A stretch of 64,000 nucleotides of DNA, from assembly GCA_951406725.2 (NCBI GenBank), contig OX597833.1, forward strand, positions 39,494,001 through 39,558,000, written 5' to 3'. Positions 1 to 64,000 of this stretch are shown piece by piece. This DNA is from Octopus vulgaris. Its lineage: Eukaryota. Under the pieces are notes generated by a model. The model saw nothing but the letters and a program-made list of their open reading frames with translations. It ran no database searches and was not told where the DNA came from. The first letter of the stretch is position 1. Every line of letters begins with the position of its first letter. The position numbers were made by a program, and so were the translations under genes.

Positions 1-36
1 TTCATCATTTTGTCCACAAATTCTGGACTTATCACC

Positions 37-80
<44 letters not shown>

Positions 81-83
<3 letters not shown>

Positions 84-209
84 TTTCTTCCTTTTTTTCC
101 TTCTTTCAAATTTGCTTCCATTTCTTGCCGAGTGTCTTCCCAACTCCTAGGGCAAAGAAACTCATAGTATACATTGGTAGGCCATTAAACTAAACTCACT
201 AGTTCGTTC
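81..209 (-). mobile_element. Probable 3' UTR remnant of an R4/Dong-clade LINE
   Basis: Minus strand reads ccctaggagttgggaagacactcggcaag...aaaaat then (AAT)n. This resembles R4/Dong 3' UTRs and has the same orientation and (TAA)n context as the neighbouring copies. No coding part remains. Confidence 0.4.
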
Positions 210-228
210 ATTTTTTTTTTTAAGTTAA

Positions 229-462
229 ATTAAAATACATGGGTAGTAATAGTTCTTTTTTTAATTTTTTTTCTAAGTTAAATTAAAATACATGGGTAGT
301 AATAGTTCTGTTAAAATACATGGGTAGTAATAGTTCTGTTAAAATACATGGGTAGTAATAGTTCTTTAAAATACATGGGTAGTAATAGTTCTTTAAAATA
401 CATGGGTAGTAATAGTTCTTTAAAATACATGGGTAGTAATAGTTCTTTAAAATACATGGGTA
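229..462. repeat. 27-28 bp minisatellite (ttaaaatacatgggtagtaatagttct), about 7 copies
   Basis: Directly visible head-to-tail units without spacers. The first copy is separated from the rest by a short T-rich stretch. Confidence 0.95.
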
Positions 463-489
463 ATTATTATCATTATTATTATTATTATT

Positions 490-950
490 CAGTAGTTTTA
501 TTTTTATAGCGTGCTTACACTTCACTACCGAGCGCAGCTCTGTGTGCCTTGGGTATGTGCTGTGATTTGTTGTGATGCTCTGATGGTTATTGTATGGAAA
601 GTGTTCTGCGTAGGATGTGTGCAGTGCCTAGTAGTGCAATTTTCTGTATGTTATATGTGTTTGTAAGTCCTGGTGTTTTTGTTATGTATTTGTCTGAATA
701 TTTTTTTATCATGCCTAATGCACCTACTATGATAGGAATTGTTTCTGTTTTCAGGTTCCACATTCTAGTTACCTCTATTTCCAGGTCTTTGTATTTTGAG
801 AGTTTCTCCATTTCTTTTAGAGACACGTTGTCATCTGCCGGTATTGATACATCAATTAGAAAGCATTTTTTTTTCTTCATGATCTCTGACAACTATATCT
901 GGTTTGTTGGCCTTAATTTCTCTATCTGTGTGTATCGGCATATCCCAGAG
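490..950 (-). mobile_element. 5'-truncated R4/Dong-clade non-LTR retrotransposon (restriction-like endonuclease C-terminus plus 3' UTR)
   Basis: Frameshifted ILWDMPIHTDREIKANKPDIVV...CFLIDVSIPADDNVSLKEMEKLSKYKDL...IPIIVGALG...IQKIALLGTAHILRR (PD..D RLE motif). Flanked on both sides by (ATT)n. Confidence 0.9.
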
Positions 951-970
951 TATTATTATTATTATTATTA

Positions 971-1028
<58 letters not shown>

Positions 1029-1056
1029 CATTATTATTATTATTATCATTATTATT

Positions 1057-1213
1057 CAGTAGTTTTATCTTTATAGCATGATTTCACTTCACTACTGAGC
1101 GCAGCTCTGTGTGCCTTGGGTATGTGCTGTGGTTTGCTGTGATGCTCTTATGGTTACTGTATGGAAAGTAGGATGTGTGCAGTGCCCAGTAGGGCAATTT
1201 TCTGTATGTTATG

Positions 1214-1216
<3 letters not shown>
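1057..1216 (-). mobile_element. Second, shorter copy of the same R4/Dong 3' end
   Basis: Closely similar to 490-660, with the same 3' terminus (cagtagtttt on + strand). Embedded in (ATT)n. Confidence 0.9.
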
Positions 1217-1246
<30 letters not shown>

Positions 1247-1383
1247 GTCTGTCATGGTCAGCTTTGTCTGTTATCCTTTTGAGGTCAATAAAAGTATCAA
1301 CTTAGTAGTGGGGGTTAATGTAATTGACTTTCTCCTCTTCTCAAAAAACTACTGGCCCTGTGCCAAAACATTTAAAACCATTA

Positions 1384-1447
<64 letters not shown>

Positions 1448-2096
1448 CTGTTTATCACAGGTTTTGTTGGAGCTCCTGGAGTCTTGCATGCATAGCAGGC
1501 TTACTACCTACAGCTGCCTATGGCACCATGTTATTCAGTTTTTTTCAGCTATTTAATACTTCCCTGATTATTCTGGCTGTGCCAAGGAGGCAAATCTTTT
1601 GTAACGGTTCCACTGGGCATTCTATTCCAGTTTCCTTTATATTTCTCTTGATGCCTTCTGATACTGTTCCCAAGGACCCAACAATAATTGTCACTATCAT
1701 TACCATCTTCATTTTCCGTAGCCGGGCTATTTCGTACTTAAGAGGGTTGTATCTATCTTTTCACCTTCCTCCTTGACTATTCATGGGTCAAAGGGGCATG
1801 CAATGTCAACTATATAGCATATGTGGTGCACCTTGTCCATTACTGCTAGATCCAGTCTGTTATGCTCTAGCACCTGATTTGTTTAAATTGGGAAATCCCA
1901 GAGGATTTTGTTAGTCTCTGACTCTGCCAATCTCTGTGGTATGAGCACAAACCACATCTTGCCTCTCTCTAGCTCCCCACTTTTTACACAGTTTCCAATG
2001 GAGTACTTTTGCTACTTGGTCATGCTAGCATACCTTGTAGTGGTTTTGGGCAAGTCTAGGGCAATCGTTCATGATATGGGCAATGGTTTCTTCCAC
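1448..2096 (-). mobile_element. 5'-truncated R4/Dong LINE of a different subfamily (zinc-knuckle end plus RLE), degenerate
   Basis: Minus-strand translation ETIAHIMNDC...HDQVAKVLHWKLC...KILWDFPI...NRLDLAV...IVDIACPFD...IIVGSLG...LQKICLLGTARIIR, with stops and frameshifts. (ATT)n on both sides. Confidence 0.88.
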
Positions 2097-2159
2097 TTAT
2101 TATTATTGTTGCTATTGTTGTTGTTGTTGTTGTTGTTATCATCATCATCATCATCATCA

Positions 2160-2220
<61 letters not shown>

Positions 2221-2240
2221 CTTCATCATCATCATCATCA

Positions 2241-2299
<59 letters not shown>

Positions 2300-2461
2300 A
2301 TGACTGAAATTAGAAATAAAGTTTTAGTTTTCATCAATAGATTTGAATTTATTCAATAAATATTTGTAGACGTCTTTTTATTTCTTTGACTAAGTAACAC
2401 TAAATTTGTTTTGTGATGGCTTTATAATAAAATTGTTTATTGTTTCATTTCTTTGATTTCG

Positions 2462-2492
<31 letters not shown>

Positions 2493-2809
2493 GTCATCAT
2501 CATCATCATTTAATGTCCAATCTCCATGCTGGCCTGGCAAGCGTTGGAAGGTTTGACAGGAGCTGGCTAGCCAGAGAGCTCTCCAGGTACCAGTTGGATG
2601 TTTAGCATGGTTTCTATGGCTTGATGCCCTTCCTAACACTGACTACATCAAAGAGAATGCTTGGTGCTTTCAACATGCTACCAGCATGGGAATGGTTATT
2701 CTTAATTCTTTTTTTTTTTTTTTTTTGGTGGTGGGGTCATTAGAAAACATATCCAGCTGTAGAAACCACACCAAATCAGACAATAGAGCTTGGCATAGTC
2801 CCCAGACTT

Positions 2810-3152
2810 GAAGGTGCGTGGCTCAGTGGTTAGAACATCGAGCTTACGATCGTGAGGTTGTGAGCTCGAATCCCGGACTGGGCTGCGTGTTGTGTTCTTG
2901 AGCAAGACACTTTATTTCACATTGCTCCAGTTCACTCAGCTGTAGAAATGAGTTGTGACGTCACAGGTGCCAAGCTGTATCGGCCCTTGCCTTTCCCTTG
3001 GACAACATCGGTGACGTGGAGAGGGGAGGCCGGTATGCATGGGCAACTGCTGGTCTTCCATAAAACAACCTTGCCCAGACCTGTGCCTCAGAGGGTAACT
3101 CTCTAGGTGCAAACCCATGGTCAGTGTCTGACCGAAGGGTGTCACAGTATAT
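2810..3152 (+). mobile_element. tRNA-derived SINE (family C) with 15-bp TSD, nested in an older (GAT)n-tailed SINE
   Basis: A-box tggctcagtgg and B-box-like gagctcgaatccc. TSD atagtccccagactt at 2795-2809 and 3153-3167. Related copies at 25850, 25232 and 54915. Confidence 0.9.
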
Positions 3153-3685
3153 ATAGTCCCCAGACTTACTGGCTCTTATCAAACCATCCAACAAATGCCA
3201 GCATGGAAAATGGATGTTAAATGATAATGTTGAGGAAGATTTTTATTGGCTGAAGAAATTATAATATCCGAAGTATTCATGGCTGGCTGCCTGATCCAAA
3301 CATAGATCCATTTTAAAATCTAATTTCCAATGGTCTCTTAAAAGAACTATCTATAATGAAGACCATAAATGGTCTGCTATTGGGTCTTTTATTAAAATGT
3401 CTGTACATTGGGGAATCGGGTACTTCATGGAAATTGAAATTTTGCTGATGGCATCGAAAAGATATTCTCCTATTTTTATGCTGTTTTTTTTTGCTTTATT
3501 TTTTATTTTGAAATCAGTTTTGCTAATTTTCTAAAATGGATGATGTGCAATAAAATTGTATTTTAGGAATTTGATTTCTTTAAAAGAATTTTATATTTTT
3601 ATTGTCATCTTTAAATTTTTTTCCTTCTTTGTTTTTTGAAGGAAGAAGTGATATAAATATTTATTAAATAAGAAATAGATTTATA

Positions 3686-3723
<38 letters not shown>

Positions 3724-3936
3724 ACATATGCATATATATGTATGTATAATATATATATATATATATATAGATAGATAGATAAATGCATGCATATATGCAT
3801 ACATATATATATATGTATATATATATATACACACACACACATATATATACATATGTACATATACATAGATACATATAGACACACGTATATATAGATATAT
3901 ACATATATATATATATGTATGTATGTGCATATGTAC

Positions 3937-3967
<31 letters not shown>

Positions 3968-3989
3968 TGTATAATATAGTATATGAATA

Positions 3990-5550
3990 TACAACATGTA
4001 ACAGGTAAATTGGGACCATTTAAATATCTTTAAACTGTTATAACTTAGAAAAAAATCAAATATGGCAAATTTTATGTTTATGCCAATTTATTGTGGAGTG
4101 TTTAACACTTATCTCAGTTCAATTTGACCACCATTTGCTGTCTTTACTAGTTCAATCCATTTATGAAATGATGTGCATGCCTTAGCTATTTCTTCTTTTT
4201 CCATTTTACTGAATGCTCAATTGATTGAAGCCTTCAGTAAAGACACTCAGTTGAGAGAACTTGCAATAGATATTGCTTCATCTGTGCCCCATAGCCAAAA
4301 ATCACAGTTTCAAATCTGGTGAGTTAAAGGACCAGATATTTATAGAGACTAACATGAGAAATACCTCCTTCAAAAATTCTTGAACTCTTTTCAACTTGCA
4401 TCATAATGCTTCCTAATCTAAGGCAACAAAACTTCTAAGATTTTGAAATACTTTGCTGTGTTGAATTTAAGATCCACTTCAATAAAATGAGGAGGCATCA
4501 ATTTCTCATCACTTGCAACGGCTCCAAAGACCATATTGGAAGCCAGATTCTTGCTATGCATAGCTGAAGGAACTTGAGAAAGGTCATTTGTTATCTCTTA
4601 GTCTATCATGAACTTTTTCATCCATGAAGATCCAGATGTTTCCACCACAATGTTTCAGGTGATTAAGAAGTTTGGAATTTCTTTTAGCTTGAATGGTTTG
4701 GAAGTGGGTAGTTAGATTGTTATGGAGTTTTCTCAAGTACAATTTCATATGGTGGTCTTGTCTCACAGCCCTAGAAATGGTCATTTTATTGATTCATCGA
4801 TTTGAGCCAACTTTGTCATCAGTTTTGACGGGTTCAACTCAATCAATCTTTTAAATCCTGCTAAGAAGTGAGATCACTGAGAAGACTGTGAGGCTTTCTC
4901 TGAACATCCTGGCTACAACTCTAAAATCAGTAGATTTGGCATGCGGAATACGATTGAAGCTATCAATACCTGGGCGGTTTCACTCCTTAGATATGGAGCA
5001 GGAGTAATCACATGGACAGTATCTACTGTCCATGTGATTACTCCTAACTAAACAGCTTAGACAGAAAGACAAGAAAGTTGATGACTAGATATGGGATACT
5101 CCACCCAGAAAGTGACACAGACAGACTGTATGTACCAAGAAAAAGAGGAGGAAGAGGACTTATTGGATGTGAACACAGCATTAGAACAGAAGAAAACAAC
5201 ATAGCATGGTATGTAAAAAATGCCACAGAACTGCTATTATTAGAAGTAAGAACATCAGGCTTGTGTAGGATGTAAGATTGCAAAGATAAAGCACTATACA
5301 AAAAACTGAAAACGAATGAAACTGAAAATGGGTGAGCTACAACTCTAAAATCAGTAGATTTGGCATACTTTGTGGCTCTAACAATTTCCCCAGTACTTTT
5401 GCCAGTGCAGAATAATTCAGCAATTACACTTTCACAGTTTAATTCTTTATTAACGTTCATAATTTGGTCAATCACAAATAAAAAATAGTGCAAGTGATTA
5501 TTCAAGCTGCTAATATTTAAAATTTAAACGCCAACAAAATCTATACAATC
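3990..5550 (-). mobile_element. Degenerate Tc1/mariner transposon, maT (DD37D)-like, interrupted by a LINE fragment
   Basis: N-terminus MNVNKELNCESVIAELFCTGKSTGEIVRATKYAKST, IWIFMDEK, and C-terminus WSFNSPDL..CDFWLWG...AKACTSFHKWIELVKTANGGQIE. Only one TIR-like end (tacaacatgtaacaggtaaattgggacc) is seen. Confidence 0.8.
4943..5335 (+). mobile_element. Internal R4/Dong RT-thumb fragment flanked by a 31-bp direct duplication
   Basis: IEAINTWAVSLLRYGAG...MTRYGILHPESDTDRLYVPRKRGGRGLIG, same family as 7420-7785. Duplication gctacaactctaaaatcagtagatttggcat at 4912-4942 and 5336-5366. Confidence 0.92.
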
Positions 5551-5912
5551 AGAAATATACCCAGTTGGAACTTGTGTGTGTATGCGTATGTATGCATACA
5601 TTTCACTTCATATTATGTATAATTTAGAAATTAAATAAGATCTAATCAATGAGAAACATGCTGATGTGTTATGATAAAGTGTTGATGTAAAAATATGTAA
5701 AATTGATTGTAATTTCATTTGTAATAATCTGAGATATTTATTAATAGTTCTAGAAATATGGAAAAAAAGTTACCACATGTTGAACCAAAAAAGTCTTAAT
5801 ATAATTTTGTTAATTCATCCTGTCTGTTGAAGTTAACATTACTCTAAATTAACTAATTAATATCAACATTTCTCTCATTTCTGTTTAAAGCCTCCTCCCC
5901 ATCTCCTCCATT

Positions 5913-6311
5913 TTGTTGTTGTTGTTGTTGTTGTTGTTATTCTTCTTCTTCTTCTTCTTCTTCTTCTTTTTCTTCTTCTTCTTCTCCTTCTTCTTCTTCT
6001 TGTTCTTCTTCTTCTCCTCCTCCTTTCTTCTTGTTCTTCTTGTTATTCTTCTTGTTGTTCTTCTTCTTCCCTTCTTCCCCTCCTCCTCCCCCTCCTACTT
6101 GTTCTTCTTCTTCTTCTTCTTCTTCTTCTTCTTCTTCTTCTTCTTCTTCCCCTCCCCTCCTTCTTGTTCTTGTTCTTGTTCTTTTTCTTCTTCTTCTTCT
6201 TCTTTTTCTTCTTCTTCTTCTTCTTCTTCTTCTTCTTCTTCTTCTTCCCTTCCCCTCCTTCTTGTTCTTGTTCTTCTTCTTCTTCTTCTTCTTCTTCTTC
6301 TTCTTCTTCTT

Positions 6312-6340
<29 letters not shown>
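5913..6340. repeat. Compound (TTG)n/(TTC)n/(TCC)n polypyrimidine microsatellite
   Basis: Directly visible. Confidence 0.97.
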
Positions 6341-6341
<1 letters not shown>

Positions 6342-6342
<1 letters not shown>

Positions 6343-6556
6343 AGGTGGCAAGCTAGCAGAATTGTTAGCATGCCAGGTGAAAGGCTTAGCAGTGTTTTGT
6401 CCATCTTCACATTCTGACTTCAATTTCTGCTGAGGTCAGCTTTGCATTTCATCCTTTCAGCTCAACAAATTAAGTACCAGTTGAGTACTGGGGTCAATGT
6501 AATCGACTTAACCTCTCACCCCCAAATTTCAGGTCTTGTGCCTTCAGTAGAAAGAA
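6342..6556 (+). mobile_element. SINE family B (aaggcggcgagctggcagaatcgttagc head, ATT tail)
   Basis: Shared head and central gtcgactttgcctttcatcctt...aagtaccag block. Recurs at about 1255, 9880, 12066(-), 41488(-), 54545(-), 57286, 57570 and 58400. Confidence 0.85.
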
Positions 6557-6581
6557 TTATTGCTATTATTATTATTATTAT

Positions 6582-8493
6582 CAATTGTCTTTGCACTGCT
6601 TCTAATGCTGGAGATGTACTATGGTGCCAGCTGTTCACTACAAGTGAACTAAGGTAACAACCCTTATTTTTTCAGCACCATCCAGAGTATTCAAGCAGTC
6701 CCAAGCAGTGCTGTTTTCTGCAAGTGTTCCACCCTTATTGCAGCCTCTATTTGTTCCATGTACTTCTCAAGACTTTTACTGTTGCCAGGGCTCCAGTAAT
6801 TATTGGTACTATTACCACCATTTTTTCATTGACTACAACTGCTTAACCTCCCAAGCTAACCTGTCATATCTATCGACTTTTCTTTCTTCCTTACTGCATA
6901 CCTTGTTGTCAGCTGGGCATGCTATATCTATGATCCTGCATTGTTTGCTTTCTTTCTCAATTAACACTATGTCTGACTCCCTATTCTCTATCTCATGGTT
7001 GCACTGAATCATAAAATCCCATAGGATTTTTGCATTATCATTTTCAATGATGCCTTCAGGTTCATGTTTGTACCACTTTTTGCTCTGTCATGTCCATACT
7101 TGTTGCAAAGTATCCAATGAACAATCCATGCTATATTGTTATAACATCTCTTATATTCTTTCTGGGCTAGTAGCATACATTGATAGGTAATATGCCATAT
7201 GGTTTCACCATTTTCTCCACAGATTCTGCATTTATCACTTTCTGATGTGTTGTCTATTCTGTTTTTAACACAATTCATTCTTAGTGTTTGCTCTTGGGCA
7301 GCACTGATTAGAGCCTCCATTTCTGGTCTTAAATCACTTTTAGTCATTCACAGCCATCTTTTTTCTCTGTCTGTCTTATCTTCAACATCCCTATGAAATT
7401 GACCATGCATTCTTTTCTTTACCCACCCATTTTCAGTTTCATTCATTTTCAATTTCTTGTATAGTGCTTTATCTTTGCAATCTTTCATCCTACACAAGCC
7501 TTCTTACGTCTAATAATAGCCGTTCTGTGGCATTTTTTATATACCATGCTATGTTGTTTTCTTCTTCTCTAATGCTCTATTTGCATCCAATAAGTCCTCT
7601 TCCCCTTCTTTTTCTTGGTAAATACAGTCTTTCTATGTCACTTTCTGAGTGGAGTATCCCATATCTAGTCATCAACTTTCTTGTCTTTCTGTCTAAGCTG
7701 TTTAGTTCATCTACTGTCCATGTGATTAATCCTGCTTCATATCTAAGGAGTGAAACCGCCCAGGTGTTGATAGCTTCAATCTTATCCTGTTTGTATAATT
7801 TTGACTTAAGGACCAATTTCAGTCTGCGCAAGTACTCCACCTTAAATTTTGCTGTCATTTCTTTCTCCATCAATTTATCCATTTCCAATATCACCAAGTA
7901 CTTATAGCCCATCTCTTCTATCTGCTTCATAAACTCCCCCAACGGTATCACCAGCACGTCCATACATTTGATTTTGCCTCTCTTCAAGACTAACATACCA
8001 TACTTTTTCAATCTGAACTCCATTCTGATATCAGTACTGAAAGTATACACTGTATCAATGATGGAACTGACTTGAGATTCATCTTTACCATAAAGTTTGA
8101 GGTCATCTATGAATAACAAATGGTCGACTTTTTGTTTGCAGCTTTGAATACATACCCAGCTTTTTCTTTCCTCAGAATCAGTGTTAGTGGCATTATACAT
8201 CGTACAAAGATCAGTGGAGGCAGGCAGTCCCCTTGGAAGATGCCTCTCCTGATTTCTATTGTCCCTAAACTTCTTCCATATGCTGTCAGTTCCATCTTCC
8301 AATTTGCCATACTTTTTCCAAGCAATCGCTCAACATTTGATGCAATACCAAATAGGTTTATACATTTCATTATCCAAGAGTGTGGGATCATATACGATAG
8401 TCGATCCATGACATGGCTAAGTTACTATTCCTTCGCTTGCAGTCTCTAAGTACAGTTTTGTCTACCAGGAGTTGATCCTCGGTACCTCTGCAC
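6582..8493 (-). pseudogene. R4/Dong-clade LINE, 1.9-kb 5'-truncated copy (RT, CCHC knuckle, RLE, 3' UTR), disabled
   Basis: [12 protein letters not shown]...WIDY...IPHSW...RRGIFQGD...HLLFIDDLKLY...YKYL...CRICGENGETIWHITYQC...LQKTALLGTA. Multiple frameshifts and stops. The 3' end abuts (ATT)n. Confidence 0.95.
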
Positions 8494-9790
8494 TAGGTAG
8501 GCTGGGCTCAACAACCTTGATTGGCAACCAGCTTAAGAGAAGGACAACTCTGACTCTGAGCCCAGGCAGGTTTACTAGATCTATCTTCTTGGAGAGAGAA
8601 ACTGTCAACATAACACTTACACATCAAGGACTTCACTGTCACTGTTTCAGCTTTCTATGTCATTACAGATGAGCCTCAAATGCTAAGGGCACAGCCAGTA
8701 CTGTGCAGACTGCGTTTCATCTATAAATCTATTGTACAGGCTAAATGATATGCCAATAACTAAGCTTATCCTTCCAAATTATCTATCAAGCCCTACAGCA
8801 ATGAAAAAGGGGTGGAATATACAGTTCTGGTCCCACATATTCTGATCCTGCACTTCACATCAATGGATTGTTTTATGCTGACCCAGAGGCAATGAATCGC
8901 TCTGCATATTCTCGATGACTAAGCAGCCTTCTTTAAGGCTGCACGTAGCATGTGGAGATGAGCCAAAAGTGGTGGCTTAACCAAATCTCCAGTTGGCTAG
9001 GCTGCAATGAGTGAAAATCCTGAAACATAACAAAACAATGACAAAATAAAAAGTACATGGTGTCTCACACGATGTGTAAAATCTAAAGTGCCCATGCTGG
9101 AGCATCGGATCTGACTTGAAACAGTAGGCAAGAATCAGTCAGAATGATACTCTGTTCTAGTTGTGAAAGAAGTTTCATGGCTGAAAGTTACTTTGTATGA
9201 AGTTCACTTCAAGAAAAAGACACCTTACAAGAACTTGGCACTGGTTACACCGTCTATGAGTCTAGTAAATTAGAAACCAAGACACTGTTCAGGAGTTGGT
9301 TATATGATCAAAACCTCAAGTATTTCAAGGTTTGAAAAGATGACTGTTATTCCAGCAGCATCACCATTATACTTTTTTTCATTCAATCCCAGTTGCCTAT
9401 CACACTCTTCAGTATGTATGTCTTTATTCTGTAAGCAGGTCCTACAGCAAAAACAAAACAAAACAGGTTTTATATTGATTTGTACCACTACCATGGAATA
9501 GTAATATCAAAAAAAAATGTAGACAGATTCACTGAAGGACTGTGGTGGTGCTGTCAAATTGATCATTGCCAATGGTCAGCTATAGCCTCCAGTTGCTAGG
9601 TCTGGTGACACAGCATTCACTAGTGTCACTCCAAGAATATATGCAGGACTGAGCTTCAGGACACAGCCTAAACCAGCCTAACCAAAGAACCAGAATGTAT
9701 ACAGCCCATCCACTGCCAGTCCACAACTGGAAAGAGGATCAGTACTTCTTCAATGATTGTAAGTTAGACTGTGTTGGGTGGAAGAATGAT
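8494..9790 (+). mobile_element. RTE-clade LINE remnant: 5' UTR plus APE start, followed closely by ORF C-terminus (internally deleted)
   Basis: 5' UTR-like ttggcaaccagcttaagagaaggacaactctga. 9130-9330 reads ..SVLVVKEVSWL..YEVHF..LQELGTGYTVYESSK..SGVGYMIKTS (RTE APE N-terminus). 9520-9790 reads QIDHCQWSAIAS..VW*HSIH (RTE C-terminus). Confidence 0.7.
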
Positions 9791-9879
9791 ACAGCTGCAT
9801 ATAGCAAGCAACTATCGATGAAATAGCATACAGTTTGTACTGTAACCCCACTATTACACAGGCAATATTCAGAATGAGT

Positions 9880-10097
9880 AAGGTAGCTAACTGGCAGAAT
9901 CAGTACCATGTAAGGCAGAATGCTTAGTGATATTCGGTCCATCTTTATGTTCTGAGTTCAAATTCTATCAAGGTCGACTTTGCCTTTCATCCTTCTTGGA
10001 TTGATAAAATAAGTACCATTTGAGCACTAGGGCCGATGTAATTGACTTATCCCTTCCCCCAAAACTGCTGGCTTTGCACCAAAATTTGAAACCAATA
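9880..10097 (+). mobile_element. SINE family B
   Basis: Similar to 6342-6556. Confidence 0.85.
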
Positions 10098-10431
10098 TTC
10101 AGGATGTCTGCTTTCATTTAAAGCTGTTACTTCACATAAGCTTTTGGGGAAAAACTTTTGATATGATATATTTTCAATGCAAGATAATGAATTGTCAAAG
10201 CCTCAGGGCCTCTGTATCATAAATGTTTTTGTCAGTTCATGCTGTTACTTTCTTCATTTTCAACTTGAATTTCTATTGAGACTAATCTGTCAATATCACC
10301 TCTGTTTCTTTTTTATCTTCATCATGAAGAATAATCAGCATATGACAATGAAGAAGACCCCCTTTTCTGAAATTCCATAATGTGAATGTTGACAACTGTT
10401 GTTCCTTCAAATAATTCATTAAGGTAGGTTT

Positions 10432-10760
10432 AATCTTGGCACTCTGTCGGTTATGATGATAATGGTTTCTGTTGATTCAATCAATAGAGCAACCTGATCA
10501 TGAAATTAATGTGTAAATGGCTGAACATTCCACAGACACATATACCTTTAACATAGTTCTCAGGGAGATTCAGCATGACACAGAATTTGATAAGGCTGAC
10601 CCTTTGAAATACAGGTACAACTCATTTTTGCCAGCTGAGTGGGCTGGAACAGTGTGAAATAAAGTGTCTTGCTCAAAGACAGAACGTGTCACCGGGAATT
10701 GAACTGACGACCTTACGATTGTGAGCTGAATACTCTAAACACCAAGCCCTGCACCTTCGC
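10432..10760 (-). mobile_element. tRNA-derived SINE (family C-type head, different tail)
   Basis: Reverse-strand tRNA-like head and tttgagcaagacact block. Imperfect 12-bp TSD taaggtagg(t/c)tt at 10420 and 10761. Confidence 0.8.
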
Positions 10761-12065
10761 TAAGGTAGGCTTGACACACCTGAGGTATTAGGTCTGGTTA
10801 TTTTTTCCTAATTTCATTTCTTTTGACATTGTTTATAATCTCTGGATTATAATCTTTTGGATTATAGATGTATATTAGAAAGTGAAACTAGCTGTTCATT
10901 GTTATTGTTGCTTGAGCATCTAAGAAGTATTAGTTCTTCTTACATGGATTTCGAAAGAAAAAAGAAAGAAGTATAATTGATATTTTGGATTTAAGTTCTA
11001 GTGTTGGTAACTGTTGACTTGCAGCTGTGATTGATTGTTTCTCAAAAACAAAAATACTGGGAGCTATTCATTTGACTAAAATTCTTCAAGGTGGCACTCC
11101 AGCATGGGCACAGTCTGATAACTGAAACAAGTAATGGGATAAAAATTACATCAAATGAATATTAATAAAAAAAAAGCTTTCTTGGTCTACAAATGCCACT
11201 GAAGCCATTTCTAATTGCAAAATGCTAAAAGTAGATGTCTTGCACAGTCACTTTATTTTAAATATAGGTTTATTGATTTTTCAATATGTTACATAACATT
11301 CTGCCATCCAAGCTCACAACTGAGAATAAAGTTTGACACAGAATATTTACCTTTCCTGATGATGGATTTAAACAATTATTGAAAGATTTTAGATCTGTTT
11401 ATTCTTTGTTTTAAAAACCAACAATAATAAACCTAATGTTTACTTTTCACCCAGGGAAATACTTTCAACTTCGTTTAGGAAAATAGTGTCTTTCATTTTA
11501 GTATTCCTTTATTTCTGGTGCCCATGAAAGTAAATGCATTTGCACTGACAAAATTGGTGATCCTTTGCCGCAAAATGTGAATGTTTTCCTTGCAAATTAT
11601 TATGGAAAGACATTTTCCTAGAAAACGAAGGGATGAAAATATTCAATAATGAGAATAAAATAAATAATGAACAGTTGAGTACCCAAACAAGACATTGTCA
11701 CTTCACACACAACAAGACACTTATTTATTCAATTTTAGGAGGTGTTATGCCTTTGCTAATGATGGTTTTGAACAATTATGAAAAGATATTAGATTAGATC
11801 TTTGTTCATTATGGATAACGAGGAATTTGAACAGTTATTTAAAGATATTAGGATAGATTACTTATCAAAAATAGATAAAACTGACAATTTCAACCAGGAA
11901 AATGTCTTTATGGGGTGTTTTTCTGATAAGGTAAACATTTTTACTTGTTGTCCAAATGTTAAATATAAACACATACAATGACAAGCAGTATTATACAGAT
12001 ATGGCAAAGCCTTTTGTTCATTCCTCTACCAATTCTGCTAATTCATTGGCAAAATAATAATAATA

Positions 12066-12240
12066 ATGGTTTCAAATTTTGGCACAAGGCCAGCAATTAC
12101 AGTAGGAATGGATTAGTCAATAACATCAGCCTTAGACTGACATCTTAGTTCATCGACCCCCAAAAGGATGAAAAGTAAAGTTGATTTTAGTGTTTAGCAT
12201 TTTGTCACAGGTGCTAATGATTCTGTCAGCTTGTTGCCTT
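12066..12240 (-). mobile_element. SINE family B, with a second decayed copy to about 12450
   Basis: Reverse complement of the family B body, flanked by (AAT)n. Confidence 0.75.
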
Positions 12241-12452
12241 TACTACTAATAATAGTAATCATAGTTTCTGGCATTGGTGAAGGGAACAGTTAATTAAACT
12301 GTAGTAAGTACTTACTTTATTTCATCCATCTTAGTGAGATGAAATGTGAAGTTGACCTGTGCAGGATTTGAACTCAGAATGTAAAAGGAACATAACTAAA
12401 GCATTTCGTATAGTAGTACTTTTATACCATTTCTGCCACTTCATCACTGCAC

Positions 12453-12554
<102 letters not shown>

Positions 12555-13902
12555 CATCATTATCGTTGTTGTTGTGTTGTAAAAATAATTGTAATAATAA
12601 AGATGAAGAAAAATGAATAAAAGGAATGGTTATAATTGTAATAAAAATAATAATTATAAGTTAATAAATCTAATGTAATTAACCTATTATTCAAATGAAG
12701 AAATTTTGTTTGTTTCTTGTTTATACTTTTTTAACAATGTTTATGGCCTTTTCTTTCTTTTTTTATTGCTTGTTTTGTTCCTTCTCATGAAATTAATTAA
12801 TTTTGATGTTTAAAAGCTTTAAATGTGAATGAAATGTTTGAAAATATGAAATTTTAATTTGTTACATTGCAATGAGCTAAGAAGAATAACACACACAAAT
12901 GTGCGCGCGCATGCACACACACACACACACATACAAACACACTAACACACAAACACATGCTATACAAACATTAATCAATCTCAAAACATATGCACAAGCT
13001 TGGTTGGTGGATGCACAGAAATATATATAACAAATTGGCAGATACACATGCATACACAAACTTAGAAAAAAAAAGGACACATTTTGACTCTTTCGGATAT
13101 GCATTCATTCATATCTACACATTAACACATATAGGGACATTAAATGGATGCTCAAAAACTGACATATATATATATACACACCCATAAACACACACATGTA
13201 AATCTATACAAAATTATACATACATATTCACTATCATATACAGAAATTAAAAAAAATAATTGCATACAGACATTGAGAAAAGCACTGGTATAACTAACCG
13301 AAAGATCCACACATATACACATTAGTTCATTTATGCAAATACACATGCAAACACACACATGCAGTCACATACACAAATACACACGAGTAAAAGGACAAAG
13401 ATGTACACATATAATGAGAGAGTGACAGTAAGAGGGAAATAAAGTTCAGTAGGAGAAAGGGAGAGTGAGAGAGTGAAAGACAGAAAAAGCAGAGGGAAGA
13501 AGGGAAAAAAGAGAGAGTATAAGGGAGGGAATAATGGTAAAAATATTGAGAGAGAGAGATAAGATAGAGAGAAAGGTAATAAAGCTGCTATTAATTTTGA
13601 AAAGGTAGAAAGAAGGAAACAAATCAGTGACATTGATAAGAGACTTGAGTTGCAACAAAAATAACAAACTCACTAAATAAATAAATAAATAATAAAAATT
13701 TTTGGATTTCAGCAAAATTATTTGAATGGAAAATCAAATATTTTTATAATGACATGAAGTTTAATTAAAAAATTTTAAATGAAATTTACAAATAAAAGGG
13801 AATATTAATATTAGGGTGCCTAATAATTGAAGAGCTTCCCAAAGAATTGTGTGTATGTGTGTGTATATGCATGCATACATACATACATGCATGCATACAT
13901 AT

Positions 13903-14037
<135 letters not shown>

Positions 14038-14429
14038 CATATAAAGCCTTCTGAGTGGATTTGGTAGATGGAAACTGAAAGTAACCTGTCATATGTATAT
14101 TTGTGCAAATGTATGCATGAGTGTGTGTGTGTATGTTTGTCTGACTTTGACTTGACACCAGATGATTGTTGTAAGTGAATATCATTTATTTCTAATTTTC
14201 TGCCAAAACATGTCTGGACATGGGGAGATATATGGGAACAAGTGAAGGTTAGCGACAGGAAAGGCATCCTGCAGTTAAACACCTGCCTGAATAAATTCCA
14301 ACCGACCCATGAAAGAATGAAAAGGGGGACATTAAAACAATGATAATGATAAAGATATGTGTGTGTTTGTGTGTGTATATATATGTATGTATATATGTAC
14401 ATATGTACATATATATATATATATGTATA

Positions 14430-14479
<50 letters not shown>

Positions 14480-14645
14480 ACAATAACCATTGACAATTTT
14501 GTCTTTTTTTCGGCATATTTGGCATTAGAATTTTTCTTTTGCCCTTATTTTGTAAATTATTTATAAATTTAACCTTTAAAGGTATTTTTTGAGATGCTGG
14601 CCATTGATAAAAATTTTTTCTCAAAAAAAATTTTATCCTACATTA
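14480..14645. mobile_element. Right half of a TA-inserted MITE with ~105-bp TIRs (same family as 60910-61176)
   Basis: ttcggcatatttggcattaga...tgcccttat...ttatcctacatta matches 61125-61176 directly and 60910-61015 in reverse complement. Confidence 0.7.
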
Positions 14646-14767
14646 GTTATATATATATATATATATACTCACATGCATAAATACAAACCTGTTATTATTA
14701 TATGAACATTCAACATGCAGCAGAGTGAACTCGTTGCCCGTAGAAGAGTTAGATGCTATCATTGTTT

Positions 14768-14997
14768 AGTACTTAAAAATATACAAATATGCTACTTAAG
14801 TTTCGTGGATATTGTGTTATCTGCACTTCATCTAGAGTGCAGTACCTCATCTAGAAGGCAGATTTGCACCTTTCTATTTTATCAGCTGCATGCCTGATGA
14901 AATCTGTGCTTTAAATGATGTGTTACACTTCATATAAAGTGCAGAGTACAGATATCTCTTTATCAATTACTTAAGTAGCTTGTATATTTTAAGTACT
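14768..14997. repeat. Degenerate foldback palindrome
   Basis: Arms agtacttaaaaatatacaa..gctacttaagt / acttaagtagcttgtatattttaagtact. Inner tctgcactt/aagtgcaga. ctgatga near the centre. Confidence 0.75.
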
Positions 14998-15071
14998 GTG
15001 TAAAGATCACAATTTTTTTTATGGATTTATATATGATATATATACATGTGTGTATGTGTGAAAAATTTAAG

Positions 15072-15114
<43 letters not shown>

Positions 15115-16359
15115 GTGTGTGTGTATGTAAGTATGTATAGGTATAGATATATGCATACCACACACATGTATGTATGTTTGTAATGAGAATGTATGTGTGT
15201 GTATATGCATACATGTATATGTATATGTATGTATGTTTATATATATATTATATACACACATAAATATATATGTATAGCTGTATGTATATGTGTATGTGTA
15301 TATGTATACACACACACACATACACATACACATGCACACACATATAATAAACACAATATTGATGATAAGGAGGATATATACAATCAATAAGTTAAATACA
15401 GAAATACTAGTAATTATGTTGAATTTGATCCACCCCCCACTTACTTATATTACCCTCATTCTTACTGAAAAGAAAACCATGTGTGTGTGTGTGTACCTGC
15501 AGGTTTTTGTGTGAGTGTGACTATGCATGTACATATGATCATGTGAGTGTAGAATGAGCATATGCGTGTATTCACACATGCGTGTGTATCAGTATATTTG
15601 TATAATGTGTATGTGTGTGTGTGTATGTGATGCATAAGCATGTATGTGATGTGTGTTATCCTCTGGCTTTCACCAATGCAGAATAGCTTTTTTGTTTTAT
15701 GTTTTTCCCCTTTATTTTGCAAATACATTTACACATGAAATAAAATCTGATAATGGCCATGTATTTAGTTATATATATATATGGGTTTTTTTTTTGTTTT
15801 AATGGCCAAGTCAGAATCATAGAAGTAATGGATACTCTATGATATTCTATTAATTTTTATTGCCTTATCCTTAACAGTTCAAACTATGCTGGTGTTGACT
15901 TTCCTTTTTGTCTGACCAGCATGGAGAGAGGAAAATAAACCAAAAATCTTGTATTGATTATATGCTATTCCCTCTTACTGAGCTGGTTTTGTGTCGTGAG
16001 GAAAATAATTCATTTTCATATGATATAGTGTTATTGTAAAAGTTGGCTTTTGAACAGATTTTGGTACAGCTATGATTAATTTTTTGCTTAATTGAAAGAG
16101 GAGCACGAGAGAGATTTCAGTGGGATATGTTGAGCTGTTCAAGGATTGAGTTAAGGATTAGCTTTAATAGACTGCTAATAAATTCTAGCTCAGTTAAAAG
16201 AAGATCCTGATGAGGGTGGCTTTGAGTACTATCTGGCTGTTCATGAGCCACAGTTTAAACGTTGTTCCCCTTACACTTCTATGAGGTCATTTAGGTTGTT
16301 CAATGATTGAGTCAAGAACCAGCTTTAGCAGAGCTCTAATAAATTTTAGCTCAGTTTAA

Positions 16360-16569
16360 TCCTTTCATTACTATATTTATTTTGTGTTTCTTTCAATTAC
16401 TTTAAATATAACGAAGAATTTAGTAAAATAACTTAGTTATCATTAAGCTAGTATTAGGAATATAAATTGTGACTAAGGTTTGGTGGAAGATTTTAATTCA
16501 AAACTTATGAGAACAAGATATTTGTACTCAGAGCCGGAGCCAGTTTCAGGCGGGTTGGTATCAAAAGGG
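16360..16569. mobile_element. piggyBac-type MITE
   Basis: TTAA at 16356-16359 and 16570-16573. Termini (t)cctttcattac / gtatcaaaaggg. It interrupts one copy of an older duplicated unit. Confidence 0.75.
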
Positions 16570-17090
16570 TTAAGGAAGAGTCTGATAAGGTTGTATGTGA
16601 ATACAACCAGGTTATTCTTGAACCACAGCTCAAGCATTGGTCTCTTTACTCTTCTTTAGCTGTAAAACTTGGTAGCTGAAACTCAGCCTCAAAAAGAAAC
16701 CAGACAGTTTTGACACCAAACGTTTCCATAAGATCTTTTATATGAAATAGAAAGACTCTGTGTTACACGAAGAAGCTTCCTGTGTCATTGACCTTCCTAG
16801 TAAAAGGCACATCTACTGGTTGGGTCATTTACTAAGGTGACTTCTTGGAGGTTTACAAACGAAGTTATTTAGTGAATCTTAGAAAACCAGAGAAAAGGAG
16901 AAAAAAGAGGTAGGGATAACTTTTAGATCAGTTTCATATGATGATGATGATGATGATCATTAATACCGGTTTTCTAACCTTGGTACTTACTTTATTGGTG
17001 TCTTTTGCTGAACTGCTAGGTTATGGGGACATAAATACACCAACACTGGTTGTTAAGTAATGATGAAGGACAAACACAGACAGACAGACA

Positions 17091-17133
<43 letters not shown>

Positions 17134-17637
17134 CAGAGTAAGCACATAAATGTGAAACAAGGTGGAAGAAAATACACACTGTGGAACAAATTGGTTCAAG
17201 ACATTAATCAATGGAGCACACTCAATGTCAAGTTTGTCTTATAACTTAAGGTTTTCTAAGTTTGAATAAATCATTAAGGCAACCACATTCAGAATTGTCA
17301 GCTAGTACAATACAGTATTAACAGGTAAATACTTTCAGTGGTCATTGAAAAGGACTTTATTTATTTTAGTCTTTCAGTATTGTCTATTCACAAGTTCTCT
17401 CTTGCACCGTTCCCACTCTCTCTCTCTCTCTGCTTTTGCTCATCAGTAAATAGATTTTAGGCTATTTCTGTGGCTGATGTGAGTTGCTTCAGAAGTAGAG
17501 CAGTATGTGACGCTGAAGAGTGGAAATGACCATGAGATATCATTATCTTTTGGCTCTCATTCACTTCTGGGACAGTTTGCTAATGTTTACGTTATTTACC
17601 CACTTCAAACAAAATCTTAATTTATATCTATATATAT

Positions 17638-17706
<69 letters not shown>

Positions 17707-18189
17707 CATATCCAAAATGGAGATGAACACCATTCCTCCATGTGATTGGCTTGAAAAATTGTTAAGATATCAAGTTATTTTCCTATTTTTCTGAACTTGA
17801 AACCAATGGTAGCCTTAATCCACAAATAAAGAAATTCTATCCACTAATGCAGTGTTGAGCACTCCATTTCATCATTTGACATATACATACATAAATATAT
17901 ATATATATATATTAACTGGTATATTAACCGGTGTTGTTCAAACGATGAATAGCCTTCGCGTAAACCACTGGTTCGTTTTGTTCTCTTACTTTATTATCAT
18001 CTTATAATCATCTCATAATAATGACCTTTATGACTCGTATTACTACCTCAGTCAATCTAAATGTATATATTTGTCACTACCTGTCATAAATAGCCTTTTT
18101 CTATTTGCAATATGCATTTTCGTTGATTTTTCATATTTTACCCTTACATTTCCATGTGTATTTTATATTTTCTTTTCGTAACATATTTC

Positions 18190-18233
<44 letters not shown>

Positions 18234-18256
18234 TACGTAAATTGTCTATCTAGATA

Positions 18257-18490
18257 CAGTTGCAGCCAAAATTTTCAGAACGGCATTGTTTTTGCCAGAA
18301 AAGTAGGTATAAGTTTTTATCAAAGTTGTTTTGTATTATCCTCTCAAATTACACCTAAATCTCAGGCAATAACAAATAATATTGTATTTATTGTCTGTGA
18401 AAATTATAGAACATAAAACAACTTTGATAAAAACTTATACCTACTTTTCTGGCGAAAACAATGCCGTTCTGAACATTTTGGCCGCAACTG
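18257..18490. mobile_element. Tc1-type MITE, 234 bp, ~80-bp TIRs, TA TSD
   Basis: TA|cagttgcagccaaaattttcagaacggcattg... / ...caatgccgttctgaacattttggccgcaactg|TA. Confidence 0.92.
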
Positions 18491-18960
18491 TATATACTAC
18501 ATTAAGAACTTCAGAATTTGAGATGGTACTTGCTAAACTTGTTGGGTGTGAGACAGCTTGTAGAATAAAGATTAACCTGGTCAACTCAATGGGTTTTTAA
18601 CTTGTTACTCTAGCTTAGTGGGATTCAGTTCATGTTGACCACATGTCTTGGCTGGCTGGGAGCATCCTTGGGATTTATATAAGTAAGTAACAAAGTATCA
18701 TTCTTTGTATACATTTCTGTCTTTCTGGATGTATTCTTTACATACATTTATAATTTTATTTGTTTCAGTCATTAGATTGAGGCCATGCTGGGGCACCACC
18801 TTGAAGAATTTTGGTGGAATGAATCAAATCAAGTACTTATTTCTAACCCTGGTACTTACTTTATTGGTGTCTTTTGCTGAACTGCTAGGTTATGGGGACA
18901 TAAATACACCAACATTGGTTGTTAAGTAATGATGAAGGACAAACACAGACAGACAGACAG

Positions 18961-19005
<45 letters not shown>

Positions 19006-19099
19006 ACATATACATACTCCAGAGTAAGCATATAAATGTGAAACAAGGTGGAAGAAAATAGTACTCATATACCGGAGGTAGAGTAATATGCTTTATTAA

Positions 19100-19241
19100 T
19101 AAAGCTGCAAAAACATCACAAAAACTGTTACTCAGAGTTTCATGTTCTCGTTCGTTGGACAGTTTTTCTCAACCAAAACTGTCTACTGAACAGGAACATG
19201 AAACTCTGAGTAACAGCTTTTATGATATCTTTGAGGCTTTA
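19100..19241. repeat. Foldback palindrome with a decayed minimal hammerhead in each arm (Penelope pLTR-like)
   Basis: Arms of about 65 bp. Each arm reads actgt-[core]-acg/a..cat-gaaa-ctctgag-ta-acag. Confidence 0.75.
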
Positions 19242-19249
19242 CATATATA

Positions 19250-19284
<35 letters not shown>

Positions 19285-19292
19285 ATATAGTC

Positions 19293-19716
19293 TTTCTTTA
19301 TTCATTTACTTGTTCGAGTCATTTGACTGCAGCCATGCTGGAGCACCACCTTGAATCAAATCAACCCCAGGACTTATTTCTTTTGTTAAGCCTAGTACTT
19401 ATTCTATTGGTCTCTTTTGCTGAACTACTAAGTTACAGGATGTAAACACACCACCATCAGTTGTCAAGAAGTGATGGTGATGGGGACAAACACAGACAGA
19501 AAGACGCACACACATAGAAACACACATACATACACACTCACACACATACACACACATGCACATACGATGCGCTTTTTTCAGTTTCTGTCTATCAGACTTT
19601 GGCTGACCTAAGGCTAGAGTAGAAGACACTTACCACAAGGCGCCATGCAGTGGGACTGAACCCAGAACAATGTTGTTGGGAAGCAAGCTTCTTACCACAC
19701 AGACATGCCTGTGCCT
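19293..19716 (-). mobile_element. tRNA-derived SINE family A
   Basis: Reverse complement of the ggagtggctgtgtggtaag...gactgaaacaagtaaaagag family. Confidence 0.85.
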
Positions 19717-20097
19717 ATATCACCTGTATAAATTTAATAATAAAATTGGTGCAAGCATATTTGATGTAACAAACAAATCACTCTTATTAATTAATTAAAT
19801 GCTTATAGTGAATTGAACCAATCATTAATTAAATTTTCTAGTATTCTGAATAATTTGTCAAATATAATGCTTAATTATTCACATTTATTTGAACTAATCA
19901 TGCATTATTTGAGAGCTATGAGATTTTGATTATAAGATTGTTCGTTTTTAGAAAGATATAATAGTGCGAGAGGCCAGATCAGGACAGTTTGACCATAAAA
20001 TAGAATATTTGGGCCAGATATGGATAGTTTAAATGTTAAAGGGTTAAAGACTGGTTCTGGCTGAGAGGGACAATAGAGACAATGCTGGAATTCAAAT

Positions 20098-20637
20098 GAA
20101 TAAAATACAGAAAAGTGTAGTGAGTAATTCTGATCTTTAGCAATATGGTGATAACTCTCAACATATTTCAGCCCAATCAGACCTCATCAGCAATGCTTAG
20201 TGTAAACCTATTGCTGGATCTCAGAATGATTTGAGAGACTAAAGAACTTTCATGTATGAACACCAAGTGGTATGATAATGATGAGAAATAAGTGGGGGAA
20301 ATACATGCAGGGACTGTGTAAATCAATCACAGATAGACAGACAGACTAAGAACATTGAAGTGGAAGAATAAAATACAGAAAAGTGAAGTGAGTAATTCTG
20401 ATCTTTAGCAATATGGTGATAACTCTCAACATATTTCAGCCCAATCAAACCTCATCAGCAATGCATAGTGTAAACCTATTGCTGGATCTCGGAATGATTT
20501 GAGAGATTAAAGAACTTTCACGTATGAACACCAAGTGGTATGATAATGATGGGAAATAACTGGGGGAAATACATGCAGGGACAGTGTAAATCAATCACAG
20601 ATAGACAAACAGACAGACTAAGAACATTGAAGTGGAA
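20098..20637. repeat. Tandem duplication, 268 + 272 bp, near-identical
   Basis: gaataaaatacagaaaagtg...aacattgaagtggaa at 20098-20365 and 20366-20637. Confidence 0.95.
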
Positions 20638-21042
20638 GACAGGGAAAGTTTATTTGCTAATTGTGTTGTAGGGTGGGATTTCCTATCCAAATATCAAACT
20701 GTCTTTCCTGTTCTATGCAATAATTATTCAAGTGAATAATAGTGTTAAGTGCAGGGGTAGTAGCATAAGTGGTGTTTCTGTTGTTGTTGTTGTCACTGGT
20801 GTTGGTGGTGTTAATGTTGATGTTGGTGTTGGTGATATTGGTGGTGTTGGTAGTGTTGGTGGTGGCCATGTCATCAAGCTAACTCTAACTTTATTATATT
20901 TCATTACCTTCCAACTACCTCATATATATTTACTGACAGGATTGAAAATAAATATTTAATCATTAACAACATGAGATATAATTATATTACAAACACACTC
21001 ACATCCACACATACATAGCATGCATGTGAGATATATTTCTAT

Positions 21043-21074
<32 letters not shown>

Positions 21075-21209
21075 ACACACACATATACACACACATGCAC
21101 ACATGCATTCACACACATTCACAAATGTTTGCACACAAACACACTGTTTCCCTCTCCTTCATTATCCTTGTTTTATATCTATTTTTCTATCCTAGTATTT
21201 GTTAGATTT

Positions 21210-21560
21210 GGTCTTATTCAGCTCACCAGCTTGCCACTTGTTGAAACCCCTTATCTTTCACATGGAGTTTTGTTTTCCTGAAATCAGCCCTCACCTTTTT
21301 TTCCCACGCTCTCTTTAGTCTTATTTTTCCAAAGGTCTCTTCTTTGATTGCTTGGCACTTTTTAACCTATCATTCTTCATATAACTCTCATGTTCATATG
21401 AACTCCGTCTTCTCTCTTGCACACTACATTTGATTCTTCTTATCTCCAGCTTTTCTGTAATCCATATTTTGCTCCCATCATTCATACAATGATATGACAC
21501 TTGGAGAGAAAATCCCATAAGCATTTGAAAGAATTTACTCCATGCATGATCCTACTGCTA
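21210..21560 (-). mobile_element. RTE LINE 3' fragment, decayed
   Basis: EKLEIRRIKCSVQERRRSSYEHESYM resembles the RTE 'RRLRWYGHVMRM' C-terminal motif. Confidence 0.6.
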
Positions 21561-21877
21561 ACTACTCTTGAGTATCTACTGCATCCAAAGTCTTTCTTCT
21601 CTGTCAGCCTACATGTGAAAGCATGTGGCTTAGTGGTTAGGGAATTCAGCCCATGATCATAGAGTCAAGAGTTAGATTCCCAGTGGTACATTGTGTACTC
21701 GAGCAAGACATTTTATTTTATGTTGCACCTGAGTGAGTAGTGCTATAGTTAAAAGATATGTATAACCCAGCTTTGCCCGGGATTAAGTTAGGATTATTAT
21801 GCTAATCAAGTTCTTTATTTCAAACCAAACGAAGTAACATCACCATCAAATTTTGCCAAAATCCGTTGAAATTGATT

Positions 21878-21928
<51 letters not shown>

Positions 21929-22059
21929 GCAACACACACACGTACGTACGTACGCCTATTGCATACATGTTTTTTGTACGCATGCATGTTCGTGTGTGTG
22001 TGTGTTGCCCGTATATCAGCAAAACATTTTTTTCCTCAATTGCATTATGTCGTGCTTAT

Positions 22060-22325
22060 GTCGTGCTAGAGAAGAAGACCCATCAAGCTTAGAAAAATCA
22101 AAGCCATGGCAGATACCAGTGTCATGCAAATTGGCACCCATGCCAGAGGCACATAAAAGCACCCATTACACTCTAGGAGTTGTTGGCATTAGGAAGGGCA
22201 TCCAGCTGTAGAAAAACATGCCAAATCAGACTGGAGTCTGGTGCAGCCTTCCAGCGTGCCAGCCCAGTCAAACCTTCCAACACATGCCAGCAAGGACAAC
22301 AGACGTTAAATGATGATGAAGATGA

Positions 22326-22327
<2 letters not shown>
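22060..22327 (+). mobile_element. SINE family D ((GAT)n tail, RTE-like 3' end)
   Basis: gttggcattaggaagggcatccagctgtagaaa...gacgttaaatgatgatga. Related copies at 2465(-), 30650(-), 43450(-), 55430(+) and 62196(-). Confidence 0.8.
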
Positions 22328-22360
<33 letters not shown>

Positions 22361-22407
22361 AAGGTAAGTAGAGGTTAGTGGTTAGAATAACAGTCTAAGG
22401 GATAAAA

Positions 22408-22708
<301 letters not shown>

Positions 22709-23150
22709 TATATATATATATATATAAAGTAGAATGAACAAAAATGTGAAAACTGAATGTAGTGTAAGTTATTAGTAGAAATAGTACATAGGTTTTCATA
22801 AGTTTATGTTTCATGCTAATTAGGGCATTCTTTTTTAGATGGATGCGATCTCAGGGAAGGCTTCCTTTTGAAAAATAAATCTTTAATCAAATCACATCTA
22901 ACTATTTATCATGAAACTGGAAGCCGTGGATATTAGTAGTACTGTTTTAATATTTATCTGCTGTAATATACTAAATATGCACGTGTGTGTAGGCATATAA
23001 GTCTAAATGTATGTATATATGTATGCATGCATACATGTATGTATATATGTATATATGTATGTATGCATGTATGTATAGATAGATAGATAGATAGTTAGTT
23101 AGTTAGTTAGATAGATAGATAGATAGATAGTTAGATAGATAGATAGATAT

Positions 23151-23214
<64 letters not shown>

Positions 23215-23335
23215 GTATGTGTGTATGTATATATATGGGCATATATACAACTGTTAGGCAATTTAGATACAGCAACCATAAATAAAAGTTGAAGTATGAC
23301 TGTTGCTCATGAATAAATCATCAAATGATAATAAT

Positions 23336-23458
<123 letters not shown>

Positions 23459-23786
23459 AATGTATGCGAATATGTGAGACTGTTGCTATCAATTTTATAA
23501 GCATTGATATCAATGAGATATCGTATAGATGACATAAATCATGGACAGATATCAGGGACATGGAATATATCTGACTATTTAACCTCTCACCTCTATTCAA
23601 TAACTATTTCATGAAACTACTTTAACATTAGCTGGACTTACTCCAGCCAACATATTCTCTCTCTCTTTCTTTCTTTCTTACTACCGCTTCCTCTCTGTCT
23701 TCACCCATCTTATTTTCTGTTTGTAATTCCCTCTCTCTTAATTTTACTATATCAGTCTCCCTCTCTCCCTCTCCTCCTCTCTCTCC

Positions 23787-23845
<59 letters not shown>

Positions 23846-23850
23846 CCTAC

Positions 23851-23909
<59 letters not shown>

Positions 23910-23913
23910 CCTA

Positions 23914-23960
<47 letters not shown>

Positions 23961-23973
23961 ACCTACCTACCTA

Positions 23974-24016
<43 letters not shown>

Positions 24017-24046
24017 CACCTACCTATCTACCTACCTATCTATCTA

Positions 24047-24096
<50 letters not shown>

Positions 24097-24106
24097 TATC
24101 TATAAA

Positions 24107-24139
<33 letters not shown>

Positions 24140-24405
24140 CTACCTACATATTTTTCTCTCATACAGATTTGATCCTCAAATGTCCTCTGTGTTTCTCTCA
24201 CTGTGATTCTTTCCTCACACCTTTACTCGCTCACTCTCTTTAAGTTCACTCTCTTTCTTTATAGTCCTCTTTCTCTCTTTCAGTCTCATATCTGGTGAAA
24301 TCATTGATAACAAAGTCCCTCCATACCTCCCCTTCTTTTTGGCGACATATCAGAGAGAAAACTGGACAGTGAGTGAGGGGGAAGTTAGTAAAGCATTTGG
24401 GAAGG

Positions 24406-24440
<35 letters not shown>

Positions 24441-24484
24441 GCAGGAAGAGAAAGAGAGAGAAAGGTAGGGATAGAGAAATAGAA

Positions 24485-24525
<41 letters not shown>

Positions 24526-25849
24526 GAGAGAGAAAAGGCAGAAAAGGGGAGAGAAAGGCAGAAAGAGAAAGAAATAAAGATGATGAAAAAATGATGAGCT
24601 GAGCTAAAAAGGTGAGAGAAAGAGAGAGTGAGAGAGTGTGTGTGTGTGTGTGTGTGAGAGAGAGGGAGAGAGAGAGAGAGAATTATAAAGTGGGAGAAAC
24701 CGTACAATATTAGAACAAAGAGAAATTGTCAAAGAGACAGAGACAGAGAGAGGGGAGAAAGAAAGATTGATGGAGGAAAAAGAGAGAAACACAAACCTGT
24801 GATATAGTGGTCTTGACTCACAAACCTTGTGACTCGACTCATAAATATTATGACTCAATGTCGCGCATGACTCACTGGTGTCTTTCCACCATCACCACCA
24901 CCACCACCACCACCACTGCCACCACCAACACCATCTTCCACTTCCAACACCATCACAATCAAATATACCATATGTAAAAACAGAAGTATGCATGTATGTA
25001 TATATATATATATACATATATATATACACACACACACACACACATACATACATATATATGTGTATTTATATATACACATACGTACATGCATATTTATACA
25101 TACACACACATATATATGTACATCAGTCATAGGACAGTTGTCATGCTGGGACACAATCTTTAGTGATTTTCAGGTCAATCAAATGAACCCAGTACGGGTT
25201 TATTGATCCCTCTTTAGTAAATAAATAAGTGGAGGCAAGTGGCTTATTGGATAGAGTGTTGGACTCATGATCGGGAGATTGCGGTTTCAATTCCTAGACA
25301 GGGTGACGTGTTGTTTTCTTGAGCAAAACACTTCATTTCACATTGCTCCAGTCCACTCTACTGACAAAAATGAGTAATCCTGCAATGGACCAGCATCCCG
25401 TCCTCTGCCGAGGTCGACTTTGCCTTTCTTCCTTTTGGGGTCGATAAATAAAGTACCAGTTTCGTACTGGGGTCGATCTTATCAACTTAATACGTGTGTC
25501 TGTCCTTGTTCGTCCCCTCTATATTTAGCCTCTTGTGGGTAGTAAAGAAATATATATAAGCCCTAGAAACTGGGAAACCGTCCCTTATCTCAATCATAAG
25601 TACAGGAACAAAATTTGCTTATGTGGGTGAGGATCCAGATCCAACTCAGGATGTTCAAATTACTTCCATTGTCCCTGCACTGCAAAAGAATTTCAAGAGT
25701 ACAAGTGTACCCCTACACCATCCTGTTCTTGAGCATATGGTTTCAATACATGTTTTTTACACTATCAAAAAAATACACACGAACATATACACATAATATA
25801 CATACATACACATAGTAAGGACCACAGAGTATAATCGCTTTCTTTTCTA

Positions 25850-26505
25850 GTGGATGTGTTGGGCTCACAATCATGAGGTAGTGAGTTCGATTCCAGACTG
25901 GGCTGTGTGTTGTGTTCTTAAGTAAGATACTTTAATACACGTTGCTCCAGTTAACTCAGCTGTAGAAATGAGTTGTGGCATCACTGGTGCCAAGCTGTAT
26001 TGGTCTTTGATAACATTGGTGGTGTGGAGAGGAGAGGCTGGTATGCATGGGTGACAGCTGGTCTTCCATAAACAAACTTACCCAGACTTGTGCCTCGGAG
26101 GGGAACTTTCTAGGGTCAATCCCATGGCCATTCATGACTGAAGAGGGTCTTTACCCTTTTAGGCATAGGTGTGGTCATGTGGTAAAAAGTTTGGTCGGTC
26201 CCCAGCCACATAGTTCTGGGTTCAATCCCACTGCATTGTACCTTGGACAAGTGTCTTCTACTATATGCAGCTTTGGGCTGACCAAAACCATGTGAATAGA
26301 TTTGGTGGCTGGAAACTGAAAGAAGCCCATATATATATATGCATGTGTGTTTTTTATGTCTCTGTTGACCACCACTTCACAACCTGTGTTGGTGGATTTA
26401 CAACCCCATAACTTAATAAGTACTGGAATCATTTCCTTTGACTAAAATTCTTTAAGGCAGTGCTCCAGCATGGCTGCAGTCTAATTACTGAAACAAGTAA
26501 AAGAA
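25850..26505 (+). mobile_element. Adjacent SINE C (25850-26160) and SINE A (26161-26505)
   Basis: Similar to the copies at 2810 and 43841. Confidence 0.85.
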
Positions 26506-26524
26506 AAATTAATATATATATATA

Positions 26525-26975
26525 TGCAGAAGTCACCAGTATCAAGGTTGTGCCATTAAACTCAGAGTTCTTCCACAGAGTATGTCACAACTCCAGATTA
26601 GAAGTTCATGACCTGTCTGAAGATCATGTCGTGTGATGAACTCTCCCTTGGACACCATCATAGAAGACATCTAAGAAAATACAAAAGGACTCTCATCAAG
26701 AACCCTATGAAACCATTATACAAAGAATTGTCAATGATCTACCATACCCTCCAATTATGAGGCCTGAAAAGATACTAGTCATCTGTTTGTCTTTTTGAGA
26801 AGACATGGAGGGCTGATCTTGAGAATGACAATAGAAAGAATAAAATAGAACTGTGACATAGCAACACTGAACCCAGCAAAAAGTGTCCTTTGCATCCACT
26901 GCAGCCAGACATAACTGTTCTTTATTGATTTCATTGACCACTGTGATTCTGTAGTTGACATGGACAGCCCCTTTC
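26525..26975 (+). mobile_element. RTE LINE 3' fragment, decayed
   Basis: AEVTSIK...ELSLGHHHR...FEKTWRADLENDNRKNK...CIHCSQ resembles the RTE ORF C-terminus. Confidence 0.55.
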
Positions 26976-27147
26976 ATGGTTCTTCATTTGCAGAGTTGTA
27001 TGGGTGCTATCCAAATGCACACTGTGTCTTGAACATTTTTAGAGCTAGTGAAGTCCATTCCTCACCAGGTCTGACCACAGCTGATTTCTTCCAGAAAAAA
27101 CGAACACAAACAGACAGAAAGATAGATAGATAGGTAGATAGACAGAC

Positions 27148-27199
<52 letters not shown>

Positions 27200-27511
27200 A
27201 AGTCACTGAAAGGATGAAAGGTAATATTGAACACAACAGGATTTGAACTCAGTGCATAGAGTGGTATAATGATTACTGCAAAGCAATCTATCCAGTGCTT
27301 TAAGCACTCAGCCAATTGGCCTGTTACACACACACACACACATACATATCTGCATGCATGCACACACATATGTATAAATATATATATGTATACATGCATA
27401 CATACATATACATAGATAGATAAAACTTACTTGTAAAAGGATGTGTGGCGTTCGATCATATAATATAAATAATATATAAATACATGCATGTATTTATATA
27501 TTATTTATATT

Positions 27512-27547
<36 letters not shown>

Positions 27548-28137
27548 GTATATACATACATATACATACATATATATGTACATATATGTACATATATTAA
27601 CTAATCAAATTCTAAAATTGCCATATTTTCACATTTTACCTTTATTTCTGATATATTTTCAAATGTACTTTTTTGATTTCAATAATCATCAGATAAATAT
27701 TGAGATGACTATAACAACTATAACTAGATAGCATTACTTATAGCTAAAAAAGAGATGAATCCATAAAATATTTTCAATATCAAAAAAAATAGGGGATGGG
27801 TATGCTATTTTGGTATTAATATAAATTGAATTCAGAACTAGTTTAAATTTCTCAATAAGTTTCTTATCTCTTATCCTTCCTTTAACTTCACTTGAATGAT
27901 AAAGTTTACAAATTGATAATATTGAAAATTTTCTTTTGCAATATGTTTCCGAATGACTACTGAGTGGGATCTGTCCAGTATTAAGGCCTGTAATTTGTTG
28001 ATGTCTACTTGAATGAACTACAATAATCAATTGCTATTCTGACCAAAAAATATTTCTTTACGATTTGGGCATTTGATACAGTAAATCAGATTTCTACAAT
28101 AAGAAATTTTTTCAACATTCCGTTTATGTTAATTCTA

Positions 28138-29392
28138 TTGGGTCATCCTATAAATAATGTTTTTTTATACTTCTTTTATTTTTCAAAATTGAGATAAACA
28201 AAGTTCTTTTTAAATCTAAAATTTACCCTCCTTCATTCTCTACAATGCTCTTCCATCTATCTGGTAGAGTTGCAAGGCCCTTCTTCCAAAATTCGCTTGT
28301 CCGTGACGAAAAATACTCCTCCAGTATTGTTCTGACCTCGTCTACAGAATTCATATTTTTTTCCCTTCAAATGATTTTGAAGACTATAGAATAAATGATA
28401 ATCAGATGGGGCAATGTTCGGCAAATATGGTGGGTGGGGCATCGTTTCCCATTCAAACTGCTCCAGCCTCTGGAATGCCATCCTCACTGTATGTGGTTGA
28501 GCATTATCCTAATAGAAGAATATCTTTCATCTTGAAACCAAAGATGGTTGTTTTCCTTTAGTGCTGAGTTAAGCCGCTCAAGCTGTTCACAGTAGATCTC
28601 CTTTATTATCATTTGTTTTGGGTTTAAAAGTTCAAAGTGGACTAAACCTTTCATATCCCACCAAACAGATAACAACACCTTACATGGGTAAGGACCTTCC
28701 TTTAGCCTGGGATGCTGGTGTTTCTCCTCTCCCTACCCACTGTCTGGCACTTGACATTTTTATAGAGAACCCATTTCATGTCACCTGTTACTATTTGGTC
28801 CAAAAACAGTTCATTTGTGAGATGTGACAGCATGTGATTGGACTTGGAAAATTTGTGAGGAACCTATTGACCCAATTTGATGACTTTTCTGATGATATGC
28901 AGGTGTCGATAAATGGTTGAATGACCAGATCCAAGCTTCTCTGTGAGTTTCTCAATAACTGCGATGGGATTTTGTTCCACTAGGTTTGCAGGATGTCCTC
29001 ATCAAGCTCTGCAGATCTTCCAGGATGAGGCTTGTCTTCGAGGCTGTAGTTTCTGGCTCGGAATTTCTGGAACCACCGTTGACACTGGCTTATGCTTATT
29101 GTCCAATCCCCATATACTGCATTAATATTCCTTGCACTTTCTGTTGCATTATTGCTTTTATTAAACTCATAAAGCAAAATATGCCGAATATACTCCTTTG
29201 TCACTTCCATTATAGCTTTGAAAAAATAACTGTTAAAATCGAACTGGACTCTTCAAAACTTGCACTAAGAATAAGGATAAAGTAAAATTACTATCTGCTT
29301 TTATAACAAGTTGATGCAGGTAGTTTATCGCTCCCCATTCCGACGTTTAGTTCATTCAATTGAAAAACCCTTATTATTTATGGATGACCCAA
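28138..29392 (-). mobile_element. Full-length but disabled mariner (DD34D-type) transposon
   Basis: TIRs ttgggtcatcc(t)ataaataat with TA on both sides. MEVTKEYIRHILLYEF...QCQRWFQKFR...LEDKPHPGR, LLSVWWDMKG, HPPYLPNIAPSDYHLF. Stops and frameshifts. Confidence 0.95.
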
Positions 29393-30611
29393 TATAATAC
29401 TTTAAACTGATAAGAAGTTAAACAAATATATATAAGGCTGAAATTGGTGTTGTGGTGTTATTGGTTTCCTTTGTGCTATAGACTATTTTGTAAACAAGTT
29501 GGTTTCTGAATATTATATTTACTTACCAATTTTTAATACATATGGTTTGGGGAAGTGTTTTTGTGGATGCAACTTTTCAACATAACTCAGAACTTGGCTT
29601 GTCATTGCCCTGTGTTCATATACAAATTTAACATCTTGCACTTGTATTTACATGCATGCTTGAATGATCCCAATACATAATATTAAACCAGCTCTTATTT
29701 TCATATAACAAATATAACCAATTTAAAAGCAAGTGTTACCAACCAAACTTAAAGTAAATGTCACCCAACTAAAACACTGTTTTGCTTGCTCTCCCTTTTC
29801 TTTTTGCCACTACCCTATGAATATTAGCCTTGTCTTTCCATTTTCCCCTCACTTTTCAACCTCTACTCTTCTTATTCTACTTCTCTCCATGATTCATTAT
29901 CTCTTCTCACCTAATGAAATAATTCATAAAGATGTCTTGAAAATACATTGTTAAACACACTTACACTACAAGTACTAAGCTCCAACCACATGATGAACCC
30001 AAAAATATATAAAACTCTTATGAATCAAAATAACTTATGGTCTGACAAAGGCAGCAGAGCTGAAATATCATAGTCGGTGTCAACTATATTTTTGTATACA
30101 CACACACACACAAAACAAGAATGCATATATATGGATATGTCCCCCTACACCATTTAGGCAAATGGTACATAAGTCCAGTGTAATACAATTACTTTTCCTT
30201 AACAGATCCTGTTCTATTTAACATTATCCTGAGACAAATCAAAGAACAAATAGATCCTATCATCTCCAAACAATATCTGGACAAATTTAATCAAAGGAAG
30301 CTAGACAAGACACCTATACCCAGATGCATTTCAGTCAACAACAACTTGAATGGAAGATGATACAACAAAACTTGACTTTAAAATGTCTTAGCAGATTCTG
30401 TCAGTTAGTACTATTATGTTAGACATGGCCTGATCCAATTTTTGCTGAAACATATCACATATACATAAGTGTATGTATATTTATACAAACACACACACAT
30501 ATACATACATATATGATGATGATGATCATCATCATCACCATCACCACCATCACCATCATCATCACCATCATCATCACCATTACCACCACCACCACCACCA
30601 CCACCACCACC

Positions 30612-30645
<34 letters not shown>

Positions 30646-30935
30646 CTATCATCATCGTCATTTAATGTCCGTGTTCCATGCTAGCATGGGTGGGATGGTA
30701 CCACAAAAGCCAACCAGGCCAAAGCCTGCACCAGACTTCTATGACTATTTTGGCAGGATTTTTACAGCAGGATGCCCTTCTGAACACCAACCACTCAGCA
30801 GAGTGGACTAAGTGCTTTTTATGCGGTACAAGCACAGGTGAGGTGAGTAGTGCTTTTTACATGGCACAAGCACAGGCGAGGTCAGTTTTGGCAGAGAATG
30901 AAAGAGAACTTGATATTATGTAAATAGAGGAATTA

Positions 30936-31170
30936 ATCTGTAGATGTAATATGTGACAATTATTTGGTAGCTATGATAAAACTCCGGGTTTTGGATATCA
31001 GGGTGGAAATCCACGCCACCATCTCTTCAGTTATCCAGCAATCGGAAAAATGCTATTTTTCTGATGGCCAGATAACTGAAGAGATAGCAGCATGGATTTC
31101 CACCCCGACATCCGAAACTCAGAGTTTTATCATGGCTACCAAATAATTGTCACATATTAAATTTACAGAT
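30936..31170. repeat. 235-bp foldback palindrome carrying a hammerhead-like motif (31071-31131)
   Basis: Arms of about 115 bp around a tgcta loop. gataa-ctgaaga-stem-gaaa-ctcagag-tt-ttatc. Confidence 0.85.
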
Positions 31171-31751
31171 ATATATATATATTTATATACATATATAAGG
31201 AATCTAATGCTCTTAGCTTAGTTTTTCCTTGGGGATGGCCAGATTGGAGCAATCTCAAGATTAATCAGCCAAAATTGTGAGGATGATCCAGTTCTTGACT
31301 GAAGAAAAAAGGCTTTGAATGACCTATCCGTGTATTTTTTGTATCGTCCATCTGGATGTTTTGTTGTCCCCTTTTGTATCACCTAGTGGTCCGGATGTTT
31401 TGTGCTCTTGTCTCATTTTTTATTTTATTTTACATATATATAAATATATTTATATATATGTATGCCACATAATTTTCAATACATATATGGCTATACATAA
31501 AAGATGGTTGTGTGCATTTTCACACTTACATAAATGCAATTAATATATTCATAAACCATTGCTATAGTTCATCATGCACATTTCTCATGTGCTTCATGAA
31601 TTGTTTATACATTTACCTGTTAACACTAGTCTCAGTTGTTTTATACTGTCATCTATTACTATTCTTCTCATGTATTTATACTTTTACTTGTTACCATTGG
31701 TTCCACATGTTTAAACTGTAATTTATAACCACTGCTCTCATGTTTATACTG

Positions 31752-32005
31752 TTCCCACTAGTTTCATGCATTTTCTTTTATTCTTCCCACTAGTTTCATG
31801 CATTTTCTGTTATACTTCCCACTAGTTTCGTGCGTTTTCTGTTATTCTTCCCACTAGTTTCATGCATTTTCTGTTATTCTTCCCACTAGTTCCATACATT
31901 TTCTGTTATTCTTCCCACTAGTTTCATGCATTTTCTGTTATTCTTCCCACTAGTTCCATGCATCTTCTGTTATTCTTCCCGCTAGTTTCATGCTTTTTAC
32001 TGTTC
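31752..32005. repeat. 32-bp minisatellite (cccactagtttcatgcattttctgttattctt), about 7.5 copies
   Basis: Directly visible, no spacers. Confidence 0.95.
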
Positions 32006-33837
32006 TCTGTTCCCACTGGTTTCATAAACTTATACATCTGTCATTCACTACTTAGTCTCATGTTTATACTGCCATTTGTAACCACAAACTGCTTTCATTT
32101 AATCTTTTATCTGTTCCCACTGGTCTCTGTCTTTTGCTACAACTGATTTTATGTTTTTATCATTTTACCTCTTAACACTTCTCTTGTGTGTTTATACATC
32201 TATCATCTGTTTTCACTATGCAAACATCAGTCCCCTCTGGTTCCATCAAAAAGGTCAATGGAGCTGAGCTTCTGCCAATGACTAATGTTCAGTTTGAAAT
32301 TTATACCAAGAACTAAATAGTTGTGGGGGTTTTTTTTTGTATAGTGTGCCCCCAAATTAACAACCTTTTCCAACTACCATTTTTCTGAATGTCCTGATGA
32401 AGGGTTCTTCACCACAAAATATAGAAATACAAGTTAAAACTGCAACTTTGTTCTGTTTTCTTTTCCTCTTGTAATTTACTTTTTATCTTCTCACATTGTT
32501 TCAGATTTAGACAACTACATTCTTTAAAACATAATTTATGTTTGAAGTAGTAAAAAAAAAAAGCTGTCCATTTAGTTTCCAATTTAGCCTTGCTGCTGAA
32601 TCAGAGAAGTTTGTTGCAAAGTTAACATCCTTATAACCTTCATAATTCTTAGTGAAATAGTTATGAATAAATTACTCAGTAAATGTACAAGATTGTAGAA
32701 TGGTTGTAGCAGAAAATTTAAGTTGTTTAGATATTAATTAATTCAGAGACACTATCCAGAAAATAAAAAGGAAATGCAATATTTAAATTAGTGTTAACAT
32801 GTTTAATGCAAGGAGTAATAAAAAAGAAAGGTTAACTGGAAATATATGGTGAGAGGGAAAGAGAAAATATAAACTATATTAGTGACTAAACATGGCTGCA
32901 ACAGCTAGAAAAGATGCGAAAAGTGATATTAGTCTTTGACTAATATTTTGTTTTTATTACTGTTTAGCTTTTTTATTACTCTGGGAATTAAATATGTTGA
33001 CACTAATTCAACATTATTATTTGAGTGCTTCATGAACTTAAAACGTTTGAGAATCAGTATAATTATGAAGAGGTTTTGGAAAGGAAATCATTGGGCAATC
33101 TATGCATTGTACAAATGTTTTACTTGAGAGAGGTAGATAGATAGATAGAGGGGGAGAGAGAGAGAGAGAGAGAGAGTATAGGTGAGAGACAGAGGAGAGG
33201 AACAGGTATCAAATGAAAGTGTGATTGTGTTCAATACGAAAATTGTCTGAAATAGCCAGTGGCATTAATGCTAAGAGAGAAATAAACAGGAGACCCCATC
33301 TCGAAGAGAATTTTGACAACAGTAAAAGAGTTTCTCTTGTGAAAAGCAAAAATTCTCATTGCAATCAGGTGAATGAAAAAGACTTAACATCAAGCATTGA
33401 CAACATTTTTCAAGAAGTAGTCCACATGAGACATGGCTCATTTTCAGGCAGGTCACACTAATAAAAAAAAAAAAGGAATTCAAGGTAATTTTTCGTTAGG
33501 TGTGCCATTCAGAATATCCCACGGGCTGCTGGTTGCTCATGATTCCTCTACATAATCGTTGGACATGATAGAAACAGTAGACATATCTTACTTCAAGTTT
33601 CCCACTACCCTGTTTGAAAAATACGGGAGGACATGTTAGGTGATGTTTCCCTTGGCACTGTTCTAGTAAAAACCTTTGTTCATAGGTGGTGATGGAGGGT
33701 CACCTTTGATAATAGACTGGACTGTATTTCATCATAGGCTGGAATATCTTTAACCATAGGGTGGATCATTTTTGACCCTAGTCTTTGATTATATGCTAGA
33801 TCATCTTTAACTATGGTCTGGGTCAATTTTAACTATT

Positions 33838-34045
33838 GAGTTGTGAAATTTGTGCTGTGGAGTTTGTGATGGGAAGTTTGTGATGCAGAGCTTGTGTTAT
33901 GAAGTTTGTGTTGTGAAATTTGTGCTGTGGAATTTGTGTTGTGGAGTGCGTTGTAGAGTTAGTGTTGAAAGTTTGTGCTGGTAGTTGGTGTTGTGAGGCT
34001 TGTGTTGCAAAGCTAGTGTGGTAGAATTTGAATTGCAGAGTTAGT
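33838..34045. repeat. Degenerate ~14-bp tandem repeat (tttgtgytgtggar)
   Basis: Visible periodicity. Confidence 0.75.
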
Positions 34046-34564
34046 TTTTTGAGAGAAAGGTTTGTGCTGACAGTGACAGCAACAATTTAGGATCAGATGA
34101 AGTAAGCTGTTTCTGTTTAACCCCAGGTGATCTCTGACAACACAAACCTGTGTTCAATGGTAATACCCACTGATGACCAGTCCATCTTTCATTCAAGCAC
34201 AGTATATCCAGGATTATATTATCAATAAGACAATGAAGTGTTGTGTTATGAGGATGATTTGGTTACTATTTCTAACAGGTCTAGTGAACACATAGAAGTT
34301 CTCTTGTTGCAGATGAAGTTGATGGTAGCAGTAGGGATAACGATGACAACGATAATGATGACGATGATGTTGGTGACGGTGGTGGTGGTGGTGGTGATGA
34401 TGGTAGTGATGAAAAGGATGGTGATGAGGCAAAAGTAACAAAGTGATGACTGTAATGATGTTAAAATACTGGTGGTGAAAACAATGGTGGTAATATGGGG
34501 ATGGTTCTGCTTGAGTAGACCTTATGATCAAAGGATGTACAGACTGTGACTACACCTTCTTTTC

Positions 34565-35630
34565 AGGAGTGGCTGTGTGGTAAGTAGCTTGCTTCCCAGC
34601 CACATCATACTAGGTTCAGTCCCACTGTGTGGCAGCATGGGCAAGTGTCTTCTATTATAGCCTTGGGCTGACCAAAGCCTTGTGAGTGGATTTGGTAGAT
34701 GGAAACTGAAAGATGCCTGTTGTATGTATATATATATTCTTTTATTATTTTATTTGTTTCAGTCATTTGAATGTGGCCATGCTGGAGCACTGCCTTTAGT
34801 CGAGCAAATCGACCCCAGGATTTATTCTTTGTAAGCCTAGTACTTATTCTATCAGCCCCTTTTGCCAAACTGTTAGGTTACAGAGATGTAAACACACCAG
34901 CATCAGTTGTCAAGCGAAATATGGACAAACACAGATACAAAACATATACATACATATATATATGTATATATGCATGTATTTGTGTGTCTATGTTTGCCCC
35001 CCACCTCTAACAACTGAACTGATGTTGGTGTGTTTACGTCCCTGTAACTTAGCAGTCATCAAAAAGGACTGATAAAATAAGTACTGGGCTTACAAAGAAT
35101 AAGTCCTGGAGTTGATTAGTTCAATTAAAGGCGGTGCTCCAGCATGGCTGCAGCCAAATAGCTGATATAAGTATAAGAATATATATATAGGTGCAGGTGT
35201 GGCTGTGTGCTAAGAAGCTTGCTTCTCATCCACATGGTTCTGGGTTCAGTCCCACTGCATGACACTTTGGGCAAGTGTCTTCTACTTTAGCCTCAAGCTG
35301 AACAAAGCCTTGTGAGTGTATTTGGTAGATGGAAACTCAAAGAAGCCTGTTGTACGTATATATATATATATATGTGAGTGTGTGAGTGTGTGAGTGTGTG
35401 TGCGTGTGTACGTGCATGTGTATGTTTGTGTCAGTGTTTGTCCCCCACTACTGCTTGACAACTGGTGTTTGTGTGCTTATATTCCCCTAACTTAGAGGTC
35501 CAGCAAAAGAGACCAATAGAATAAAGTACTAGGCTTACAAAAAGAAAAATGTCTTGGGGTCACTTTGTTCAACTAAAACCCTTCAAGGTGGTACTCCAGC
35601 ATGACCACAGTCAAATGAGTGAAACAAGTT
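34565..35630. mobile_element. SINE A cluster: a + copy with a nested inverted A tail (34738-34950), then another + copy (35195-35630)
   Basis: Blocks align to family A in both orientations. Confidence 0.85.
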
Positions 35631-35929
35631 AAAGATGAAAGACAGAAGATATGTCCAGGACTACATGACTATGTTCCCCATTATGTTCTTCTTTAGAGTG
35701 TATGATTTGAAGGAATTTGCTTGCTGTTTCTAGCTGACCAAGTGACCGACCAGAGAGTGACATCCTTGCAATGGTGTTGATGTTGGTGGAAGTAATGACA
35801 TTGATTTGAAAAAGGAACATGCTGATGAGTGTATGTTTGTGTGTCATGCGTATGGAGAGAGGGCAGGAGACTGTGTGACAATGTGCATGTGTGCATGTGT
35901 ATGTGTGTGTGTGTATATATACACATGTA

Positions 35930-36545
35930 CACACACACACACATGCATGTGTATGTGAATATGTGTGTCCACATATGTACATAAATGTATATCTGCAATC
36001 ATGTGTGTATATGTGTGTGTGTGTGTATGTATGTGTGCGTGTGTGTGCATGTATGCGCATGCACACACACACATGCATGTGTATGTGAATATGTGTGTCC
36101 ACGTATGTACATAAATGTATATCTGCATGCATGTGTGTATATATGTGTGTGTGTGTATGTATGTGTGCGTGTGAGTGTATGTATGCGCATGCACACACAC
36201 ACATGCATGTGTATGTGAATATGCGTGTCCACGTATGTACATAAATGTATATATGCATGCATGTGTGTATATGTGTGTGTGTGTGTATGTATGTGTGCGT
36301 GTGTGTGTATGTATATGCATGCACACACACACATGCATGTGTATGTGAATATGTGTGTCCATGTATGTACATAAATGTATATCTGCATGCATGTGTGTAT
36401 GTGTGTGTGTGTATGTATGTGTGCGTGTGTGTGTATGTATGCGCATGCACACACACACATGCATGTGTATGTGAATATGTGTGTCCACGTATGTACATAA
36501 ATGTATATATGCATGCATGTGTGCATATATGTGTGTGTGTATGTA
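35930..36545. repeat. Higher-order 130-bp tandem repeat built from TG/CA/TATG microsatellites, 5 units
   Basis: Marker gtgaatatg at 35955, 36085, 36215, 36345 and 36471. Confidence 0.93.
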
Positions 36546-36762
36546 TGTGTCTGTGTGTGTATTTGTGTGCAGTGTGCTCATAATATGTATGTGTGTGTGC
36601 GTGTGTGCACACATGTATGTAGGTATTTGTATATATCTATGCACACATGTATGTGTATGCATATTTGTGTGTATGTATGTGTGTGTCTTGCATTATACAT
36701 ATTGTTTGCTTTTTTTCTTTTCCAATTTTCATTTACTTTTTTGTAGTAGTAGTAGTAGTAGT

Positions 36763-36796
<34 letters not shown>

Positions 36797-36804
36797 TTAG
36801 CAGC

Positions 36805-36841
<37 letters not shown>

Positions 36842-37366
36842 ATGGTAGTATTATTAGTAGTAGTAGTGGTTGTCATTGTCGTTGTTGTTGTTGTTGTTGT
36901 TAGTATCCTTCTTTTCATTTTGGTTGATTATCTCAATCGGAAAGAGGTGTGGTGTGCAGGCGGTGTGGAAGAGGTAGGATAGGCTGATGGGTGTGTGTAG
37001 GTGAGTGGGTGGGTGGGTGGGTGGGTGGGGGGACGAAGGAGAGCCTAGATTTAATGGCCAACCTTAATAGAATCAATTCCATTGTTATGGCATCACATTC
37101 CCTGCTGTTTAACCTGCACTGCACTCTCTCCCCCACCACCCCACCACCACCGTCACCTCATCACTCTCTCTCTTTCTCTCTTGCACGCTCTCTACTACTA
37201 CTACTACTACTACTACTACCATTACTATCCTTCTTCCTCCTGCCTCTTCTTCTGTCACTCTACCCTCACCCCTCCCCCGCCGACACCCCACCAGCTTCCT
37301 TGTGCCATTCATCCATCTATCAAAAGGTTTATCAATCCTTTCATCTCTCATTCTAGGGATGATGAT

Positions 37367-37408
<42 letters not shown>

Positions 37409-37975
37409 TGTGTGTGTGTGTGTGCATGTGCCTATATGTATGCATATTAACATACAAATGTGTGTGCATGCATATATATATATATTTATGTATACATAAA
37501 TTACATACATACACATGTGTGTGTGTGTGTATATATATTTATGTATATATGTGTGTGTGGGTATATATATATTTGTATTTGTATGTATGTAGGTATGTAT
37601 ATATATGTATATGTACATGCATATATATGTGTATAATGATATATATACCTATATATACATATACATGAATGTATATATATATACATATATATACATACAT
37701 GCATGTGTATTTGTATATATATGTATACACAGACACACACACAAATACATACATACATACATACATGCATGCATACATATACATACACTACACATATGTA
37801 TGTAAGTTTATTTGTGAGCATATATATGTAATATTTATGTATTGATATACAGAGAGAATACAAGGGAAATATATTTATATATATATATATATATGTATGT
37901 ATATATATATATAAATGTGAGTGTATATATAGATATATGCATATATATGCTCACACATGCCCAATATAATATATA

Positions 37976-38008
<33 letters not shown>

Positions 38009-41000
38009 GTGTGTGTGTGTATGGATGGATGAATGGTATTGTTTTTGATGTTGTTGTTTTTTGTTTGACTTGGGGCATAAACATTGCAGAATGGAATTCG
38101 ATGAAAATATTTAGATATGTAGGGTTGTGGGGTTGGTCGGAGTAGATTTGTTAAAGATGGTAGTGGAGGAGGGTTGTTCCATCACAACAGAAAGGGAGGC
38201 AGTATTGTTACTATTTTCATTATTGTTATTTTTCATTATTACTGCTGCCATAATTGTTGTATCTTTTGGTAATTATAATTATTATTATTATTATTATTAT
38301 TGTTGTTGTTTGTATTGAACAGTCGTGTTTAACAGAGCTCCTGAAAAAAAAGATGGAATGTACTAAGTTTAATTAAACAGATGAAAATTGTTTTTAAGTG
38401 TTCAATTTTTATTCTGGGTTACTGACAAGAGGACTGCTTTTGGGGATTATCTAGCCCTTTCCCATATTTCCCTGAGGTGGAAAAAGATTTGTCATGTCAT
38501 TTTTCTTTGACAGTATATATTTCTATCAGACGGTCATTTGTAACTATTTGCGTTTCAAAATGGCTACACCAGTTGTGGTAGGGAGAGATATCATAATAGT
38601 GGTAGCAACATGAAAAAGAAAAAATTTGAACGCCTGTGATAAGATGTTTCAGTCACGAAAATAGATTTGAAAAATAATTACCTACAATACATGGAAATTT
38701 TAAATCTAGCAGGCATGTAATAATGTGTGGATTACGAAAAAAAGTTATATAAAAATGAGAGGCGGGTGGAAAAATACTGTGCAATAATGGAAGGACAAGT
38801 TTTACAATGTATAAAATGCATACAAACAATTATATAAAAAAAATCAAAAACATATAATACAACAAGCAATATGTAAAAACAAGACATAGTTTATTAAAGG
38901 AGCAAGCCCCCTACATGGGAAACTGCCAACTTTGTTGAACAGAGCATCGCACAATCTTGATTACACATAATTTTGATTCAAATATGATGAATCCAGAATC
39001 TTCCATGAGGAATCCTTGGGTCAGAGCAGGCAAATGAAGATGTGTATCCTGCAGTCATTTGACTAATGAAGTAAACATTATGGGAGCCCTTTATCAATAA
39101 CCAATCTGTTCCTCTGTGATCTCTGCAGTCTGATGCCATTTCCTTCTTGAATAGTATCATATTAGGAAAGCCATTGCACATTTCAGATGTCTTTCATCAG
39201 TTCTGCGTTGCATATGCAAAGGGATATGAATTTAATTTCTTTTGGGAAGGAAATGTAATCCCTTGTAGAAGATACTTTTCTTCAATGGAAAGAAATTCCT
39301 TTTTATAGGAAATGGGCTCTTCTACACCTTTTAATTTTTTTTTTAATTTTGGTGGGATGAAGGTACTTTTTTGCATTTTATTTTGTCTTTTTTATTAATC
39401 CATTGCAAAGGTCTGCCAATGACTTTCATCTCATCCCTGTTCTCATATGTGGAGGGGTGGTACTGCTGTGGGTGAAAGCTTTGGTATCATCTACTTCCAC
39501 TGGAACTTGCTGGTGCTATTGCTACTATTACTCACCCTCTTTTTCTTCCCAACTCTTCTGCTGTGAATGATCACTCTTAGAGCTTTTCTTACAGAACACA
39601 ATCTTGAGATCCTTTTGTGGCCTTATGGAATCATATGGACTTGGATGCCCAAGGCGATCCTTCTTGACCCCCATCACCATGTCACCCTGTCACATCAGCT
39701 CTTATAGTAAACCTGCACCACAAAAGTAACTACAAACTACGGAATGACCAGCACCCTTCATAGTGGTCCTCATATTCCTTCTGCTTCCAACATGTGGAAC
39801 TAATGTATGGGTTAATGTGCCATGGAGTGTCTGAAATTGCGCAAATGCCCCAACCTTAATTTTGAAAACAATGCTTTTTGTATTATATCCCACAATCTCC
39901 CAAAGAAGATTTCACTTTATGTAACTGTGAAAACTGCCACCAATTGCTCTTTGGGTGGGGTGACACTAAGAGAGCCTCTATGGCTTTGGCATGATATACG
40001 CATATTATTTTTCTTTCCTCTTGTGTCTTGTTGATAGATAGATCCTAGCAGAGAGGCGTATGTGTTCCCTAGCTAGATGGGATGCCAGCCCATCACAACA
40101 TTACTCATTTTTGCCAGCTGAGTAAACTGGAGCAACGTGAAATGAAGTGTTTTGCTCAAGAACACAACGCGTCGCCTGGTCCAGGAATCGAAACCACAAT
40201 TTTACAATCATGGTGCTGATACCCAAACCACTAAGCCATGCACCTCCACTTTAATCAGAATGCCTTATTATTATTATTTTTATTTTCATCTTTTACTTGT
40301 TTCAGTCATTAGACGGCAGCCATGCTGGAGCACTGCCTTGAATAGTTACATTAAACAGATTGACCCTAGTATTTATTTTTGAAGTCTGATACTTATTCTA
40401 TCAGGTTACTTTTGCTAAACTGCTAATTTAAGGGATGTAAATAAACCAACACTGGTCATCATACAGTAGAGAATGGACAAAAACACACACATTATACAAT
40501 GTGCATAGTGGGCTTCCACACAGTTTCTGTCTATTAAACTGACTTGCAAGGCATTCATCAGTTTGAGACTTGCTCAAAATGCTTCTCAGTGGGAGTGAAT
40601 CCCAAATCACAAGGTGGAAAGCAAGCTTCATAATCACAAACACCAACACTAATATTGTTTGTCTTTCCTTTTTTCATTTTATTTATTTTATTTTTGTTTG
40701 GGATCTGCTTTGTCTTTTTGATCTTTTTTGCTAAATTTTGCAGTTGGGGAATCTTGTAGGAGGCAACCATTGAGATGAAATTACTTGGTAAAAGTTAAAT
40801 GGAAGTATTTAAAATCTGTTCTTATTGTTATCAGTTTGAGGAAAGATTTTCTAAAATGTTCAATAAAAACATGCAGTACAAAATAAAATCCAAAATTCTT
40901 TGTATATATTTCAGTTATACTTGAAATATATACAAAATTATTGGAGCAAGTTCAGGTACATCTGAATGAATCTGCAATCATTAACAATAATAACAATTTC

Positions 41001-41487
41001 TGAAATAAGTACAAGGGAAAAAGCAGACTTGATCTTGGCAAGATTTCAACTCAAAATGCAAAGATTAAAAACAAATATCACAAGATAGAATTTAATGATT
41101 ATGCCAAATATATACAAGTTATTATCATGGAGGGGAGACAGCTATACTATTAACACTGGGAGCCAATAGGGCGGAGCCAGCCAAGGCTATGAGTGGGGAT
41201 TGCACCCCTTCAACTTTGATAGACAGGAGATGGAACCTGAAGAAAAGTGAGAAGCTGATAGAGACAGCAGGAAAACTAAGGAGGGCTAGAAAAAGACTGT
41301 GCTCAAACTAGAGGTAAGAAAGAAGCTGGAAGTCTTGAAGAGACACCTACATTCCTAGAGTGCCTAAATTTTATAGTAATTTGAAGAAATAACAATCTAC
41401 TAACAAGTAAAGGATCATTACTCATAGAATTAGGAACACATCAAAGCTCAGCTACATACATAGTGATTGCTCCAGCACCACAAATTA

Positions 41488-41699
41488 TTCTTTTCTACTA
41501 CAGGCACAAAGACTGCAATTTTGGGGGATTAGATCAATTAGATCAAACCCAGTATGCCACTGGTACTTAATTTATCGACCCTGGAAAGATTAAAGGCAAA
41601 GCCGACCTCAGTGGAATTCAAACTCAGAATGTAAAGACAGATGAAATACCGCTAAGCATTTCACCCAGCATGCTAACATTTCTGCCAGCTCGCCACCTT
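41488..41699 (-). mobile_element. SINE family B with 14-bp TSD
   Basis: agcaccacaaatta at 41474-41487 and 41700-41713. Confidence 0.9.
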
Positions 41700-42021
41700 A
41701 GCACCACAAATTAAGCAGTGTGGTTCTCACGAACATTGGAGAATTCTTCAAACCGTAACATCACCTCCACCACCATCATTGCCTCACAGCTACCATTCTA
41801 AGCGCCATCTCTCACAACCATTCTGAGTACCATTGCAATCACATTCCATGAAATGAAATCTTCATACTATGATCATACTAGAAACTGGGCTTTTATCTTT
41901 TATCATTTGCTTGTTTCAGTCATTGGACTGCAAGCTTTGAGTGTACTGCTACTTACTACAGAAACAGCTGTAAGCTAATGTTGTTCATTATGTAATTCCA
42001 GTTTCCTTGTCATTCAATTAA

Positions 42022-42077
<56 letters not shown>

Positions 42078-42089
42078 TATATATGTACG

Positions 42090-42151
<62 letters not shown>

Positions 42152-43449
42152 TACATACATATATACTCACATTGCACTATACTCTTACATCCATAAATAT
42201 ACACACACCATCACACATGTATATGAATACATACACAAGCACACTTACTTACATATATGTATACACACACACATATCATATATATATATATATATAGGAT
42301 GTCTATCCTTTGGTTATTGCAGTTAATTAATCCCATGATGTTACTGCATTAATCAAAACTGCACTAATTAAATATAATAATCAATGGGAAAATTATAATT
42401 GATTTCTGATTGATCATTATTGATTCTCGAAGTATTTAATTAATGGCGAAAAGTATATAATATGATACACTAATGAAAGTAAATGAAGCATATGCACATT
42501 AAACTGCGTAGTTTTATTTAGAAACTCATCAAAAATTAGTTGAACAGTTTTACATTCTTTTCATACATTTTAAGATAAAAAGAAACTTGATTTTCTAGAT
42601 CATGACACTGTTGAATATTTCTATTGATGTCTGGGGATCCAAATCCATCAATCTTTTACCTAATTCTTGTGAAATCTTGAAATATTCTATTAAGTATTTT
42701 TTTGTTGTTGTTTTTGTTTCTTTTGATCATGTTCATCTCCGACAAATTTGTTTGTTTTTCTTTTTTGTTTTCTTTTTTTTTTTGTTCATTTTTACTTTGT
42801 TTTGAGTACGTCGTAACCAGAGTCTTTCAAATGTGAATCCACCGAATAATTTTTCTTTCTTTTTTTTTTAACATTCCACTACATCAACATCTTGAAAACC
42901 TAAGCCTTCTTCAGTAAGAAAATAAATTCAATCACATTCTTTGTCATTGTCATCACCATCATCATCATCATCATCGTCATCATCATTACCACTACCATCA
43001 ACATGATCATCAACCTGATAATCATCATCATCATCATTAGCACCACCATGACCACCACCATCATCATCCTCCTTATCATCATCCTCACTACCACAACCAC
43101 CACAATCTCCATACTACCATTGCCTCATCACAATCGCTACCACCACCACCACCATCACCACCACCACCACCACCACAATTCATCATCATCAGCAGCAGCA
43201 TCGTTGATGTTGTTTTAACATCCATGCTTGCAAGGATCAGACAGAGTTTATCTGAGGCAAATTTTCTGCAACCATATGTCCTTCCTGTTGCTAACCCTCA
43301 CCTGTTCCAAAGCAAAGTAGTACTTGCCCCCATGGCCAGACATGTTCTTGCAGAATATTGGAAATGAATGAGTGACTGCTTTTATAACTGGGACACTTGC
43401 TTACAACCATCATGTGATGTGAAAACAAAGAGAAACAAGCATACACACA

Positions 43450-43795
43450 TCATCATCATCATCATCATCATCTTTTAATGCATCCGCTTTCCATGCTAGC
43501 ATAGGTTGCATGATTTGACTGAGGATTGGTGAACCAGATGGCTGCACCAGGCTGCAATCTGATCTGGCAGAGTTTCTACAGCTGGATGCCCTTCCTAAGG
43601 CCAACTACTCCGTGTAGCAGGTGCTTTTACATGCCACCGGCATGAGGGCCAGTCAGGTGGTACTGGCAACGGCCATGCTCAAGTGTTGTGTTTTATATAC
43701 CACCTGTACAGGAGCCAGTGCAGTGGCACTGGCAATGACCTTGTTCGAATGTTTTTCAGATGCCACCGGCACAAGTGCCAGTAAGGCGATGCTGA
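43450..43795 (-). mobile_element. SINE family D
   Basis: (CAT)n tail followed by the family D body. Confidence 0.8.
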
Positions 43796-43840
43796 TATAT
43801 TTAAAGTGCTACTCTGAAACTGAAAGTAGCCAGAAACTGC

Positions 43841-44237
43841 AGGAGTGGCTGTGTGGTAAGTAACTTGCTAACCAACCACATGGTTCCGGGTTCAGTCCCA
43901 CTGCATGGCATCTTGGGCAAGTGTCTTCTGCTATAGCCCCAGGACGACCAATGCCTTATGAGTGGATTTGGTAGATGGAAACTGAAAGAAGCCTGTCGTA
44001 TATATATGTATGTATGTGTGTGTGTGTTTGTGTGTCTGTGTTTGTCCCCCTAGCATTGCTTGGCAACCGATGCTGGTGTGTTTACGTCCCCATCACTTAG
44101 CGGTTTGGCAAAAGAGACCGATAGAATAAGTACTGGGCTTACAAAGAATAAGTCCCGGGGTCGATTTGCTCAACTAAAGGCGGTGCTCCAGCATGGCCGC
44201 AGTCAAATGACTGAAACAAGTAAAAGAGTAAAAGAGT
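43841..44237 (+). mobile_element. tRNA-derived SINE family A, full length
   Basis: A-box tggctgtgtgg, B-box ggttcagtccc, internal TA/TG microsatellite, gtaaaagag tail. Confidence 0.9.
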
Positions 44238-44387
44238 AGCAAGAAACTGACCCAATTAAAATTAAATATATTATTAACCACAACTATGATATTGAATATT
44301 ATTATTTTTTTTTTCTGACAGTTAACTTTAAACAGTAATATATTTAGAAGATTGTTTGTTATGGCTGGTCGGAGAGTCACCATTAGA

Positions 44388-44490
44388 TTTGCACCTATAA
44401 AATGCTTAGGTGTATAGGCAACTTGTCAGACTCAAAGAGCCATTGAGTCTGATGAGTCATCAATACAGCTAAACATTTTATAGGTGCAAA
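44388..44490. repeat. Short foldback palindrome
   Basis: tttgcacctataaaatg...tcagactcaa agagcca ttgagtctga...cattttataggtgcaaa. Confidence 0.85.
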
Positions 44491-44577
44491 ACCAACGCTC
44501 ACTGTCTGACCGGCCACAACAAACAACAATATAGATATACATAGATACATAGATACATACATACATACATTCATACA

Positions 44578-44611
<34 letters not shown>

Positions 44612-44657
44612 CACACATACACACACACACACATACACACATATATGTATGTATATA

Positions 44658-45080
44658 TATAAAATCATAAATGACAGAGAAATAGTTTAATGAAATTTTA
44701 TTTAGCAATAAGAAAATTCTATTATCATGACAAGTTGTTTTGTAACTTAAAAACATGTAAACAATTTATAATGTTATATTTAATAATAAATAAATGACTG
44801 ACATATTCTGCATTAATGTAAAATGCAAAAAAAATCTTTCAAAATAATAGTATTTAACTTCCTTTCACCTGAGGACGTAGCTTAAATTCTGCATTATTTT
44901 GAAGGACTTTTTGAATTTTGCATTAAAGCAGATATGTAAGTAATTTATTTATTATTTAATATAATAATATAAATTGTTTATATGTTTTTAAGTTATGAAA
45001 CAATTTGTCATGTTATTAGAACTTTTTTATTGTTAAATAAAATTTCATCAAAATATTTCTCTGCCATTTATAATTTTATA
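44658..45080. repeat. ~420-bp AT-rich foldback palindrome
   Basis: Arms tataaaatcataaatgacagagaaata... / ...tatttctctgccatttataattttata, pairing almost to the centre at about 44865. Confidence 0.88.
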
Positions 45081-45200
45081 CTCTCTGTATCCTTTTCTCT
45101 TGCATATTACTATATATTCTATATGGTTTGTACAATGATACATTAAGGAACTTTTTTATTGGTACTACTGGATTACTTGGATCCATATATTGTGACTTAA

Positions 45201-45256
<56 letters not shown>

Positions 45257-45740
45257 GTATATTTATATATATATATGAAACAATTAAAATGAATATGGAG
45301 ACTGGTACATTCTGAATATCTCTAATTTTAATTTCTATTTTTACAGTTAGTTATACATCATGACTGGTTTGTAATCCTGTGAAGTGAAACCAGGATTTAC
45401 GCATTAGGAAGAAGTACAGCAGGATAGCCCACCCAAAGCCATCCTAAGTGCTCCTTCCTACTGAATGTGGAGCCCAGGCTATACCTAACTGTTTGTTTGC
45501 TGCCCACCGGGATTTCTATCTAGTTATCATATATATATATATACACATATACATACACACACGCATATACACACACATATACACACACATACACATGCAT
45601 ATAGGTTTGATAATGCCAACAAGAAAAATAGAACTCAAATCATGTTATTAATAATTGACAGGTGTTACACACTAACTCAAGGGCCAAGTGTTTCATGCAT
45701 TAGAACTCATCAAAACTTGAGTCACTCTATAACTTCTGCC

Positions 45741-45771
<31 letters not shown>

Positions 45772-45787
45772 GGTACACACACACATG

Positions 45788-45821
<34 letters not shown>

Positions 45822-46295
45822 AGCACACACATATAGACAAGTAGACAGACAGACAGACATACATACATACATACATACATACAGACAGACAGATAGATAG
45901 ATTTATACTAACAAATGTATGTACATACATATCTTAAAAAGTCCTAGATGTGATTAAGAATTATTTGAATGTAAACACATTCCTTTTTGGTTATATAGAA
46001 AATAGAAAAGAGGAAACTTTTTACAGACCATTTTTGCAGTTTATTGTCCACTCCTCTGAGGATGATTTTTTTTCCCAAATCATTAGCAAAGAATGTTCAG
46101 CTCAATATAAAACAGTCAGGAATTAAGCTATCACAGTAGTGGAAGTATAATTTGCATATTTGTCTTTTCATAGACATTGTTCTTCTCTTGGTTTACTCAG
46201 ACTCTTCTAGATTACAATCTCAGACTACATATTTTATTGTATTATTCAACAAACCAATTTTTGTGCTCCTGCTTCATCCTTCTTCCCCTACTGTA

Positions 46296-46451
46296 GGAGT
46301 GGCTGTGTGGTAAGTACCTTGCTTAACAACCACAAGGTTCCGGGTTCAGTCTCACTGCGTGGCACCTTGGGCAAGTGTCTTCTACTATAGCCTTGGGCTG
46401 ACCAAAGCCTTGTGAGTAGATTTGGTAGATGGAAACTGAAAGAAACCCATC

Positions 46452-46501
<50 letters not shown>

Positions 46502-46714
46502 ATATGTTTGTGTGTCTGTGTTTGTCCCCCCACCATCACTTGACAACCAATGCTGGTATGTTTACATCCCTGTAACTTAGCGGTTCGGCAAAAGAGAGTG
46601 ATAGAATAAGTACTAGGCTTACAAAGAATAAGTCCTGGGGTCGATTTGCTCGACTAAAGGCAGTGCTCCAGCATGGCCACAGTCAAATGACTGAAACAAG
46701 TAAAAGAGTAAAAG
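46296..46714 (+). mobile_element. SINE family A, full length
   Basis: Highly similar to 43841-44237. Confidence 0.9.
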
Positions 46715-46799
46715 AGAGAGAGTACCTTTAATTCATTCCATTCCACTTTCCTGTCCACTTTCACATGATATCTAACTCCAATTCTACATGTAATTCTAC

Positions 46800-47490
46800 C
46801 CCCTACAATCGTATGTGCTTTTGTTAGTCTATCTCTGACCCCGCCCCATGCTCCAAACTTAAAACCTTTCTTTCATCAGTAAAGGTATCCATTTCATACC
46901 CCCTAATCAGTAGCAAGTATCTACTTCATGACCACTCATCAACAGGCTTATCCAATTCATACTTTCCAATACTGAGTTCCAGACATACTGCCAGTGTTTC
47001 ATGATTCCCATGTCAAGCAAAACCGATCCCTGATTTCTATGGCTCTCCACCCAACACCAAGCACTTCTGATTACTTCACAGGCTTTGCTTGCCAACCATC
47101 GCACTGGATGCTTTGCCCTGGTCAGCTTACCATTTCAGACTTGGTTACAGATTTATGCCAGCATCAGGTTCAAGCAAATCCAATGCCTCAATATTACCTA
47201 GGTTGATTCTTCCTCATTCTACTGCCTCCAAGATGGCCCCAAGGGCAGCACCATGGTGGCACATGCACCAGTCTCTACAAAGGATTTGACAGCATTCTGA
47301 ATCCTAATTCCACTTCCAAGTATCTTCTGATTGTGCTCCATAATCCACTGGTCATCTACTTGAGCTTACGTTATAGTCTACACACCACCGCAATATATTT
47401 CCTCCCCCAAATCCATAAATCCATTCACTCCAGCAACCCCAAACATTTCACCTGTAACTGCCCTACCCAATTCTGTTCTAACTGTCTCAC
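46800..47490 (+). pseudogene. Decayed Penelope-like element ORF fragment (N-terminus and start of RT)
   Basis: ISKGIHFIP (cf. LSKGLNFxP), KGSTMV (cf. DKGGAVV) and TAIYFLPQIHK...CNCPT (cf. FYLLPKIHK..GRPIVSAC.CPT). Confidence 0.62.
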
Positions 47491-48814
47491 GTATACATAT
47501 GCTATTTTCTGTCACACATAACAAACATAAACATCAACACAATTTAGCAAAAAACATCCATTCATTTGTACATACAAACGAACACAAGTATCCTGAATCA
47601 AATACATGTACATCAAATACATGCATGCAAACACAATATACTTCTAAACGTACACACACACACACATACGCACATGTGAATACATGATAGCATTGACCTC
47701 ATATGCAGAACAAACGTTTACATACAAAAGTCTACATTTGTCATTGACATAAACATACATACACACTTGAAATACACTCATGCAAAAAAACACAAACATA
47801 CAAACACACATACACATACACATACACACGCACAAACGTACACATACACACACGCACACATGCACACATACACACATGCACACACACACACATGCATGCA
47901 CACACACGCATGCACACACACGCACACGCACACACACGCACACACACACGCACACGCACACACACACACACACACACACTAAACATTCTGACATGAATTC
48001 TCATGCCTACTATTTTCTGTGCCACTATAATATTATCAGCATCCCCACAACTCAACAAATACATGCACACACACACTCACACACACACACACACACTCAC
48101 ACACACACACACACATACACACACATACACTCACACACACGCACACACATACACTCACACTCACACACACATCTACTATTGATGCAAGGACACACTAGCA
48201 TCATATACACATACATACCAAACACACACACACACACATACATGTCTTATTGCTTGCACACAAAATAACATACACATACAGACTCCAAAGACACAAATAC
48301 ATACATACATATACGACAGGTGATGCTGAGAAACAATCGACATTGCCTCCCTTTGAGAGCTCTTTGATGTCGAACACCACATTTTCATTTTCTCACTTTT
48401 GCCTCATTCAGAAATATGCCTGTCTCATAAATGCTTCTAGATTAAATCACTATTTTTTTCTTTTTACTTTTTTACTCCGATTTTTTCATTCATTTTTCTT
48501 GTGTTTTTGCCGTATTTCTCTTTTTCTTTCTGTTGATGGCCAAGTAAATCCGAAACGTCAAACTTTTCTTTCCTTCACTCAGTCAACATCAAACTAATAC
48601 CAATTTTTATTGTTGTTTATTGCCTGTGCTGTTATTACACATTTAAATATGTACATTAAATATATACAGTTTGTATATGTGTGAGTGTATACGTGAGTAT
48701 GTATATGAGTGTGTATATATGTTTGTGTAAATGTGTGAATGTGTGAGTGTGTTTGTGTGTGTGTGAACATATTTGAAAACATTTCCCCCCTGCTTATTTC
48801 ATATATATATAGAG

Positions 48815-48883
<69 letters not shown>

Positions 48884-48924
48884 TAGTGTATATATACATG
48901 TATGTATATATATATATATAGATT

Positions 48925-48972
<48 letters not shown>

Positions 48973-49214
48973 GTATATATATGTATATATATATGTACAC
49001 ACATCATATATATGTGTATGTGTGTGTGTGTATGTGTATACTTGCATACACACACATAGATACATGTTCATATAAATCAACTTAAAGAAAAATGCTTTCT
49101 CTTCAATCTATTTGACAAAATATCTATCCCACATCCCCTCCTCTCAACCAGCACAAAAAATACATACAATCATGTAAATAGAATACAAATATAATTTATA
49201 ATACAAGAATGCAA

Positions 49215-49269
<55 letters not shown>

Positions 49270-51433
49270 TAGCAATGATAATAATATGAATTCAAAAATA
49301 CATAAATTTAAATCTAATACAAGCCAATATAAGACACTGGTTTTCTTTGAATTACTTTATAATATTTGAAAAAAAAAATCAGTCATTCAGTAGTTTTGAT
49401 GTATCTTTTTTTTGTTGTTGTTGCTATTGATGTCGTTTTTTATTTCCTTTTTCTTGTGGTGGTGGTGGGTTCGGTTTTCATTACTTTAACAATAAGCAAA
49501 CAAGAAAATTAAACTAAATTATGAACAAGCAACAATGAAATAAACCGAAATGGAAAGGGATGAAAGTACATTTATATTTTTTATTGTTGTCGCTGTTGTT
49601 GTTGTGCTCTTCTTATTTATTTCTTATTTATTGATATTATTATTGTTGTTGTTGTTGCTGTTCTTGTTAATATTATTATTATTTATTATTATTGTTGCTA
49701 TTGTTAGTATTATCAGTATTATTTATATAATCTTATTTTGTCAATATAACTTTTTCTATTTATTTTTGCGAGTTCATGTCTAGTTTTTTTTTTTTTTGCA
49801 TGTGCATTTTTTTTTGTTGTACATAAGGGGCCTTCCATTTTGCTACAGAGGTTAGTGCTGTAGCTGTTGTTGTCTTATGCCAATTGGCTTATTTGCTTTG
49901 GCTGTTGGGATGCTTGGTTGCATGATTAGCTAGCTAGCAAGCTTGTTTGCTGTTTTAGTTTCCCCGAGAAATACTATATTCATGTATTCATGTGTACTTG
50001 TTTTAATCTTTTTTTACCCTAATTTTAATGTATTCCAATTTTTAAAAATGCCTTTTATTTTCTGAATTTTTTAAAATTTACAATTTTCAATTATTCTTTA
50101 AATTTAAAAGTTTTTAAACTTATTAAATTTTTAAAATTAAAAAATAATTTTCTTATTGATGTTGATGTTGCAGTTGTTTTGCTCTAGTTTACATTTTTGG
50201 TTTGTTGGCTGCTTCTCTAGCGAGTTGGCGAATGGCTCAGCTGGTTTGTTTGCTTGTTGGGTTTGCCTAAGAGGTAAAGAGAGTATTCATATATTCAGTT
50301 CTAATTTTGCTTTTAATTTTAGTTCTTTTAATTACATTTGGCTTTCAATTACCAATACTGCTGATTGTGTGTGCTTATTTGAATGTATGTATATGAGTCA
50401 ATGTGTGTGTATGCATATGTGTGTGTGTGTGTATGTACATATATATATATACATATTTATGTATGCATAGAGAGAGAGATAGAGACAGATAAATAGAAAC
50501 GTGCGTGCGTATATATATTTATATATGCGTATATACATATATGTCTTTGTTTTTTGTTTATGTGTGTATGTGTGTATATATATATCTATGTGTGTATTGA
50601 TGTATGTTTGTATTTAATTATATATCTATATATATATATGTTTGTGTGTGTGTGTGTATGTGTGTGTATAGAGAGAGAGGGGGAGTGAGAGAGATACAAG
50701 TGTGTGTGTATATATATATATATATATCTATACACAAACTTATACACAAAATATATGTCTTTGTCTATGCTTGTGTGTATATATATATATTTATGTGTGT
50801 GTCTTCATATATCTGTATTTGTGTTTAACTATGAATGCAAGCATTCATGTACTTGCACACGCCTGTGTGTATTGATGTATGTTTGTATTTAATTCAGTGT
50901 GAATATGTGTGCATGGTTCTTTATAAATGTGTGTGAATTTGACTTCTTTTGTGTATATATGTCTGAGCATTCAGTTCAGTTTACTTTCAATTTTTATATA
51001 ATTTATTTTATAATTTTGGTTTCATTTTTTAATGTTTAAACTTTTATTTTAAATTTGGCAAGAAAATAAACAATTTGAAATATAAAAAAAAATGAATTTT
51101 CAAAATGGAAGAAAATATCCAAAGAAAAGAAATCACAGAGAATTCTTCAATTTTTTTTTTTGTATTACCCAAATTTTAATTAAATGTACACTATCATTCT
51201 TCAGCTTTGTCCATGTAACTTTATGTACACACACACACAAACACACACAAACATACCCACACACAAACACAAACATGCACACACAAACACACACAGACAC
51301 ACACACACAAACACACACATACATAAACACATACACACTCAAACACACACATATACAAACACACACACACAAACACACACAAACACACACAAACACACAC
51401 ACAAACACACACATACATAAACACACACACACT

Positions 51434-51474
<41 letters not shown>

Positions 51475-51505
51475 ACAAACACACACATACACACACAAAC
51501 ACACA

Positions 51506-51545
<40 letters not shown>

Positions 51546-52315
51546 TCAACACACACACACACACACACAAACACACACATACACAAACACACACATACAC
51601 ACACACACATACATAAACACACAGACACACACATGCACACACACAAACACACAAACACACACATGTGTATATGATGATAATGGATCTTTGGTATTTGTCA
51701 ATGAGGCTTCAGTTGTTCTATTGAGTGAAATATCAGCTCCTGAATTTACCCGTAAGTGGTTGAGCATTCCAAAAACACCTGTACCCTTAACACAATGTGC
51801 TGGCCGAATCAGTAGGATACAATGTGTGACAATACTATACATTTTGAAGTGTTATGTTTTGAATTCTCCACCCATTATAATGCTTCTCCCTCCTCTCATG
51901 TGTTATGCCTGTCACTCCCCCCTCTGCTCCAGTGTCGCAGACTAACCACCAATATCATATCTCTCTTGCCCTTCCCTGTATCAATTTTAAAAACACCTGG
52001 TGCATGCCACCCACCAACCAACCTCAACTCGTGTGCATCCCGCTCTCTTTCCCAGTTCATGGTTCTTGCCCCATCCACCCAACAACCCCACCTGTGTTGG
52101 CAGTTTACCTCTCCAACCCTCCTTCATCTTGTCATACAATCTTGCAAACTCCTCATCCACCCTCTTCTACTCAGTTTGTGCCTTGTGAGGCAACCTGAGC
52201 ATTTTATCTACACACACACATATATATCAAACCGTCTAACCCATGCCAGCATGAAAGGCAGACATTAAACGATGATGAAAATGATGATGATGATATATAT
52301 TTGTGTGTGTGTCTG

Positions 52316-52360
<45 letters not shown>

Positions 52361-52382
52361 AAATAATATATATATAGGCACA

Positions 52383-52752
52383 GGAGTAGCTGTTTGGTAA
52401 GTAGCTTGCTTACCAACCACAAGGTGCCACGCAGTGGCACCTTGGGCAAGTGTCTTCTACTATAGCCTCGGGCCAACCAAAGTCTGGTGAGTGGATTTGG
52501 TAGACGGAAACTGAAAGAAGCCCGTTGTATATATGTATATATATATGTCTATGTGTCTGTGTTTGCACCCCCAACATCTCTTGACAACCGATGGTGGTGT
52601 GTTTACGTCCCTGTAACTTAGCAGTTCGGCAAAAGAAACCGATAGAATAAGTACTAGGCTTACAAAGAATTAGTCCTGGGGTCGATTTGCTCGACTAAAG
52701 GCGGTACTCCAGCATGGCTGCAGTCAAATGACTGAAACAAGTAAAAGAGTAA
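52383..52752 (+). mobile_element. SINE family A
   Basis: Family similarity, with a small deletion in the head. Confidence 0.88.
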
Positions 52753-52854
52753 AGTGTAAAGAGTATGCATATATATATACATACATGTACATACTTACAT
52801 ATATATGTATATACACATGCATATATGAGTACAGGATTTCAAAAAGCGTAAGCA

Positions 52855-54443
52855 ACTGCATCCCACATTATTAGACAAATCAACCTTCTCTCAATAAATA
52901 AATGTATAATTCATTCAAAACCATTTTTTTTTTCTACTGACTGTCAGCAACACCTATCTGTGCATATTCTGTTAAAATAAATCAGATCTGCACAGACACC
53001 AAAAAGTTGTGCCCATTTTTTTTATTGCGTAACATTTTCATTGTCACAAATTATTAGGCAAGTATAATAAAAATGATGTTTGAGTCAAAACAAACATTTA
53101 TTTAATTCAACAGTAAATGTTTAATAAAAAATTATGCTTAAAGGACTTAATGGGAAATACAGTAATACGTTTGAATGGAAATAACCATGGGATTAAGATG
53201 TCATACAACTCTTAGTGTTTGATGTATGATCTTCCACATTCAATAACCTTCCTTATGTTCTAATTCAATAAATTTGTCAAGGTGTTGATACCTCCTTATA
53301 TATTCTTATACATTCTTCTTTGAGCAGCATCTACAATAGCATCCCAGAGGGCAACTTTACTTGGAAACTGCAGTCAGTTATGGTAAATGTGCCTCTTCAG
53401 GGCACTCCACAGGGTCTTGATTGGATTTAAGAACAAGGTGGCCACTCCATCAAATGACCTCCAGAGAAGCCTATTTGCTGCAGGTATTCCTTAGAATTCT
53501 TTGCTGCATGAGATGGGGCATTATCTTGTATGATGACCAGCTTTCTCTTGAATGAAAGTTTTTGCTTTTTGAATCACAGTTGGAAATTGTCCTTTAAGAA
53601 GGTAACATATGTTTTCAACATCATCGTAATGTCATCTGGGACTTTCTATGGCCTGACCATCATACCACTAATGATGCTATCCCAAAATATGACCTGATCT
53701 CCCCCATTGTTGGTGTCTCAACCGATGAGGATGGTTCCTGCTGATTGATACCGAAACTTTACTCCTGCCTTCTGGTCCAGCAAGAGTAGCATGACATTCG
53801 TTAGTGAACAGAACTGTTGAAAAATCTATTTTAATATATTCTTCACCCATTTCAATCTTTTCTGCTCATGAACAGCATTCAGGGGGGGCCTTGTAACAGG
53901 TTTAACATTTCTGGCTACCTACTTCAAGAGGCAACACCTGGTAATTTTTGATACGTCTTCCCTGCAACAACATTTGAAGACTTCTCTATTTGTCAGGCAT
54001 GGGTTCTACACAACTTCCCTTTTCATACATAACAAAATTCGATTCAAAGCAACCCTTGACTTACCCTTGTCTGCCCTCAACCGAAATAAGAGACTGTGCA
54101 AATTTCTTCACTGTTCAGTGATCTCTTCCCAGTATTTCTATGGTTGTTTTTCCTTTTCTAAGCTCTGACACGATGGTAGACTTCTCATTCGAGGTAAGAT
54201 CACATTTCTAACCCATAACGACAAGTTAGGCACCTGCCTAATAATTTGAGACAGCAGAAATGTTGCTACTACACAATAGTGGCTGCTGTTTGTTTTCGTT
54301 TGTGCAGATCCGATTCATTTTAACAGAATGTGCATAGGTAAGTGTTGCCAATAGTCAGTGGTTGGGAAAACAACTGGTTTTGAACAAATACACATTTATT
54401 TATTGAGAAAAGATTGGTTTGTCAAATAATGCGGAACACAGTG
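52855..54443 (-). mobile_element. Disabled Tc1-like transposon with ~210-bp TIRs, DD37E (TRT)-like
   Basis: Long diverged TIRs with an internal repeat (attattagacaa / attattaggcaa). VLFTNECHATLAGPEG...QVIFWDSII...IQDNAPSHAAKNSKEYLQQIGFSGGHLMEWPPC..LNPIKTLW. Confidence 0.88.
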
Positions 54444-54447
54444 TGCG

Positions 54448-54482
<35 letters not shown>

Positions 54483-55429
54483 CCTTAAATCCTTAAAAAT
54501 GTTTCAGCCCGAAGGCTGCGGCCATGCTGGGGCACCACCGCTGAAAGGCAAAGTTGGACCCCGGCGGAATTTGAACTCAGAACGTAAAGACGGATGAAAA
54601 GACCCTAAGCATTTCGCCCAGCATGCTAACGATTCTGCCATATATAATCATGCATACACACATTCATATACCCATCCACTCTCAACTTCCCCACTTCATG
54701 ATTCTTGCCTCATCCACCCTTCAGCCCAACCTGTTTTGGCAGTCTGTCTCCCCTACCCTCATTTATCTTCCTATGCAGTCTTACAAAGCATTTGCCCACC
54801 CTTTACTATTCAGTTTGTGCCTAATGAGGACACTTAGGCACCTTATCGACATTATATATGGCTTGTAGCTCCTTCTGATCATTTCTCTCTCTTCTATCCC
54901 ACCTCTTCCTCAACTAGATGTGTCAGGCTCACAATCATGAGGTAGTGAGCTCGATTCTTAGATCAGGCTGTGTGTTGTGCTCTTCTTGAGCAAGATACTT
55001 TACTTCACATTGCTCCAGTTCACTCAGCTGTAGAAATGAATTGCAACATCACTGGTGTCAAGCTGTTTTGGCTTTTTCTTTTCCCTTGGATAACATCGGC
55101 ATTCTTCTGTCCATTTATTCCTACAGTTCATCCTATTTCCAAACCAATCATATCCTACACCAAAATATTAGAGAATATTACTTAATTGAGTGATTGAGTG
55201 ATTGATTGGCTGATTGATTGATTGAATGATTGAGTGATTAATTGATTGGTTCTTTCAATGGCCACTCTGGTTCTTCAGAAACTACAGGAACAAAGAACAT
55301 TCATTTTTCATTGCTGGGTCATTATTTTCAAATCTCTGTAATTGAAATGGCTTTTTTGTTGTGGTTGTGAATACAATTTATGATCAAAGACAATCTTCAC
55401 ATGATCTTCCAGTCATTTTAGAATTATTT

Positions 55430-55840
55430 AGCATAAGCCAAGTGAAATCATAGTCGTAGCCGATGCTGGTGTCATGTAACTGACACCCATGTCAGTGACA
55501 CCTTTCAAAAAGTACATAAAAAGCACCTTTCCAGCTTTGGGCCTCACAAAGGCAATGACAAATGGTCAAGACCTTTGGCAATATGCTGTGATTGAGAAGA
55601 AGAATCAAGCTAATTGAAATCGTAGTCATGGCAGATATTGGTGTCACACAACTGGCACTCATACTGGTGGCACATAAAAGCGCCCATTACACTTTTGGAG
55701 TGGTAGGTGTTAGTAAGAGCATCCAGCTGTAGAAACCATGCCAAATCAGACTAGAATCTGGTGCAGTCCCTCAGCTTACTGGCCCTGGTCAAACAGTCCA
55801 ACCCACACCAGCAGGGACAACGGACATTAAATGATGATGA
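55430..55840 (+). mobile_element. SINE family D with an internally duplicated 5' block
   Basis: Family similarity and (GAT)n tail. Confidence 0.75.
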
Positions 55841-56364
55841 TGGGGATCTTGTAGTATTCTCAAATGCACAAGTTTTCATCTCGGTGTCCAATTTCACATT
55901 TCACTCCTATAACCTTGTTACATTGTAACTGTATTATCCGGTAAGAAATTTGCTTCCTAACCATGTGCTTTAGTGTTCAGTTCCACTGTGCCATACTCTG
56001 GGTAAGCATCTTCTATGATAGCCTCAAGACAATCAAAGCTTTGTGAGTGACTTTGATTGATGGAAACTGAAAAAATGTATATGTATATGTATATATGTAA
56101 TTGTTTGTGTGCATGTGCGTGTTGCTGTCTCTTTGTCTTGACATTGTGTGATAGATGTGAGTTTCACCATCATGTAAATGGTGCCCTTCATTTCCAAACT
56201 TCCTTAAAAACATCTTAAGCATTTGGAAATTTTACCTTCCTTGGGAACAGGTGAAAGTTAGCAGGAAGGGCGTCCAGTCATAGAAAATCCATCTCAACAA
56301 ATTCCATCTGACCCATGCGAACATGAAAAAGTAGATGTTAAATCAATGATGTGTGTACATATGA

Positions 56365-56395
<31 letters not shown>

Positions 56396-57135
56396 TGTAT
56401 GTATGTATGTATGTATGTATGTGTGTATGTATGCAAGCATGCATTCATGTATGTGCATATTCATAATTCAAAAAAGAGTCACTATCTTTTTCTTCTACAA
56501 CTGCCAACTCTGATGAGTACAAGGCTACAGATATGTTCAACTGCATGTTAATGCATTTGAACATCCAGTGTGAAGCAGATTGCTAAGATTGGGCATAATG
56601 GTTATATTATATTGTACACTTCAATTATTTGTATATATATATATATATAAAGTGAGAGAGAACTACATTGTCCAATGTTCCCTTCTATTTTTAAGAGGGT
56701 AGTGTATAATTTTAGTCAATTGGACTGATTGCTATTTTGAACAGGTTGAGTAATGACTTAAAACTTGCCTTACTAGCTTGGTTCTTCTCTTGTTATAGTT
56801 GTTGCTGTTGTTGTTCTCATTGCTGCTGCTGCTGCTGCTGCAGTTGTTGCTATTACTGACATCCAGATAAGAGAGATGAATGATGAAGAAAGGTGCCAAA
56901 CACCCTCATTTAGCAAATAAGATGAAATATAGAATGTAAAAGTGAAGAATAGTAGCAGCAGCAGCAGTAGTAGCAGCAGCAGTTATGTGTTAGAGATATG
57001 GGATGTGGATAATAAATCTTTCTCCCAACTCAACTTTTCCAATCTTGTTGAAACAAACAACTGCATTAGTATTCAATCTGGTGATCCACTATTTCAATCC
57101 CACCCCCATAATAATAATAATGATAATAATAATAA

Positions 57136-57180
<45 letters not shown>

Positions 57181-57285
57181 TGATTATGATGATGATAACA
57201 ACAATAATAATAACAACAACATTATTATTATCATCATCGTCATCATCATCATCATAATTATCATCATTATTATTATTATCATTAT

Positions 57286-57516
57286 TAAGGTGATGAGCTA
57301 GCAGAAGCGTTAGCACGCCAGACAAAATGCCGTTAAGTATTTTGTCCGTTATTATTTTCTGAGTTCAAAATCCACCTAGGTTGACTTTACCTTTCAACCT
57401 TTTGGGGTCATTGAAATAAGTATCACTTACATACTAAGGTTGATGTAATCAACTAGTCCCCTTCCACGAAAGTTCAGGCCTTGTGCCTATAATAGAAAGG
57501 ATTATTATTAATACTA

Positions 57517-57561
<45 letters not shown>

Positions 57562-57770
57562 TTATTATTAAGGTGATGAGCTGGCAGAAACATTAGCATG
57601 CCGGACAAAATGCCTCTGTCTTTATGTTTTTAGTTGAAATTCTGCTGAGGCCAACTACCTTTTGACCTTTCAAGGTTTATAAGATAAATATCAGTTAAGC
57701 ACTGAGATCAATGTAATCGACTTAACCCTCTCCCACAAACTTTCCAGCCCTGTTCCTACAGTAGAAAAAA
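57286..57770 (+). mobile_element. Two tandem SINE B copies (57286-57500, 57570-57770) separated by (ATT)n
   Basis: aaggtgatgagct(a/g)gcagaa heads. Confidence 0.85.
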
Positions 57771-57805
57771 TTATTATCATTATTATTATTATTATTATTA
57801 TTATT

Positions 57806-58359
57806 GAGTGAGAGAGCAGTTCATGCCATCAAAGTGACACTGGGGTAAAATATACGAAGCCCAATATACCCATCATGACTACCCGTCTGATAAGGGTACA
57901 TCAGGCACATGCATCACAACCATATGTGCGCGACATGGTGATCTCATATCAAGGTAAACAGCGCATGACCTTGCAGGTGGGGCCCAGTTAGAATTTTCTT
58001 CAGGTTGAGTAGCCCATCCCGCTCAAAAGGTTCCTGAATAAGGGTTGTTTAAGGATGTTGAAAGAACCACCCATGTTTCCAGAGGTGAATTATTCAAACC
58101 CCAAAGAATCCCTCTCAACACATGGCTATGATGCTCCCCCACTACTACTGCTCGTGATCAGAGATGCACATATCGTCAGCCACTAAGGGACATGCTCAAC
58201 TGGTTAAAGTCAAACAACTGACAAGCAAATCTGTGGTATTGAGCAGAACATTTTCTGTAGCCCATCTTTTATACCAAGACAAAGCAATGTACATGATAAC
58301 ACCTCCAATCAGTTAAGATCAGAAGCCATGAGAGCCACTGCCTGGTACTGCATCAGGGC

Positions 58360-58360
<1 letters not shown>
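57806..58360. mobile_element. 555-bp non-coding element cleanly inserted in (ATT)n
   Basis: Sharp boundaries with pure (ATT)n on both sides, higher GC, retained CpGs, no listed ORF. Confidence 0.7.
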
Positions 58361-58401
<41 letters not shown>

Positions 58402-58624
58402 GGTGATGACCTGGCAGAATCGTTAGCACACCAGGTTAAATGCTTAGTGGCATTTTGTCTGTTTTTGTGTTCTGAATTCAATTTCCAATAAGGGTGGCTT
58501 ACAGTTGAAGACACTTGCCAAGGTGCCATGCACTGGGACTGAACCTGGAACTATGTGGTTGTGAAGCAAGCTTCTTATCAAACAGCCACTCCTGCACCTG
58601 CAGTATATATATGTACATATATTT

Positions 58625-59223
58625 ATCTTTTCTTTCACTTGTTTTAGTCATTAGAGTGTGGCCATGCTAGAGCAAGACATAGAAGAATTTTTTTTTAGTG
58701 AAATGAATCATCCCAAGTACATAGGTTTTTTAAAAAAAACAGCCTGGTACTTATTCTATTGATCTCTTTTGCTGAACTGCTAAGTTGTGGGGATGTAAAT
58801 ACGCCAGTACCAGTTATTAAGCAGTGGAGGGGGAGAAACACAGACACAAACACACACTCACAAATGCATATACATGACAGGCTTCTTTCAGTTTCCATCT
58901 ACCAAATCCACTCAGAAGTCTTTAGTTGACCTGAGGCTATAGCAGAAGACACTTGCCCAAGGTGTCATGCAGTGGGACTAAACCTGGAACCTGGTAGTTG
59001 GGAAGCAAGCTTCTTATATACATCTATACTTGTACTTATATATTATATTTATACACATATAGGTGCAGGAGTGACTGTGTGGTAAGTAGCTTGCTTACCA
59101 ACCACATGATTCCCGGTTCAGTCCCACTGCATGGCACCTTGGGCAAGTGTCTTCTACTATAGCCTCGGAACGACCAAAGCTTTGTGAGTGGATATGATAG
59201 ACGGAAACTGAAAGAAGCCTGTC

Positions 59224-59308
<85 letters not shown>

Positions 59309-59560
59309 GTATGTATGTATGTATGTATGTATGTATGTATGTATGTATGTGTGTGTTTGTGTGTCTGTGTTTGTCCCCCCAACATCGCTTGACAACCGAT
59401 GCTAGTATGTTTACGTCCCCATAACTTAGCAGTTCAGCAAAAGAGACCGATAGAATAAGTTCTAGGCTTACAACAAATAAGTCCTGGCATCGATTTTCTC
59501 AACTAAAGGTGGTGCTCCAGCATGGCCACAGTCAATAACTGAAACAAGTAAAAGAATAAA
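58625..59560. mobile_element. Head-to-head inverted SINE A pair (58625-59030 minus, 59061-59560 plus)
   Basis: Family similarity in opposite orientations. Confidence 0.85.
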
Positions 59561-60449
59561 AGTGTAAAGAGAGTAAGAGTATATATGTTTGCGTGTGTGT
59601 GTGTGTGTGAGTGTGCATGCACGCACATGCATGTGTGTGTGAATAGGCACACACACACATACACATGCACATGTGTGTGTTTTGTTCTCCAATCAGTGAA
59701 ATTGCCACATAATAAGATTCTAAAGTGCTAAGTGAATCACTAAAAAGAGTCTTGTCTTCCTCATTTTTCTTAAATTTCTTATTTAACCATATTATATATA
59801 GGCATTACATTCTTATTCTCCTCAAAGATTTATTTATTTATTCCACAGACATTTCCATATTTTACTCGATGGAAAAAAAAAATTCCTGTTATTTCAATTA
59901 AAGTTCCCTTTGTTATTTATGCAAATATATAAGTAAACCTTTGAATGCCCTCCAGCATTTTTCATCTGCCAGAGGCAATTTAAAGCTCTTGTATTGGCAA
60001 ATCTTCAAGTTATATATAACCAGCCTTCATAATCCCACTTCACCTCACCTTCAGAAATAAACATATGCATAAATATTTATTCATTTGCTTAGCATTTCAT
60101 GTTATTTTTGAGATTAATTTGTTAAATTTTTATTCCTTCTTTCGGCATGTTTATTGAGTAATCTAAACACATACACACAAACACTTATACGCACCACACA
60201 CAATTTACATAATTACATATTTTATCCTTTTTTTTTCATCAGTATCTAGTACCCTTTACCACACCTTCCACATCCTTCAATTTTAATTTCAAGAGATAAG
60301 TTAAAAGAGATAATTTACTTGTAGTATGATTAATAATCAGAGTGATTTACAAGTAGTTAGTTTTTAGTTTAGTCTCAGTACAGTGCTCCTTGTTGTGAGT
60401 GAGTTTGGTAGACAGAAACTGTGTGGAAGCCCATTATATATGTTGCAGT

Positions 60450-60620
60450 ATTGTAGCAGCTTGGGTTTCAGGGGGCCACAACTGAATAACGTCCTGCCAA
60501 GGAAACTAAGGCATCTGCAGCAAAGATGCAGAAATGTTCAAAAAGCACCAGGACAAATTTCTAACTGAAATCCCAGATGAACCCATGTCACAGCAGGAAG
60601 CCCCAAAGAAGGGTAACTCT
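60450..60620 (+). mobile_element. CR1/L2-group LINE 3' fragment
   Basis: SLGFRGPQLNNVLPRKLR...FK..DKFLTEIPDEP resembles the ORF2 C-terminus. Confidence 0.6.
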
Positions 60621-60747
60621 GTCTAACTTGCTTCTTCACTAAAAACAGTACAGAAAGTAGACCCTAAGATGCTGAAAGGCAGTACTCCAGCATGGCCCCA
60701 GCCTCAGGCTGAAACCACTAAGAGAATAAAAGAATATATATACATAC

Positions 60748-60795
<48 letters not shown>

Positions 60796-60909
60796 GTATA
60801 TATACATTTATACATGTACACACACACATACATATATATATTATATATATATAGATATATATATATATGTATTATAGTTTATTATATATATACATATATT
60901 TATTATATT

Positions 60910-61176
60910 TAATGTAGGATAAAAGATTTTCGAAAAAAATTGTATCAATGGCCAGCATATTAAGAAATATCTTTAAAGGTTAAATTTATAAACAACTTAT
61001 AAATAAGGGCAAACGTAAAAATTTCGATATGGTAATAATGGAATTTTTTAGAAATTTCTGTCGGCCTTTTTTGAGTAGCGTGCGTATTGTGAAAAAATTA
61101 TATGGTTATGGACAAAGTGTCTAATTTCGGCATATTTGGCATTAGAGATTTTTTCGTTTGCCCTTATTTATAAGTT
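60910..61176. mobile_element. TA-inserted MITE with long TIRs, right TIR truncated
   Basis: aacttataaataagggcaaacg (60994) / cgtttgcccttatttataagtt (61155). The complete right TIR is seen in the 14480 copy. Confidence 0.7.
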
Positions 61177-61663
61177 ATATTTATTATATATATATAATGT
61201 ATGTACATACACACATATGTATATACATTTTGCTGTTTTAAGGATTCTGTTTTCTAGTACAAATTTGAGTAGTCTTATTGCTTTTTTTGTTGTTTGGTTT
61301 AATATTCAGTAACTGTTTATGGTATTTAATTAGTTTTATATGGAAATTTTATATATCTGTTTTTATTTATTACATCAAAGGTTTTAATGACATTAGAATT
61401 ATTGAGCTAGATTGTAATTAGTTAGTAAGTTCTAGTGATCTTGTGGCATATAGCTATCTGTTTGTTTATCTATCTTTCTGTCTGCCTATCTGTCTGTCTA
61501 TCTATCAGTCTATGTATCTGTCTGTCTGTCCATCTATCTATCAATCTATGTATGTGTACACATTTTTATAAATACGTACATGCATATATATATATATATT
61601 CTTATCTATATAGCTAGCTATCTAGCTGTATAGATACATATATACGTATGCATGTACTTATAT

Positions 61664-61960
61664 AGGGAGAATTTTCAAAAAAAAGCAAAAGACGAAGACA
61701 GGTGGTGTAGACAACAAATAGATGTATTAGTATAATGCTCGGGAAATGAAAAAGTCTTTAACGTTTTGAGCCTATGCTCTTCCACAGAAAGAAACAAGGA
61801 GAGAAAATAAAGAATGTGTAGTGGCTAACAATCTATCATGGCAAATACCAGACAGAAGGGTCAAACAGGAGGGCTAGGGGCAGAAGGGGAGATAATAAAG
61901 TAGTGGTAATCCCGAAACGAAGGTGTGCATGCATGTGCATAAGAGAGTTTGTACATGCAT
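61664..61960 (-). mobile_element. Penelope pLTR-like fragment with a hammerhead vestige at 61755-61792
   Basis: Minus strand tcttt-ctgtgga-a-gagc-atag-gctc-aaaa-cg-tt-aaaga. Confidence 0.6.
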
Positions 61961-62195
61961 GTGGAAGAGGGCTGGTGATCTTGATGTGTGCATGCTTGTG
62001 TGTTGTGATGTGATGTATTGTGTGGTATTGTGGTGTAAGGTGTAGTGGTGTGTGGTGTGGTGTGATGGTATTGGGAGGTGGGGGAGGCGAGAGTGGGGAA
62101 AGTAAGGGTGGGGTATATATATATATGTTATTTACATTATTTACATTTGACAGATATTTGTCCTCATCTTGTATGTTGTTAACACAACATTTCGG

Positions 62196-62500
62196 TGTTG
62201 GACGATTTGACTGAAGTCTAGTGAACCAGATGGCTGCACCAGACTCCAATCTGATCTGGCAGAGTTTCTACAACTGGATGCCCTTCCTAACGCCAACCAC
62301 TCCGAGAGTGTAGTGGGTGCTTTTACGTGCCACTGGCACGAGGGCCAGTCAGGCAGTACTGGCAATGGCCACGCTCAAATGGTGTTTTTTTTATGTGCCA
62401 CCTGCACGGAGACCAGCTTGTTGCTCTGGCAATGATCTCACTTGTATGGTACACTTAGCGCTCCACTAGCATGGATGCCAGTCATCGAATTTGATTTCGA
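62196..62500 (-). mobile_element. SINE family D
   Basis: Similar to 43450-43795. Confidence 0.8.
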
Positions 62501-62513
62501 TTGTATGCATATA

Positions 62514-62597
<84 letters not shown>

Positions 62598-62649
62598 GAT
62601 GATGATGATGATGATTATATATATATATATATTGTATATATATAATGTA

Positions 62650-62682
<33 letters not shown>

Positions 62683-62688
<6 letters not shown>

Positions 62689-63282
62689 CAATATTAAGGA
62701 ATGGCCCTGATAGGCCATTCGACCCACTAGAAAGAGCAGTCAAACTCAAACCGCTAAATAGTTGTAATTCTGAAATCAAAGGAGAAATAAAGAACCTTTA
62801 CCCTTATCATCTTTGGACTATGCATAGTTTCGATACTTTGATAAACCCATTAAATTAAATTTAATTTAATTTGTTTACATCTGGCCTGTCTCGTCAGCAA
62901 AGAAGCCAAGGAAAATATTCATCCACGAGGCGACACCAGTGACGCCTCGAGTCTATATACTCTAAATTTTCAAAATCCACCGTCACCGCGCTATTTTCTC
63001 AGCAGCAACTATAAACTGCTGATATAATTTCAAAATTATCCAAAAAGTCATCAATTAATCAATATAAGGGTAGCAAAAAATTCAAGAAAAATTATTCGCC
63101 ACCAGCGGTCTAGTGAAAAAGAGAAATAGTCACAGACTATATATATATAAATTCAACAATATTAAGGAATGGCCCTTATAGGCCATTCGACCCACTAGAA
63201 AGAGCAGTCAAACTCAAACCGCTAAATAGTTGTAATTCTGAAATCAAAGGAGAAATAAAAAAACATTTACCCTTATCATCTT

Positions 63283-63284
<2 letters not shown>
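62683..63284 (-). mobile_element. Hammerhead-containing partial-tandem retroelement (candidate non-LTR retrozyme or non-autonomous Penelope derivative)
   Basis: 133/134-bp direct repeats at 62683-62815 and 63151-63284 (period 468). (TA)n flanks, no ORF, internal hammerhead. The boundary at 63284 coincides with the cleavage-site position. Confidence 0.85.
62810..62903 (-). ncRNA. Type I hammerhead ribozyme with intact catalytic core
   Basis: UCUUUG-CUGACGA-G..(long stem II)..C-GAAA-CUAUGCAUAG-UC^-CAAAGA. 6-bp stem I, canonical CUGANGA/GAAA core, G10.1-C11.1 pair, GUC cleavage triplet, palindromic stem III. Confidence 0.88.
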
Positions 63285-63321
<37 letters not shown>

Positions 63322-63324
<3 letters not shown>

Positions 63325-63410
63325 GAATCAAAACAGTTTGATTCAAGCTCCTTAGTATGCTTGAAACTCATGAGTACCAATGAATTTAAATCAAACTGTT
63401 TTGATCCATA
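63322..63410. repeat. Short foldback with a hammerhead stem III remnant (gaaa-ctcatgag-ta)
   Basis: Arms tatgaatcaaaacagtttgatt / aatcaaactgttttgatccata. Remnant at 63363-63376. Confidence 0.7.
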
Positions 63411-63520
63411 CATATAACTCCCAATAAATTTGTTAAGTGTCCTTCTTTCGTTTGTCCACTCACTCATGTATATATATATGAGTATGTATGTGTGTGTGTG
63501 TATAAGTATGTATATGTGTA

Positions 63521-63579
<59 letters not shown>

Positions 63580-64000
63580 ACATGTGTGTAATTGCATCTT
63601 TGCCTATATGTTCCTTATTTTCCACTTCTGCCATTTTGCTGCAGTTCCAACACCATTTACCAATTTTTCCCTACGAATTCTTTAATCTAGCAGCATTGCT
63701 TCCCCACCTTCCATAACCGACCCATCTTGTTTGGCAAGCCTTCTATTCTTCAAATAAATTCCTCATATCCACTTTCAGCTCCAATTTCCTCACTCTTAGG
63801 CACAGTGAGTAAGCAACAAAACATTATTATTCTAAAGTCCTTAAGGCAAGTTAATTTTACCGTTTCTCCAAACTTCATATTGATTAATTTTGGCTGACAC
63901 AGACTGTCACCATTTTCCTTGGAATCTGGAATTCAGTCTGCTCTAATGTTATATTAATAAAGCAATTAGTTATTGTTGATTTTGGAATTTGCTATGAAGG

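Follow-up and report, generated by a model that had tools for sequence, protein, structure and literature searches.

One-of-each 3' ends in two-armed insertions of predicted hammerhead retrozymes from Octopus vulgaris

Two related families of short repeated units in the genome of Octopus vulgaris, referred to here as X and Y, are inserted as either one or two arms, and the 3' ends of the two arms fall almost strictly on two different sites of the unit, A and B, one of each. This one-of-each A+B rule is the firmest result of the analysis; the circularity of the template is less firm. Family X has a member in the window, the whole stretch of 64,000 nucleotides that was analysed. On balance this element is probably a copy of a Penelope-mobilised non-LTR retrozyme, the RNA of which would have cut itself, been circularised and been rewritten into a (TA)n tract by two reverse transcriptases (RTs) working on one monomer circle.

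The window copy and its predicted hammerhead

The insert of 602 bp is a copy of 1.3 units with (TA)n on both sides, and the coordinates given for it in the preliminary description are exact. A monomer of 469 nt runs on the minus strand from 63284 to 62816 and is followed by its own first 133 nt again (62815 to 62683); this partial second unit is 97% identical to the monomer start, with a 1-nt deletion. The features are as follows.

62816..63284, minus strand: full monomer of family X, 469 nt, numbered 1-469 from the predicted cut
62683..62815, minus strand: partial second unit (monomer 1-134), which forms the insertion's 3' end and stops at initiation site A
62802..62911, minus strand: predicted type I hammerhead spanning the unit junction
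62897-62891, minus strand: CUGACGA of the hammerhead
62831-62828, minus strand: GAAA of the hammerhead
62827-62818, minus strand: stem III of the hammerhead, palindromic
62834, minus strand: private mismatch in the long stem II of the hammerhead
between 62816 and 62815, minus strand: predicted cut
63025..63246, minus strand: predicted structured domain, closed by a helix of monomer 39-52 with 247-260, which holds sites A and B
63138..63154, minus strand: site A of the complete unit, at monomer about 131-147, with (TA)6 inside it at 63138-63149
63050..63058, minus strand: site B (monomer 227-235), the family's other preferred 3' end, unused by the window copy
62616..62682, no strand: (TA)n target tract on the 3' side of the element
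63285..63324, no strand: (TA)n target tract on the 5' side of the element

Several further points of the preliminary description hold. At the internal junction the sequence is GUC^CAAAGAUG, the outer boundary starts at the post-cleavage C, and (TA)6 lies inside the monomer at the positions listed above. The monomer is ORF-less (no ATG ORF of at least 30 aa) and has kept its CpGs, with an observed/expected ratio of about 1.0 vs 0.27 for the window. Its fold beats 100 of 100 shuffles (z -4.5), and the family X unit has 34% GC. Because the target is (TA)n, the TSD of this copy is unreadable. The copy contains one hammerhead; two consecutive complete ones, the 'active' criterion of Li 2026, are absent from it and present in longer X copies such as L014 and in Y arrays. 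The window copy is an ordinary, slightly decayed family member.

Other repeats lie in the window as well. An imperfect inverted repeat with matching ends, MITE-like, adjoins the element at 63325-63405, and an interspersed repeat that is SINE-like by look (62177-62480) occurs also in L197 (about 840-1100). A short stretch at 31413-31463 matches, at 80%, the 3' terminus of the 781-aa Penelope-like family described below. Tandem repeats are found at 283-462 (period 27), 20098-20639 (period 268), 31752-32025 (period 32) and 35932-36562 (period 130).

At the unit junction stem I, which is bulged, is followed by CUGACGA, a long arm of stem II, GAAA, stem III (a palindrome) and GUC, and from these elements a type I hammerhead is predicted, backed by covariation. 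The hammerhead of the window copy had been described as intact; this is so for the core, but pair 3 of stem II is a C-A mismatch private to this copy, where 122 of 133 distinct hammerheads have C-G. As an Rfam search of the window copy scored below its thresholds for a hammerhead, the call rests on motif, stems and covariation. Among 36 natural hammerheads, chosen for diversity out of the 133 distinct ones, pairing is kept in 98.6% of 432 cells (36 hammerheads by 12 pairs; the copies are related, so that cells are not independent events) and 7 of the 12 pairs show double-sided changes. Stem II pairs covary across all 133. The minimum-energy fold contains stem I and not the full core, the forcing of which costs about 5 kcal/mol. 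Stem III gives good self-pairing as a dimer (-15.9) and none as a hairpin, so dimeric cleavage is the likelier mode predicted.

Variants of the motif were seen elsewhere. In an X subfamily (L024, L038, L041, L051, L126, L132 and L154) the core is CCGAUGA (U4 to C) and the stem II arm is longer, with compensatory stems kept, and type I hammerhead-like motifs of other families lie near the GIY-YIG loci L202, L206, L233 and L237.

Insertion ends in families X and Y

The monomer was searched for in the whole assembly (2.8 Gb, 227 contigs) and belongs to a multicopy dispersed family, as opposed to a single-copy element, with 319 exact intact junctions. The search returned 2,211 candidates, and the 40 that were scored are 82-100% identical. 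From 194 loci a set of 161 distinct X insertions was obtained by removing 25 duplicates, 4 segmental-duplication loci and 4 wide regions. The X and Y samples are non-random: most insertions were chosen for their similarity or for an exact motif match on the first contigs, and the automatic parsing of ends misread a few Y arms. At L191 and L193 (C1, about 212.56-212.58 Mb) four X copies have been multiplied with their flank in a satellite-like segmental duplication.

Single-armed insertions make up 74 of the 161; the other 87 are two-armed, with the arms head to head and the 3' ends facing outward. The 3' ends cluster at site A (monomer 127-147) and at site B (218-243), where the preliminary description had one end only. 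Single arms end at A in 46 cases, at B in 20 and elsewhere in 8. Two-armed insertions comprise 67 A+B, 1 A+A, no B+B, 15 B+other, 2 A+other and 2 other. Independent site choice would make A+B at most half of the pairs, and against this null the ratio of 67:1 for A+B over same-site pairs has a binomial p vs 0.5 of 2e-19. An end outside the A and B windows is present in 19 two-armed copies of X and 5 of Y, and L029 and L112 come near B+B. Stems formed by A+A or B+B would be as long as those of A+B, and selective loss of palindromes is therefore an unlikely cause of the rule.

(TA)4 or longer lies within 25 nt of 192 of 248 X 3' ends vs 424 of 6,279 background 25-mers (6.8%). TSDs of about 12-21 nt were read at five non-TA sites (L047, L074, L103, L114 and L178); the remaining 11 of 16 TSD candidates sit in simple repeats or in the element, and (TA)n sites are unreadable. 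The arms of X extend up to ~1.7 units, and the lengths of paired arms are uncorrelated overall (Spearman 0.04, n 58).

Family Y was found through a diverged neighbour in L084. Its unit of 490 nt is 67% identical to that of X and is present genome-wide with 1,779 exact junctions and 2,782 internal-motif matches; its best copies are 98-100% alike, and the family is young and has likely been active recently. Relative to X, the hammerhead of Y carries compensatory changes in all three stems, with GUC or GUA as the cut triplet. The circular folds of the two units share an architecture (z -4.1 for X and -5.4 for Y, 25 shuffles), in which a long helix is modelled to close a domain with both A and B, again with compensatory changes between the families. 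Two-armed structures account for 43 of 68 Y insertions: 38 are A+B, none is a same-site pair and 5 are other (binomial p vs 0.5, 4e-12). An alternative parse of a few Y arms gives 37 A+B and no same-site pair, and two further Y insertions are A+B. The arms of Y reach 5,517 nt, or ~11 tandem units, and pass up to 10 intact hammerheads. Junction length is exact in 107 of 107 matched junctions, and 24 of 43 inversion joints have an overlap of 0-3 nt. Each Y unit has a 66-aa ATG frame (read at L276, 3741-3941) that runs through the hammerhead and is not kept in X.

Y arrays of up to ~11 units occur within single two-armed insertions, for example L275, L276 and L348. An adjoining array in L270 (1-1205) belongs to an older subfamily of Y, at about 92% identity, in which stem III is a complete palindrome and the cut triplet is GUA. 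Insertions of X, Y and the Penelope-like element occur inside or next to one another's (TA)n tracts (L084, L270, L363 and L366).

Two proposals of the preliminary description fail at the level of the family. Priming had been attributed to the UA tract inside the unit. Site A of Y has no such tract, and Y still ends at the homologous site (126-136, mostly 131; B ends at 229-236) with an AT match of about 2 nt; UA-tract priming was rejected on these ends. The other proposal was a 5' end exactly at the cut, which was likewise rejected as a family trait. Only 3 of 96 unbiased X passes, taken through a motif at monomer 52-75 from 100 listed matches, end at position 0-1, and in Y there are 3 ends at positions 1-3 abutting (TA)n genome-wide vs 1,779 junctions. 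The post-cut 21-mer without the preceding C occurs at four places in the genome; the window and a second exact end are two of them, and the others are an internal jump and a point change (the 319 intact junctions were counted with a different pattern).

What stands of the claimed relation between X ends and the GUC site is a loose pile-up in the 20 nt 3' of the cut, the exact boundary being rare. The stop rate of X is 0.020 per nt in positions 1-20 vs 0.0056 past the junction (p 2e-6), which suggests that some X templates were probably cut at the hammerhead site, or that the RT stalls at stem I. Since 44 of the 96 passes stop within positions 1-51, many X templates may have been linear. In Y there is no pile-up at the cut, with 1 of 111 arms ending at position 1 in a sample biased to junction-crossers.

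Template, mechanism and candidate helper

The variants within insertions bear on the number of templates. Of the variants in 30 Y insertions, 71 are fixed, being carried by every unit that spans them. Thirteen of the 71 are each private to a single insertion (8 insertions in all), and 9 of the 13 span both arms (5 insertions); a further 92 variants in the 30 insertions are singletons. Private variants fixed in all units argue for a bottleneck of one unit, which a monomer circle would provide. Another 18 variants, in 6 of the 30 insertions, are carried by only some units, and in L275 (2451-7348) variants recur every four units, a pattern that could represent a higher-order repeat, a multimeric template or an assembly artefact. 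These partial variants, above all those of L275, call for later duplication, multimeric templates or assembly error, and judged from sequence a pure monomer circle would leave all 18 unexplained. Opposite X arms have rare variants in common in 12 of 61 pairs vs 2 of 89 near-neighbour controls, for which gene conversion between the arms may be a source. The two arms of an insertion also tend to stop at or cross the junction together (two-by-two counts 16, 4 and 7, 13; p 0.0095).

In the preferred reading, a tandem copy would be transcribed, its RNA cut to unit lengths by the hammerhead and ligated to a circle, in line with PMC7229834. A dimeric Penelope enzyme would cut both strands of a (TA)n target with a stagger of roughly 12-21 nt, and on one and the same RNA, A would be the start for one target strand and B for the other. 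These start sites would be positioned by the folded domain and not by pairing to a UA tract. Synthesis by both RTs would then continue round the circle by strand displacement, and microhomology of 0-3 nt would join their cDNAs; a single-armed copy would have kept only one cDNA. The window copy would accordingly be an A-primed single arm of 1.3 laps, with one full lap past the junction, and its stop at the cut site may reflect a re-cleaved template or chance.

A Penelope-like protein has been found to cut and extend both strands in vitro, with two internal starts that lack target homology, and is predicted to be a dimer (PMC11167929). In the same study the start site showed no difference between strands in vitro, which counts against the preferred reading. 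We give an even chance to the broader view that Penelope-class retrotransposition is an obligate two-start process: one enzyme dimer would act on one RNA, the strands being forced to different fixed sites, so that tail and inversion would be a single event; the RTs would roll up to ten laps on a circle; and the genome would hold a still-active retrozyme together with an intact candidate helper.

It is possible, if rather unlikely, that the same retrozyme and Penelope helper used a linear template, either a multimeric transcript that reads through a genomic array or a monomer copied with exact template jumps again and again. Cleavage would then matter little, and the arms would derive from successive units of one transcript. 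Hammerhead mutants left insertion unaffected in vitro (PMC11167929), which agrees with this, as do the partial and periodic variants in 6 of 30 Y arrays, the accumulation of X ends just 3' of the cut, and the A+B pattern of the 5-kb autonomous element (the 781-aa family described below), known without a demonstrated circle. However, private variants that are fixed in every unit and in both arms require a bottleneck of one unit, compensatory change has preserved the hammerhead between families 67% alike, and the passage of arms through up to 10 intact hammerheads with junction lengths exact throughout also weighs against a linear template. For head-to-head Penelope insertions the published model is one of fold-back or self-priming, on an antisense template (PMC3846280). 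The inverted arm might have arisen in this way, with the A/B difference produced by later endonuclease trimming. The 5' ends lie at most 40 nt apart in 22 of 58 simple X pairs, as fold-back would have it. Fold-back from a B-primed cDNA, though, requires that the A arm be contained in the B arm; in 30 of 56 X pairs it is the A arm that extends further 5', on which simple fold-back was rejected. Fold-back from an A-primed cDNA predicts A+A, and arm lengths differ more than 100-fold (5,517 vs 41 nt in L275), so that this origin is improbable.

All Penelope insertion signatures are present in X and Y, including partial tandems, a head-to-head inverted copy and a tail on one end. They would also be expected if the copies were 5'-truncated pLTR ends of an autonomous Penelope; the period-4 array of L275, for its part, resembles DNA-level duplication, as in a satellite grown by unequal crossover. 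Upstream of the X hammerhead, however, every long copy has the same unit again and not ORF sequence. No conserved extension is shared by the X flanks, in which the search gave only other host repeats in mixed orientation and one C1 segmental duplication. X is therefore taken to be an independent unit and not a truncated pLTR, and all sampled copies are independent of Penelope ORFs, a point raised in the preliminary description as a check for copies contiguous with RT/GIY-YIG ORFs. Arrays that end at A and B inside single (TA)n sites, and variants common to the inverted arm, speak against a satellite. Either origin is highly improbable and, for the sampled copies, already contradicted.

For the helper postulated in the preferred reading, a GIY-YIG search gave 6,136 candidates, of which 150 were scored. 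In a young Penelope-like family (L225-L240, L354-L403), which sits in (TA)n and has pLTRs and a tail of 40 nt, the 781-aa RT+GIY-YIG frames are intact and a frame of 479 aa lies upstream. The family has 521 exact motif matches and a CxxxxCxxC linker, which we take to be Neptune-like, in line with PMC8557442. All 7 readable two-armed copies of the 781-aa element are A+B, and its pLTR has, by eye, a hammerhead-like motif with an apparently non-canonical core. X and Y have no DNA similarity to this family or to the elements at 50 GIY-YIG loci, the one hit being a separate insertion, and other PLE families are present in the genome. Given a common insertion signature but no DNA similarity, and the presence of those other families, the 781-aa element is a candidate helper only. 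A faint architectural likeness, with both start sites inside a long closing helix in the element and in the retrozymes, is a lead only. Contigs of three runs guessed to be RNA, and of one unlabelled run, contain family fragments, some across the junction, although contigs cannot show expression, ends or circles. A loose-end motif from these contigs, sought in the genome as a lead to an autonomous partner, gave no match.

Relation to known systems

The class of metazoan non-LTR retrozymes is already defined, with circles and PLE helpers proposed (Cervera and de la Pena 2020, PMC7229834), and vertebrate retrozymes have been tied to pLTRs (Li, Clavereau, Pollet 2026, bioRxiv 10.64898/2026.07.22.740005). 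The units of X and Y, like those of the metazoan elements, are AT-rich and ORF-less, measure a few hundred nt and carry a type I hammerhead at their junction. The copies likewise range from monomers to multimers, with TSDs of more than 4 bp where visible (here about 12-21 nt). The two families differ in a long stem II arm (55-95 nt) and a unit slightly above the 150-450 bp range of PMC7229834. The text of these two papers names no cephalopod and leaves insertion ends, inverted arms and two starts undescribed; that of an octopus repeat annotation (PMC13282606) has no occurrence of hammerhead, ribozyme or retrozyme. Neither a cephalopod retrozyme nor a counted one-of-each rule was found in the literature searched, though supplements, subscription papers, and Repbase or Dfam may hold either.

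LINE-1 twin priming offers a more distant parallel. Both target strands prime on one RNA, and the result is a head-to-head inversion joined by microhomology; the two cDNAs are non-overlapping and the second site is variable. In X and Y, by contrast, neither site varies, and the sequence covered by one arm is covered by the other as well, often several times over.

The closest likeness is to Penelope-like elements (Arkhipova 2013, PMC3846280; Craig 2021, PMC8557442; Frangieh 2024, PMC11167929), which similarly have head-to-head arms, a tail at one end, two internal RT starts downstream of the hammerhead cut, AT-rich or microsatellite targets and TSDs of about 10-20 nt. A tail on one inverted pLTR has been described, for which self-priming or endonuclease resolution was proposed (PMC3846280, PMC8557442), and two internal start sites have been equated with the tail (PMC11167929). 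X and Y differ in lacking an RT + GIY-YIG ORF, in a tail of about 85-105 nt vs 30-40, and in arms of many laps. The retrozyme class and the two-site 'tail' are thus already known, and X and Y are new members. The texts of PMC11167929, PMC7229834 and the bioRxiv report leave open how inverted tailed Penelope insertions arise and whether circles and Penelope enzymes are the real templates and helpers of retrozymes. That mechanism is constrained by the genomic counts, in which a two-armed insertion has an A end and a B end and each insertion a single haplotype, and a near-identical young retrozyme beside an intact young RT-endonuclease in one genome is a system for a direct test. The interest lies in this testable active system and in the family-level rule: the published Penelope tail is optional or often on one end, whereas the two-armed copies of X and Y are almost strictly one-of-each.
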